A DNA stretch of 62,818 nt, filler included, from Polymyxa betae A26-41 (taxonomy: Eukaryota; Protista; Endomyxa: Phytomyxea): the NCBI GenBank assembly GCA_003693705.1. It is 7 parts of 7 records of this genome, joined end to end, with 100 filler letters (N's around TTAATTAATTAA, not from the genome) between each part and the next. Parts side by side here need not be neighbours in the genome. Positions count along the whole stretch, not along the records: positions 19,536 to 35,323 come from RBZT01000209.1; 6 more parts are not named here. The stretch is one strand, 5' to 3'. The translations under genes were made by a program, and so were the position numbers. Below the pieces are notes generated by a model. That model saw nothing but the letters and a program-made list of their open reading frames with translations, was not told the origin of the DNA and made no database searches. Below are positions 1 to 62,818 of the stretch, piece by piece. Every line of letters begins with the position of its first letter. Position 1 is the stretch's first letter.

Positions 1-159
1 CGACAGGATCGAAACTCCAATCCCAACATTGGCGCGAAAAAAAGGTGCATTTACGGGGCACAGTGGAGGTTCAGTCCTTCGCTTCCGAGTACGAAACAAG
101 ATTACAAGAAGGGTTTCGAAGTCCGTAACTCTGATTTTCCAGCACTCACCATTCGTAGG

Positions 160-230
160 CCGGTAGTGTCGGTAGTCGGGTCGGTACCACCCATCTACCG
201 GTATCCGACCGGGAGACAGCCGGAGCCCTA
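160..230. mobile_element. Probable terminus of a hAT-family DNA transposon
   Basis: Subterminal ccggt/tcggt repeats ending in CGGAGCCCTA, identical to the last 10 nt of the hAT element at 2521-2889. The other end is not visible. Confidence 0.5.
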
Positions 231-265
231 TCCTACTCCCTCTCGTCGACGTCAACGTCCTAGGC

Positions 266-1154
266 TTGACACGTCACCTGCACCCCACTTCTGCTCCCGA
301 CATAACAATGTTCTCCATGTATCTGCCCGCCCGAATCAGCCGTATCAGGTACGACGTCGCAGCAACCCAATCAATCCAACCTTTCATAATCAATCTGACA
401 GTTTCAACCAAGACGCCTCACATTTCCACTATAACTCATTGCTGCGGTATGGAAACGATTCTTATGGTCTCTTTACTGTACTATTACATTTCGAAGAACT
501 GACCGATGCGTTTATAGTCGAATCAAAACCGTGAAGCATCCTCGTTTAAGCCAATCAACAACCGCCATGCTGACAATGTCTTTGAGCAGAGTGTTAATAG
601 ACGTTTCAGCTCGACCCGTTGCCGGACTGTTATTCTGGAATTTTATCCTGAATGAGATGGGCCAAGACCGCACAACAAAACTCCTTACCGACACCTTCTT
701 TTTCAAATGGGACAAACTGTTTCGCCTGAATCAGATCCCGTAATTCCGACATGTTCGTCTGAAAGGCGGGTTCAACGCAATACGCAATTTCGAATTGGAT
801 ATGCTCCTCGAAATTGGAGAAACTGTGTCGTTATAGAACCTGCTGGGGGATAAAGAGCGCGTTGTGCGCGCTGTGCATGTTCGTTGCGCACCGTTGAATC
901 AATTAATTGCTGAAACCATTCATTTTGGGATATACGGACGCCCAGAGAAATTTTCCGAGAAGTTGTTCCAAATTCAGCGTGAACTACTCGTCCGCGACTT
1001 GATGGTCCGAAATCGGCAAAAAAAGATGCGGACACAACTCAGTCAACAGTCTGGAGCCAAAGACCTGATCGAGGCATCTGGACCGCAAATTGCGGAGAAA
1101 ATCGTTTTGAAATTATCGGATGTTTGCCATATGGTGATAACGGCAAGACAGTAA
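266..1154 (+). pseudogene. Possible frameshifted relic related to the secreted ankyrin-effector family
   Basis: Fragments in different frames (PARISRIRYDVA, YNSLLRYG, RPVAGLL) resemble PARLPDMIYEVA, YDRLLRGH and TPVAGLL in the 20817-22148 protein. Weak, by eye. Confidence 0.3.
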
Positions 1155-2520
1155 CGATATCAAAATTGACGTTTGACAGCGATTCAGAATGTTGAAAAAT
1201 AATTCATCATCAATACATCCATTAGGTAGCATTTTGTGATGTTTTGTGTCCACAACTGAAACTTTGATTGAACTACATTCAGACAATTTGCTGTTTTCCA
1301 TTAAAACGTGCTCGCCGTTTTGTTATCATTCATAAACAGGTATTCCTACCCCATTCAGGGAAAATGCGCACCGAAAGACGCCAGCATCACCAGCGATTCT
1401 AAAGAATTTAAAATACACTTCGTTCCTAGTCACACTGAGCAGATATCAGCATTAAAGAGATTGAATAACTCGCCGAACAGGGAGCCATAGACGGAGAATA
1501 GATTGAACATGATCCATTTGGAATTCTTACAGACTAGTATTTGAGCAACTGGAGAAGCAGAATCAAAAGAGATATTTGGAAAAAAGGGTGAGCCTAAGCC
1601 GATTTCCAAACTTTCCGAAACGATAGCCCCTGAAGAAGGTTGTTCCTGCACAGTGAGTTGTGATTGTGACCCAGACAGCATGATCTACTGAACAGGCCAT
1701 ACTCGAGTGCGAACATTTACACTGCCGAAACCCCAAGAGCTGACCCGAAAAATAAACGTTCACAGCTGCTGATCTTTACCTCAGTTTTTTCAAGAGTATC
1801 GTGAGAATTGGGACCAATACTGTACTTTAAACACAATTAAAATAGCACTCGACGGGAATGTGATGAAATTGTGAAAGCTGATGGAGATGTGTGCGGAAAA
1901 ACTGAGCTCTGAAAAGGAATGTCTCATATCTTGACGAACGATTGAGCAATTTTCGAATCGTATTCTGATGAATTTAAATAATTCATTGACAAACAACAAA
2001 ATTGTTGATAGGTGATAGCTCGTAAGCTTTTTGACTGCTATGTAGAAAAATATAATGTCAATTTCTTCGCAATTATCACAGTAAGTCATTTGTTTCTGTT
2101 TTAGCTTGAACTTCAACAATGTATGGGTTTTCGATGCAGTTGATCTCAATACTCGACTGTCTCTGAATACGAAGCCTTAGAATAGGAATATTGTTCACAA
2201 GCACAGTCTGTTCATCAGCCAACGACACGTAGTAGTAATGAGGGGAATGGCTCGGCTGCCGTTAAAATCCGACCACATCACGACAGTAGTCGCAGGTGTT
2301 GTAATAGACCCGTTATGTTATCAGCGAAACACAATTACAACGTTTGGGGAATAAGGTTTGATCATCAGTTTGACTCCTTTAAGGTTGAAGAACTTTTCAG
2401 AGCTGAGTAGAAAGACATGAATATTTGGATTCTTATACGAACAAGACCAGATGTGTGACATGGCGATCCATAACTTTCTAGTTCGGTGCTTCCAGCAACA
2501 TTATTGACTTCGTTAAAAAC

Positions 2521-2889
2521 TAGGGCACCGATCGGGTTCGGGTACAACCCGAAAACCCAAGTTCGGGTCGGGTTCGGGTTGAAGGCTGAAATCCGACCCG
2601 AAAACCCGAAAATTATTGAAACGTTGTCAGAAGTCCTTATTGACTGTGGTTGTCCTCATTGTCGTTCCCAGGTTTCTCTCTATACCGGGGTCTTCCGTTT
2701 TTGCTGAGCGTATTTCCAACTCCGGACGGGATGTAATTGGATTTCGACGTCGTTCACTGGCCCCTGAGGGTTTGAATGCGTTGATGTTTAAGAAAACCAT
2801 AAATAATGAGATCTATTACAGAAAAGAGTGATAGAACTGATTCGGTTACCACCCGGAATCGACCCGAACCCGACCCGATCGGAGCCCTA
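2521..2889 (+). mobile_element. Non-autonomous, internally deleted hAT transposon (369 bp)
   Basis: TIRs TAGGGCACCGATCGGG / CCCGATCGGAGCCCTA. 8-bp TSD ttaaaaac (2513-2520) / ttaaaagc (2890-2897). Subterminal ACCCGA/TCGGGT repeats. Retains the hAT dimerisation-domain tail (SIPGSSVFAERISNSGRDVIGFRRRSL). Confidence 0.88.
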
Positions 2890-3276
2890 TTAAAAGCTGT
2901 AGGGGCTGCGAAACACTAGGGTTAGAGATGGTGTCTTTCACAGCGGCCTTGGGAAACTGAGCCAGCTTCCTCATAAACTGATTCAATCGCCGAAAGGACG
3001 CCAATTTGTCAGAAAGCAAGTCTGCAGGTCGAGCGATGTCAGAGTACAGAACAGACACGAGAACGACAATACACGATCGAAGTGGGAGGCTTTTAGAGGT
3101 TGCGGCGGCAACCACGCAATTTTTTTATTGCGTGTCAGCTCTCGCTCGAATTCCCTACATAGTGCTTCGATCGAGATATCATAAAGCTATTCGTCTCCAA
3201 GCCGCATCATTGCAAGCAGCCTTTCAGCCGCTCCGTTGCCTGCACCGAAGAATGTAGGGCGACGTTGCCATACAGG

Positions 3277-3463
3277 TGTTGAGCTGCATAATCTCACGTG
3301 ACCTTCCGGTGAGACTGGCAGATCTGTACCTGCGAACCGATCGGGGGCGTATTGGCCCCCGAGCCCCCCTGTGACCACTTTGACCTTTATATCCTACTAA
3401 ACCATTTTTTCATTCTGCTACTAATCTCGTTAGCCTCGCATCGTTTTAGCTCCCAAGCGAACA
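3277..3463 (+). repeat. 5' LTR of Ty1/copia element (TGTT...AACA)
   Basis: Ends AACA directly before the PBS. Start at TGTTG inferred from the terminal inverted repeat. Internal TATA-like tttatat. Confidence 0.6.
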
Positions 3464-3477
3464 GGTTATGGGCCCAG
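3464..3477 (+). promoter_or_regulatory. Primer-binding site for the 5' half of initiator tRNA-Met
   Basis: GGTTATGGGCCCAG, the PBS of Drosophila copia-type (Hemivirus) elements. Confidence 0.9.
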
Positions 3478-3661
3478 CCACACGCAAGTCCGTGACGCTT
3501 CGTTAGTGACCGAAATAGGATACGTCTCAGGGACAGAACAGGGAGCGACTGACGCACTCCGAACTGCCTGTCCGAACTGCTGACAAAGGATTCGTGAAAA
3601 CTGTGAGAGCAATCTCCGACACGACTAATCCTCCTATTCCATCACTGCGAAACTGAGCACG

Positions 3662-5731
3662 ATGAGCAGCGAAATGAAATCGGCAAGCGCACTTACCTCT
3701 TCCCTTCTGACTGAAGCCAACTGGCAGCTATGGAGACGGGAGGCCATCATCGGTCTCGAAAGACTTGATGCCTACATGATAGCGACCGGCGACGAGCCGC
3801 GTCCGCGCACTCTCACGGCATCACCAAACCTCTCTCAAACAACTCCAGCAGTAAGTAACGTTACCATTAGCCCGGCAATTGACCGATCCCGGCTATCAAC
3901 ATTACTTCAAAACGCGGAACAAGCCCGCCGTGAGTTAGAGGCGGCCCCTAACGATGCTGACATGCAGAATCGAAACCAAGACATCGAATCTGAGCTCCTG
4001 CAGTTCATGGTTACTACCACACAGGCCAACACGCAGAGCCACACCAATCCAGCTCGGAATCAGAACACCGTAGCTGCGCAACAAACCGACTGGAGCCGCC
4101 GTCACTCCAAGGCATACCATCTTCTTCTTGGTTCCATATCGGAGTATTTCAAGACTATGACGGTGGATTGTGAGGACTTGTCATCAACCTGGAAACGATT
4201 GATGAAACATTTCGAGGGGAAGGCCGCAGCAGACATCCTCGCTGCCGAAGCCGATCTGGAGCGTTTGACTCTTAATGACTCAAGCGAAATCTCGGAGTTT
4301 TTGAACCAGGTCAAGTTAGTCCGCAATTCTCTATCCAGCTGTGGAGCTCCTATCACGGACTCCAAATTATTTCTAACAATTATCAAGAAACTCCCGCCGA
4401 GTATGAAAGGCGTTCGAGACGCCATTATGTACGGGTCCCCCGATCTCAAGAATTACGAACACTTGGAAAGATCATTATTGGAGTTCGCCAAGGACAACCC
4501 TGTACTCAGAAAGGCCCACAGTGCGAATACCGCATCAAATCATGATATTCGCTGCACATTCTGCAAACGACAAGGCCATCTTAAGAACGAGTTTCATCAA
4601 CGTAACCACCGCTGCCAAAAATGTTGTAAAACCGGACATTTTGAAAAGCGCTGCCGATCAAGTCGACACAACTTCCGGAGAGATGCAAACTTAACAAGTC
4701 ACGCCTTTAACGTTGTGCCGGGACACTTCCGCGACAACAACAATTGGATCATCGATACCGGGGCGTCTTCATCTATATGCCCCGACATCAAGCCAACCCA
4801 AAAGACGTTCTGAGAGTATATTTCACTTGTCAACGGAGATAACGTGAAAGTGAACGGGCGCGGATCCGCCAACATCGGATTCAATTTGAGCGATGTTCTT
4901 CATGTTCCTTCTGCGAAACGCAGCCTATTATCAATCGGTCAAGCATGCATGAATGGCGACATCGACCGTGCTGTTTTCAATTCAAAACAATGCCAACTTG
5001 AGAAGGATGGACGAGTCGTCGCTACTGGCCAACTCCAGGACAGCCTTTATGTGCTCAGTAACCCCCACCAACATCAAGCTTACTCCAGCGCTGCGAGTAT
5101 TGATGTCTGGCATTCGAGACTGGAACATACACCTATGCGGTCCATATCAGAGGCGATCAACAAGAAATACGTTCACTGGAATCTCCGTGGCCGGCGACGC
5201 TGCACAATTACAGCGAGTATGCAAGGCGTGCGTCACTGGAAAGTCCGCGTGGCTCCCCTTCCCATCTCGAGAGAACTTAAGAAAGGCTATGCAGCCAGGG
5301 AGAGTTCTCCATATCGATATCTGTGGACCCATGCAGACTTCCAGTATTGAAGGCGCTCGATATGCAATGCCTATCGTTGACGAATACTCGCGATTCGTCA
5401 CAGTATATTTTATGCCAAAGAGAGATATAGCACCCGATCTTATTATGGAGTGTATCACCTTCTATGAAAATCAAATCGGAGCGACTGTTGGCACCATCCA
5501 ATCTGACAATGCCGCAGAATTTACCTCTCGATATTTTCGCTCTATGCTGGTTGCCAAAGGAATCCGTCTGCAGACGTCCATTCCGTATACACCGCAACAA
5601 AACGGAGTTGCGGAACGCATGAACCGTACCCTAGTTGAAAGGGCCCGATCAATGATGCTTCACGCCGGACTCCGTACGCTTAATTTTTGCCGGCCTCTCA
5701 TCGGCGTCTTCCCATTCGACATGGCTGGTGA
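3662..5731 (+). mobile_element. Ty1/copia gag-pol, disrupted and cut by the contig end
   Basis: Gag UBN2-like region, CCHC knuckle CQKCCKTGHFEKRC, protease WIIDTGAS, in-frame TGA at 4811-4813, GAG-pre-integrase WHSRLEH, frameshift near 5170, integrase D-D-E (HIDICGP, SDNAAEF, NGVAERMNRT). Confidence 0.95.
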
Positions 5732-5831
5732 NNNNNNNNNNNNNNNNNNNNNNNNNNNNNNNNNNNNNNNNNNNNTTAATTAATTAANNNNNNNNNNNNN
5801 NNNNNNNNNNNNNNNNNNNNNNNNNNNNNNN
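5732..5831. other. Artificial contig linker
   Basis: N44-TTAATTAATTAA-N44 (stops in all six frames). Confidence 0.99.
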
Positions 5832-7340
5832 ATCTACGGGCGACCCAATTCGAGGAGCAGGACGCGTGTGGCAATCTGTCGTTCAAGCCTGAGACGATTG
5901 CACGAAGAAATAGTGAAGATGAATCTGTATTAATTATATGCGCATTCAAGCCCTTAGTTAATCCAGAAATTCATCGGAGTTGATTGATAGCCAGAGTATG
6001 CTTAAATTAGAGCCATACAATATCCAATATTGTTACAAAAGCGAGGACATCATCCCGCTAATTGCCGAACCCTCAAGAAAAAAGAAGATGATTCTGACTC
6101 AAATGATGAGTTGGCGTTAATGGCTGACGAGAACAATATCGCTATTTCGGTTCAGAAGGAGAAAATATCGAATGAAAACATTTGCTTCATCGATTCCGGT
6201 GCGTCGAGGCATATGACTCCGAAGAAGGAGCTTCTACATAATTAATTAAGTACCGAGAATTCAAAGAGCCTTACGCAATTACTACGGCAAATGGCTCCGC
6301 TATATTTGCTATCGGACGCGGAGATATGAAACTGCATGATGAAACTGCATGATGACAAGCCGTTGACTTTGAATGATGCTTTTCACGTTCCAGATCTCAA
6401 GACAAACCTCTTTTCAGTAAGTGCCACAACTGCTAAAGGTGTTAAAGTGAGCTTCGATGAGAATATATGCATGATTGCTGTGGGCGGAAAAGAATACCAG
6501 CTAGGTATTCGACATGGGAAGTCATACGCGTTGAAGTTAAAGCAAACGAATTCTGCAAAACCATTTATTATTGATCGTGCTCTGTTACATAAACGACTTG
6601 GACATTTAAATTACGCTTCTATGGATGAAATGGTCAAGAATGGGGCGATACACGGAATTCAACTTTGCGGACAAAAACCTCAAGTCTGTGATGAATGTGT
6701 ATCTGCAAAGTTAAGCCAGTCAACTTTTCCGACTCGCAGTAATAGCAGAGAAGCAAGAGGCGTGAACGATTTAGTTCATTCTGACGTCGTGGGACCTATG
6801 TCCTCAGAGTCTTTTGGCGGCAAGCGTTATGTGGTGTTTTTTGTTGACGATTATTCCAGATGCGTTACAGCGTATTTTATTGCGCGAAAAAGTTTTCTGC
6901 ATTCAAGGCCAATCAAAAGATTTCGTTCCGATAATGGCGGAGAATATACATCTCAGGCATTCATTGATTTTATGTCTCATCACGGTATCAAGAAAGAACT
7001 GTCAATCGTGTGGAGGCCGCAGCAAAACGGCATTGCAGAGCGGATGAACCGTACCGTCATGGATATGGCGCGGACTTTATTACTGGCGTCAAAATTACCA
7101 AAGATTTTTGGGCTGAATCTGTCCAAACAGCGGTTTATATCAGGAATCGCTGTATTTCAAGTGCACTACCAATGGGAGTCACCCCCTATGAATTGCGGAA
7201 TCGCCGAAAACCAAGCTTAAGACATTTTCGTGTTTTCGGAAAAAGAGTTTGGTATAAGATTGACGATGCGGGAAAATTCTATCGACGCGCAAGAGTTGGA
7301 ATCTTTGTCGAATATTCTCCAAATAAGAAAGGCTACAGAA
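5832..7340 (+). mobile_element. Degenerate Ty1/copia element (gag remnant, protease, integrase)
   Basis: GHHPANC knuckle remnant, FIDSGASRHMT, LLHKRLGH...CDEC, HSDVVGP, RSDNGGEY, NGIAERMNRT, SH3-like LRHFRVFG...KGYR. Contains stops and frameshifts, and breaks off at the gypsy LTR. Confidence 0.93.
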
Positions 7341-7526
7341 TGTAGCAAGTCTACTAAATTGATGTTACAGTTGTAATGATGAATGCAGAATGATTATATT
7401 AGATGGATTACAAGCCCTTATATATCACTAAGATCGGACGTTAGCTCGGAACTCGGAGAGTTTCCGATTAACGGAGTTTAGTCAGGTCCGATCGGAGGTT
7501 AGTCAAATATTGCGTATATATTGACA
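7341..7526 (-). repeat. 3' LTR of chromoviral Ty3/gypsy element
   Basis: Follows the minus-strand PPT GGGAGGGGAG (7529-7538) and has TG...CA ends. The left boundary could alternatively be 7363. Confidence 0.6.
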
Positions 7527-7632
7527 CACTCCCCTCCCTAAAATAACTACGGATATTGTATGAGTATCCGGGAAATCCTAAGTTGCGGCATTAAAAAACC
7601 ATCGGGCGAGAGAATGGAAAAAGCCCTGCAAC

Positions 7633-10600
7633 TCACTTCAGAGTCCACTTCTTAAGCTCTTCAAGAACCATATTTGCTAATGCATGATTTGATAACTTCA
7701 AATCTTTATGATAACGTTGTACCAAACTAGGAACATCCGTCCAAAGACTCTCTAACGGTTCCCAGCTACTGTCTGTCTGAGTGAAACCTTTCCAATCAAC
7801 CAAAAATTCAATCCGCTGAGTATCAGAATTGAAACGGCAATCTCGAAATCGTTCAACCTCATAACTTGCATTATCATAAGTAAACTGGTCCTTTATCTCT
7901 TCAGTTATATTTAACTGCTTATCAGCATAATATCTAATTCGGTCCCCATGTACAATCCGTTTTGTACCATTCACAATATTTTCGACTTCGAAAATGTAAT
8001 TATTTAAGGTATCTGTTACATGAAATGGACCCTTCCACTGTAAATGTAACTTCTTACCAGCTCTTTTCACTGGATCAGGATCTCCAACCAAGACATAATC
8101 CCCAATAGTAAAATTAGGTTCTTTTCTAAAGATTCGAGATTGGATACGTTTTTTCCGACGTACATCCTCTGAGATAAGTACTATTCCCCTATGCATCTTT
8201 GCTAGTGAATCTTGTAACTTTTCTACTTCCTGTGTTAGCTTCTCTAACGGGACTCTAAAATAATTCAGTGAGCCATCCTTAACCTTTCCAAATAATTGGT
8301 CTAAAGGATTATCCGGACGTTAACCAGTAAAAACTGTCACTGGAGCCTTCCCACCCAGTCTAGACTGCGTGCGATGATTCAAGGTATGCTTGAGCCAAGG
8401 CCAATCATTCTTATTCCAATGTAGCTCAGAAATGAGAGCTCGGATTAGGGCTAGGTAATGCTTATTGATTACCTCAATGGAACCATTACTATAATGACCA
8501 TAAGCCACTGTAAAATGATGCTTCATGTTACACCTCTGGGTAAAATCTTTCATGACCTGAGACATAAAATATGATGCCATATCAGTCACTATGATTTCAG
8601 GAGTTCTAGATGAAGCTCTCCATTTCATCAAAGCATCTACTGTGACTATACTATCAGGTATTGCAGCTGGCGTAATTCTAACATAACCTGAGAGATCGTC
8701 TCGTAAAATCAGATTCCACTGGTAATTATGCGAGCCTTTCTTTTCAGCCGGCATCACATAAATCCAATCCATGTGAACTACATGACTTGGATACTGCCCA
8801 TGAACCGCTTCTCCTAATGGCCTCGGTATTCTCATACCACCCCTGGTAGGCAAACAGTGTAAGCAACTATTGTACAACTTTCTCATGTCAGTATGCATAT
8901 TCGGAAAATATTCAGCCAATTTAGCGGATGCAACTTGGTAGCCAATATGTCCACTATTTCCTCCTGCATGAGCTATGATACACAAACGTATTCTAAGATC
9001 CTCGTCTTCCAACGGAATCTTTATTTTGCCCGTTTTGCTCACTTTTATATTGTCGTCATTAACATACGTAGCTGATTTCAAATACTTATTTTGAGATTTT
9101 CGAATCTCATCCACTGAAGGCCACACAAATTCCTTCTTTTGTAGTGGTCTTACTCTATATTCAACTGGAATATTTTTCAAAGTTGCGGACGAAGCAACTC
9201 TAAGAGTTTGAACCTTAATAACACTAGTTGCTGTTGATGCTCCCCACCGAGTCATTAAATCCGACCACACATTATCTTCACCCTTAATATAGCTTATCTG
9301 ATAGTTAAACTTCTGAATTTCTAAAGCCCAACGCTGTAACTTCTGAGCCACTGGCTTAGATACATTAGACGGGGAAAAGATCTGTGTTAGATTTTTATGA
9401 TCAACATATAGCTTAAATGGTCTGTCGTTCATTAGCAAATAATCAAGCTTATTCAAAGCATCAACTACTGCAAATCCTTCCTTCTCAACAATTGACCAAT
9501 TCAATTGAGCGCCTGAGAATTTATGTCCACAAAATCCCAATGGCTCGTGTCTTTGTTGCGCTACAGGTTTATCTAAATCCGATAACGGTATCTGCGTAAC
9601 TACTGCAGAACTATTGCTTTCATTAGCATCAGTGTACACGCACTGAATCATATCTTTTTTAGGATATGACAATTTCACATGATGAGCAATTGCTGCCTTA
9701 AGTTCCTCAAAAGCCAACGCATGCAAAGGACTCCAGCCATATTTTGAAAGCCTAACTTGTCTAGCAATCGTCTTAGTTCTACCTGGCTGTCCCTTCATAG
9801 CTTCTTCAAAAATTTGCTGTAAAGCATATACCTTAGTATTAAACTCTGGGATACTCCTAGTCATCCATTGAGCTGCCATAAGAAACTGCTGTAAGTCTCG
9901 TGCTGTTTTCGGCGGAGGTATCTCTATCAAAGCTTTAATTCGCACTGGGTCATGAGACACTCCGCTAATAGAAAATATTCTACCACAGTACTTGGCTTCA
10001 GTGGAAAAGAACTCACACTTTTCAATATTGAATTTAATATTAAACTGTGAAGCCAACTGTAAAACACTTTCTAAAATGACAAACCACTGCTCTAACGTCG
10101 CAGCATGTCCAAGCAAATCATCAATCCAGATAATTAGCTTGTCAAATATCAAATCCTTGAATACTTCATGCATCCTGGATTGAAATTGAATAGCTGAATT
10201 CAAACCTCCTTGAATAGATCTTCTCGGAGTGAAAACTGCTCTATCTGTCATAAAAGAGAACATCTCTTGACATTCTTTTGCTAACGGCATAAGCCAAAAA
10301 CCCTTAAAAGCATCTAACTTAAACCAATATTTAGATCTTCCAAATGAGTAACAATGGACTCAAGAAAGGGCATTGGCCATACAGTGCTCTCAGACATGTT
10401 GTTACAGCACGTAAATCAACACACATCCTGTGACCACCTCCTTCTTTTTTAACCACCAACACAGGTGAAGCCCACTCAGAATTGAGATTCTCATAAATCA
10501 AACCATTGGCAACTAAGTCATCCGTAAATTTTTTAAGAAATTGACTTTGCTCCTGACTATACTTCCTAGATTTGCATTTATATGGTTTAGCATTCGACTT

Positions 10601-11956
10601 AAGACTTGTTTTAAATGGAGTAACTTTGGCTGGAAAATCTGCTCCCATTTTAACCCTAAATACATCAGTGTACTTATAGAGTAATGTTTTTAACTTAGAA
10701 ATCCAGTATTTATCTAAACCAGAATGACTTGCTCTTTCCATAGCTTTATCAATACTGCGCATGCTTTGGATGACCTCAATCTCTGAATTACTAAGTACAG
10801 GCTCCATACTATTCTTCAATCCTGCCTGTTTCTGCCTTACACATGCCAAATCATTTATAGCATTATAAGGATCAATCCCTAACGACTGTAAGATGTCACT
10901 ACCTAAGATGATTTCATCTCCTGGCACATCCCAGACTAAAAATCGTCGATCCGTAACTAACACTCGTCCAGCCTGAGTAAGGATCTTGATATCTAAAGTC
11001 ACAGTCTCAGAAACCTCTACAGTGCTTTTATTGTCTCCCAATTTAATCAAATCGGCTGATCCAGCTCTTCAAGTTTCAAGTCATCAAGTTCGGACTTGAT
11101 CACTTCCTCAAGTACACGCTTAGGAATAAGAGAAACCTGATTAGCACCGCTATCCAAGATTGCTGGAACTGTCATCCCTGATCCTATTTGATCTAGAATA
11201 GTTCGATCAGTATTTAAGTTCAAAGCACAGACCAAAGTATAATCCGAAACTTTCTTGGATTTTTTATTCAACTGCGGACAAAGACGCCGAGGATGTCCAA
11301 CCTCATGGCACTGGAAGCAGGACACATTCTTGCCCTTTTCCGCATCAATCGACTCCTATCGCGGGCGCTTCTTCGATGATGGGTTCAAGTCCTTTTTGCT
11401 TACCTGGGACTTCGCGCGCTGGTCACTCGACCCCTTCGGTTTTCGCTGGTCAGTCTTGACTGACAATGAAATCCGATTCTGGCACGTCAAACACGATCAA
11501 CCATAATCGCACAAGATTTAAGCTTATTTTGGAATCGCCACAGATTCTTACCCACCATACCATCATGCTCGATCTCAGCACGCCGCATCTCCTGTATCCG
11601 GATCAACTTGATTCGACCCTCCTCCGATTCGCGCATGCTCGACAGCTGATACCGTTGCAGGTTATTTTCAAACGACTGCATAAACTTCTCAACTCCCGAC
11701 AGCGGCATTCCTGGAGTAAACTCCATCTTCAAACTGGCCATGGCAGCTTGAACATGATTAACACTGTCGGTCGATTCCTGAGCAAGTTGACGTCCAACAT
11801 AGTCACTCAAGATTTTGTCCGTCAGCAAAGAAACCTCCATGTGTTCATCCAATTCCCAATTCGCGATGTAGCATAATTTGTCTGGATGAAACAGTGCGCG
11901 AAGAGGAATTGCATTCCCTGAAGCGATCATCCGAAGATAGTAATCGTTCGCTTGGA
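7633..11956 (-). mobile_element. Chromoviral Ty3/gypsy gag-pol with chromodomain, disrupted
   Basis: Knuckle CFQCHEVGHPRRLC, protease ILDSGA, RT (WASPVLVVKK, RMCVDLR, IWIDDLL), RNase H (YTDANE, WSIVEKEGFA), integrase (H-H-C-C, HMDW, SNGSIE), GPF motif, chromodomain (FLVDWKGF...SWEPL). Several stops and frameshifts. Confidence 0.95.
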
Positions 11957-12056
11957 NNNNNNNNNNNNNNNNNNNNNNNNNNNNNNNNNNNNNNNNNNNN
12001 TTAATTAATTAANNNNNNNNNNNNNNNNNNNNNNNNNNNNNNNNNNNNNNNNNNNN
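11957..12056. other. Artificial contig linker
   Basis: N44-TTAATTAATTAA-N44. Confidence 0.99.
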
Positions 12057-12608
12057 TTTACTCTATGGAACTCAGGCTCAAAATACGATGGACGTTTCTC
12101 ATGGGATCCACTTCGGAGACAATCACAATAAACGAATTATCCGTTTTAGGCGCTGTTCTGAACTCTATAATGCGAACTCTTCACAGCCATCGATATTCAG
12201 CTCCATTACATGAGACGGCGACTCTTTTCTCTATTGTCTTTCCTTACTCTTTTCCGAGCCATCAACGCTTGAAATGCTCCTGGTAATATTTGCGACGTGC
12301 TCATTGTCGCTATTCTTGAACACCCAAAAGCTGCTAGCTGCACATTTATCCAGCATGGGGAAAGAGGATGGATTTATCGCAGAATATCTGTGCTCATTTA
12401 TCGTGCTGGAAAATGCTGCACAGAGATGAAAGCTCACGTTATTATTGAATTTAGTATCGTTTTGCGTTTAGCAAATCTCTTCTTTTTTGACCAAAAAGTG
12501 GTCTCGATAACCACTTTGTTAAAAACGTGCGCAGTTTCTCATTTTTTTTCTTGTGACCAAAGTTGCGACTTTGGATTGCAGAGAATAAACAGATAGAGCG
12601 CCTCGATC

Positions 12609-13190
12609 ATGATGCGATTTGGGATTCGACGTCTTCTACAGGGGACGCTACGGTGCAGGCCCTCATCAACCCAATCCGCGGTCACAGTTGTTGACAAGGC
12701 CGATGGCAGTGTCAACGTCGATGGCATCGAGTTGGATGACGAGACCGTCAGTCACTTCATCGATACGATCGGATCGGCTACAGACCGAGACATGGAAGTA
12801 TTCAGAGAGCTCGTTCAGCAACATCTACAACCCGATCCGATGAAGAAGAAAAAACCATTCAATTCACAAACAGTCGAAAAGGTAATTTTCTTTGTGCTGT
12901 GCTCAATTGTTTTCTGATTTTTTATCGGATTTTAGTTTAAATCGAGCCTGGAGAGTTACGTTGCGAATGTTGTTGAAGAAACAACCGAATCGATGGTCGA
13001 AGAACTGCTTACATTGCATGATCAACATCGGAAGGAATATGCACGCTCTGCTAATCCGGATTTCGCCACGTTCCCTGCCAAAGATATTCTGGAAGATTCC
13101 ATTGATGATCCCGAGATGGCTGCCGAAGTTGAACGCCGATTTCAACAAAGATTATCAGCAAGATCATCGAAGACAATTAACTCGATTTGA
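12609..13190 (+). CDS. Two-exon hypothetical protein with a likely mitochondrial presequence
   Basis: Exons 12609-12881 and 12936-13190 join in frame across a 54-nt GTAATT...TTTAG intron. Arg-rich, acid-free N-terminus MMRFGIRRLLQGTLRCRPSST. Confidence 0.75.
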
Positions 13191-15799
13191 GCCGGTTTCA
13201 TCACTTTTGTGTTTTTTATTGCCCAGAATTTTCCATTACTGTACTGAATTCCAGTCGATAAATTCCCATTCTGTCAAAGTATTCAATGGCGATTGATTGC
13301 TGCAGAAAGTCCAGCACTTTCATTTATGTAAATTGCTCCAAAAATGCTCATCTTGCGGTCGACAACGGCGGTGGCCCCGTCGGGTTTAGGTCAGGCGTCG
13401 GAAAGGAGGTAAACGCCCAAGAAGTCCCAGATTTCTTGCAGAACAAAAACGGTGCTTTGATACAATTTCAAACCAAAAAACAGAAATCGCTCGAATACAC
13501 ATGAGAGAGGAAGGAAAGTCCCCAGTTGTTGTCAGTAACAACTCAGCCATTATAATACCAATCTTCTTCAAAAACGTCGTATTTTATGCCATATTTTTGA
13601 CAGCTCTGGTTTCGCAAAGGATTATTTTAAAACGGACGACAATCTGCATTAAAGCCATTTCAGCCGCTGATATGCAGTCTAGAAGACACTCGGATTCGAC
13701 AAATATCGCCATAAAAATGAGAGCAAACGAACATTGAGATATGGTCAGTTCGCAAGAGAGACGAGATGAGATCCTGATAGATACGGAGAATCATGACACT
13801 TAGTCGATTAGAATTATTTTGTATTGCAAGAATCAATGAGGCGGATTCTTTCAAAGACCTAAATTTTCAGAAATGAGCAGTTTTCAATGATGGCAATCCA
13901 AAATCGGTGCATTTGATATTGAAGACGTTGAGTAACATCTACTGCCGTAATCATTCAATGAGCTGCACCATTCGATAGAATCCAACAGATGAACAAACCG
14001 ACGGCGATCTCGAAATCGAATCTCTTGAGCATCTTGTCGTAATGTATAGCCATGCAACGTATCCGCCAGGAACGACTGATGGATACCCGTGTAACAGCAG
14101 CACGAAGATTTGAACAGACTTATTCCCGACTGTGCTCTGTAACAGAGCTACAAACATGCCTTAATTGAATGCTCATATCAGCTGATGGCCGTAGTACATA
14201 CTGGCTGGGAGCGGACGGTCAATAAGAACGTACAGAAGCAAGTCATTTATTCACAGCGGAATGTTCACCACGCTCGAGCAACTGGTATTCGAAACGTTAC
14301 CGTAACGTAACTGGGCTAATTACAATGTCTGGATCGATGGGCATGTCCGGATCTCGTAACAGATCCAGTCGAATGGCATTGTGGTGCAAAGTTTGCGTTC
14401 AGATTGGTCCAGTGTCGAATTTGTAGACTGAATAAACGATCTTGGTAGGTCTGTACTCAGCCAATCGGTTGAACTGCTCTTAGAGGCCCGGCGGATCCGT
14501 AACGCCTTCATAGAAAGATGGCACGGATAGGGGCAATTCGGACAAATCCTGAAGGCTCCTTCATCTCCGGGCCCTGTGCTATGGGACAAAAGTGGCGTCT
14601 TCTTCATATTATAGCACCTATAAACCATTCCAATTTCAGTCATTCCAATCCATGTCTCCATGCAATCTCCACACAATATTTGCCTCCGATGCACGACTTT
14701 TTCATCGCTTCGAATGAGATTAAATAATTGGTGAATTGCCGAACAACCCCGAAATCATTTTAACGGGCTCTGAAACTATTTGGGCAATTATTTTCTAGCC
14801 ATGGAATGCCGTTTGTTGATTAGAAATCAGCAAACTAGTCGAGTCGAATCCAGCCCTTTTGATGTTACTCCCCCCAACACTGGTAGAATGAAATGACAGT
14901 ACTGCTGGCGCAACCTTCTGTGGTCCGGTACGTCCTCAATAATTCACGGAAACGTCCTTATGCTGTATCTGATTGTACGTGCAGTTTTGGCACGATGATC
15001 CCAGATTGGATCTGTTCCCGGATCTGGGCGTATATCTTCAGAAGCGGTTACGCTGCATTCAACGATACCATTGATGTTACCTCGCATGGTTTGTTGACCA
15101 ATAACGTGAACGATAGCTGATCATCAATCGGAGCCCGATATTAAGGCTGCTTTCCGTTCAGCAATTAATCATTCTCTATATCACACCATTTCTTCATTCT
15201 GGGTGTTATGATGAATTAACAGTCCATTATAATCGGTGACGTAATCTCACTGTGGGTAACGTTTGTACAATCGAGACCATTTGGGCCACTTTCAGCCAAT
15301 CGCAATAATGGACGCGTTAGAAAAATGGAGCCGCGCGAGTAGCAAGTTGACCCCGAAAGTCGCCCGTTCCTATCTTCAAAACAGAGGAGAGCTCAAATAT
15401 TAGGTAATACAATGAGGCGTATCTCTTTTCTGACTGGCTGCTGTCGGGACTCCCAGTCCGGTCCAGTACGACCTGACCATCAACGAGGCTGAGTCACGAC
15501 ATCCACGGCGTTCGTAGCGAGAATGTGTCTGCTGTGTTTATTCATAATAGAATCGGATTTATTACTACCAATTCGATTTCGCCAACTTTCGTAGTGGAAT
15601 TCGTGTTCCAGCTAAAAACCTACCAGCCCCAGCTGAAATACGTTACAACAATCAGCAAATAAATATATTGGATCGGACCTATGGTGGGATACACGCCCTT
15701 CATTCACAGAACCATCCGCCACAACAACATACTCCGGGAATGTATTCCCGCCCAGTCATATAATCAGGCTATTGAAATCAGTTTGGGCAAAAATAGCAA

Positions 15800-15872
15800 C
15801 TCCGAAACGGGGAATTGAACCCCGGTCCCACCCGTGACAGGGGCGAATACTAAACCACTATACTATTCATTT
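15800..15872 (-). tRNA. tRNA-Asp(GTC), probably a pseudogene (5' acceptor strand damaged)
   Basis: A-box TAGTATAGTGG, anticodon arm CGCCC-CTGTCAC-GGGTG, T arm CGGGG-TTCAATT-CCCCG, 3' acceptor TTTCGGA-G and a downstream T5 terminator. The 5' strand AAATGAA pairs only at positions 5-7. Confidence 0.75.
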
Positions 15873-15904
15873 ATGGTGGTTGTGTCAAGGAAGATACGCC
15901 ACGA

Positions 15905-16004
15905 NNNNNNNNNNNNNNNNNNNNNNNNNNNNNNNNNNNNNNNNNNNNTTAATTAATTAANNNNNNNNNNNNNNNNNNNNNNNNNNNNNNNNNNNNNNNN
16001 NNNN
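15905..16004. other. Artificial contig linker
   Basis: N44-TTAATTAATTAA-N44. Confidence 0.99.
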
Positions 16005-16503
16005 AGGCCGCAGCCACATGCCGAGAAGTGTACTGCTTGGTACCGTCGAAGCAAGCCCGGCATGAGCGCAGAGGTGCCCCAGCAGCTAGAATAGACGACC
16101 GCGCAGTATCGGTCGATGATTTTCTCAACCAACTTGACATTGAAGTATAACGGAGCTTGATGTCGAGAGTATATGATAATGACAGTTTCAAAAATGATGC
16201 GAGAGCAGGCGGAGACAGAGCGACCGAATTCATTCGCCACAATGAAGAGACGGCTAGGCTCAGAGAAGCGACGGCAGACAAGAGCGCAAGCGCTTCGATT
16301 CTTCTGGTGACGTCTCCACTATTTGATCGGACAACATCTGGGACTCCTAAAACAATGCGAAGTCGATGCAGTTGATCTATTGTGAAGCGATATCTGTGTC
16401 GAGCTGTCTCTGGATATAAATCAAGAGCGAACGTGTTGGAACGGTCGATTTGCAGCACTTGGCGTGGGCGAATTTTGAAGATGCCAGATTCCATTAAAAG
16501 CAT
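16005..16503 (-). mobile_element. PIF/Harbinger (DDE_Tnp_4, HARBI1-like) transposase fragment
   Basis: RYRFTIDQLHRL...IEALALL, HTH EFGRSVSACSRII, GAPLRSC...FDGTK (first catalytic D). Frameshifted. Confidence 0.8.
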
Positions 16504-17608
16504 AATTGTCTTGACGAATCGTTAAAGGTTGAATTTGCTAGATCATAGAGTGAAAATCATTACTGCGAAGGCCTCTTTATCGCCCAGAGCTCGAAATCCG
16601 GCCATATTCGTATATTTACAAACAGGGATATAGAGTTTCGATCTGATATTCTGACGCGGGACCAATCCGAAGATTCTTCGTCTCACTGTATAGTGTAGGG
16701 GGTCAACAGCCTATCATAGGCTCAAACTCAAACTCAAAATTCTTCGAAGCGCTGGTTTCTGAATGCTTGAGTTTGAGATTCTGTGACGGAGAGCGAATCT
16801 CACAGTCAAACTCAAAACGCATCGAAAGTTCTCTATGAAATCACACCCTTATTTCGTCCGTTATTCTGTGTGCCACAGTATCGAGAACTAAGACCACGCC
16901 CAATCAGCGCTCGAAGACAGACCGACACTTCTCCAATTCTATCGATCCAGAAACGAGGGATAGTATTATATTCTTATGCTAGTTTATTCAAAACTTACTT
17001 CTTTTAACTTTAATTAAACGGGTACATAAATAAACCTTTTTTCCACTTTCTTTTCCTAAACCCTAACCCTGATGTCGATCGTCTCTGATCCGGATCACCG
17101 GCAAAATCACTGCCGCTGAATGCCTCGATTTGTCTATCGGAAGAAGAAAATCGTCAACCCCAAGAAGCAATGCTTTTGATTGGATTTGAGAGGACCCAGA
17201 TCAACATGATGATTGGAAAAACCCGCGATGGAAAAATCTGAAATGATCTGTAGAATTGATCACTGAAATGATGGAAAATCAACAGAATTATCGCTCAGAA
17301 TCCGAACCTGTGACGTTGCGGTCCGATTTAACACAATAACACCAATTATGATGAATGAAATGAATCCGAGTTATATAGAGGGTCACTGTCAGGATAATCA
17401 AGATCCGAATGAATTGATGAAGTTACAGACATCGACCTTGTTCACCATTTCAATCCAGAATCAATACAGACCAGCGATTGCATTCTCTTCATGTTTCAGA
17501 AATCAATTTTTTTTCCACTACTTGAACAATACATAACACACAGCGCAAACTCATCCTCTATATAATATATGAATAATACAATATTAATAATAGAACATTA
17601 TTCATACA

Positions 17609-18862
17609 TTAAAACAATGTATCAATCTCAGAACCTGGCTCAGCATAAGACTGAGCAGTCCGATAATCATAATCGACAATATCGGTCTTAATCAAGTCCG
17701 GGAACTCAAGCAGGACGCGCACAGCGTCCGCATTCCCTTCCTGTACAGCACGGTGTAGAATCGACCCGCCAGACCACGACCCAACTCCGGCAACCCAGCC
17801 GTCCGGCAACGACGCTCGCAGCAGCATGCGGAGCAGATCGTGCTGGCCCTCGGCCCTGATCAACGAGCGAACGACTTGATCGAGATGGGAGCACAAATCC
17901 ATGAAATCGCAGAACGGCGGACAGAAGAACGCCTCCGACCGCAATATGACGGAGACGAGATCAGAGCGCCCCGATTCGATCAGATCGTCGATCTGTAACG
18001 CTAACGCTCGGGTAACGAAACAAACGAACGGTAACAGGTCACGCAGGTCGGAAACCGAGAACTCCTCGATCTCTATTTTGTCCAAATGGATCGGCATCCC
18101 GAGGAGGAACAGTTTGCGGACCAGCACGGGCCGTGAGAGGATCTGGTGACCATATTCCTTGGAAATCTTTCCGGCGAGATTAAGAGCCGACATCGCGTTG
18201 GTCTCTGAGAGCAGGTCTGGTAGCTGTCCCCAGTTTCAGTTGTTGGTTGGAATCAAATACTCATAGGGCCGGATTGTATCAAGAATATCGGCAGGAATGT
18301 CGCTGATGCAGCGGTCGTTGGACATGGTTAGAGTCTTACACAGCCCTTCGAGACACTTCAGCTTCATGGGGTCGTTCTCACTTTCCGCGTTCAGCCAGAA
18401 GCTGATGTTGGCGACGAGGACCCAGCCGGGCGTCAGTTCGGCGACCGATTCGATTTGCCCGATCACTTCGGATAGGTTCATGATCACTTCAGGCTGAACA
18501 ATAACAATAGACAGGAGCCTATACATGAACAGAGGCGCCGTCTCTTCTGTTAAGAGATCTCTCAATACAGCGACAGTACTCGGTCGCTCTCTGCATTCAT
18601 TGATTAGCCATTTGATGTCGCGGATAAAATTCTCTTGAGAGGTCGGTAGCTGGACAACGATCCGGCTCAGGGGGAGGACGTCCCGGACTAATTCCAAATG
18701 CGGGTCCGGCCGGCCATGGCGGAACGCTGCCTCCAGAATCTCGTTAGGAGTGGGGCGGGCACGCTCCGGGTCCTGGCTACACTCCGAGTCACGACCGTCC
18801 TGGTCGAAGTCCATGGCAGCCACCGCCGCCAGAATCAGTGATGTAATTATGACAGCTCTCAT
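17609..18862 (-). pseudogene. Secreted ankyrin-repeat protein interrupted by one in-frame TGA (18236-18238)
   Basis: Signal peptide MRAVIITSLILAAVAA. ORFs 18236-18862 and 17609-18193 are in the same frame, 14 sense codons apart. C-terminal ankyrin GGSILHRAVQEGNADAVRVLLE. Confidence 0.8.
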
Positions 18863-19212
18863 GATCCCTGGCTGGAGACTCTTTGAATCTTGTACAGTAA
18901 CGTAGTAAAAGGGGGAGAGACTTTAGATGTAGAAGGCCAAATGGCCGGACCTGATTCACGGATTTTCGTGAGACCGCTCAGATTACATTGATCTTCCTTG
19001 ATTGATCAATTTTCATTCCGTCCGTAAAACTGTCTGTTCCGTTATTAGGTTCAGGACGCTTTTCAGTTAGAGATCGTTGGCTGACGAGGCTCCTGTAATC
19101 TATAACATCCCAATAAATTCAAATCCGCCTGTATGTCGCGGACCGAATCGACCAACACGAATAAGCGAGATTTCGGCCTCTTCGACGCCCAAATATCGCT
19201 TATCCATGACGA

Positions 19213-19435
19213 TGTTGGATTAGCTCAATCCACATCGGATCTCTAATGCGCAACCCGCACTTTTCTTGCATGGGTACGCGCCACTGTATGCCGCCATCGT
19301 CATGGATACCCTCCACTGGCACACAGCCTACACATACGCAATTAAATCTCCGTTAATATACTCACTCCTTTCTAATCATATAACGAGCTCAGCTCGGTCT
19401 CTAATAGATTAAGAGTCCCACTCTCCAGAGTAACC
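19213..19435 (+). mobile_element. 5' LTR plus PBS of a copia-like element at the contig end
   Basis: ...CTCTAATA followed by GATTAAGAGTCCCA (19407-19420), the same 14-mer that precedes the copia gag at 26130. The LTR start (TGTTGG) is inferred. Confidence 0.6.
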
Positions 19436-19535
19436 NNNNNNNNNNNNNNNNNNNNNNNNNNNNNNNNNNNNNNNNNNNNTTAATTAATTAANNNNNNNNN
19501 NNNNNNNNNNNNNNNNNNNNNNNNNNNNNNNNNNN
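19436..19535. other. Artificial contig linker
   Basis: N44-TTAATTAATTAA-N44. Confidence 0.99.
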
Positions 19536-20033
19536 GCTATCCCGTCAAGGTCAAAATCGTCATCGTTGATGACTATTTGAACTTCATCCACGAGCTCTGC
19601 ATCAGCCCGCTCAACTGCGAGGTTCTTTCGCTTGGCATCCAGCAAGAGACGAAGCTGGCGCTGTCGCTTAGTTGGAGGTGCCATTCCTTCTAAGATCCGA
19701 TCAAATGTGAGAAATGTGTGATTCGACAGCATGCAAATCATCACCGTACGGAAGAGGGTTGCGCCCGAGGCCGCGCAGAGGCCCCGCAGTCGGCAGCGCT
19801 ATAGTATTTCGTGTTTTCCCATACATTTCTCATTTCTTCTATGTCCCATACAAAAAAATTCGAATCACAGCTCTTGGATTTACTTTTTCGAAATTTTTTT
19901 TCGTAACTTTCTTCTAAACGATGAGATCTGTCGAATTACGAGATAATAATTTTGGTTGGAACCCTTTGGGAGGCCTCAATAGACCCCGACAATTCCCCAT
20001 ACAAATGTTGTCGGTTTAAGACTGCCCGCACTG
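19536..20033 (-). mobile_element. End of a Tc1/mariner-type DNA transposon
   Basis: Minus strand reads TA|CAGTGCGGGCAGTCTTAAACC. A closely similar terminus occurs at 60011. An ORF start (MAPPTKRQRQLR) runs into the gap. Confidence 0.55.
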
Positions 20034-20816
20034 TACGACATAAAATAACATGAAAAACACTAAGCAAGACCCTTAAACAACCCTATAAAAAGGAGTGGTC
20101 AAGGCGTATCAAGACTGCAATATGCAATAAACTTAATGACATTGTGATGTTCTGTATTGAGCTATGGATCGATTTTTTTGCAGCCATATTGCTGATCACA
20201 ATCCCATGGACTGGAAAGGTTTCAGATGTTAATCTGAAAAGAACGAGAATCACCTTACTAGGGCGAATAGTGACAGAAAAACCCGTTGATATCTTCATAC
20301 AATGCTCAGCTTAAAAAACACATTTAGAAATGGGAAGGGATTTGAAAACGTGAACAGAGGAGTTCATGGACCAATGTGGTCCAGGTGCTCATCCCTATAT
20401 TCCTTTAACCATAACACTTGTTACAGCTTTGCGATGACGGATGATAAAAAAAACAATGTTCTGACAGAGAATCGAACCCGCGTCCTTACGATGACTTTGC
20501 CCATCAGCTCTGATTTCTGACCAATATGTTTTTCGGATATTCCAGCTTGGTTTCCATTCTCTATGGCCAATCGCTCAGCGATCCCGAATCAGCACGAAAT
20601 CAACCTCGATTTTCATGTAACATTACTTTATCTGGCAGCAAGATTCCGATCCGAACCACTTCCCGGTCTGCGCTATTCGCGCTATGAGAAAAAGTGCCGC
20701 TCATATTATGACGCCAAATTCGCAAAGTCCCGTCAGCACTGTAACATAGCGATAATTTTTTTGTTTTTTTTTGTTTTTTGGGTTGTAGCAGTAACAGGTG
20801 ATGACACATTGGAATT

Positions 20817-22148
20817 TTATGAGTTGTTCGAGGCTGGGAAGAATGATGCGCAGATCGCGCGAATGATTTGTGGAAGCAGCCAGAATCGACGGCGCCGGAC
20901 GACCTCCGGAATGAACCGGATCTGCTCGTTCCTGAGCCACGCAGAAATGTGATCGAACGCTCGGCGACCATCCGCATCGCGCCGCTCGACATCGATCTTC
21001 GGGCTCCGTAATAACTCCCAGATGATAGGAACGCGACGGTATTTGACGGCCGCATGCAGCAAGGTCGTACCCATCCCCGGACATTGCACATTAATAAAAT
21101 CATTGATGATTGGATGCTGAATTAAAAATCGCAGCAGATCTAGATCGCTCTGAAACAGATCGTCAATGAGGCACGAAACGATAATCTCCGCCTCGGTCCG
21201 GAAACGAGAGAGAAATTGCGGCATCCGCAGCAGGGCCGCGGCCAGATCCATTTGGCCCGTACGGACCCCGGAATCCAGCACATAATAGCAGTCCGCAAAC
21301 CCGGGCAACAGCAGGGGATAGATCCGCGCCAAATCCTCCACCTGAACTTGCACCCGCCTGAAGAACTGCGCGGCGTCGAATCGCAGCCCGTAACGCAGCA
21401 GAGCCAGTACGACGCCGGGGTCGGCGAGGAGTCCGGCGACGGGCGTCCGCAGCAATAATTTGGCGGCGACGACGTGATTCCAGGGAAAGATGCGATCAAA
21501 GGGGGGCGGGAATCGCCGGCGGACTTGGCGGATGCCGCGGGCGGACAGCGACGAGGACCGCGGCTGGACCAGATCGAGCTGCTCCGTGATGAGCAGGACG
21601 GCATCGTGAATCTCCGCGGGAATCGCCGCCGCCTCGCCCAGTTCCAAGTCCGGCAACTGCGTGATCAAATGCGACGAATAGGTGCGCTGCTCGAAGGGAA
21701 ACGGGGCCGGTACGACGGCGGTGGCCGTGACGACCGCCGAGAACGCCGCGCCGTTCACGCATTGAATCAGGCGCCGAATCAGCCGGACTTTCCGTCGTGT
21801 GCGCAGGTGGCCGCGGAGCAGCCGATCGTACAGGCCCATGGCCTGCTGCGGAGTGATTCGCGATGAGAGGACGCGTAACTGCGGGACGGAGGGGACGAGG
21901 TCCGCGACCTCGTAGATCATGTCCGGGAGCCGCGCCGGCGTCCGGGACTCGAACAGGGCGTAGAATTGGACCAGAGGCCGCAGCGTTCCGCGCAGCCCGC
22001 GGCAGGTCGCGGCCAGGTGGGCCACGGACCGCGCGTCGTCCAGGCGGACGCCGACGCTCAGCACGAGCTCGTCGGGGAGGTCGCAAAGCCCGGTCGCGGT
22101 CGCGCCGCACGCGGCCAGGGCCAGTACGACCAGAGCCGCCACTCTCAT
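20817..22148 (-). CDS. Secreted F-box / ankyrin-repeat protein (candidate effector), 443 aa
   Basis: Signal peptide MRVAALVVLALAACGATA, F-box LCDLPDELVLSVGVRLDDARSVAHLAATCRGLR, ankyrin GTTLLHAAVKYRRVPIIWELLRSPKIDVERRDADGRRAFD. Intact, intronless and GC-rich. Confidence 0.85.
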   Translation of the reverse strand: MRVAALVVLALAACGATATGLCDLPDELVLSVGVRLDDARSVAHLAATCRGLRGTLRPLVQFYALFESRTPARLPDMIYEVADLVPSVPQLRVLSSRITPQQAMGLYDRLLRGHLRTRRKVRLIRRLIQCVNGAAFSAVVTATAVVPAPFPFEQRTYSSHLITQLPDLELGEAAAIPAEIHDAVLLITEQLDLVQPRSSSLSARGIRQVRRRFPPPFDRIFPWNHVVAAKLLLRTPVAGLLADPGVVLALLRYGLRFDAAQFFRRVQVQVEDLARIYPLLLPGFADCYYVLDSGVRTGQMDLAAALLRMPQFLSRFRTEAEIIVSCLIDDLFQSDLDLLRFLIQHPIINDFINVQCPGMGTTLLHAAVKYRRVPIIWELLRSPKIDVERRDADGRRAFDHISAWLRNEQIRFIPEVVRRRRFWLLPQIIRAICASFFPASNNS

Positions 22149-23422
22149 CGCCGTGAAAAGAATGGCGACAGGGACCGTGCAAGGACGACGGCGTCAAATG
22201 AGATTGTCCTCACGGACTTTCAGGTGTTTTCGGACGTTTTCGCCTATCTCAGTCGTATGAGAATTTCGAATTTTTTTATCGACTTTTGTCAGCTTGATTA
22301 TGTTGATCAAAACCCTAATTTGTTTATATTCGCTTTCTCATGAGAGACGAGAAATTCCCTTTACTGATGAGAGATAATAATATCCAATATCGCTTTAAAT
22401 CTCAGCCGTGAGCCATCAGCTATTTTTCGGATAACAAAAGTCATTGTCATGATAAATCGACTCTGGCGCTAAGATGGTCTTGATTCGATAACTCCATTTG
22501 CATCAAATAGGCTTCATTTCATGCGTAATTTCCTTTAGCGTTTTGCTCAATCCAAACATCTCGTTCTGATCGTGAATGAAGTTCAGATTGCATCGCATTT
22601 TTCTGTTCCCGTGATTCGAACAGTTGTATAATATGAGACCATCAGATTGGCTGGACGATAGTCTAAAGGGTGCGGAATCGCTCTGTTCCAGATAGTACGA
22701 CACGAAATGCGTAATAAAGTGATCAGTGAAAATTGCCATCTCTCTCTGTGTTTTGTAGCGCAGCAAATGAAAATAATTGAAGAGTTCTGCGTGAGGCCTA
22801 TTACCATATAACTGATGTAATATGAGACAATCAGATAATGTAGGATTTGATTTTATTCGACTAGTTCGCTGATTTTTGGTCAACAGGCGGCGTTATTTCC
22901 AAAACGCATGGCTGGAAAGTTTAGGCAATCTGCCCATTAGATAATGTAGGACGATTTCCCAACCGGTTCGAATTCGCTCGTACGAGGCTCGTCATCGCAG
23001 TTAAAGTTATAACGCTGTCATCATTGGGTTGTTTACGACATCAGATACCGAAGGAGCGACCAATTTTACCAGCTCGTCTTTTGTTATTTCGAAACAGATT
23101 CATGAAACGTATAGTGAGTGATCGCCTCGAGTCGCACCTCCGGAATATGCAGTTTCATATATACGAACGAGATAAGCCTTCTTGGTACCTAGGGTTTCAG
23201 TGTCGTCATAAAAAATCAAACTATTCGCCGCAGACGGACTCCGGTCCTCGGTTGTATCTGGAGCATATTGCACATGTATTAATGTTTGTAATTAAACTGA
23301 CATATTTGGGAAAATATCGTTGATTTTGGTCAAAAGGAGTGAGTTTGTTCAAAAGTCTGAGGCTTGGGTTCAGGGACAACGGATTCAGGCTCGTCAATGA
23401 TCTCTTCACTAAAAGGGGAATT

Positions 23423-23858
23423 TCATGTGTGATGAATTCTATGAAAGTCCTTCCAGAACTGACGTTTTAAACAGTTTTTTTCTAACTGTCTCTGTTGTTC
23501 CCAGTACTCCTGAATAGAGACCGGTAACCTTAATCCGGACTTTCCTTTCTTCTCAGCGTCTGACATCGACTTGCGGATCAAGATTTCTTCAAGCTGCTTC
23601 TGTAGTTCGGCCAACTTTACAATGAGCTCCTCTTCAGATAGTGCTTTAGAATCAGTCATTATTCGAAGTGAGAGTATGGAGCGTTGTGTCTTGAGTTGAG
23701 GTAGGTTCAGAGACAGGACTGGATTCTGTTCCAATACAATACATTAGTGGTTGTGATGTAACAAATCATGAGTGCAATGTAATACCAAGTTTAGTGACTG
23801 TGACAGCCTGGGAGAGGGCCAACATCATGCCAAAGAGAAGAACAAAGAGGAGCTTCAT
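23423..23858 (-). pseudogene. Small secreted protein gene with a short product or decayed 3' part
   Basis: MKLLFVLLFGMMLALSQA signal peptide. A 60-nt intron (23726-23785) gives ...KL-ESSPVSEPTSTQDTT...*. A coiled-coil-like continuation lies in another frame. Confidence 0.55.
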
Positions 23859-25960
23859 GGTTGAAGGGGATCGAGGGAGAGAGAAGCGAGAAATTCGATT
23901 TCAATAAAGATGAAGAGAATTGGGAATGAGAAGAGAGAGTTGGGGACCCCAAAGATCAAGGCGGGTCTCGCTCTTGCAATGGAAAGTTTCTACGCAGAGA
24001 GATTAATCGGATTAATCCGCAGAGTGGCAAATTGGGACTGAAGGGCTGCGCTGTGTCTCATCTCCGACTGCGAATCGGGAACATCCGCGTGTCAATGTGA
24101 GTGTGCAGTCTGGACTATATGATGATGTGCGCTATATTATCTCCGTTGGACAATTATACGACGCAGTGCCCTAATGGTTGCTTTCTCCAGGAGACCTTCG
24201 TCGGAAGGCAGTTCTTCACGAACTGGCCAATGCACGCGGCTATCATATTATCATCGGCATTGACCATTTGGCTGTCCTTTTATCCCAAAAGTCCATTTCC
24301 ATATCCCCTCTTCTTCCTGTCCGAATGTATCGTCTTGATCTGTTTCTGATAAAGCCTCGCTTACAACCAGAAGCTAAAGCGATTTGATCCCATCGTAGGA
24401 AAGACACAGCATGCGTTTTGCATCTCGAAAACTCCAAGTTCTGAAGCTTGGTCCGAGATCCACTAAGAGGTTCAAGATTGATAGGTTTATCACCAAAATA
24501 GCATAAATTGCGACTCCAATTCCAGAGCAAGATGCGAATGTGTGAAGGCAAATCTCAGAACTTTATCAAATTATCGTGACAAAGGGGTCGCGCAGCCAAC
24601 CAGAGGCCACGCAATAGGCTGCGCCACTCACTTTATCTGCTGCTTTTTTCTAACTACTTCTTACATACTGTAATCGATGACAGGCGCGCGACGTCGGGCA
24701 GCGGCCGCCCTCGGGACGAACAGCGACGTTTTATGCTGGAAGGCGATGGCGGCCTGTAAAGCGAGTAGGTGTCTGCAAATCTGCAGCAAGGCAGGGGGGC
24801 GACATCTGATTCCTCCATCATGATGATGAATTCGTAAAATATTTCACTGCAAGTACTAAGGACGTTGTAAACTAGTGTAGTCGTCCTGGCCCACTTCTGC
24901 CTCTGTCGATAGCTGCTTCGGGCCGAGGATTGTCATTTAACCTCTCCATCCCCAAATAGACCGATATTGCCATCGATGGCAGCCTTAACAGATGCCGCAT
25001 AGGCTGTGCGAAGGAGACAGGCGTCCTCTATACAGCCATTTCATATTTTACCATAGAAATCGAACTCATCGATTCGATAGTCCAAGATGTTGCCGAGATG
25101 CGTGCTGAGCTCCAGCGTCGCAATTCTGCAGAAAGGCATTTTATCGCGAACCACACGAAGAAACTCCCGGAAAGCGGCTACCTTGATGACCCTAGTGGTG
25201 TTGAAATCGATCATGACCCATTGATTTCGTCGTCCAAGATAAAGTTGAAGGAAATTTACAGGAAAATATCTTCGGACAAACTTAAATTGCAATGTTAAAG
25301 AGAGCAAATTTGATAATAGCCCCAGACCGAATCAACCCGCTGTATTCGATATAGAAACATCTAGATACGAATAAGCAGCAGCCATCCCTTTTTGACCGTG
25401 TACGACCAGAACATTCGTTAGCCCGAAATCATCTTAAGAACAATGCGATGGAATTGAAAGGGATTCATGTAGAGTTCACGAAACTCAGTTTGAAGAAGCG
25501 ATTTTTGGCCGAAGTACGAACACGGATGATATATTCGACGAGATAGCCTTTCATTACCGACAACCCTAAGAAAACTCTCTATCCGCAGGGATTCATGACT
25601 TCAGGCGACTCATCCCTAATAATCTTTGCGGTTAAACACAGCTTAAAATTATATATTTGCCTGTTTACGTTGGCACAGCTCATGAAGTCTGACAATCGTC
25701 TCCAAGCTCTGCTTATCATTGCTGTCAAATGCGTGATTTTTCAAGTTTTGAGTCTTGAAGTTAAGCCTTACCAGCCGCCATCGCCTTCTAGCATAAAATG
25801 TCGCTGTTCGTCCCCAGACCAGTTCTCTGGTCACGTTTAACCTTCTCCTATTTCTATCCTCTTTCGTTTCTACAATAAAAGCGAAGTTGAAAATCTCAAC
25901 ACCTGGCTTTCAATGATGATAATCGCACATTTCTGGGATGATGTTTTGCGACAGTTTGTT

Positions 25961-27625
25961 TGTTGGGATTCGGGTTTATATTGTATAATTGAGTATATTA
26001 ATCCAGAAATTCCAACTCCAAAGTGACGCAGCCTTTCTACTCATACAGTCACAGGACGATACCTTGTGAACGTTCCCTATATTTATAAATCACCCTTTTC
26101 CTTTCCACCATATTCGACCTTTATTAGTAGATTAAGAGTCCCATATGTCACACAATGGCAATGAATCACAACCTGATGAATCATCGGAGAAAACGCCAGA
26201 AAGTATGCTAGACGACGAACTTGATCAAGCGATAAAACAAGCAGAACGAGAGCAAAAGATCAAAAAATTGAATGAGCTGAGAAAATTAAACAAAGATCAA
26301 AACCAAGTTGAAGTTCAAAAGACAGACGCAATAGAAATGCCATTAACGAACAAGATTGAATTCAAACCGTTTAAAGGAGCTGGCGACAACTTCGAATTCT
26401 GGTTAAGCACAGCGGTCATGTACCTAAAGGCAACAAAATTCGACCAAGTTGTCGGAGTAAATGATGATGGATCACCAAATCTGGAACCACCACGTATCGA
26501 TTCGCCAGCAAGGAAACAAATGGATTGGCAAGCACGACTTCTCATTGTTGGCACATTGATTACACGAGAAGTCGCGATGACCCTAAATCTGCAGATGTGT
26601 GAAACCTCCTATCACGCCTGGAAGATTCTGTTTAAAACATATAATCCCAGATGCAGAGCTGTTACCGTGTCAATTCTTGAAGAGTTCTTCTCAATGCGAC
26701 AAGGAGAGAGTGAGAGCATCGATATGTTCAGCGCACGTCTGAAATCATTTGCAAACCGTTTAAGAGCACCTGTGGATAGCAAAATTTTACAATTTAATGA
26801 CGAACTGACCGCTATGATAATGATGATGAAAGGTAATCGCAAGTATGCTCCCACGATTAGTGCGATAAACGCTCGATCCGATGGAGAAGATGAATCATTA
26901 GATCTCGGTCGACTGACGGCAATTCTTGTACAGGAAGAGAAGATGAAGCTGAAGCAAGAAAAAGATGATATAATCCTATCTGCAAATTATTGCATCAACA
27001 CAGCGATATGCCGACAGCATCCTCACGGGAAACACCAAGAAGGAGAATGCAAAAGAAAATGTCGAATTCATCCATTCGGATCCAACTCAAACGAATAATG
27101 CCGAAACCAAACAAAACTTTTTAAACCATTTAACAAAACAAACCAAGAAAGTGCAAATCACAATAATACAAGCGTCAAAAGCAGTGATTCTTATCTGACG
27201 GATCTGAACCAGTTAGCACTGTCTGCTAGTGTAACCGATGATACAAACGGCAACTGGATTATAGACAGTGGTTGCTCCATGCACATGGATAATAATCAGA
27301 TGTCCTACGTCAACTATAGATCTGACGGAAACTTAAAGATCATCATGGGGAATGATACATCCGAATACAGTTCAGGAATTGGCGATAAAGACATTACGAC
27401 GTCAACTGGCAGATTCAGAATCGAAAATGTCCTGCTAGTTCCAAACCTGAAGCGCAAGTTAATCTCAGTTGGCCAACTAACTAAAGAGGGTTAAAAATTC
27501 GTGTTCGATGGGAGCCAATTAGATATCTATGAAAGAGATGAATGGACACCACCCAAAGGAAAACGAGTCGTGACATGCCAGCGAAACGCTAATAATCTCT
27601 ACACCCTGAGCGAATCCAAAAATGA
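25961..27625 (+). mobile_element. Truncated Ty1/copia element (LTR, PBS 26130-26144, gag, protease)
   Basis: Gag 26145-27098 with a UBN2-like region (AWKILFKTY...FFSMRQGESESIDMF), CHHC knuckles, protease WIIDSGCSMHM, ENVLLVPNLKRKLISVGQL and NNLYTL. In-frame stops. The LTR start is inferred. Confidence 0.88.
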
Positions 27626-27799
27626 TACTCGAACGTCAGCATCACTATTGTTTGATCGGCGCAGATCATCACATAAATCGAGGATCTTCTCCGGAGCACC
27701 TAGAAAGGGATATCCACACTAGGGTTTAGGGATTCAGCAAAAACAGCGACACCTTTGACGACAGCCACGTATCGAGCCTCGGTTATGGATGCGAAGATG

Positions 27800-28171
27800 G
27801 GATTTTCCGGGTTGTTGTTAACAACAAAATAGCGAGATTATCAGCTTGACGTGTAGCCTGCCATTCCGGCAAGGATCCCATTCCGATCAGGAACAGGACG
27901 CAGAGCAGCATGACGATGGCCTCGGTGATCTTCTTGGTAGAAAACTTGGCCGTGATACCGGCCACCATCAGCCAGACGATGGCGTTATTAATGGCCTCCC
28001 AGAGAATCTCATAGAACGGAGTCGACTTGGGCTTATCCAGGACATTGGCACCAATACACTCAATCCGACGCTGCGCTTCATCCGAGCTCAGGCCCGTTTG
28101 GGAATCCGTCTGTAGATCAGACATCAACGTCTCGATCGTCATACTGGCCCATTTCTCCTACAGAGACATCA
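27800..28171 (-). pseudogene. N-terminal fragment of a P-type II cation ATPase
   Basis: Cation_ATPase_N motif GLSSDEAQRR...GANVL plus TM1-TM2 and EWQA. Early in-frame TAG and no downstream domains. Confidence 0.8.
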
Positions 28172-28541
28172 TTGTCAGTATAAAACTCTTAATGTAAAAT
28201 TTTAATTTCATAATAAAAAGCAAAATTAAAAAGGTAATTTAAAATGTTAAATAATAAAAAAAAGCTAGATAAAAAAGTTAATTGAAAAAAGCGAACACAG
28301 CGTGAAACAGTGATGGAAATCAAAGAATGGGAATGAGCAGAACGGACCTCATTGGCACGGTCGGTAATGAGCGGACCATTGCCATCAGATTCGCGGAAGC
28401 ACGGTAAACATTGTAGTTTGCTCTGAACATGGTGCTTGATGTTACGAAACAAGGCGCCCAGACGACCTTCGTCGGCATCAGGAACATCATGTTGCAGATT
28501 CGGACACGCCTTTTGCAGCATCTCAAGCAGGGCCGCCTACC

Positions 28542-28880
28542 CTAACCGACCTCGACGGTTTCTTCGATGATGGGAGATCCGGAAGGTTTCAAAGACGAAG
28601 AACCCCTGCTGAAGATCCTGGCGACTTTGTCGGAGAGAGAAGGCTGGGAGGAAGAAGCCGGAGAACGGAGCGTAACAAGTTGCTTATCGTCTTCGAGTGT
28701 GTAGACGGAAGAAAGCGTGATAGAGCGCGTCATATCAAGACCGACACGGCCTTTGAGAGGAAAACTTTGGGACTTGGTCATAGATGGGCCGGACCCAGGT
28801 TGGGAGCGGGATGATTCCTGGGCAGCAGTGGCCACATAAGCCAAGGCCAGGAACGCGATCGCAGAGAACGTCGCCTTCAT
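28542..28880 (-). CDS. Ser-rich secreted protein (candidate effector), possibly extending to ~28300
   Basis: Signal peptide MKATFSAIAFLALAYVATA, with coding-like sequence continuing past the TAG. Confidence 0.65.
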   Translation of the reverse strand: MKATFSAIAFLALAYVATAAQESSRSQPGSGPSMTKSQSFPLKGRVGLDMTRSITLSSVYTLEDDKQLVTLRSPASSSQPSLSDKVARIFSRGSSSLKPSGSPIIEETVEVG

Positions 28881-30040
28881 TGGAACGAGAACAAACAGGC
28901 AGTTTGCAGAATGAACTTAAACCGAGCTCGCCCAGATTTTCCTCCCGACATATCCACCATTAGGGAACTTCGTCGTATAATAGTCCAACGGAGTTATTAT
29001 AGCGCACATCATATAATCCAGACAGCGCACTCACATTCACACTGCGGATGTTCCCGATTCGCAGTCGAAGTTGGGACACAGCGCAGCGATTCATGTCGCA
29101 GATCGGGAATTGATATGTTAGGCAGTCGGCGTTTGGAGGCTAAATAAAGCTTTGAGTTCAGGATGAGATATTCCGCCAAATATGGTCATACCAGCCCCTC
29201 TTGTCAGGTTCTGCGATACGGAGACAGAGCTACGAAGAGACAGCGGTCCAGGTCCGCAGAAATCCGCACGGATCTCCGGAGCATTTCGAATAAAAGTGAG
29301 GATGCGGAAACGGATTCCCCCAACGCGACTGGAACAGCCGTAGGTCTTTCGAGCAGCAATGGATGAGGCAGCGTAGTACTGGTCCGCAGACCGTGACCAG
29401 CCAGTTTCTCATACATTGTTTCTCTTTGTTTGTCCCTTGAAGGGGAGGCCGGAATGAGACGAGTTTTTGATACAAACTGGCTATTAAAATGAGCTTTTGT
29501 AGCGTGGTTTTAGAAATCGCGACTTTCGTGATTTCGTGCAGGACGATGATGGTGCCATTCCGGTTGATAGATATTGGCTGTCTGCGCCTTTTCGGGTGAT
29601 CTGATATACGAATGGATGATGGCAGAGAAAGAGCGCGTAGCTCTTCGGCATTCGGCTCTTTGTTCGGAGGAAAGATTTATTACATGATGATAGAGAGGAG
29701 TTTTGTTATACCAGATAATGACACACACTATGATAGTCGGAAATCTCCGCCACGTTATGATTCAAGAAATCGTTCGAATCGTTCGACAGTCCGGGTCCTA
29801 TCGGGCGGCCTCGTTTTCTCTTTGTTGCTTTGTTAGAAGGTTCCTGAATAGAGATTATCAGTGAGGAATCCGTAATGATTAGAGATCGATGACATTATCA
29901 TTAAGCGAACAATACTCCGGACATGGTAACGAATTCGACGATCCCGGAATTGATTCTGTCAAATGTTGTGCTGCGGACTGGTTTGATGGATTTTCTGGGC
30001 AGAATTTCTATATAGAGATGTCAGTATGGAGATGGGAAGC

Positions 30041-30358
30041 CTACTCATCATACAGGAGATGAAATCTCCGGGAGCTCCTATATAGAGAATTTAGAATGAG
30101 ATATCGAAAGGATAGAGCCCATCGTACATTTAAATCGAAAGAATGTTGTGAAGTTGTTTTTTCAATTCGAATCAGCTCCAAATCGCGGACTTGATTTTGA
30201 GGTGAAATAGGCGGATTATGACTGACGGAACTGATGGACGGCAATACCTCGGCTCGGTGATCGATAGGACTATGGACGGATTGTCCCAGAATGGCCTTAG
30301 CTGGGTTGGTGGCGTCGCATACGACCAGTATGACAAGGATGATGGAGATAGAAAACAT
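30041..30358 (-). CDS. Putative secreted protein, first exon(s)
   Basis: MFSISIILVILVVCDA signal-like N-terminus. 3' structure is unresolved. Confidence 0.45.
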   Translation of the reverse strand: MFSISIILVILVVCDATNPAKAILGQSVHSPIDHRAEVLPSISSVSHNPPISPQNQVRDLELIRIEKTTSQHSFDLNVRWALSFRYLILNSLYRSSRRFHLLYDE

Positions 30359-32240
30359 TTTGGGGAAGAGACACGAATGCCGACAGAGTCGGGTCCGCAG
30401 GCCGCGCTGTCCGAAATTGGGCTCCTGTTTAATGGCTCCCTCCCTGTTACAGGATCCGATGTGCGGCCTGATATACACGCGACTTTAAAAAAAAGTTTTG
30501 CAATTTTATTGGTCTGTTTCTATCGAATCTGCAATTTCAGTGGTCTTTTTTTACAGAAAAACTTCTGCAATTTTCATTGGTCTGTTGCAGAACAATAGAG
30601 ATTCCAGATCGAATCCTTTAATGATCCAATGATCGGCTGTGTAAAGTAACGTTACAGTCTACATCAAGTTCATGATACAATTCTAGCGCACAGACGAAGC
30701 CTGTTTCGATGAATCAGCATTGTGAGTAAATGGTGTTTGATAGAGACATTTTATCTACCTCAACTTTAACGAGATTTTAATAAATTGTGAAGGACAATTT
30801 CGGACAAGGTCAATAGGTGGTGATACTCGACATTGGACGGCTTGATGGTCGAGAGAGAATCCGATGGAAATTTCAGCAAAAACTTGCAAAACAATCCAAA
30901 GTCTCAATTTCCTTGTGCTTGCAAAACAGCCAGTTAATTGCAGGAGCCAAAAGGATTGTTTCACAGCCTCATCAAATATTTTGCGCAGTTTTGATATTTT
31001 TATGATTTGTTTTTCACACAGCAAATTATTCATCCAGCTTGAAACGAAGCGGTTTTACAGAGACTACCCAGATAGTAGTGAACATCTGTAGCTGTGACAG
31101 AATTGCGTAATAATTAGTAGTTAAAAACAGCTCTTTATGCGTTGCTGAGCTGAATAAGAACAGAACATTCATGCACAAGAATCCATCTGAAGAAATTTCT
31201 CATTGAAGAGAATATTTGCAGGCACTGCAATCAGTATTCAGAAACTGTGAATGGGAAAGCTCCCGCTTTTTTATATAAAAATTGATGAAGGACCTTTCAA
31301 ATATATCTATGAATATATGACTGTATTACAGCGACTTATACTCAGGGTCCTAGGGTTAGGGTTTTCCGAGATTGAATATGAATGGCAAAACGGGTGTATT
31401 CTTGTTGATTCTGGAGATAGTCAGAGCGCCATTATGCTGGAGGTGAGAGCACATCCAAACCCTAATCTTCAACATACTACTCGATTTCATTCGAACAAAT
31501 TGCCATCATAAACCATCCTGGGACAAATTCGAGAAAATGTTCCGCCAACTGTATGCGAACCACAGGGTTATTTTATAGCGCGAATGGGTTTTGTTAACGA
31601 AAAGTTTTCAGGGTGCTGAATTGCAATCCATTAAGGCGATCTCTGCAGATATTAATTCGATTAGGTTGGCTCAGGATTGGATCAGATAGGCTGGAACTGT
31701 TTGTCCGCACATTAGATGGGCGCCCCAGTAGCCCAAGGGCGGACCCATCTGAGCCTAGTTCCAGAATACGAAACTATATCATTTGACAGTAAAGGGAAAC
31801 TACTTCTGTCTGTCGACAGATGAGCGGGCTGCGGCATCATCTGTCTCTCTCTCCCTCTCTCTGGTATATATCTGGCTCTGTCTGGTAGACGTTCGCACAC
31901 TATGCCTCTTAGACTTCAATATGACTTTATTTGAAAGAATGGGCTAATGTACAATGACTGCTGATTCGCGGTCGATTCTTTTGAGCGTTGACAAATATCT
32001 GTCGTCTGGTTCCTTATTGGGAACGGCACCAGAACGAACAAGCAGTAGTCTTTGACAGGCTAAAGAGTAGAGAGATGATTACAGAGATGCCATCCATTGT
32101 TTTTGTAGAAGCGAAACCTGTCCGTCCATGTCAGCTAACAATTTTGAAACGCAGCAAGCAATACATGGAAATGATCGATCTGACTTGAAATTGCCACAGA
32201 ACAAACGTGACGACATTGGATGTAAGTGCTTCGGAAAGAA

Positions 32241-32912
32241 TCACAATTGCATGAAGCTCGGAACCGCACCAGTGGTCGATGTAACCTTCCAGGTAGTGAC
32301 GGTCTCATCGCTCACACCACAGACCGTGATAACGTTTGTTGATAAGACAGTCGATACTCCTTCCCAATTATTCTTGACAAAATCGCTATATGCGCGAAGT
32401 CCCTTGATTTTCGAGTTTGACCCATCTGCCCGGAAACTGCCCACCGTTTTCGCAGTGAAATGTTTGGAAGTATGAGACCCGCACACATTCTCCCTATCAG
32501 AATTCAGCTTCTGAATGAAGCTCACAGCACTTGAACTACTGGCGTATTTGTTTTGGCACGACTGTAGTTGTCGTTGCAGTGGTTTATTGATTGGATTTTC
32601 ATAAACAGCAGAATTCATTTTATTTATGAACGGATCACTGGGCAGTCCAGACCCTATACAAAATTGAATTATTATGGAATAACGCGACGGCAAGCAACTG
32701 AGCGTAATTTTGGATGCACCAGTATAGAACTGATGACGTAAAATGGTTTGTGTGTTAGCAAGATGATTCGCCGCCATTGCGAACCGACAGACAGCAGGCT
32801 CCGCCATCTGTCGACAGACAGAAGTAGTTTCCCCACTGCGACCAACGTCCTCTTCGTATCTATATTTAGACACGCCAACATTCCGTAAAGGCGGCTCGAC
32901 CTCACCCCCCAA
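32241..32912 (-). CDS. Hypothetical protein or pseudogene
   Basis: 223-codon ORF with no recognisable motif and an uncertain start. Confidence 0.25.
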   Translation of the reverse strand: MGGEVEPPLRNVGVSKYRYEEDVGRSGETTSVCRQMAEPAVCRFAMAANHLANTQTILRHQFYTGASKITLSCLPSRYSIIIQFCIGSGLPSDPFINKMNSAVYENPINKPLQRQLQSCQNKYASSSSAVSFIQKLNSDRENVCGSHTSKHFTAKTVGSFRADGSNSKIKGLRAYSDFVKNNWEGVSTVLSTNVITVCGVSDETVTTWKVTSTTGAVPSFMQL

Positions 32913-32962
32913 AGCCGAACGTCATTCTTCAAACGACCGTTTGACAATGTCGCCTATATTGA

Positions 32963-33625
32963 TTGTTGAGCTTTCTGCTATCCACGATGGTGCTGTTGAT
33001 GACGCCGGGGACCAGTACGGACACCCATACGTACTTGTACGCATGGAATGAGAGTGGGACTACCGTAAAGTTTCAGTTCAGCAACAATCTCTCTCAGATT
33101 AGTTGCCGATGGCACCAAGCGAGTTCTCATGCTCAGTACCATCCGCAGAACTGGAACGATTATCGTCTGTACAAGGATATGACGGACGATGTGATTCTTG
33201 GTGAAGATGGGACTAAGGACCAGTATGACGATACTCATGAAGTTGTGACTGAGTTCGGACCGCTGTTTGCGGATCTATTCAATGCTGGACAATTACCTGC
33301 TATGGATACTGTACAGATTGAACTCCGTAAGACCGACGATGAGCTGAAGTTTTGGATTATTGGAGCTAAACATCGTGATGATTGTAATTATATTGTCGCA
33401 TATCAATGTGAGGAAATTGAGACCGTCTTCTTCGAAGACGAGGAATTCGCCATGGCATATTATGAGACTTATCTTCCACAGTTTATACATAAGATCTTTA
33501 TTAGCAAGCGAGACGAGTCAGCTTCAGGCATTGGAGATGCGAAATTTATTGATCAAGTTGGACAGGTAGCTGAACGTCTATTTGACCTAACCATAACCCT
33601 AAAACCCGGTACACTGCTACAGTAA
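32963..33625 (+). CDS. Acidic hypothetical protein with a hydrophobic N-terminus (possibly secreted)
   Basis: 220-codon intronless ORF with globular-looking composition. The start is ambiguous (upstream ATG 32947 is out of frame, in-frame ATG at 32987). Confidence 0.6.
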   Translation: MLSFLLSTMVLLMTPGTSTDTHTYLYAWNESGTTVKFQFSNNLSQISCRWHQASSHAQYHPQNWNDYRLYKDMTDDVILGEDGTKDQYDDTHEVVTEFGPLFADLFNAGQLPAMDTVQIELRKTDDELKFWIIGAKHRDDCNYIVAYQCEEIETVFFEDEEFAMAYYETYLPQFIHKIFISKRDESASGIGDAKFIDQVGQVAERLFDLTITLKPGTLLQ

Positions 33626-34533
33626 ACATTTTCTCATTTCTCCTTCCTTCAATTTTATAAATCCCCTATCTACCCTCTTAGGAATGTTCAATCGCCAAAA
33701 GTTTATAGTTTCATAACCTGATCTTTGGTTGATTCATAAAGGTCACACGGCAAATCATTTAGTACTGTTGATACTGTATCTTCAGAAAATCTGGAATCCG
33801 CAACTGCCAATTTGAAGTAGTTATTTGAAGTTGTTTCTCTTTCTGCGGCTGTACATTCATCAAATAACATATTACTCTTGGAAATTACATGATATTGTAG
33901 TAGAGAGGAGGTTTATGTAATGGGAGAGTCACAAGAGAGCCGCTGAAAATGCCCAAAAACCGGAACACGAAATCTGGTTTATTGTCCATAATTACGAAAT
34001 AGATTTCTAACATGAGTAACATGTGCAGCATATAGCTGTATGAACGATGGAATCCCACTTAATCACGATCAGATGTTCCCTTGTATAAGTCATCAGGTAG
34101 ATTTGGGAGATAATCACCCAGATTTGAATACTCATAGGTTCGCTTTCAGTTCCTTGACGATACTGTGACCGGCTCTGTGATAGATGGCGGCCGAGGCGCC
34201 TAGAGAGAGGACAAGGCCAGGATTTGAACCAGATGCGATCCCCGCCACCGATAATCGAGTAATATCACCGAACTGAAATTAGCCATATGAAATATTCAAT
34301 CAGAAAAAAACGTTTCTCTTTAAATACAACCAAGTTGGCGAGGCTCGAATTTTTGTGATGCGGGATTTCTGACATCCGAAGATTGCTTCTGAGAAAAAGC
34401 CTCACACTCAAATTGAAGTAAATCTATAATGCTCATAAGAAGTAGGGAAATGAAGTGAAAACTTCCTAGAGTCAACCAATTTAGAGCGAATCTTTAAGCG
34501 GCCATTAGCTGGAATAGCCTCTGTGTAATGTTA

Positions 34534-35323
34534 CAGTAAATGTAAAAATTCAGATTCACTGTTACTGCTATTCTTAGTTGAAGTGGGACAACGCGATAGA
34601 AAAATTTCGCATTGCGCGGAAGTTCGGAGGCCCCGCCGATATTAATCGCAACATGAGAGAGAGGCAAGGATATGGGTTATTGGCAACACTGGATGGTCAG
34701 CAAGCATCTGTCAATACAAAGCAGCATGCTGCTTATGCATATTTTTTCTTGGGATTCACGATAGCCCGTATTGCCACGATTTATCGAAAGGGAACATCAA
34801 GTATATCGCGCTGGATAGAGAGATATAAGACTGATGGTGATCTTTCTCGAAGAGTGTCGAGCGGCTCGAACATTAAGTTCTCCCGCGAGCAACGCCAGTG
34901 GATCTTTCGGTATATTATGGACCATCCTTTGTCGTTTCTTGATGAAACAAGGCGCGCTTTCATGCTTTATTGGAATCTCAGCATCAGCACCTCAAGCTTC
35001 TGGCGTCTAATGCGAGAATCGAATCTCTCGTACAAGGTTTGGCCAGGGTATGCTTGGGCCAAACCACTGAAAAGTCATTCCAGGTCATCGAGCGTCGCGC
35101 TATGCAGATATCTGTAACAGACGTGATAAGATTCTTTCGTGAGCTCACTTCACTACACTGGACACACGAAACCTTGTCTTTTCTCGATGAAATCTCCTTT
35201 GACAATCGAGGAATGCTTCGACGACGTGGATATGCTGTAAAGGTATGTGATTTCGAGTTCGTGGGAGCTTCTCGCTGGTATCACTGCTAACAGGGTCAAA
35301 AGCTTCTTTATCATGGAGAGTTT
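34534..35323 (+). mobile_element. IS630/Tc1-type transposon with intron-containing transposase (5' part)
   Basis: TA|CAGT terminus at 34534 and ATG at 34653. HTH (IARIATIYRKGTSSISRWIERY) and FLDEISFD catalytic motif. Introns 35037-35083 and 35243-35293 restore the frame (SYK|VIERRA, AVK|GQKL). Confidence 0.85.
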
Positions 35324-35423
35324 NNNNNNNNNNNNNNNNNNNNNNNNNNNNNNNNNNNNNNNNNNNNTTAATTAATTAANNNNNNNNNNNNNNNNNNNNN
35401 NNNNNNNNNNNNNNNNNNNNNNN
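35324..35423. other. Artificial contig linker
   Basis: N44-TTAATTAATTAA-N44. Confidence 0.99.
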
Positions 35424-35888
35424 TGAACGATTCCTCAAGGTAATTGGGCCCGTATAGAAATAATGTTCTGATCCAGTTATTTAGAGCATCGATAAGGATT
35501 ATCAACCGAATCAGTTTGAGTGCAGCTTCTTTGGTGCAGGATCTCGTCGATGTCCAGGTCAAGAAATGGCTTTATTGAAGAGTATGGTAAAAGAAACGTC
35601 CATACAGATGTTGCTTATAATCAACAAATCACTGATACAGATGTTCTTGACTCTGATTATTCACAATTCTGATTTCGAGTACCCTGCCAATGCCAAGATG
35701 ATGATCATTGATATTCCAGCACCTCTTCCAAGTGATAAGACGCCATTGGCGATGATTGTTTCCAGCCGACTATGAAATGTCTCATTTATATACACTACAT
35801 AATATTGCACTGGATTTATCTAGATTGTTATAACAATCAATGCAATGGAGTCGCATTATATATGAGTGAGTGATTAGATATATATAGA

Positions 35889-35922
<34 letters not shown>
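35889..35922. repeat. Compound (GT)n(GA)n microsatellite immediately upstream of the RPE start
   Basis: Directly visible in the sequence. Confidence 0.9.
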
Positions 35923-35923
35923 C

Positions 35924-36868
35924 ATGAGACCATCAGCCATCATTTGTCCTTCAATCCTATCTGCCGACTTCTCACATCTTGCTCATGAAATAGATCGTGT
36001 CCTTGATGCTGGTGCTGACTGGATTCATGTTGATATCATGGTTTGTTATACAACTTACCTATCAAGAGTATGTTCTTGACATTTGACTAATAGGATGGGT
36101 TTGGTCTTTATCAGTTATTATTCACAAGCCATTCTCTAAATCATCATTTAGACATTTCGTACCTAATTTAACTATTGGCCCTCCAGTTGTAGCATCATTA
36201 CGTGGCCATAATCAGAACTCATTTCTCGATTGTCATTGCATGGTTAGTGACATTCGTAAATGGATTCAAGTATAGTCTGCTCTTACCCTGAAGGTCACAT
36301 ATTCACATTATTTAACAGCCATTGAGTACATCAGGAGCATCACAGATCAGTTTCCATCCTGAATCTCTGAATTCCTATCATGATATTGGTCGAATTCTTA
36401 ACCTCATTAATGATGCCAATATGAAATCTGGAATTGCGATTAAGCCCAAGACCAATATCGATAATCTAATACCATTCTTGCAAGAGTATTCTACAGATAA
36501 CTATAATGGTTGAGATTGCTCAGTAATTGTTAGGAATCGATCGTTAGTTTACACATTACTCGTGATGACAGTTGAGCCTGGATTCGGTGGCCAGAAGTAC
36601 TAAAATATCTTTCAGCATTGCATCTATAGTACTAATATGCCAGTTTAGATTTATGCCCGAGATGATGGCTAAGGTTCAGAAATTGAGAACAATATTTCCA
36701 GATAAAAATATTCAAGTCGATGGTGGACTGAATCCAGAAACTACCATAATAGCGGCTGAATCTGGAGCGAATTGTATTGTGGCTGGTACAGCAATATTTT
36801 CTTCCAAAGACGTGGCTGAAGCCATTCGTGATCTTCGTCAGTCTGTTGAGAAGGCAGGTTCTCCCTAG
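35924..36868 (+). CDS. RPE: Ribulose-5-phosphate 3-epimerase (6 exons)
   Basis: [65 protein letters not shown]. Exons 35924-36040, 36094-36098, 36152-36269, 36319-36508, 36548-36596, 36649-36868. Confidence 0.97.
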
Positions 36869-38239
36869 AAGTTATCTTTTTGATTCGGTGCTCGTAACTG
36901 TTGACAAAATAACCGAGGCTTATCTTTTTCACCTTGAATTGTATCAAGGATCGTCTGCCTAAGAGCCTTCGATCCAATCCCAATAAATTTTAAATCATCA
37001 TCATCACATCTGGATAATGTCTGGCCATCAATAGCAAAATCTTGAAATCTCTTCACAATTTCAGTGTTTATATGGTGTTGACGAAGCCAAAGAACAACCT
37101 GTTAATCAATGTAAATACTCATGTTAGAGTTGATTCAGGCAGATAGAAATTACCCGATCACAGGACCATGATTGTAGAATCTGTCTTGATATAGAGCTTT
37201 TGTTTCTTATAACATTGTCGAGTTCCGATTCAATTGCTAAAATTGCTTTCGATGCTGAAGAGAACTCAGGACAGATACTAAACGCATCACGAAAATTTGC
37301 TAATGCTGCTGTTGGACTGTTGAATTGTTTGAAAACCAGACCTAATGTTCCAGTGATCAAATACTCAAGACGAATGGTTATGGATGCGTACCTCGAATGT
37401 AAAATAAAACAGGCGTGGCAGGTGCCAGAATCAAAGTTCGATTAATGGTTTGTAAAGCAGCTTGAAGATTTCCAAGTTCAAGATAAGATAAAGCTGTCAT
37501 CATTTGAACACTGACATCATCTTTATAATCATATCCAATACGGATGATATCGTGATACTGTCTTAGACGATACTTTTGAATAGCTTCTAGACCTGCTGCA
37601 GTAGCTTTAGGAATGACATCAGATTTTACAGAGATCACTTTGGATAAATGGCTCCGAGTTCTGTAAAAAAAAGTTAGTAACTGCTGCGAACTGATTATTG
37701 ACCAAGTACTGATTAATGTCAGGATCGTTGGGAAGTTTGTTGAGTATGAATTCGACATCAGAAGAAGCTTGCTGATTGTTTCGAAGATGACGATATAGAT
37801 CGGCTCGGGATATACGGTAATGAAGCTGTTCTGGATCCAAATTGATAGCTCCATCCAAATCAATGAGAGATTTGTCAATCTGTCCCAGTAGGCGATAAGC
37901 TAATGATCGAAGCCAATAAGCGAATGAAAAAGATTCGGTTTGAGGTCTGTGAATAACTTGTGTGAGATCGCGAACAGCTAAATGATAATCAGATTGACGA
38001 ATATAAGCAATAGCTCTATCTATGAGAATAGAAGGATCATGAGGTCGCTGCTCGAGACATCGTCTATAATCAACTAATGCAAGGCTAATTGATGATCCAC
38101 CAACACATTGATAGATCCAAGCACGAAATTGCCGACAGAACGAATTACTGGGATCTAGCTGCAAGGCTTGATTGGCAATAGCTAATGCACTCCTAATGTC
38201 TCCTTGCAGTAAATGACGTTCAGCTTTAGCAATCGACAT
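36865..38239 (-). CDS. TPR-repeat protein with a C-terminal SAM domain (spliced)
   Basis: Repeated TPR motifs (ALQLDPSN, RAIAYIRQSDYHLAVRDL, AINLDPE) and a SAM motif (VVLWLRQH...FQDFAIDGQTL...DLKFIGI). Confidence 0.85.
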
Positions 38240-38340
38240 TGATGACAGAAATATCTGAACTGAGATATTTTATAATAATAAGAGTGAGTGAAGGGTTATG
38301 CAGACATGAAAAATGAACTGGGGATAACAGAGAATCAGGG

Positions 38341-38742
38341 TTAGGAATCGATCTCCTGAATTCCAGAGCAACGTCTATTCGATCTTCGTAATCCCAATAT
38401 TTCATCGGTTCTTGTCTGGACGTTGACTTTTTCCTTGGCATCAAACACACCGACTAATAAATTCATATCGATAGCAGGCTGATCTTCAGGGGCATTATGA
38501 GGCAGCTCCATGGTATCACAGACATCCAATCGATTATTGGCAGCCTGGATTTCCGGCAGAAATCTTCGAACACGGTCTAGAAGCGATGTGGTCGAATCTG
38601 AAGGCGAACTATTTAATTGGAGATTGAGGAATTCCTTGGAATTGGTATTAATGGGAAATACAGCTGGAGATGAGAATGGAGTAGGTCCAGGGTTCGGTGA
38701 TTTATCACAGCCATGGAAGCAGACAGATGATGGAGCAGTCAT
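38341..38742 (-). CDS. DUF4598 / NOPCHAP1 (C12orf45)-like protein
   Basis: SLLDRVRRFLPEIQAANNRL and IDMNLLVGVFDAK motifs. Confidence 0.75.
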   Translation of the reverse strand: MTAPSSVCFHGCDKSPNPGPTPFSSPAVFPINTNSKEFLNLQLNSSPSDSTTSLLDRVRRFLPEIQAANNRLDVCDTMELPHNAPEDQPAIDMNLLVGVFDAKEKVNVQTRTDEILGLRRSNRRCSGIQEIDS

Positions 38743-39034
38743 GATTACAACAATAATTCAATGTATGATTGAAACTCACTAAAAAGGTCAGTCATCAATT
38801 TCCAAATCCAAAGTCACGCAATTCATTTCCACGCAACATTTTGTTCCAAAAGTGCCTATTGACCTACAGTATTTGAGAATTCATACTACCAGTACTCCTA
38901 TGGGCTATGGTACTATGACATAATAGTTGGTAATACATTCATGATTACATACTGTATACATTAGTACAACCCCAATAATTATATTTGATGGTTCATCTAT
39001 AGATTAATTGTGATGGAAGGGAAGATTTTTTTCT

Positions 39035-39865
39035 TTGTACAGCGATCAGAACTTTCTACCTGAAATGTATTGTATTATGAAAGCAGATGTCGATCAGCAT
39101 CAAAGTCTGGAAATATGCCATGAAATTATACGAGCTGAACAGTTAATGAGAGAGTATGAGACGAACTCAATGTATTTACAGGCCGAAAATCAAAGACAGA
39201 TTTTACAGAATCTCAAGAAAGCTATTGCTATTCCATCTACTAATCAACAATTCTATCAAACATGGAGTCAAGCTCTACAATCTGTTCAGCAGACAAATCG
39301 ACAGCGTTGGAAGGATTTTGAGTTAATTTGGGCTTCTAAATTAAAAGAGCATGATATCAAAGGTCAAGAACTTCTAGAATCGATCCATCAGAAACATCGA
39401 AATCGCATTCATGATTTAGCTCAAGTGTCAGAAAGAGGAATTCGCTACCCGAAATGGTCTATTAAGCTATTAGAGCTTCGTAAACGTCAATACTTACTGG
39501 GAAGAACCCAAAGGTATTCCGAAGCAGAACAGATCAAAATACAGGCTGATGCTTTGGAATCGGTTGAGAGATTTTCGATTTTAGAGTCAATCGATAAAGA
39601 TATCAAGGTGAAGACTGTTCGACTTGAGAAGCAGCATGAGAAAGAAGTTCAAATCTGTATGGATAAGATGGAATTAGAAAAGCGATGTATTCTGGAAGGC
39701 AGAGCACAGATGGCAGAGACATTAAGATGTCAATGTGATCGAGCTCTAAATCAAGTTAAGAATCGCGCTCGACATGCAGCTCAACGCCGTCAGATACTGA
39801 TGCAAGGTATGAATAGAGGAGCATCAGGGTCAGCAGGAGCACGTCCCCATACTTCTAAGATCTAA
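39035..39865 (+). CDS. Coiled-coil protein (possibly cilia-associated)
   Basis: Long Q/E/K/R-rich ORF with a PKWSIKLLELRKRQ...YSEAEQIKIQADALE segment. The start is uncertain. Confidence 0.7.
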   Translation: MYSDQNFLPEMYCIMKADVDQHQSLEICHEIIRAEQLMREYETNSMYLQAENQRQILQNLKKAIAIPSTNQQFYQTWSQALQSVQQTNRQRWKDFELIWASKLKEHDIKGQELLESIHQKHRNRIHDLAQVSERGIRYPKWSIKLLELRKRQYLLGRTQRYSEAEQIKIQADALESVERFSILESIDKDIKVKTVRLEKQHEKEVQICMDKMELEKRCILEGRAQMAETLRCQCDRALNQVKNRARHAAQRRQILMQGMNRGASGSAGARPHTSKI

Positions 39866-41496
39866 TAATACAGATGTAGCAATATACAGTATACTGTATT
39901 ACATAAAACAATACTTATGTAGCGATTACGCATCTTCTAGGTCTGTTGGAAATAGTTGACCTAAACTCACGATTTGATTGCCTGTCAGCCATGCTGGAAG
40001 CAATGGATCACATTCCGTCCAGTCTGCAGAAACTCTTTGCTTGTCAACGCTGGCTGAAGACTTGGACGAATACCGATCTCCAATCCCTCAGCCGTTGTCG
40101 TCTGAATATCAATCGCCCCCCAGCGCATGACAAAAAAAATTCATAATTCTGCTCAATTTCCACCAGAGGAAGGATATGGCTGTAGCTTTGCTCGGGTGAT
40201 AATCCTCTTCATAGCTCGAACACTGAAAGCGACAGCTTATCATCTTCTTATGAGTCTGACGTAAGCTCCCGGTGATGAACGTAAGCAATGTTATTTCTAA
40301 ATGAGAATGCGTTCTTGTTCGGTTTTCTGTGGAATTGTTAGCAATACAGTAAACCGTTTGTATTGCTATGAACCTCAGCGATAGGATTACAACGGTTGGA
40401 TAAATGTCTTGTTTTTGACATGATAATTCTGTCTCCTCTAATAACTTGTTCAGCAATTGGCTTGATTCTGAACTACCTCGATGGAGTTACCAGCAAAGAC
40501 GATGAAAGTGAATGCGAGTTTTCATATGTGCCTCTGGATTTCAACATTCGATATAACACGAGGCTGCATCAGAGCTAAATGCCTGCAGACGAAAGCGACA
40601 CACAGATGCTGTTATCTGAGAGCGAAGTGCTAGTTCACCAACAGTTTGCGAAAAGGATTGCCGATATCGCAGTGTTTGATTACAGTAAACATTTCCCACG
40701 ATTATCACATTCCACCGATTCCAGAGATCGCTCTTCTGAAAAAAGTTTGCATGTGTTTCGAGTGACCTCTGTTTGATATAAGCAGGAAGCGATCCAAGCT
40801 GCAATTCAAGACCATCGTGGGCCTGCATTTAGCACGATGATTCTGATAGTATCTCTCTAAGCTGCTGCGAAAGCTTATCATAAGCATTGAAGAGGAGATT
40901 GGCGAAAGTGGCAACGTATGCAATAGCTTTGTTTCCGAGATGGGGATTCTGCAAAAGGAATCTTTAGGGTTCTACAACAGGTAGATACGCATTACAGACA
41001 ACAAAGCCTCTAATAATATCAGGTTACAGTTATCAGCAATGGAAATCGCTCATGTTGTGATCGCCAGTAAGACGTATGCAGAAGAAATCGAAAGCTTGTT
41101 GGATGGCTAAGTGTGAATAAAAGCCAACTCCATACCTAACGAGCTGATTGACTTTTGGTCACGAACGCACTTGGTCAACAAATTGGTAAAAACTAATTGT
41201 TAAAGTCGTAGTTTTATGGATGTATACGAGTTGATATTGATTTCAAAAAAGTACAACCTGTCATTAATAAGTAACTTATATTGTGGAAAGATACTGTAGC
41301 TGTCGACAGTAAAGAAAACCCTACTTACAATGTTGGTTAGTCTCAGTAGAGAGAGACCACTCACTAAACTGCTGCTGCCTGGGCTCCAGCTCAGGATGGG
41401 GCCTGCCCCTGTCTGAGAGCCAGTACCACCAGAATCCGATCCACTTCGACTGAGTGTAGAAGGTCGATTGGCTTCACAAATCTATAATCATCGACC

Positions 41497-43160
41497 ATGA
41501 TGACATCAACAGATCGGGATCTACTTCAATCATTATCTGCTGAGGTGCCAATATTCTTCATTTCATAATGTTTTGCAAATTCTTACATATATAAAGGAGG
41601 CCAACCGATTAGTCGAAGCCATGAAAGAACCGAAATTCGCCTCTATGTTAGCAGATTATGTAAAGGAGATCTCAGATCCGAAAGCTAGACGAGAGAATGA
41701 TCTATATCTGAGACAATTAGAACAGCAACAATCATTACCAGAAGGCATGAAATTATTAAAACCATCGCCTTTATTCTGTATCAAACTGACGCATCCTGAT
41801 TATGGCAAATTGTTCGTCAATGTCTGCATTTCCGAGTACATGATCGTTTTTTCCTCAGTACTTCTGTTCTGACTTCTCCTAGCTTGATCGATTCTCCGAC
41901 GTCAGTGAAGGGTGATGGTGGAGTGACATACAATTTACCTTACTCATGTTCTACGAAAAGATCCATCTCCATATTAAACAATGAACAGTCAGCCTCAGTC
42001 ATTGATGCCACATTCCATACAAGTATATGTAAACTGTAAACCAATAATTGGTTGTGTTAAGATATCATGTAGTTAACTATTTTAGGATGAGTAACATTCG
42101 ATTTCGGGAGCTAATTGAGAATTCTGCAGTTGAAGGAGCCGAAAAGGTGGCAAATGGGAAATATAACCGACGTTAGTTAGACCGTATCTGTTTCTACTAT
42201 AACCATTTACCAACTACACAGCTTATCGTGTTCTATCTAAAGTAAAATGCAAGGACGGTCCACCAGCAATCATGAGAATAGGGGGATCCCAAAAGGCCAA
42301 CTGGAAAATGCCTTCATTTACCGAGCAATCGAAGTTAATGAAGGAGTCCAAAGCCGATGTCAATGAAGTGATAAATAATGCTGCAGTACAAGACTTCACC
42401 GGATCAATTGGCATGCCAGAAATAGGGAAAATGCCAATTCCTAAATATGAAATCATCCATCGTGGTAAGTCGCTGGTTTTAAGTTAAAGGCAGCATGAGG
42501 AACAAGTTTGTAGGTGAATTCCAGTTGCAGGAATGCACGTTGCAGACACCCTTTGTGGCTTCAAATAGACCTAAAACAATCGTAGTAAAAATCTTTCTGC
42601 CAGAAGTGGTATGTTGGTGCCATCGAGAGTTAATGGTTGTTCAAACTGTACAATAGGATAGCTTATCTAACTGGACTGGTGTAGAGCTTGATGCCCATGT
42701 AGATTATCTGAAATTTGAAATCAAAGGACTATATTCGCCTCTAGAAATCAAACTACCGTATCATGTTGATCATGATAGCGGTCGTGCCAAATTTAGCAAT
42801 TCTGATCGTATTCTGTCTGTGACATTTCCAGTTATACAACAAGAACCTATGCTGAAAACCGATGATCAGGTTAGTTGTTTGATGCGTAGACGTTTAACTT
42901 TCAAGGATAAGACTGTTTTCAGACATCGGCAGAATCTGGCTAATTCCATACCTGAGTTATCAAGTATAACGAGATATCGATTTGATATAATGTGATAGTG
43001 TTAGGCTGGTGATTTATTGGATCTTGTTGGTTCCAAATATCATATGGCTAGCAGAATAAAGAGTGAAAACGACAGATCCAACGACACCAACGACTCCAAA
43101 AGCGTATGTTGGTTTGCCAAAGCGACCCTAGATCAGCCTATTTAGAATGGATTGTAGCCA
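41497..43160 (+). CDS. DNAAF2: Kintoun / dynein axonemal assembly factor 2 (PIH1 + CS domains), multi-exon
   Basis: EEANRLVEAMKEPKFASMLADYVKEISDPKARRENDLYLRQLE, PIH1 motifs (FCIK, LFVNVC, YNLPYS), PKYEIIHRG, RPKTIVVKIFLP, LPYHVD...AKF. The 3' end is approximate. Confidence 0.88.
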
Positions 43161-43249
43161 AAAGAAGAGGATTGAAGGACCTTTAGATATGTGGGAACGT
43201 GCTCCTTTTGGAACGCCTGGTCACAGAAGTTTCAGAAACAGATGAGCAG

Positions 43250-44476
43250 CAATAACAACCAGCAGAATACCTCTTGAACTTTCGTGATATTGTTGGGGTT
43301 ATCAAACAGAGAACAGCGCTGAAGTGGCTTTAGCCGAAGTGGATTAAATCGAGCAGTAATGCTTTGCATAATTGTAGATAGACCAATAGAGAATGAATTG
43401 GGATGGCAGATATAGATATGTATAATAGACAATAGTACCTAGGAAGAGGCCGTATGTGACATGTATTCACTGTACTCTGTAGGGGGTGATTACAAATCAA
43501 TAGACCTTGTGGGTTTCTGCATAACATCAGTAAAGTCAAGCAGGTATCGAGTTTATTCTACTTCAGTCTGTACAATTTATGAATATAGTCTCTCAGATCA
43601 CTGTATAATCTACTAGTATTTTTTCGTATTCTTGTAAGTTAGACGGAATCAATACAAGCACATTCATTTACAATTGTCCTAACAACAGGTTGCAGATTAT
43701 TTTTGCTACTAGCTTGAATAGCTGCATTCTGTACTTTCACATCAGATGATGAACAGAACATCAATAAATTGGAGGACATACCTTTTCATCCAATGTGTAG
43801 ATATAGGCCCCAGACTCAATGATTCTGACCAGAAGATCGATGTGACAGGTTTTCATATTGGGATCATCACGTAGCTCACTGATGTCATTAGCATGCACCG
43901 TAGTGAATTCCTGCTTAAACAAGGCCAAATGTTCTTGCTGTATTTGGTCACGATTAAATTCTGGATTTGAATGCAGAACTTCATCATTAGATTCTGCGAG
44001 CTCAACTTCATATTTCTGTCCCATAAATTTAGCTGTAGATTAAACTGGTCATTGTGAGCTATTACCAACTGCCTTAACAATAAAATGGCTTCTCGAATGA
44101 TGCGGTTGAATGTAATGAAAGCTATTTCCAATGTTTCTGATGTGATATGATCAGATGCAGAAGCATCCTGCAGAATGTCAAAGGCAGATGGAAGGAATGC
44201 TTCCGATGTATCAAGCGGAGCTGCTTTGATATGAGGCATTATATTGTGAAGAACTTGCAAGCATGAAAGAAGACGAATTTCTAGAAGCCGAAAACGCTCC
44301 CAGTTTTCACGAGCTTGTAGGGACATTGTCAGAAAAGGCTTAATAGAATTTGATTGGCTGGCAAATTCTTCCACGATATTGGGGAGCGATTCCTTACAAA
44401 AAACAACTATCCTTTCTCGCGAACGCAACGAGCAGACGCCATACAGCGAATCAACCCAAGTTGCAATGGCGTCCAT
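43250..44476 (-). CDS. Hypothetical multi-exon protein
   Basis: Long first exon MDAIATWVDSLYG..., continued in the overlapping ORF 43761-44024 and in further short exons. The 3' end is approximate. Confidence 0.55.
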
Positions 44477-44669
44477 GCAAATGTCTGATCACAATCTGAC
44501 TGTGAGACCAAGTATGATAATGAGAATCAAAATCAATCAGAAACTAAACGCAGTTTTCATATTATTTTGATTTGACCTTGAGTAAGTATATCATCATTTT
44601 TGTTTTAATGAGATTTTTCATTATTCGGCACGCGGTCTTCTATCTTCGTATTCCTGTTAAGACGTCAGA

Positions 44670-46316
44670 ATGGAGATCTATCGGTTAGAGGCTCCTCGAA
44701 GCAGCAATAAGATTCGAACGCGAACACTATCTGGATCTATTGACAGCAAGACTATCGTGTCTTTAAATCATGCATCTTGCCTTAAAGATAACCATGTTGA
44801 GAGCTTGTCCCAGGCTACAGAGTTGCATCTGGACTTCTTGCAAGATAATAGTGGGCAGGTGAACCTTTCTTCAAATTCTAAATCGCAACAGTCGGGTTTG
44901 GAGAGTAAATTCTTTCCAAGTCAAGATAATGATCAGAGCTGTCAGAGGCAAATTCGAAGGAATATGTCAGCACCGGTATTGGATTTAGACAATAACTCCA
45001 TGAAAAAGCATGATAAACTGCAAGATAAGGAGAACCAAAACGTTCTTGAAGAAAGAGATGAAGTAGCTGAATCTAATCCAAGTGATAAGAACCAACTCCG
45101 ACCATCTATTTGCCATAGCAGAGCGACTGGACAGAGAGCAATGTCAGATGTTGGTACTTCAGCCTCAGGGAGAATCGAATGGGTAGAAGAGATTGATGCT
45201 TTGAAGATGATGAAGGATGGGACCTCGTTTTTGAAATATGGTAAATGGGGAGCGCCACATTTTAGGTGCTTCTCTGGCATGTATGACCTGAGAATTCAAA
45301 CTGAGAGAGATTACAGGCCTTTCAGGTTATCACAAGATAATACCAAGATTATTTGGTCCTCGAAGAATAAGGTAAATCAATCGATGCGTCTGTTGATTTT
45401 CTGTATATTGGTTGCCTTATAGTCCAAAGACTCAACACAAATTGACATCAAGCGGATTGATAAGGTGCTGTTAGGTCAAAATACATCAAATTTCCAGAGA
45501 CATGCATCGCCGTAATTTACCGGAGACTGAAATTTATTACAGCCTTTAACGTTCCCTTTCTAGAGAATTAGCAAGGGCTTCTTTCTCTGTTGTCTACGAT
45601 AAGAGTAAGACTTTGGATGTTGTGGCAAAAAAGTAAGTAGCAATCGTGTTTGATGAGTTAAACTTAAACATTGTTAGTCAAACAGAACACAATTGCTGGA
45701 TTCAAGGGTTGAATGCATTAATTGAAGCTGCTCGGAAAGACGAGGTTCACAATTGCATCTGTACTTGGTTCGATTTTTGACCAATTATGCTCTTTCAGTT
45801 AGAACAGCTTACAGAGCTGATTGTTCGACTAAGAATGATGAGAACTGAATTCAAAACCAATAACGATGATAAATTTCAAAAGCCAACTTAGTAGGTGCGG
45901 GTTTTGAAGTTTATCCACTTTCATTGATTGGATTGCTGCTCCATAGCTCAAAGGAGCGTGCTGTTAAAGATTATCAGGGTACCATTCTGAACCAATTCTC
46001 ATCGAGTTTGCTCAGTGTCTGTTCTTACAGGCCTTTGGAAAGTCTATACAAGGATGACGGACAAATCTCGATTACCTAAGCTGCTTGGTTCTGAAGAATT
46101 TGAGATTGTAACGAGCAAGCTGGAGACATTAAAGGATCAGTTAGATGCAATCGATACGAAAATTGCAGCCGATGATCTCTTTGAGATCGATTTCATGGTA
46201 AATGTTTTATCTGTAGGTACCATCTTTCTCATAATAATTTCTTTACACTGCAGTTGTGGCAAGCATCGGTTGAAATTGAATCGATTAATAACATAATCTC
46301 AGCTTTAAAGCTATGA
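44670..46316 (+). CDS. PH-domain protein (PLC/RLD-type PH), multi-exon
   Basis: MKDGTSFLKYGKWGAPHFR|PFRLSQDNTKIIWSSK...VLLGQNTSNFQR...SFSVVY...TLDVVAK...WIQGL across short introns. Confidence 0.85.
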
Positions 46317-46334
46317 ATGTTGATAGTAAACTGA

Positions 46335-47003
46335 TCACTGCCATTGCATATTTAACAGAATTCGTCGTAGAACTTCCAGTCGAACCGAAATGTCATTCAT
46401 CATTTGCTTTCGGCAATCTTCGATTTTTTCTATCGAAGTCATGCGTGGTCGCAACACGCGTTCTACAAGAGATGATACTATTGCGTTGTATTCCTTGACC
46501 TTGGACTCATAGTTACGGAAGTTTGTTTCGACGTGATTTACCATCATTTGATGGTTAAAGTAATCCCGTTTGCAAGTTTTGGTTTGATTTAAACAATGCG
46601 CTCTCAATGACTGAAGAGAAATTTCACATCTCTCTTTGCTCATTTTGCTATCATTTTCCATCTTCTTAATTTTGTCCAGGATTGGTTCAGAGGTCAAGCC
46701 ATCTAACTGCTCCTCCATCATAGAAATGATTCCCTGTAGTGGATTGAAAACTTGCTTCAATACGTTATCGGCAACCTCTGCATAAGCCCCATGTTGATTT
46801 TCGATCAGATGTGCAGGCAAGGGCGTATCATCAGTTCGAGTCACTTGAGAAGTGATTTGAATGAGTGCCAGGGCAATCCTTCTTGCGAATGTTTGAATGG
46901 CTTTGGATGATATGATGGCTCGAGAAGCTAGCTGTACAGCGTAATGATATTGATGAATAAATGTGGTGGTATCAAGTGTAGACCATCCATAGTCTTCTAA
47001 CAT
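46335..47003 (-). CDS. Helical/coiled-coil hypothetical protein (possibly BAR-like), 5' exon unresolved
   Basis: 222-codon ORF convergent with the PH gene. Confidence 0.6.
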   Translation of the reverse strand: MLEDYGWSTLDTTTFIHQYHYAVQLASRAIISSKAIQTFARRIALALIQITSQVTRTDDTPLPAHLIENQHGAYAEVADNVLKQVFNPLQGIISMMEEQLDGLTSEPILDKIKKMENDSKMSKERCEISLQSLRAHCLNQTKTCKRDYFNHQMMVNHVETNFRNYESKVKEYNAIVSSLVERVLRPRMTSIEKIEDCRKQMMNDISVRLEVLRRILLNMQWQ

Positions 47004-47195
47004 ACGTATTGTATCAATACGTGTTGATTTAGGGTACAGGCTCCGCTAGACCCGTCTCCCTCCCTCCTCTCTGTGTCTGTCCTCATCATTATCACATGAG
47101 TCACATCCTCTTAAAACGTTACATTACCATGTCAGGGGACACGATCTGCCTTTTTCATTTCTTCTATTCTGTTTTGTCCAAAATCCATCCTTAGT

Positions 47196-48623
47196 ATGAA
47201 CTGGATGGCGAATTCCAAGGGTCGCATCCAAAAGCGCAAGTCCACTTCTATCAATCTTCAGAGGTGAGCTCACCTAGCGTAAATGACCCTATTTACATTC
47301 TTCAGGAGTTTCTTTGCAGGCCATAACAAGATGCGATCTAGCAATACTGTACAGCCAGATCAGCGCCATACATATTTGGATAAACAGCATGGAAAGATCC
47401 ATAGAGATATTCCCCAGCTTTTAAGTCCAAAGTTACCACAGCAACAACGTAATGTAGCTTAAAAAGGAGCGAGATGCCGCTTATTAGATTTAGAAAACTA
47501 TGAGATAAATGAACTTGAACGGGAAATTTTATGGCCCAATTATGACAGAGATTACGACCGTGTTCAAGGTAATACAAATGCTAATATGTTTACACATACA
47601 GCTGATTGCTTCAGAAGGTTCACGTCTAGGATCGGTTGTTGAATCGTCAATTGTCCAAGGCAGAGGTAAATCTGCAAGTCAGCGCGCTAGATTGCTTATC
47701 TATCGCTTAGACATTCTTCTTAAAACCCGAATCAAAGTTGAGCAGACTTTCTCTAGAAGTTTTTATTGATACTTCAACAGACAGATAGTTCGGTAGATGG
47801 GTTTCCCAAAAAACTGATGACGTATTCTAGAAGACACCCAAATACGATTCCGAATGTGAAAACTAACAATTACTCCCGTTCCGAGAGCCATAATGCAATG
47901 GGGGAGGTCCATCGTTTGAGAGAGATAATTATTGATCAAAAGGTGGTTCTGAATTCAATTCCCGTTTGAACATTCTTTGAAATTTCCTAGCGCGAGATTC
48001 AGCGACTTCAAGAAAAACTTCTTACTTATGAGAAAGAACCTTGTGCTGATCGTTTAATCAAAGGTTGCGATTCAGGTGGATCGCGTTCGTTACTAGCTGG
48101 CGCTGAAGAGTTCGTAGCACGCAATGTCAATACAACTCGGGATGGGATCTCGAATAACGGCAAAATGCCATGGATTTCTAGTCAGTTTTTCGTTTTAAGA
48201 CTAAACCGGTATCAATGGCTGAGCTTGGCAGCAGGAAATGATAATGCCCGAGTCACCATCAACATCTGCGCCGGTTCTATAGCATACAACCATTATAACT
48301 CGAATAGTACACCAGTAATGCTGCCTTCATCGTTGTTTGTAATCCAATTCAACCTAGCAGAATACTCCGGGACATCATTTTGTTACTCAAAACTCAACCA
48401 AAGATTACAAACTTCTCAATTGCGCTCTTAATAATCATGTTCTGGGCGAATCAGTAAGACATCATCGCATAATTGTCAAAGGAACATGAAAATCGACATT
48501 GAGCCACAGGCAAAGATGCAAGGTTCCAGGGAACTCGGATACATTATCAATAAGTCCAGTACAGGAGAAACAGATACACCTTTTTTTGGAGCAGTTCCCC
48601 GAATTGAATTATTGAACGAATAA
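47196..48623 (+). CDS. Multi-exon hypothetical protein with a DUF4552/C12orf40-like N-terminus
   Basis: MNW...GR...QR|SFF N-terminal motif and several short GT-AG introns. The exon structure is not fully resolved. Confidence 0.5.
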
Positions 48624-49253
48624 ATTTTGGGGCTGTTGATATCGATGACTGTTTACATTATTTCATCTACAGTCGCGGACATCTAGAGTGTCTGTGTAAG
48701 CTACAACAACTTCTTTGATAATCGTAGAAATAGTTCTCTGCTTTATATATCATCTTAAGAGTCCCTAAATATTCATATCGGAGATTGAGGTTCATCGGCA
48801 AATTAGTTCATGTTGTTGAGTCACTTCAATCCAGTCTGTGTCGTTTGTCTCCTACGTGAACAAAGGCTTTACAATTGAGAGCACAATTGAATTATGATTT
48901 AGAAGAATTAGATTCCAGGCCCCAAGGTCTCTTCCAGGCCGGCTGGGTAGTTCCGGGCTTCCGGAGGCCGGACCGTGACTCACGCAGTTTCCGCCGCCAC
49001 TGGGCCCCCAGTGGCGATTTGGCCCTTTCGGGTCTCCCCCTGTCACGTTAGGGTTCCCCACTGTTATGAACCAACTAATAGTAAGGGAGAAATAAAGAGA
49101 GATAAATTCGAAATCTATGAGAATAACAGAAACACAAGAACGAAAGTAGGCGAGGAGACAGAAGTTGATTCAAGAACGGCGTGACCGAACTGAGCTAACC
49201 TCAGATCGGCCGTTGCACCAGTCTGTATTATGCTATTAGTTACAGAGTGCTTA

Positions 49254-51902
49254 GAGCATCCCCACCGGTCACAGTTATAGCAAAAGGTATTTTAATAAAT
49301 TTTAACTACCCAACAGCCAGTTATTTGGACGATAGCTCGAGTTATAGCAACCAGTTTCAGCTATTTGCGTTGAAATAACTTGACCGCTATTGCATCGAAG
49401 TTAAATGGGTCGATCGCTCAGTTGGAAGCCTATTGAGGACCAGGCCTTGGCCAGAGCCGTTGCTTCTGCAAGTAATGACCCTGAAAGAGGCTGCAATATG
49501 AAAGCGGCAGAATACTGTGGGACAGTTGAGAAAAAATTTAAACTAATCATCCAAAATTGTGGTGACATCAGCGTGATCGCCATTTCACGCACCAGGTGCG
49601 CTCTCGAAAATCACTGGAGCAATGTTCAACGTGACGTTATGCGTTCTGCGGATTTTTCGAACTAGCTACTCGCACGCCACGTAGTGGAGCGACCGAAGAT
49701 GATTATATTGAGAACGCGCTGCAAGCATTTTTAACAATAGAAGAAAAGCGCTTCGAATATTTAGAAGTATGGAGGATTGTCAGGAACTTCAGCAAGTGGA
49801 AGAGTCTGTCGTTCAGTGCCAAGACTCCATCTCCGCTGGTCGGTAAACATGAAAGTAAAAAGCGCAATCTTTGTTTGGAAGAGTACGGCAACTCCATCAA
49901 ACAGATCGATAGCTCTTCCAAAACCGACAGCTCCTCGGCCAACAATTCGGCGTTTTCTTCAGGCGATGAGAACGAATCATTAGATGAGTTTAAAAAACAG
50001 CCAGATGGGCGTCCCATAGGGAACAAGGCTGCCAAAAAAGCTAAAAAGGCCTCAGCTGGGATTGAGTTAGTCGATCTCAGCAAAGAGGAACGGCGTCAAC
50101 ATTCTATTGAACAGGTATCTAAGCGGAATGCTCTTCTTGAAGAACAAAACCGTATCTTCAAAGAGCAAAATCAGATGAAGCTGTTTAATGATCCGACAGA
50201 CCCTATTGCCAGAAATGGCTCAAAACAAAACAGCTGCTGGAGATGAAGAAGATCGAAGAAGCACGAGCCTGTGGTATTGACATGGACTGTTAGGATGTCA
50301 ATAAAAACAACTGCTGTTTATTCTTTAAATAGAAGACTACCATTAGTTGACACCATTTCTGCCTTTCCTCATCCAATGATGAATACGTAAATCGCGCATT
50401 CGTCGATGATGAGTCTCCGCATCACGTGTTTCCAAAATCTTGGCAATTCTGCCATGTAAAGAATTTTCCATCCTATCCAACACAAGTTGATCCCCCATAC
50501 GCTCAGGAAATGATAACCAGTTCTGAATCGGTACCACGCTGTTTCCTATAGAAAGCCCGTCGCATGCTAGGATAGCTGTCGCGTTCATCTTCGACGATCA
50601 TGTTGTGAAGAATAATACAAGCCTTCATAATGGATGCCATTCGTTTGTGGCACCATTGACGCGCTGGGTTCTTGATGATGGCAAATCGACTTTGCAAAAC
50701 ACCAAAACCCCTTTCAACATCTTTTCGCGCTGATTCCTGCATTTCTGCGAAATGTCGTTCTGATTCTTCGATAGGACTTTGAACTGACTTTACAAATACT
50801 GCCCATTTCGGATATATACCGTCGACTAACCTGTCTAACCAATATGGGAGATCATACCGATTCCCATTAACTATATACTCTATCTGAGGCATGCTTCCGT
50901 CTATAATTGAATCCAGAAGGTTGGAACCCTGCTGCACGTTGATATCGTTTAACGATCCAGGAACCCCTAACCCAATACATTCAGATAAGCTATTAATTTT
51001 CAAAGTGCCTTTCTGTACCAAAAAAACAGTGTCAGAACCACAAATCGTAGGATACTGCAGCTTCCAGAATCACGGATGTCCCCTTATGACTATGATACTG
51101 GCCTTGCCATGCTTTAGGACAGTTTTTCCAAATCCATGCATAGCAATCCACGGATCCTATCATTCCTGGCCAGCCACGTGATTCATTGAATTCAAGTATC
51201 CTTTTCATATCGTCTGCATTGGGTGATCTTAAATATTCAGCTCCGTATAAAGCAACGACGTCATCTACGAACTGATATTAACATTTAAAAAAAGAACTTT
51301 CCGCCATCTGTAGATATTCATCAAGACCATCCGCGCATATTCCGTAGCTGAGCATTCGCATAGCAGCAGTCATCTTCTGTAAGGTCGAATGTCCAACACG
51401 GCCAGTACAATCTATTTTCCATGATTGCCAGAATTCATTATTGAACGCGATAAGATCTGTTTCAATGCGATAAAAGACTTCTCGACGCATTCGAAACGTC
51501 TGCGAAACTGTTTTGCCGTATATAAACAATTCTTTGCAAAATATTGATCGAACAGTCGGTAGGCAGAACCAACGATATCTCTTTCTAGATTGGGGCTTCT
51601 ACCAGGCCGTGACCCTCCAAATACTGTCAATTCATCGTCGTCAGACTCCGAATCCGATGATGACAGCAGGTAATCAATGTCGTCATCAAGCATGTTGTCA
51701 CGAAGCGCGATAGCCATCATATCGTCATCAGATTCTGACAAAATTGCTAATAAAAGTGCTGTTGTTATAAACCAGATTTGTTGCATGCTCAGAAGGATAG
51801 CTATAACTGCAAACCGGTAGGCAACTATTGATAACTGTGAAGTTAAGAAATGGCAGTCACAGAAAATAGCGATAGAAATTTATCTAACCGGTGGGGATGC
51901 TC
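49254..51902. mobile_element. PIF/Harbinger (Pong-like) DNA transposon, full length but degenerate
   Basis: Perfect 16-bp TIRs GAGCATCCCCACCGGT and TTA TSD. The empty site GTGCTTAAGTTG is seen in the other LTR. Convergent Myb/NAM-associated ORF (+, 49405-~50290) and DDE transposase (-, 51786-50343: LVDGIYPKW, QESARKDVERGFGVLQSRF). Confidence 0.95.
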
Positions 51903-52902
51903 TTAAGTTGTTACGCGGAGGCTGGCTCCTGCGGGTTGCGCTCCTGACATTACATCCCCTTCAGAGAGAGGTCCCGGTCGCAATGGGAATTGTTTGTGAT
52001 AAGCTTGCATTTCTAACCGTAGAGCTGGAGTAGCAGGTCGAAAAATAAGTTTTGCCGGCTCCCAGGTCCGGTCGCACTCATCGTATCCCTTCCAGTGAAT
52101 GAGATACTGCAGCTGCCGTCTGAACAAGCGAGAGTCTACGATTTTCTCCACTTCGTAAAGAGGCTGATTCTCCTCATCAATCATGAATGGTGGGGGTGTT
52201 GGTTGAAGACGGTGTGCCATGATGGTAATAAAATATGGTTGCAGTAGTGAAACAGGGAAAATAGGGTGAATACGCAAATTCTCCGGAAGTTCCAATTCGT
52301 AAGTCACAGGGTTAACTGAGCGTTTCACGATGAATGGTCCAAGTTTGCGTTCCGAAAGTTTTTTGCATGGGCGTTCTGATTTAATTCCATCACGAATCAG
52401 CCATACGCAATCGCCTGGCTCGAAAATCTGATGTGGTCGACGGTCCCTGTCTGCATATGCCTTCAAGTTGCTTATTGCACGTTGCAAATTTCTACGAAGG
52501 TACGCATGGGTATCAATTACGTTCTCAGCAAAGCTAATCGATGTCGGATTCATAGCTGATGGAATTTTTTGGAAATCGAAACGAGGGTGAAACCCATAGT
52601 TAGAAAAAACGGGCTAACGCCTGTGGATGCATGGACAGTATTATTGTACGCGAACTCTGCCATGGGCAAAAAGGAACTCCAATCCGACTGAGATGTGCTA
52701 ATAAAGCATCGTAAGTATTGCTCAAAGATCTGGTTGACGCGTTCGGTCTGGCCATCTGTTTCGGGCTGGCGAGCGGTTGAGAGGTTTCTATCCACATTTA
52801 GCTGCTCTAATAAGTGTTTCCAAAATTTGCCGATAAACTGTGGTCCTCTGTTTGAAATAATATTATCCGGTAGACCATGGAGTTTGAACACATTGCTAAA
52901 CA

Positions 52903-53439
52903 GCAGCCAATGGCTTACATAGCGAAGATGAAATCGGCCAACAAGCGGCTATCAGGTTTCTGTATAATATATCGGTGCATAGTAAAGGTCGTATGGCTGT
53001 CGCCTCAGAGTCCAATATCGTCAGTATTTTATGGTCATAAGGAGCCCGGGTCGTCAGATTCCAAGCGATCGATCTGATTGGGCTGGCCGTTAATCTCAGC
53101 ACAATCGATAAGGCTGCAGCAATCATGTGCGAGAAAGATGCTATGACAGCTCTGGTGAAGCGATCTCTGACGGCAACAGATGTACTGCTGATGAAGCTAT
53201 TGCACAATCTCTCTGTTCATCCCAATAAGGGCAAAGACCATCTGAGCCGATATCTAGCCGACTTCATCTCTTTGGCGAAGAGATCGCAACGCAACGAGTT
53301 TCTGGTTGAAACTTTGGGTATTATCGGAAACCTCGACCAAACAACAGCCTCGTTCGCCCGCATTGTGACCCATAGCGACTTCATCGATTTCCTTGTCAAG
53401 CATTTGATTCCTGGATTCACTGACGATGACGTCGTCCTG
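52903..53439 (+). pseudogene. KIFAP3: Captured fragment of kinesin-associated protein 3 (KAP3/FLA3, kinesin-2 subunit)
   Basis: One frame with a single TAA (53038): AIRFLYNISV...DLIGLAVNLS...DVLLMKLLHNLSVH...EFLVETLGIIGNL...LIPGFTDDDVVL, matching the KAP armadillo region. Confidence 0.85.
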
Positions 53440-53959
53440 ACATTACGTTTGTTGTATTTCGCGCTTCCGCAGCACTGTTGACTTGGCTCTGGAGCTCGAA
53501 GACTTGCGCTTCTAATCGTTCTATAACAGAGACGAGATCAGCAGAAAGATTGCCGATATTGCCATTAAGAGTTGAAGCAACCGAGGGCGCTTCACCATGA
53601 GCTGATACAGATTGGTCTGGAGTTTCTTCGCTTTGATGCGGAACATCAGAGACGAAGACGCCTGACTGCGAGTGATGGTCATAGAAGTTGGATTTGGCAG
53701 CTCGATTCCAGCTCGGACAAACTGTTATGAACCAGCTAATAGTAAGGGAGAAATAAAGAGAGATAAATTCGAAATCTATGAGAATAACAGAAACACAAGA
53801 ACGTAAGTAGGCGAGCAGACTGAATTTGATTCAAGAACGGCGTTGACCGAACTGAACTAACCTGAGATCGGCCGTTGCACCAGTCTGTATTATGCTATTA
53901 GTTACAGAGTGCTTAAGTTGTTACGCGGAGGCTGGCTCCTGCGGGTTACGCTCCTGACA

Positions 53960-54454
53960 TCCACGGATACCTTCCGATGGATTAATGTCACTGATCAATC
54001 ATTAGCATCGATTGACTCAGTTGTTTTATTTGTCTTGAATGTGAGACAACCTCACTACACACTACCTCCCCCAAGGCAAGTTCGACTAATTTTCATAGCT
54101 AAACCGCTTTGCGAGCCGGATTCCAAATTCGAACTTGAATTCATTTCCGCATGCTAGCCTTAGTCCCCGAAATAATCTTCTTAAGTTCAGTGGCATACTG
54201 ATGTGATTTGTTTCGAGCATGATACAACTTAACCAAAGCAGGTGTATATGCATTAATTGAGGTAGCTGGTTCCCAGGAGTCTTCAGCCTCCGAAAATCCT
54301 TTCCATTGGATTAACAGCTGGAGTTCGCCAGTCTCTTCATGCATACGCATGTCGATTACTTTGTCTATGTCAAAGGATGCATTATCAAAAGCAAACTGCG
54401 TTTTGATATCCTCGGTAACATTCAACATATTATCAGCATAGAGCTGCAGCCGAT
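53960..54454 (-). mobile_element. 3' end of another chromoviral gypsy element (chromodomain, PPT, part of the LTR)
   Basis: LLIQWKGFSEAEDSWEPA chromodomain similar to the element at 7633. PPT GGGGGAGGTAG (54062-54072). The LTR starts ~54059 and probably continues at ~48839-49061. Confidence 0.8.
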
Positions 54455-54554
54455 NNNNNNNNNNNNNNNNNNNNNNNNNNNNNNNNNNNNNNNNNNNNTT
54501 AATTAATTAANNNNNNNNNNNNNNNNNNNNNNNNNNNNNNNNNNNNNNNNNNNN
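54455..54554. other. Artificial contig linker
   Basis: N44-TTAATTAATTAA-N44. Confidence 0.99.
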
Positions 54555-54826
54555 AATCCAATCCAATCCAATCCAAGGCGATCGTGAGAGATTGTTGATG
54601 GCGAGTGTGAGCTATTTGGGATGCTGGATGTATCTTTTTTGGGTTGGGATTAGGGTCTAGGGGTTGCTGTTAGACTTTACAAACTTTGTATTACTGCATA
54701 GTTAAATAGACATTCATTGAAAAGCGTTGATAGACAGTGCTGATAGAGGTTGAAATATCTTCAACAAGCTCTCTGAATATCACTTGATATTGCAGTCATG
54801 ATTGCCGTCATTGTTAATCTCCTTCG

Positions 54827-55324
54827 ATGTCTCGTCAACCTGTTCGTGGAGCAACGTCCTGGCGAACATCGCCATCTGCTGCTGCGCCGCACCGAACCTC
54901 AGCTCATCCGAGATCTGAATCTCTATCATGGCGCTCACAATCCGGATCTGAACATGACCGGGAGATACATCCGATCAAGGCCATTCTCCAGCCTCGAGCT
55001 TCCAATACAGAGATTCGGAGCTCACCTTCATCGTTTCGAACGCCGTCGTTAGGCTTCCGCCACCCTCCTTCTACAATCCGGAATGCAACATCGTCATTTC
55101 GGCGTCCACCATCATCCTACAGGGCTCCGCCCAGAAGCTCGAACCTCAGGACTCCAGTTGTACAGAGACAATTCTGTACTCGGAGCAATCTTCAACCAGA
55201 TCGTGGTCAGACATCGCTCTGTCAGATTACACCAAGTTCTCATACAGGCCTAATCAATACCCTTCATATCCATCAGACCAACACCACTCAAGCATACAAT
55301 AGGGCATCAGACAATGCAAAGTAA
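54827..55324 (+). CDS. Ser/Arg/Pro-rich hypothetical protein (possibly multi-exon)
   Basis: Low-complexity ORF with repeated SSFRxPPS-like units and no domain recognised. Confidence 0.4.
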   Translation: MSRQPVRGATSWRTSPSAAAPHRTSAHPRSESLSWRSQSGSEHDREIHPIKAILQPRASNTEIRSSPSSFRTPSLGFRHPPSTIRNATSSFRRPPSSYRAPPRSSNLRTPVVQRQFCTRSNLQPDRGQTSLCQITPSSHTGLINTLHIHQTNTTQAYNRASDNAK

Positions 55325-56606
55325 CACTTTGCACATTTTCATAATTCATCTTTGTCTTGTAATTCAACTTTATATTTGCGTATTGTTACATTCTATCACT
55401 AAAACCAACGAATTTTACAGAGAATGTCGAAAGCGAAATGGAGCTGCATGCTGGTGTCATGATACAAATAATCCGTTTCAATTAGATCTCCATACAGACC
55501 TTGAATGGGGTATGCGTGTTGATTATCAATTTGATGAGGAACTTTGTCAGTATGATAGAACATCATCATACAGATCATCATCTTATTTAAATACTCCTAT
55601 CAATATCAATCAGATATCTACCAATGAGAATCCATCACAACAATCAGGTATTTACAGGCTTCTTCTGATCGCATTATTTTCCGTTTTCTGATATCCATCT
55701 TATTGTCCACATAGAATCTTGCATCACGACATGTCCATCTTTAAACAGACCAAAAATGTCCAAGACATCCAGTCAATACAAGATGAGAGGAGGACGTAGT
55801 TTGAGATCGTCTCGACGTAGCAGACGTCAACAGAAACGCAAATGAGATTGAATACAATCAAAGGATTTATTGGCTCAACTATTAGAAGGTCTTTTAATGT
55901 GAAATTTTTGGAAAATATCACCATTTATATCATTGATATTTTTCAATAATATTATTTTTGGCATTCTTCGTGTAAGCGATGAAGGCGTCGAGCTTCCAGT
56001 GCTTAATAACAGCATGGTGTTTGGATTATATTATTTTATTGTAATGAGATAGAATGAGAGGAATGCGAGTTCGTGAAGTTGTATGATTTCGTCTCGATTG
56101 TGGAATTACAGGTCCAACCGATCGATAAAAACGGCGAGGATTTGGATCAGAAGAAATAATGTGGAAGAAATCAGCCATCCGTTCGGATTGGATAAAGATT
56201 TTCAAGCTTGAGATGACGGTCATGAATTGATGTATTGTTCGAGTTTATCTTTATTCATTCGCCTTCCATATAGATTTGGATCGTGCTTGGGCTATGCCGT
56301 TATGGAAAGACGGTGGAGGTAAATATCCGCAGACAATATCTTGCTTTGAATTTCATGTTGAGCATCGTTTTGTGGGATTTCAATAGTGATTCTGCAGATG
56401 AATTACGAATATCACTTTGTAGATCATTTCTGTATTCATAGATCAATTTGTAGATCATTTTTCTGAAAATGGATCAATTTTAGATAACTTCTGTATTATC
56501 AGAAAAAGTTGTAGATCATCTGTTTGAAAAGTACAAGGAGTAATGGATTGAATCGGATTCGACTCGTTTGTTGGTAACAACGGGCGGTGCTGTTTCCACG
56601 GAAGTG

Positions 56607-56653
56607 AGGCGCGGCCTTGAGAGAGGCGCGGCCTTGAGTGAGGCGCGGCCTTC
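56607..56653. repeat. Three tandem copies of a 17-bp unit (GAGGCGCGGCCTTGAG)
   Basis: Directly visible, third copy partial. Confidence 0.85.
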
Positions 56654-58210
56654 TTTTGATTTGGGCACGACCTCAGTATCATTATTTTGGGGTGCCTGAG
56701 GCTGAACCAGAGCCAGCTCCAGCTCCAAGCCTGTCCAATATTCTGCTATGTATTGGCCCTCTTTTTCTGAAGAGATCCTGACTGAAAATGTTGCATCATC
56801 TAAACTTCATTATAGCGCTGAAACGTTTGGAAATGGGCCGGGTTTATGATCCAGAATCTAAGTTAGCTCGATTTGGTGAGCATTTTGTATCGCTCAGCTA
56901 TTCTCTGGGTGATTAATGTCATACAAATACAAGATTCGTTTTGAAGACTGGTCTGAAAATTGGTGATATTATCGCTTTCCTAGATTCACCATTGGTGGTA
57001 CCGATTGCATCATACAGGAACCTCATCCATTCAATCGACTTAATCACACCTGACTCAGATACCAAATAGCAGTGGGCTTCAGGAATTACAAGCGAAGGCT
57101 GAATCTTTCCCAGCCCGGAAACTGGGGTCTATTCAAAATTACGCAAAATAAAAACACCATAATGTTACAATCAGAGAACATTCTCCTGTTGGCCTCCCGG
57201 CACAGAGTGCTAACAGTGAATGAGATATCACGATTTGTGAAATGATGAATTATTCTAACGATTGGGTCCATATGTCAAGACGCTCGCTGATTGACCAGAT
57301 GGTCGTCGTCGTCTTGCCAAGTTTTGGTTCAAATCAGAGAGGTCTTGATACCAGGACCGAAAACTCTGGGCATTGATTCTGTATTTTCTGGCTGCGTTTC
57401 GAACATTGTAGGGCGTTGCAAAAGCTTGACAAACAATACTGTTCTTTTCAGCCAATGAACAGATTCGAGACAGATTCTCAACTGTGATAATGGCCAAGAA
57501 TAGATAGGGGAGAGTTACAATAGAATTCGGGAGGTCGTTCCATTTGCCGGCGGCTGGGAAGCTGATCTGTATCATCCACAGGTACGAGATGGCGGATTCA
57601 GTTCCAATTCAACAACAATTCTGGTCAATACGAAATTGATCAATTCAGCCCCGAGACCAGGCCAAGCACAACGCTCGAAACATAAAAGCTCCATTTAAAT
57701 ATCGAACAGATCGTCGATTAAAAGCGGACACAAAAGCTCTCCGTTCAAAGCGGATAAAATCCAGCCTCCCGGATTCAGTCACAGATTATGAAGAATCGGA
57801 AAGAGTCGGCGTGTCCTCCCAGCCGCCAGCGACTGGAATGACCTCCCAGTTAGAATAATCTTCCACATTTCCGTTTTCACAATCATTCAGATTTTATAAA
57901 CAAACTTTATTTATACGTTTTTGTTTATAAACCCTATACGGACCCCTACATTGGGAGGGAGATGTTCATAACTACGTAATACTGTTTCTTGTATACGGTA
58001 ACTCCGATCAATAGGTTTCTTCTAATCAATTCTAGGACTTAAAGGATTTAATTCGAAAGGTCGTGGAATCGGATGATTCCAAGACCAGTCAAGATCACGA
58101 GAACTAATCCGAAAGAACCGTCATTTCCGACGGGTCAATCTCCGAGAGACCCGCCATCAAAGTCTTCAGCCTCGTCCTGAGCCCAGACCTGATTCCGCTG
58201 CCTAATTATT

Positions 58211-59480
58211 ATGGCTCTTACATTCATCTTCGTGATACTCTTGCTGCAGCAGATCTCGGTATCAACGGCCACAGAACTGTCTGATGATCTTTCTCAGCTG
58301 GAAATCTCTCTTCGTACTCTACTCTCATATCATGTATGAGAATAGATCGTCTCTATAACAATGACTTCATATTGACGTTCTTCTTCTGTTCAGAATCTCA
58401 AACCTGTAATGGATGATCCTGAACCCAATGATCATCAATCTCTGTTATCAAAGTCCAAGCGTCCCAAACACTCTGTCACAGAAGAATTCAGTTCATCTGT
58501 GGAAAAGTTCATTGTTAGTAACATTACATCTGTGTATGATCATGACAAACTCAATATGATTCGTAGATTGCCGCCAACCATACCAAGAAATCTCTTGACG
58601 ACATTCAAACTCAGTTTGACCAAGGTAACATTACACATTTTGATCAATTCTCTCGAGCTTTCTTATAGATGTTTCATCAGCCTTTGATTACAGTCTGGGT
58701 CTATCATTAATCCCAGAGGTTCCCGTGCAGGATGTTAATCAACTTGTTGCTTTTATGAAACTAGATCGATTGCCAGATCGTAGATGTCCGGATCCTGTCC
58801 AACAAAGAATCCTTCTAATCAGATACGGACTTCAAAAGTTCTACAGTCAGAAACGTAACACTCAAGGTTTCAAAATTAAGAAAAAAGCGATTGTTCTGGG
58901 CAACTCTATCGTCAATTTGCTCGATCATCTGGTAATTTTTGAAAGTCAATCTCCGACCATGGTGCGAAATGTCATACTGGATCTACTCCAATGGGCTCTG
59001 CAACAGGGCGTAACTTTCGAGGACGTATTCAAGAATCAAGCGGTGTTAACGCGAATCCAGACTCAGGAAACATTGAAATTGGCGATTGAGGAGATCGTGT
59101 CGGCAGAGCATTACTGGCGCTGGGGTCCTGCTCTCTCAGCTACATTACGTGCTCCGTCCTCAATCCAAAAGCTTCTGGATTCATTGGATGTCTGTGATAT
59201 AGATGTTTTCTCCCGACTGATGATGGCCCTGAAAAAAACGTTTGTTGTGATCGCCGGTCATTTCAAGCTTTGGAATTGGAGGGAAGCTAAATGTCGTTTG
59301 GATATCGATTTTCTGCTTTCTATTTATGATGGAAGTGATTTGTGTCTTTTCAAGTTAGACGCGTTTTTTTTCTGTCCATTAAATGGTTTTGTGTTTCAGG
59401 TCGATCACAACGTGACTTCGCCACCATGGCGTATGAAAAATGACCACAATTACGCTCAACGCCTTCGCATCAATCAATAA
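58211..59480 (+). CDS. Secreted protein, tandem paralog A (candidate effector)
   Basis: Signal peptide MALTFIFVILLLQQISVSTA. Introns 58334-58393, 58514-58566 and 58625-58668 give a continuous frame into ORF 58725. The 3' end is uncertain. Confidence 0.8.
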
Positions 59481-60010
59481 ATCTTATTCGGTTCTTGCTT
59501 CACTGAAGCCATTATCTCGATTCTCGGACGGCTACTATTCGGAAACCAATGCAAAACGAACATCACGAATGAGAACTCTGCAGATGCGGACCGAAATGCG
59601 ATGACATTTGCCAGTTGCATTCCGAATTTTATCACTCTTCATCCAAACAAAACGTAGCGGACTATAGGTGCCGGATATTGAAAACTGAGGTAGACCGAGT
59701 AAGATGTATATCATTCCGGATTGGATTGAATTTGACTTGTTCGTTGATTTTCATGAACTTGCGGTGCTGGTTCCAAAGAAAATGGAAAGGACACATTTGG
59801 TCACATTAGGAGCTCCTACCACTATTCAGATTCGGAGCGGACATTACTACTCCCGTTTTGTATCTTAGTTAAACACGATCGGAACTCTGCCTCTGACCTA
59901 TGGACGCATCATAAATTTAGTATAGACAGCCGCCCGAGACAAAAGGGACTCGAACCCATTTACCCTACTCCACCTAATACATTCGTACTGGTTACTCAGA
60001 TATCGCTATA

Positions 60011-60040
60011 CAGTGCAGGAAGTCTTAAACCTGACAAGTT
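60011..60040 (+). mobile_element. Tc1/mariner-type terminus
   Basis: TA|CAGTGCAGGAAGTCTTAAACC, matching the terminus at 20033. Confidence 0.55.
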
Positions 60041-61269
60041 GTCTCAAAACAGTTCAAAAAAAGAGGCCGCGTCAGAGGCCGCGCCACATTTTTTGCCGGG
60101 ATCCGTCGGTGGGATCGGCACTTCTTCTCATCGTGTTCGACCTGCGCTGGTGTCAACCTCACGATCCCTTCTTGTAGACGATCAACGTCCATGGAGAGCT
60201 CTGGTTTGCAAGCAAAAAAGCCGCTACGCGGCTGGTGTAGTTGGTTCATATGACCGCAGCCACCGTGCGGTGTTGGGTTCGAATCGAGGTCAAGAATGGG
60301 TTTTTTGATCATATACATCATCCCAAAGCGGTACCAATGTGTGAAGTTATCGGGGTACGGGGTGCGACTCCCTGTATGGATTGGTCCGGTGACTACCCTA
60401 TTCACATTGTCAGGTCAATACTCACTTCTACAAGTGCTCTTAGAGCCGTTGGACAATGGCAAACCCTTCATAAAAGTTGCCTGGATTGGGGCGAAAAGCA
60501 AGCCGCGAGCAAGCTCTCTGATGGTTGAACTGCATTTCGACATGGTCAGGCGCCCCAGTGACTGAGTCCCATCAAGGTCACCGTATCCAAGAAAGGCGAA
60601 ATCTCTATGTTATGTTACTTCTAAACATATGAACTCGATAATTCCGTTGAGGGGTCGGGCCCAGCGCAAGGGTTAATGCGTCGCCTACCTCACTCATATC
60701 TACATATGGGTGTAATAAATAGAAAAATCCAATCCAATCCAATCCTTTGCAAGCAAATCGGCAGATTGGAGATAATGACACCGAATTCAGTGCTAAGGGA
60801 ACGGTTGTTTGCAAAGTCTTCCAAGCAGGGATCCCGGAATAACTAATCACTATTTTTTCTTCCAGGATAAGATAAAAGAGTAGAGTAAGTTTTCGACATT
60901 TTCCATTTTCAAAATCATTCAGATCTTATGTACAAAATATCGCTAAAGCCCATACCGGCATACCGCCATACGGACCCCTACATGGGGAAGGGGCGGTACA
61001 TAACTATGCAATACTGCATACGGTATCTCTCATCAATAGGTCTTTCTTCATCAAATCTAGAGGATCTATTTTGAAGGAGGTCGTGGAGGAGGATTTCCAA
61101 TTCCTGTCAAGACAAAAAGCGGATTCTGGGATAGATCTGAGAACTAAATCCGAAAACCCTTTCTTTCATTTTGGACGGGTTAATCTCCGTATGACCCGCC
61201 ATCTTCTCCTTGAGACCCGCATCATCATCTGTTCTGAGCCCAGACCTGATATTTTGCTGCCTAATCATT

Positions 61270-62420
61270 ATGGCTTTTACATTTGTCTTCGTGATACTCT
61301 TGCTGCAGCAGATCTCGGTATCATCTGCCACAGAACTGTCTGAGGATCTTTCTCAGCTGGAAATCTCTCTTCGTACTCTACTCTCATATCATGTATGAGA
61401 ATAGATCGTCTCTATAACAATGACTTCATATTGACGTTCTTCTTCTGTTCAGAATGTCACACCTGTAATGGATGATTCTGAACCCAATGATCATCAATAT
61501 CTGTTATCAGAGTCCAGTAATCCCATAGACACTGTTACAGCCGAATTCAGTTCATCTGTGGAAAGGTTCATTGTTAGTAACATTACATCCGTGTATGATC
61601 ATGACAAACTCAATATGATTCGTAGACTGTCGCCAACGAAACCAAAAAATTTCTTGACGATTTTCAAACTCAATTTGACGAAGGTAACATTACACATCAC
61701 GATCGAGTCTGCAGCTTTCTGATAGATGTTTCATCAGCCTTTTCATCCATTTCAGACGTTGCCTTGGAGGAAGTTAACCATCTTGTCACTTCTATGAACC
61801 TGAATCAATTACCACATGGTCCTAATCCTGCCCAACCAAGAATGTTTTCAATCAAACTGGGACTTCGCAGTTTCTACTTTCAGAAACGTGAAAATCAATA
61901 TCAGAATATGGTAGCAAAAGTGGAAGATCTGGGTCATTCTATCGTCTATTTGATTGGTAATCTGGTCAGTATCGAACCTGAATCCCCGACTATTGTGCTG
62001 GAGGTCATACAAAATCTGCTTCAATGGGCTCTGCGACTGGACAAAACCTTCCAGGACGTATTCAAGGATCAAGCGGTGTTAACGCGGATCCACATTCAGA
62101 AAACATTCAAATTGGCGATTGAGAAGATCGTGTCGGCAGAGCTTTGCCAGCCCTGGGGTCCTGCTCTCTCAGCTACATTACTTGAACCGACCTATATCAA
62201 AATGTTTTTGGATGACTGTGATAAAGATCTTCACTGTGGGATCTTTTTCAAACTGATGATGGTTTTGAAGAAAAAGTTTGTTGTGATCGTCGGTAATTTC
62301 GCGCACTTACTTTCTGTGTACCCGGACCGCTCGATGATTTGGAATTGGCAAGAAGCTAAATGTCGGTTGGATTTCAATTTTCTGTTTTCTGAGGGGATCT
62401 GGCTCTCTTTCTTATTGTGA
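61270..62420 (+). CDS. Secreted protein, tandem paralog B (candidate effector)
   Basis: Signal peptide MAFTFVFVILLLQQISVSSA, the same intron positions as paralog A and a homologous upstream region. Confidence 0.8.
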
Positions 62421-62818
62421 TGAGAAAGTGAATCGTGTTTTTTCAAGTAGACGGGAATCTTTTTTCTGTCGATTTAAAGCTGTTTGTTCCAGGTCGATCA
62501 AAACGTCACATGGCCTCGATTATGCGTAAGAAATGGTCCCTCTCGCACCCATTTTATGCTCGCAATTACGCCCAAAGCCGTTTCATTCATCAATAAACTA
62601 TATTCTGTTCGTCCGCTTCATTGACGCCTTTTTCTCACCGATTTTCGGACTCGGCAGCAAGGCAACTGGTCAGAAACCAATGCGAAACGAATACCACGAA
62701 TGCGAACTCTGCAGACGTTGAACAAAATGCGATGGTATTTGCCAATTTAACAAACTCCAAAGATACCATTCTATTAACGCGTAAATGTATTTTGAGAATT
62801 CGTTCTCAGATTCAGAAA

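Follow-up and report, generated by a model that had tools for sequence, protein, structure and literature searches.

The window analysed here (62,818 nucleotides of Polymyxa betae A26-41, assembly GCA_003693705.1, in seven joined parts) contains, in the part derived from RBZT01000209.1, an open reading frame (ORF) of 443 amino acids on the minus strand that runs from ATG to TAA with zero internal stops (Table 1). An in-frame TGA is located 14 codons upstream of the start, with no earlier ATG. The GC content of the ORF is 0.631; the 500 bases to either side have 0.391 and 0.423, and the whole piece that bears it has 0.451, in line with the 45.1% published for P. betae. The GC-rich block begins no more than about 50 nt ahead of the ATG, and GC at the first, second and third codon positions is 0.68, 0.45 and 0.77, respectively. 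An independent assembly from a second study includes a 2918-base contig that crosses the ORF together with the AT-rich DNA on either side of it and differs at 3 places, which excludes an assembly chimera as the source of the GC island. Read depth over the ORF is that of single-copy sequence, unlike that of the neighbouring repeats, and the chance expectation of an open frame of 443 codons at 63% GC, estimated from base composition, is around 1e-5. The intact frame and the GC contrast put forward in the preliminary description are thus borne out, the former also by homologues with E values down to 2e-21. We conclude that the ORF represents a real gene with a single exon and that it belongs to a plasmodiophorid, a parasite that is obligately intracellular in roots.

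Dispersed repeats surround the ORF, a decayed copia element lies in the same neighbourhood, and other frames of the GC-rich block contain ORFs of 130–233 amino acids. A search for a paralogue elsewhere in the same piece found none. The four runs compared over the locus were in the form of contigs; because their patchy coverage does not separate genic from intergenic sequence, they look like DNA. Of the listed runs that contain the sequence, none is recorded as RNA; their dates, 2018 and 2021, agree with those of the two P. betae genome studies. A joint that skips 21418-21826 was considered as an intron and rejected owing to its non-intron ends, its 25-base side and its presence in a DNA run as well. 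Neither ARAGORN nor Rfam confirmed a tRNA-like box that is found, together with a T-run, around 300 nt downstream of the stop codon. Identical low-depth pieces are present in sequencing runs labelled as other organisms.

Table 1 Features of the ORF and of the protein that it encodes, with positions counted along the window
Feature	Residues	Position	Strand	Basis
Intact ORF, 443 codons; island of 63% GC within AT-rich DNA with many repeats	1-443	20817..22148	(-)	ATG 22146-22148, TAA 20817-20819
Signal-peptide-like N terminus	1-20	22089..22148	(-)	Hydropathy maximum, -3/-1 scan
F-box-like motif	21-60	21969..22088	(-)	PF12937 match, aligned motif in relatives
Family-specific helical linker	~75-170	21639..21926	(-)	Family alignments; helices pLDDT 56-68
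Predicted ankyrin-type repeat solenoid	~175-410	20919..21626	(-)	pLDDT 75-91, structure matches
Best-conserved family motif	211-224	21477..21518	(-)	Family alignment, pLDDT 73-90
Last ankyrin repeat	360-391	20976-21071	(-)	Sole repeat detected by Pfam
C-terminal tail	411-443	20820..20918	(-)	RRRR patch and amphipathic hydrophobic helix

By inspection and simple rules, the N terminus has a classical secretory layout of n-, h- and c-regions with no further membrane span: M-R is followed by an 11-residue A/L/V core and a small-residue c-region, in which A, G or T satisfies the -3/-1 rule at several sites within residues 15–20. The hydropathy of the protein peaks here, and no other window in it is strongly hydrophobic. 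The signal peptide proposed earlier therefore stands as a signal-like shape with a core and candidate cleavage sites. As the earliest Met after residue 1 is residue 77, any product that bears the F-box-like motif also carries the hydrophobic N terminus. In the paralogue P0126, the first ATG behind an upstream stop begins a textbook h-region, with A-Q-A as the site; this N terminus is unrelated in sequence to that of the ORF protein and is equally signal-like. From these features, we consider it likely that the protein is secreted.

Directly behind the signal-like segment lies a motif with L-P-D-E-L at residues 24–28, T-C-R-G-L-R at residues 48–53 and hydrophobic spacing between them. PF12937 matches residues 21–53 with an E value of 1.4e-3 (18.8 bits) when the whole protein is searched and 1.7e-4 (21.7 bits) when the first 100 amino acids are searched alone. 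These E values are significant, but the scores lie below the Pfam gathering cut-off of 24.3 bits, and Leu takes the place of the Trp that is conserved in helix 3 of F-boxes. The ‘canonical F-box’ described previously is thus better termed an F-box-like motif: the match to PF12937 supports its presence and position, but not the word canonical. The F-box pattern (an L-P-x-E start, hydrophobic helix 1–2 spacing and C/S-(K/R)-x-(W/L) in helix 3) is conserved among relatives, as judged from two members with an N terminus (n = 2) and one partial sequence. P0126 has I-P-D-V-I ... A-T-S-K-S-M at the aligned place, with its own weak match to PF00646 (E 0.049, 14 bits, below the cut-off of 20.5), and P0020 has V-C-R-R-F-R, part of a retained V-C-R-R-F-R-V-L remnant. 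The best three language-model neighbours of residues 18–100 are F-box clusters (0.87-0.81), which we take as a lead only.

Structure prediction is less informative for this region. With input alignments of 6-8 rows, residues 1–91 have pLDDT <50 in the full AlphaFold model, and residues 19–170 modelled alone have a mean pLDDT of 55.9 and no Foldseek match beyond noise. Searches of solved structures, with phmmer and with a profile built from two sequences, retrieved no F-box chain even at E 10; the queries were the whole protein, its F-box core, the P0126 core and that profile. The only sequence matches to solved structures were to ankyrin domains and, by chance, of residues 43–62 to the bovine Rieske presequence; a mitochondrial presequence was rejected here, as acidic residues and the hydrophobic signal-like core precede these residues. 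On the basis of the profile matches and the aligned motif, the F-box-like region probably adopts a true F-box fold.

The linker matched no Pfam family and contains a conserved YDRL (residues 107–110) and a basic stretch (residues 116–126). What had been described as a helical region with one ankyrin repeat is instead, in the model, one continuous ankyrin-type solenoid of roughly 5-6 helix pairs. R-R-F-P-P-P-F-D-R-I-F-P-W-N opens it, in which P, P, F, F and P are invariant in the alignment. The modelled repeats are 33-residue helix–turn–helix units stacked as a solenoid. The best VIA-align rows for the model are all ankyrin domains (KANK3, Z 10.3; ASB7, Z 9.5; and DARPins), and nearly all of the best 50 are ankyrin or DARPin, over residues 256–413. 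Foldseek matches to ankyrin domains have probabilities of 0.97-0.99, and the ESM Atlas rows for the solenoid are ankyrin throughout. In sequence, Pfam Ank_2 matches the ORF protein with an E value of 9e-4 (20.2 bits, under the cut-off of 27.3), and the aligned repeats of two paralogues exceed the Pfam cut-off (P0001, 38.9 bits; P0025, 29.2 bits for Ank_4 and 28.3 for Ank_2). The model and these matches indicate an ankyrin fold for this region. In the C-terminal tail, the basic RRRR patch noted earlier is found at residues 418–421. The tail ends in ...P-A-S-N-N-S; Cys is absent at -4, so there is no CaaX box. The tail of P0025 is weakly similar.

Exhaustive phmmer searches recovered six relatives whose similarity extends past the ankyrin region (E 2e-21 to 5e-4), and protein-level homologues align across residues 23–393. 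P0126, which is around 30% identical, has the same layout, with a signal-like N terminus and a weak F-box match at the homologous place. The relatives are located on tiny ‘Beta vulgaris’ contigs and on soil metagenome contigs; the paralogue ‘Beta vulgaris’ contigs are 0.7-1.25 kb in length and likewise have GC-rich coding sequence and an AT-rich flank. A word-indexed homology search recovered nothing with the ORF protein and only P0020 with the family profile, and two metagenome scans with the family alignments gave 67 pattern matches, of which 0 were confirmed. In P. brassicae, matches to YDRL, PPPF..FPxN, LLRYGxRF or the linker did not extend beyond generic ankyrin. As judged from sequence comparison, the family appears lineage-restricted and divergent, with a layout of signal peptide, F-box-like motif, specific linker and ankyrin solenoid.

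The published P. betae secretome contains proteins that resemble this layout in part. Its supplement lists InterPro F-box calls, undiscussed there, at the mature N terminus of several proteins (PMC12503489). InterProScan of mature sequences from the SignalP-positive set places an F-box at residues 9–37 of poly_jg9577.t1 (407 amino acids) and at residues 2–42 of poly_jg5851.t1, and poly_jg2335.t1 (422 amino acids) has a C-terminal ankyrin domain; F-box calls in proteins of similar size reach 4.7e-6 for PF00646 and 1.4e-6 for SSF81383 (PMC12503489). These poly_jg proteins fall into P. betae-only sequence clusters of 13, 10 and 5 members that are partly joined in a single structural cluster (PMC12503489). 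From the identifiers, lengths and InterPro coordinates in that supplement, the ORF protein may belong to one of the sequence clusters 15, 27 and 118 (PMC12503489). In P. brassicae and S. subterranea, secreted ankyrin proteins form the largest group of effector candidates and the largest structural cluster; 17 ankyrin-repeat proteins carry SKP1/BTB/POZ domains, which are related to ubiquitin ligases, and PbANK1 is reported to bind MPK3 directly (PMC12503489). The novelty claimed earlier for such protists has to be qualified, as F-box hits in the P. betae secretome were already tabulated, although undiscussed, and secreted ankyrin proteins were known (PMC12503489).

We propose that the gene encodes a candidate effector that supplies the host with a foreign substrate receptor for its SCF ubiquitin ligase. 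The protein would enter the secretory pathway of the parasite, be released across the plasmodial membrane and reach the host cytoplasm; arrival there is proposed because the plasmodium sits within the host cell, and an obligate intracellular protist of plant roots as the source fits such delivery. The F-box-like motif would then dock on plant SKP1 in a CUL1–RBX1 ligase, and the ankyrin domain would present a host protein for ubiquitination, so that the protein would act as a parasite-supplied substrate receptor. We infer the identity of the host. Given secretion and a true F-box fold, binding to host SKP1 would be moderately probable. For hijacking of the SCF ligase as a whole, the architecture behind the earlier effector reading is real and recurs in P0126, but the F-box is sub-threshold and is modelled at pLDDT <50; the reading is plausible, and we stop short of calling it probable.

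Plasmodiophorids cause clubroot and powdery scab, and include the Polymyxa species that transmit rhizomania and the viruses of cereals; they cannot be cultured, and how their effectors work is known in very few cases. A family of secreted F-box–ankyrin proteins would provide a concrete hypothesis, SKP1 binding, that is cheap to address, and the ankyrin domain could serve as bait for host proteins marked for degradation. If the proposal is true, a strategy of bacteria, viruses and a gall midge—the delivery of foreign SCF receptors—extends to an intracellular protist; if the F-box does not bind SKP1, the gene is one more ordinary example of a class that is already known, the secreted ankyrin proteins. 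A more far-reaching reading, which we consider unlikely, makes the gene a member of a P. betae-specific superfamily of around 30 secreted mimics of F-box substrate receptors with diversified ankyrin surfaces; its members would be, with the same low probability, the ‘orphan helical proteins’ reported as the largest cluster of the P. betae secretome. Were this superfamily real, a symptomless intracellular protist would import its own library of SCF receptors and reprogramme the turnover of host proteins, the first such system in Rhizaria, and this may bear on the persistence of a virus vector in roots.

The protein may instead be a secreted ankyrin effector that makes no use of the SCF ligase, with an N-terminal motif that resembles an F-box in sequence only. 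The motif would then cap the helices, link the domains or mediate some other interaction, and the ankyrin domain would directly bind and inhibit or relocate host proteins, as reported for PbANK1 and MPK3. The sub-threshold score and low-confidence model of the F-box are compatible with this, as is the precedent of secreted ankyrin proteins without an F-box, which lead the effector candidates of P. brassicae and S. subterranea and of which one binds MPK3 (PMC12503489). Against it stand the LPxE-type motif and its spacing, found at the same place in relatives that are around 30% identical, the F-box clusters among the language-model neighbours and the independent InterPro F-box calls for similarly sized proteins of the P. 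betae secretome (PMC12503489). We regard this explanation as rather unlikely, both for the motif and for the direct action of the ankyrin domain.

Use of the protein in a cytosolic SCF ligase of the parasite itself, with the hydrophobic N terminus untranslated or retained as an uncleaved membrane tether, is improbable in our estimation. Proteins that combine an F-box with ankyrin repeats also occur as ordinary eukaryotic SCF adaptors, the ESM Atlas rows include an Ascomycota cluster annotated ‘F-box domain-containing protein’ with ankyrin repeats, and high GC in the 5′ part of a coding sequence makes codons for Ala, Leu and Val more likely. However, the in-frame upstream stop, the GC-rich block that starts so close to the ATG and the lack of a Met before residue 77 speak against an untranslated N terminus, and a core of 11 residues falls short of the length that spans a membrane. 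The charge pattern, with R2 before the core and D/E behind it, would under the positive-inside rule favour an N-in/C-out orientation and translocation of the C-terminal part. In addition, P0126 keeps a signal-like N terminus without sequence identity there, and the family is lineage-restricted and divergent in the manner of effector families, unlike conserved housekeeping adaptors. That the ORF has no function at all—decaying, never functional or associated with a transposon, and open by chance in a GC-rich repeat region—is very improbable. Its repeat-rich setting, with a decayed copia element, and the further ORFs in other frames speak for such an origin, but the open frame is far longer than expected by chance at this composition, codon-position GC is typical of coding sequence and depth is single-copy where the flanking repeats are not. 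Homologues across residues 23–393, conserved motifs and an ankyrin domain that folds confidently in the model likewise argue for function.

The SCF-receptor reading has analogues among bacteria, viruses and one insect. AnkB of Legionella pneumophila has an N-terminal F-box followed by 2-3 ankyrin repeats and mimics host SCF substrate receptors; it is bacterial, reaches the host through the Dot/Icm type IV system and ends in a CaaX box for farnesylation. The ORF protein has its domains in the same order, but here the gene is eukaryotic, with a putative Sec-type signal and no CaaX box, and AnkB is absent from the sequence matches of the ORF protein; the analogy is functional only. VirF of Agrobacterium and the GALA proteins of Ralstonia are bacterial F-box effectors that act in plant cells and bind plant ASK/SKP1; they use type IV or type III secretion, GALA proteins have leucine-rich repeats (LRRs) and neither has an ankyrin domain. 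In poxviruses, ANK/PRANC proteins combine N-terminal ankyrin repeats with a C-terminal F-box-like PRANC domain and recruit SKP1/CUL1. Ank proteins of Orientia tsutsugamushi are reported to pair ankyrin repeats with an F-box-like motif that recruits SKP1/CUL1 (PMC4148323). The ORF protein shares the combination of ankyrin repeats and F-box-like motif with these viral and bacterial proteins, but the order is reversed, and there is no signal peptide in the proteins so described. Secreted ankyrin proteins of plasmodiophorids such as PbANK1 come from the same group of parasites and combine a signal peptide with an ankyrin domain (PMC12503489); an F-box is not reported for them, whereas the ORF protein has an F-box-like motif.

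An architectural parallel that comes from a eukaryotic plant parasite is the SSGP-71 family of the Hessian fly (Mayetiola destructor), a large and fast-diverging family with a signal peptide, an F-box and LRRs (for example, the candidate vH6), whose F-box is required for activity and binds Skp1-like proteins of wheat (PMC7330099). Eukaryotic effectors with a signal peptide and an F-box that bind plant Skp1 were therefore already known (PMC7330099), which further qualifies the novelty claimed earlier. The order of signal peptide, F-box and repeat domain is common to both (PMC7330099), a likeness seen in architecture; the repeats are LRRs in SSGP-71 and ankyrin-type here, and the source is insect saliva in one case and an intracellular plasmodium in the other.

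The gene lies on the minus strand and is an intact open reading frame (ORF) of 443 codons from ATG to TAA, with an in-frame TGA 14 codons 5' of its start and no ATG in between. The preliminary description of this sequence was confirmed overall, and three points of it were corrected: the strand, how strong the F-box is and how far the ankyrin region reaches. It had rightly called the ORF GC-rich: GC content is 63.1%; the flanks (500 bases each) have 39.1% and 42.3%, and the whole piece has 45.1%, the last value being the published one for Polymyxa betae (S. subterranea, 45.7%; PMC6328671). The 5' boundary of the GC-rich block lies only about 50 nt ahead of the ATG. GC at codon positions 1, 2 and 3 is 0.68, 0.45 and 0.77, and third-position GC drops markedly from 5' to 3', being 0.92 over codons 1-50 and around 0.6 over the last 140; unlike this ORF, the paralogue gene on contig AYZY01070006.1 has no clear gradient. 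A contig of 2918 bases, obtained in another study of this organism, spans 20008-22925 with three differences from the window, so the junctions between GC-rich gene and AT-rich flank are not an assembly artefact. The sole difference within the ORF (T>G on the plus strand, 21587) turns Thr (ACG) into Pro (CCG) at codon 188, which lies, in the model, on a helix in the first repeat of the solenoid; the other two, at 20059 and 22780, are in the flanks. In the run of the organism itself, where single-copy sequence has a summed contig depth of 12.9, the short repeats around the gene reach 20-35 times that value, and many diverged copies are present in other runs too; the gene is a single-copy island among these dispersed repeats.

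Positions of the gene and of other elements in the window
Feature	Position	Strand	Content
Candidate effector ORF	20817-22148	-	
Segment resembling a Rieske presequence	21963-22022	-	residues 43-62
GGTTCGATTC box, then T run	about 20440-20510	-	about 300 nt 3' of the stop codon
Short dispersed repeats	about 19912-20035, 22843-22936, 23284-23417, 23573-23727		
Ty1/copia-type retrotransposon remnant	26145-27494	+	gag ORF and Pol beta-barrel fragment
179-aa ORF	34578-35117	+	homeodomain-like/winged-helix HTH matches (HTH_32, HTH_23, HTH_29), all below cut-off

A word-indexed search of 5.8 billion proteins returned no match to the window protein. Exhaustive phmmer against 1.84 billion representatives gave 147, mostly generic ankyrin proteins covering residues ~290-420; P0025 is a homologue that aligns to the last repeats. 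Six relatives match outside the generic ankyrin part: P0001 (E 2e-21, residues 214-393), the partial sequence P0020 (81-281), the paralogue P0126 (23-157), P0031, P0035 and P0065. Alignments define the family motifs YDRL (107-110), R-R-F-P-P-P-F-D-R-I-F-P-W-N (211-224) and L-L-R-Y-G-L-R-F (250-257). No further members came from the fetched proteins, a word-index profile search or two metagenome scans, and no paralogue was found elsewhere in the piece. P. brassicae and S. subterranea are absent from the family matches, although both proteomes are public. P0001, P0020 and P0126 are labelled 'hypothetical protein, partial [Beta vulgaris]' and come from contigs of 0.7-1.25 kb in a sugar-beet assembly; on that of P0126, GC-rich coding sequence (GC3 0.68) follows an AT-rich upstream region, as in the window gene. 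Contig AYZY01070006.1 and the GenBank proteins KMS64600, KMS85982 and KMS94377, from contigs about 1 kb long and labelled Beta vulgaris hypothetical proteins, belong to the plasmodiophorid family and share its composition. These relatives probably entered the sugar-beet assembly as Polymyxa betae contamination. Runs that bear the names of other organisms, DNA runs from 2013 among them, contain identical pieces at low depth, as expected when host samples bring along an endoparasite of their roots. The two runs that contain the piece in full date from 2018 and 2021, the same years as the two P. betae genome data sets. We take the organism to be a plasmodiophorid, probably P. betae and otherwise S. 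subterranea or a relative.

The protein begins with M-R, an 11-residue A/L/V core that is its hydropathy maximum, and C-G-A-T-A-T-G; by inspection with simple rules, several -3/-1 sites fall between residues 15 and 20. The next Met is residue 77, and therefore any product with the F-box-like motif (residues 21-53) also includes the hydrophobic segment. The P0126 reading frame opens at the first ATG that follows an upstream stop; its N terminus differs in sequence but has the classic shape of a signal, with an A-Q-A site. The positions of the signal-like and F-box-like segments are conserved. The F-box itself had been overstated: an F-box-like motif is present, and PF12937 scores 18.8 bits (E 1.4e-3) when the whole protein is searched and 21.7 bits (E 1.7e-4) for its first 100 residues, both below the cut-off of 24.3 bits. 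P0126, 32% identical over this region, has its own PF00646 match (E 0.049) and an F-box_4 match at the aligned place, and P0020 starts with the helix-3 signature V-C-R-R-F-R-V-L. Among the language-model neighbours of residues 18-100, three clusters named 'F-box domain-containing protein' rank first (0.87, 0.82, 0.81), a lead only because all are under the 0.9 level. Solved F-box chains were matched by neither the window core, the P0126 core nor a two-sequence profile. With alignments of only 6-8 rows, AlphaFold placed residues 1-91 at pLDDT <50, and modelling 19-170 separately gave a poor result without a structural match; at that alignment depth the outcome is uninformative, not a negative. 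Residues 43-62 resemble the mitochondrial presequence of the bovine Rieske protein (PDB chains, E 0.05-0.3), which we judged a chance match of an Ala/Arg/Leu-rich segment of 20 residues.

Residues ~175-410 were modelled as stacked helix pairs (pLDDT 75-91). The leading structural matches are all ankyrin (KANK3, Z 10.3; a thermophilic ankyrin protein, Z 9.6; ASB7, Z 9.5; DARPins), with Foldseek probabilities of 0.97-0.99, as is every ESM Atlas row over 173-441. Pfam detects only the last repeat (360-391), under its cut-off, and P0001 and P0025 exceed the cut-off at aligned repeats. Thus, in place of the helical region and single repeat originally read here, one degenerate ankyrin solenoid follows a family-specific helical linker (75-170). 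The C-terminal tail carries the RRRR patch (418-421) and an amphipathic helix, without a CaaX box.

The plasmodiophorid plasmodium is located within the host cell, so a further translocation motif would not be needed. We propose that the protein may be exported co-translationally and cleaved at about residue 18-20, which would leave the F-box-like motif at the new N terminus; once released from the plasmodium, it would dock on plant SKP1, and the solenoid would bring a host protein to CUL1-RBX1 for ubiquitination. We hold this full chain tentatively, at slightly under an even chance, and the SCF-hijack interpretation first offered is partly supported. A secreted ankyrin binder without SCF activity, for which the sub-threshold motif scores speak and against which the aligned F-box matches of P0126 stand, is a credible but rather unlikely alternative. 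An endogenous F-box protein of the parasite, whose N terminus has been mis-read or acts as a membrane tether, has the Met spacing and the signal shape of P0126 against it; we consider it improbable. That the intact, family-conserved ORF is non-functional seems very improbable indeed.

Pathogen-supplied F-box receptors are already known; new here would be one that comes from a rhizarian parasite and unites the F-box with a signal peptide and an ankyrin domain. Hessian-fly SSGP-71 proteins are a eukaryotic precedent for a signal peptide with an F-box, but carry leucine-rich repeats (LRR); activity depends on their F-box, which binds wheat Skp1-like proteins (PMC7330099). In P. brassicae and S. 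subterranea, the most populous structural cluster among candidate effectors is that of secreted ankyrin proteins, with 42 and 39 members (PMC12503489). The term 'F-box' is absent from the main text of that study and of PMC4471660, and the literature searched held no discussion of plasmodiophorid F-box effectors. The supplement of PMC12503489, in which InterProScan was run on mature sequences (SignalP 6 peptides removed), lists for P. betae poly_jg9577.t1 (407 aa; PF00646 at 9-37, 4.7e-6; SSF81383 at 4-38), poly_jg5851.t1 (SSF81383 at 2-42) and poly_jg2335.t1 (422 aa; ankyrin domain at 329-418). Their sequence clusters, with 10, 5 and 13 members, consist solely of P. betae proteins, and structural cluster 50 is common to members of two of these. 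The window protein, at ~423 aa in its putative mature form, fits them in architecture and size and may belong with them.

Other elements were also present in the window. The GGTTCGATTC box and T run resemble the 3' half of a tRNA or a tRNA-derived SINE, which neither ARAGORN nor Rfam (also at E up to 1) confirmed. In the copia remnant, an intact 317-aa gag ORF (PF14223, E 5.7e-8) lies upstream of the Pol fragment (PF22936, E 5.5e-12); the element looks decayed because no protease, integrase or RT ORFs were detected downstream. The HTH matches of the 179-aa ORF, near the edge of its piece, are typical of the N terminus of a Tc1/mariner-type transposase.
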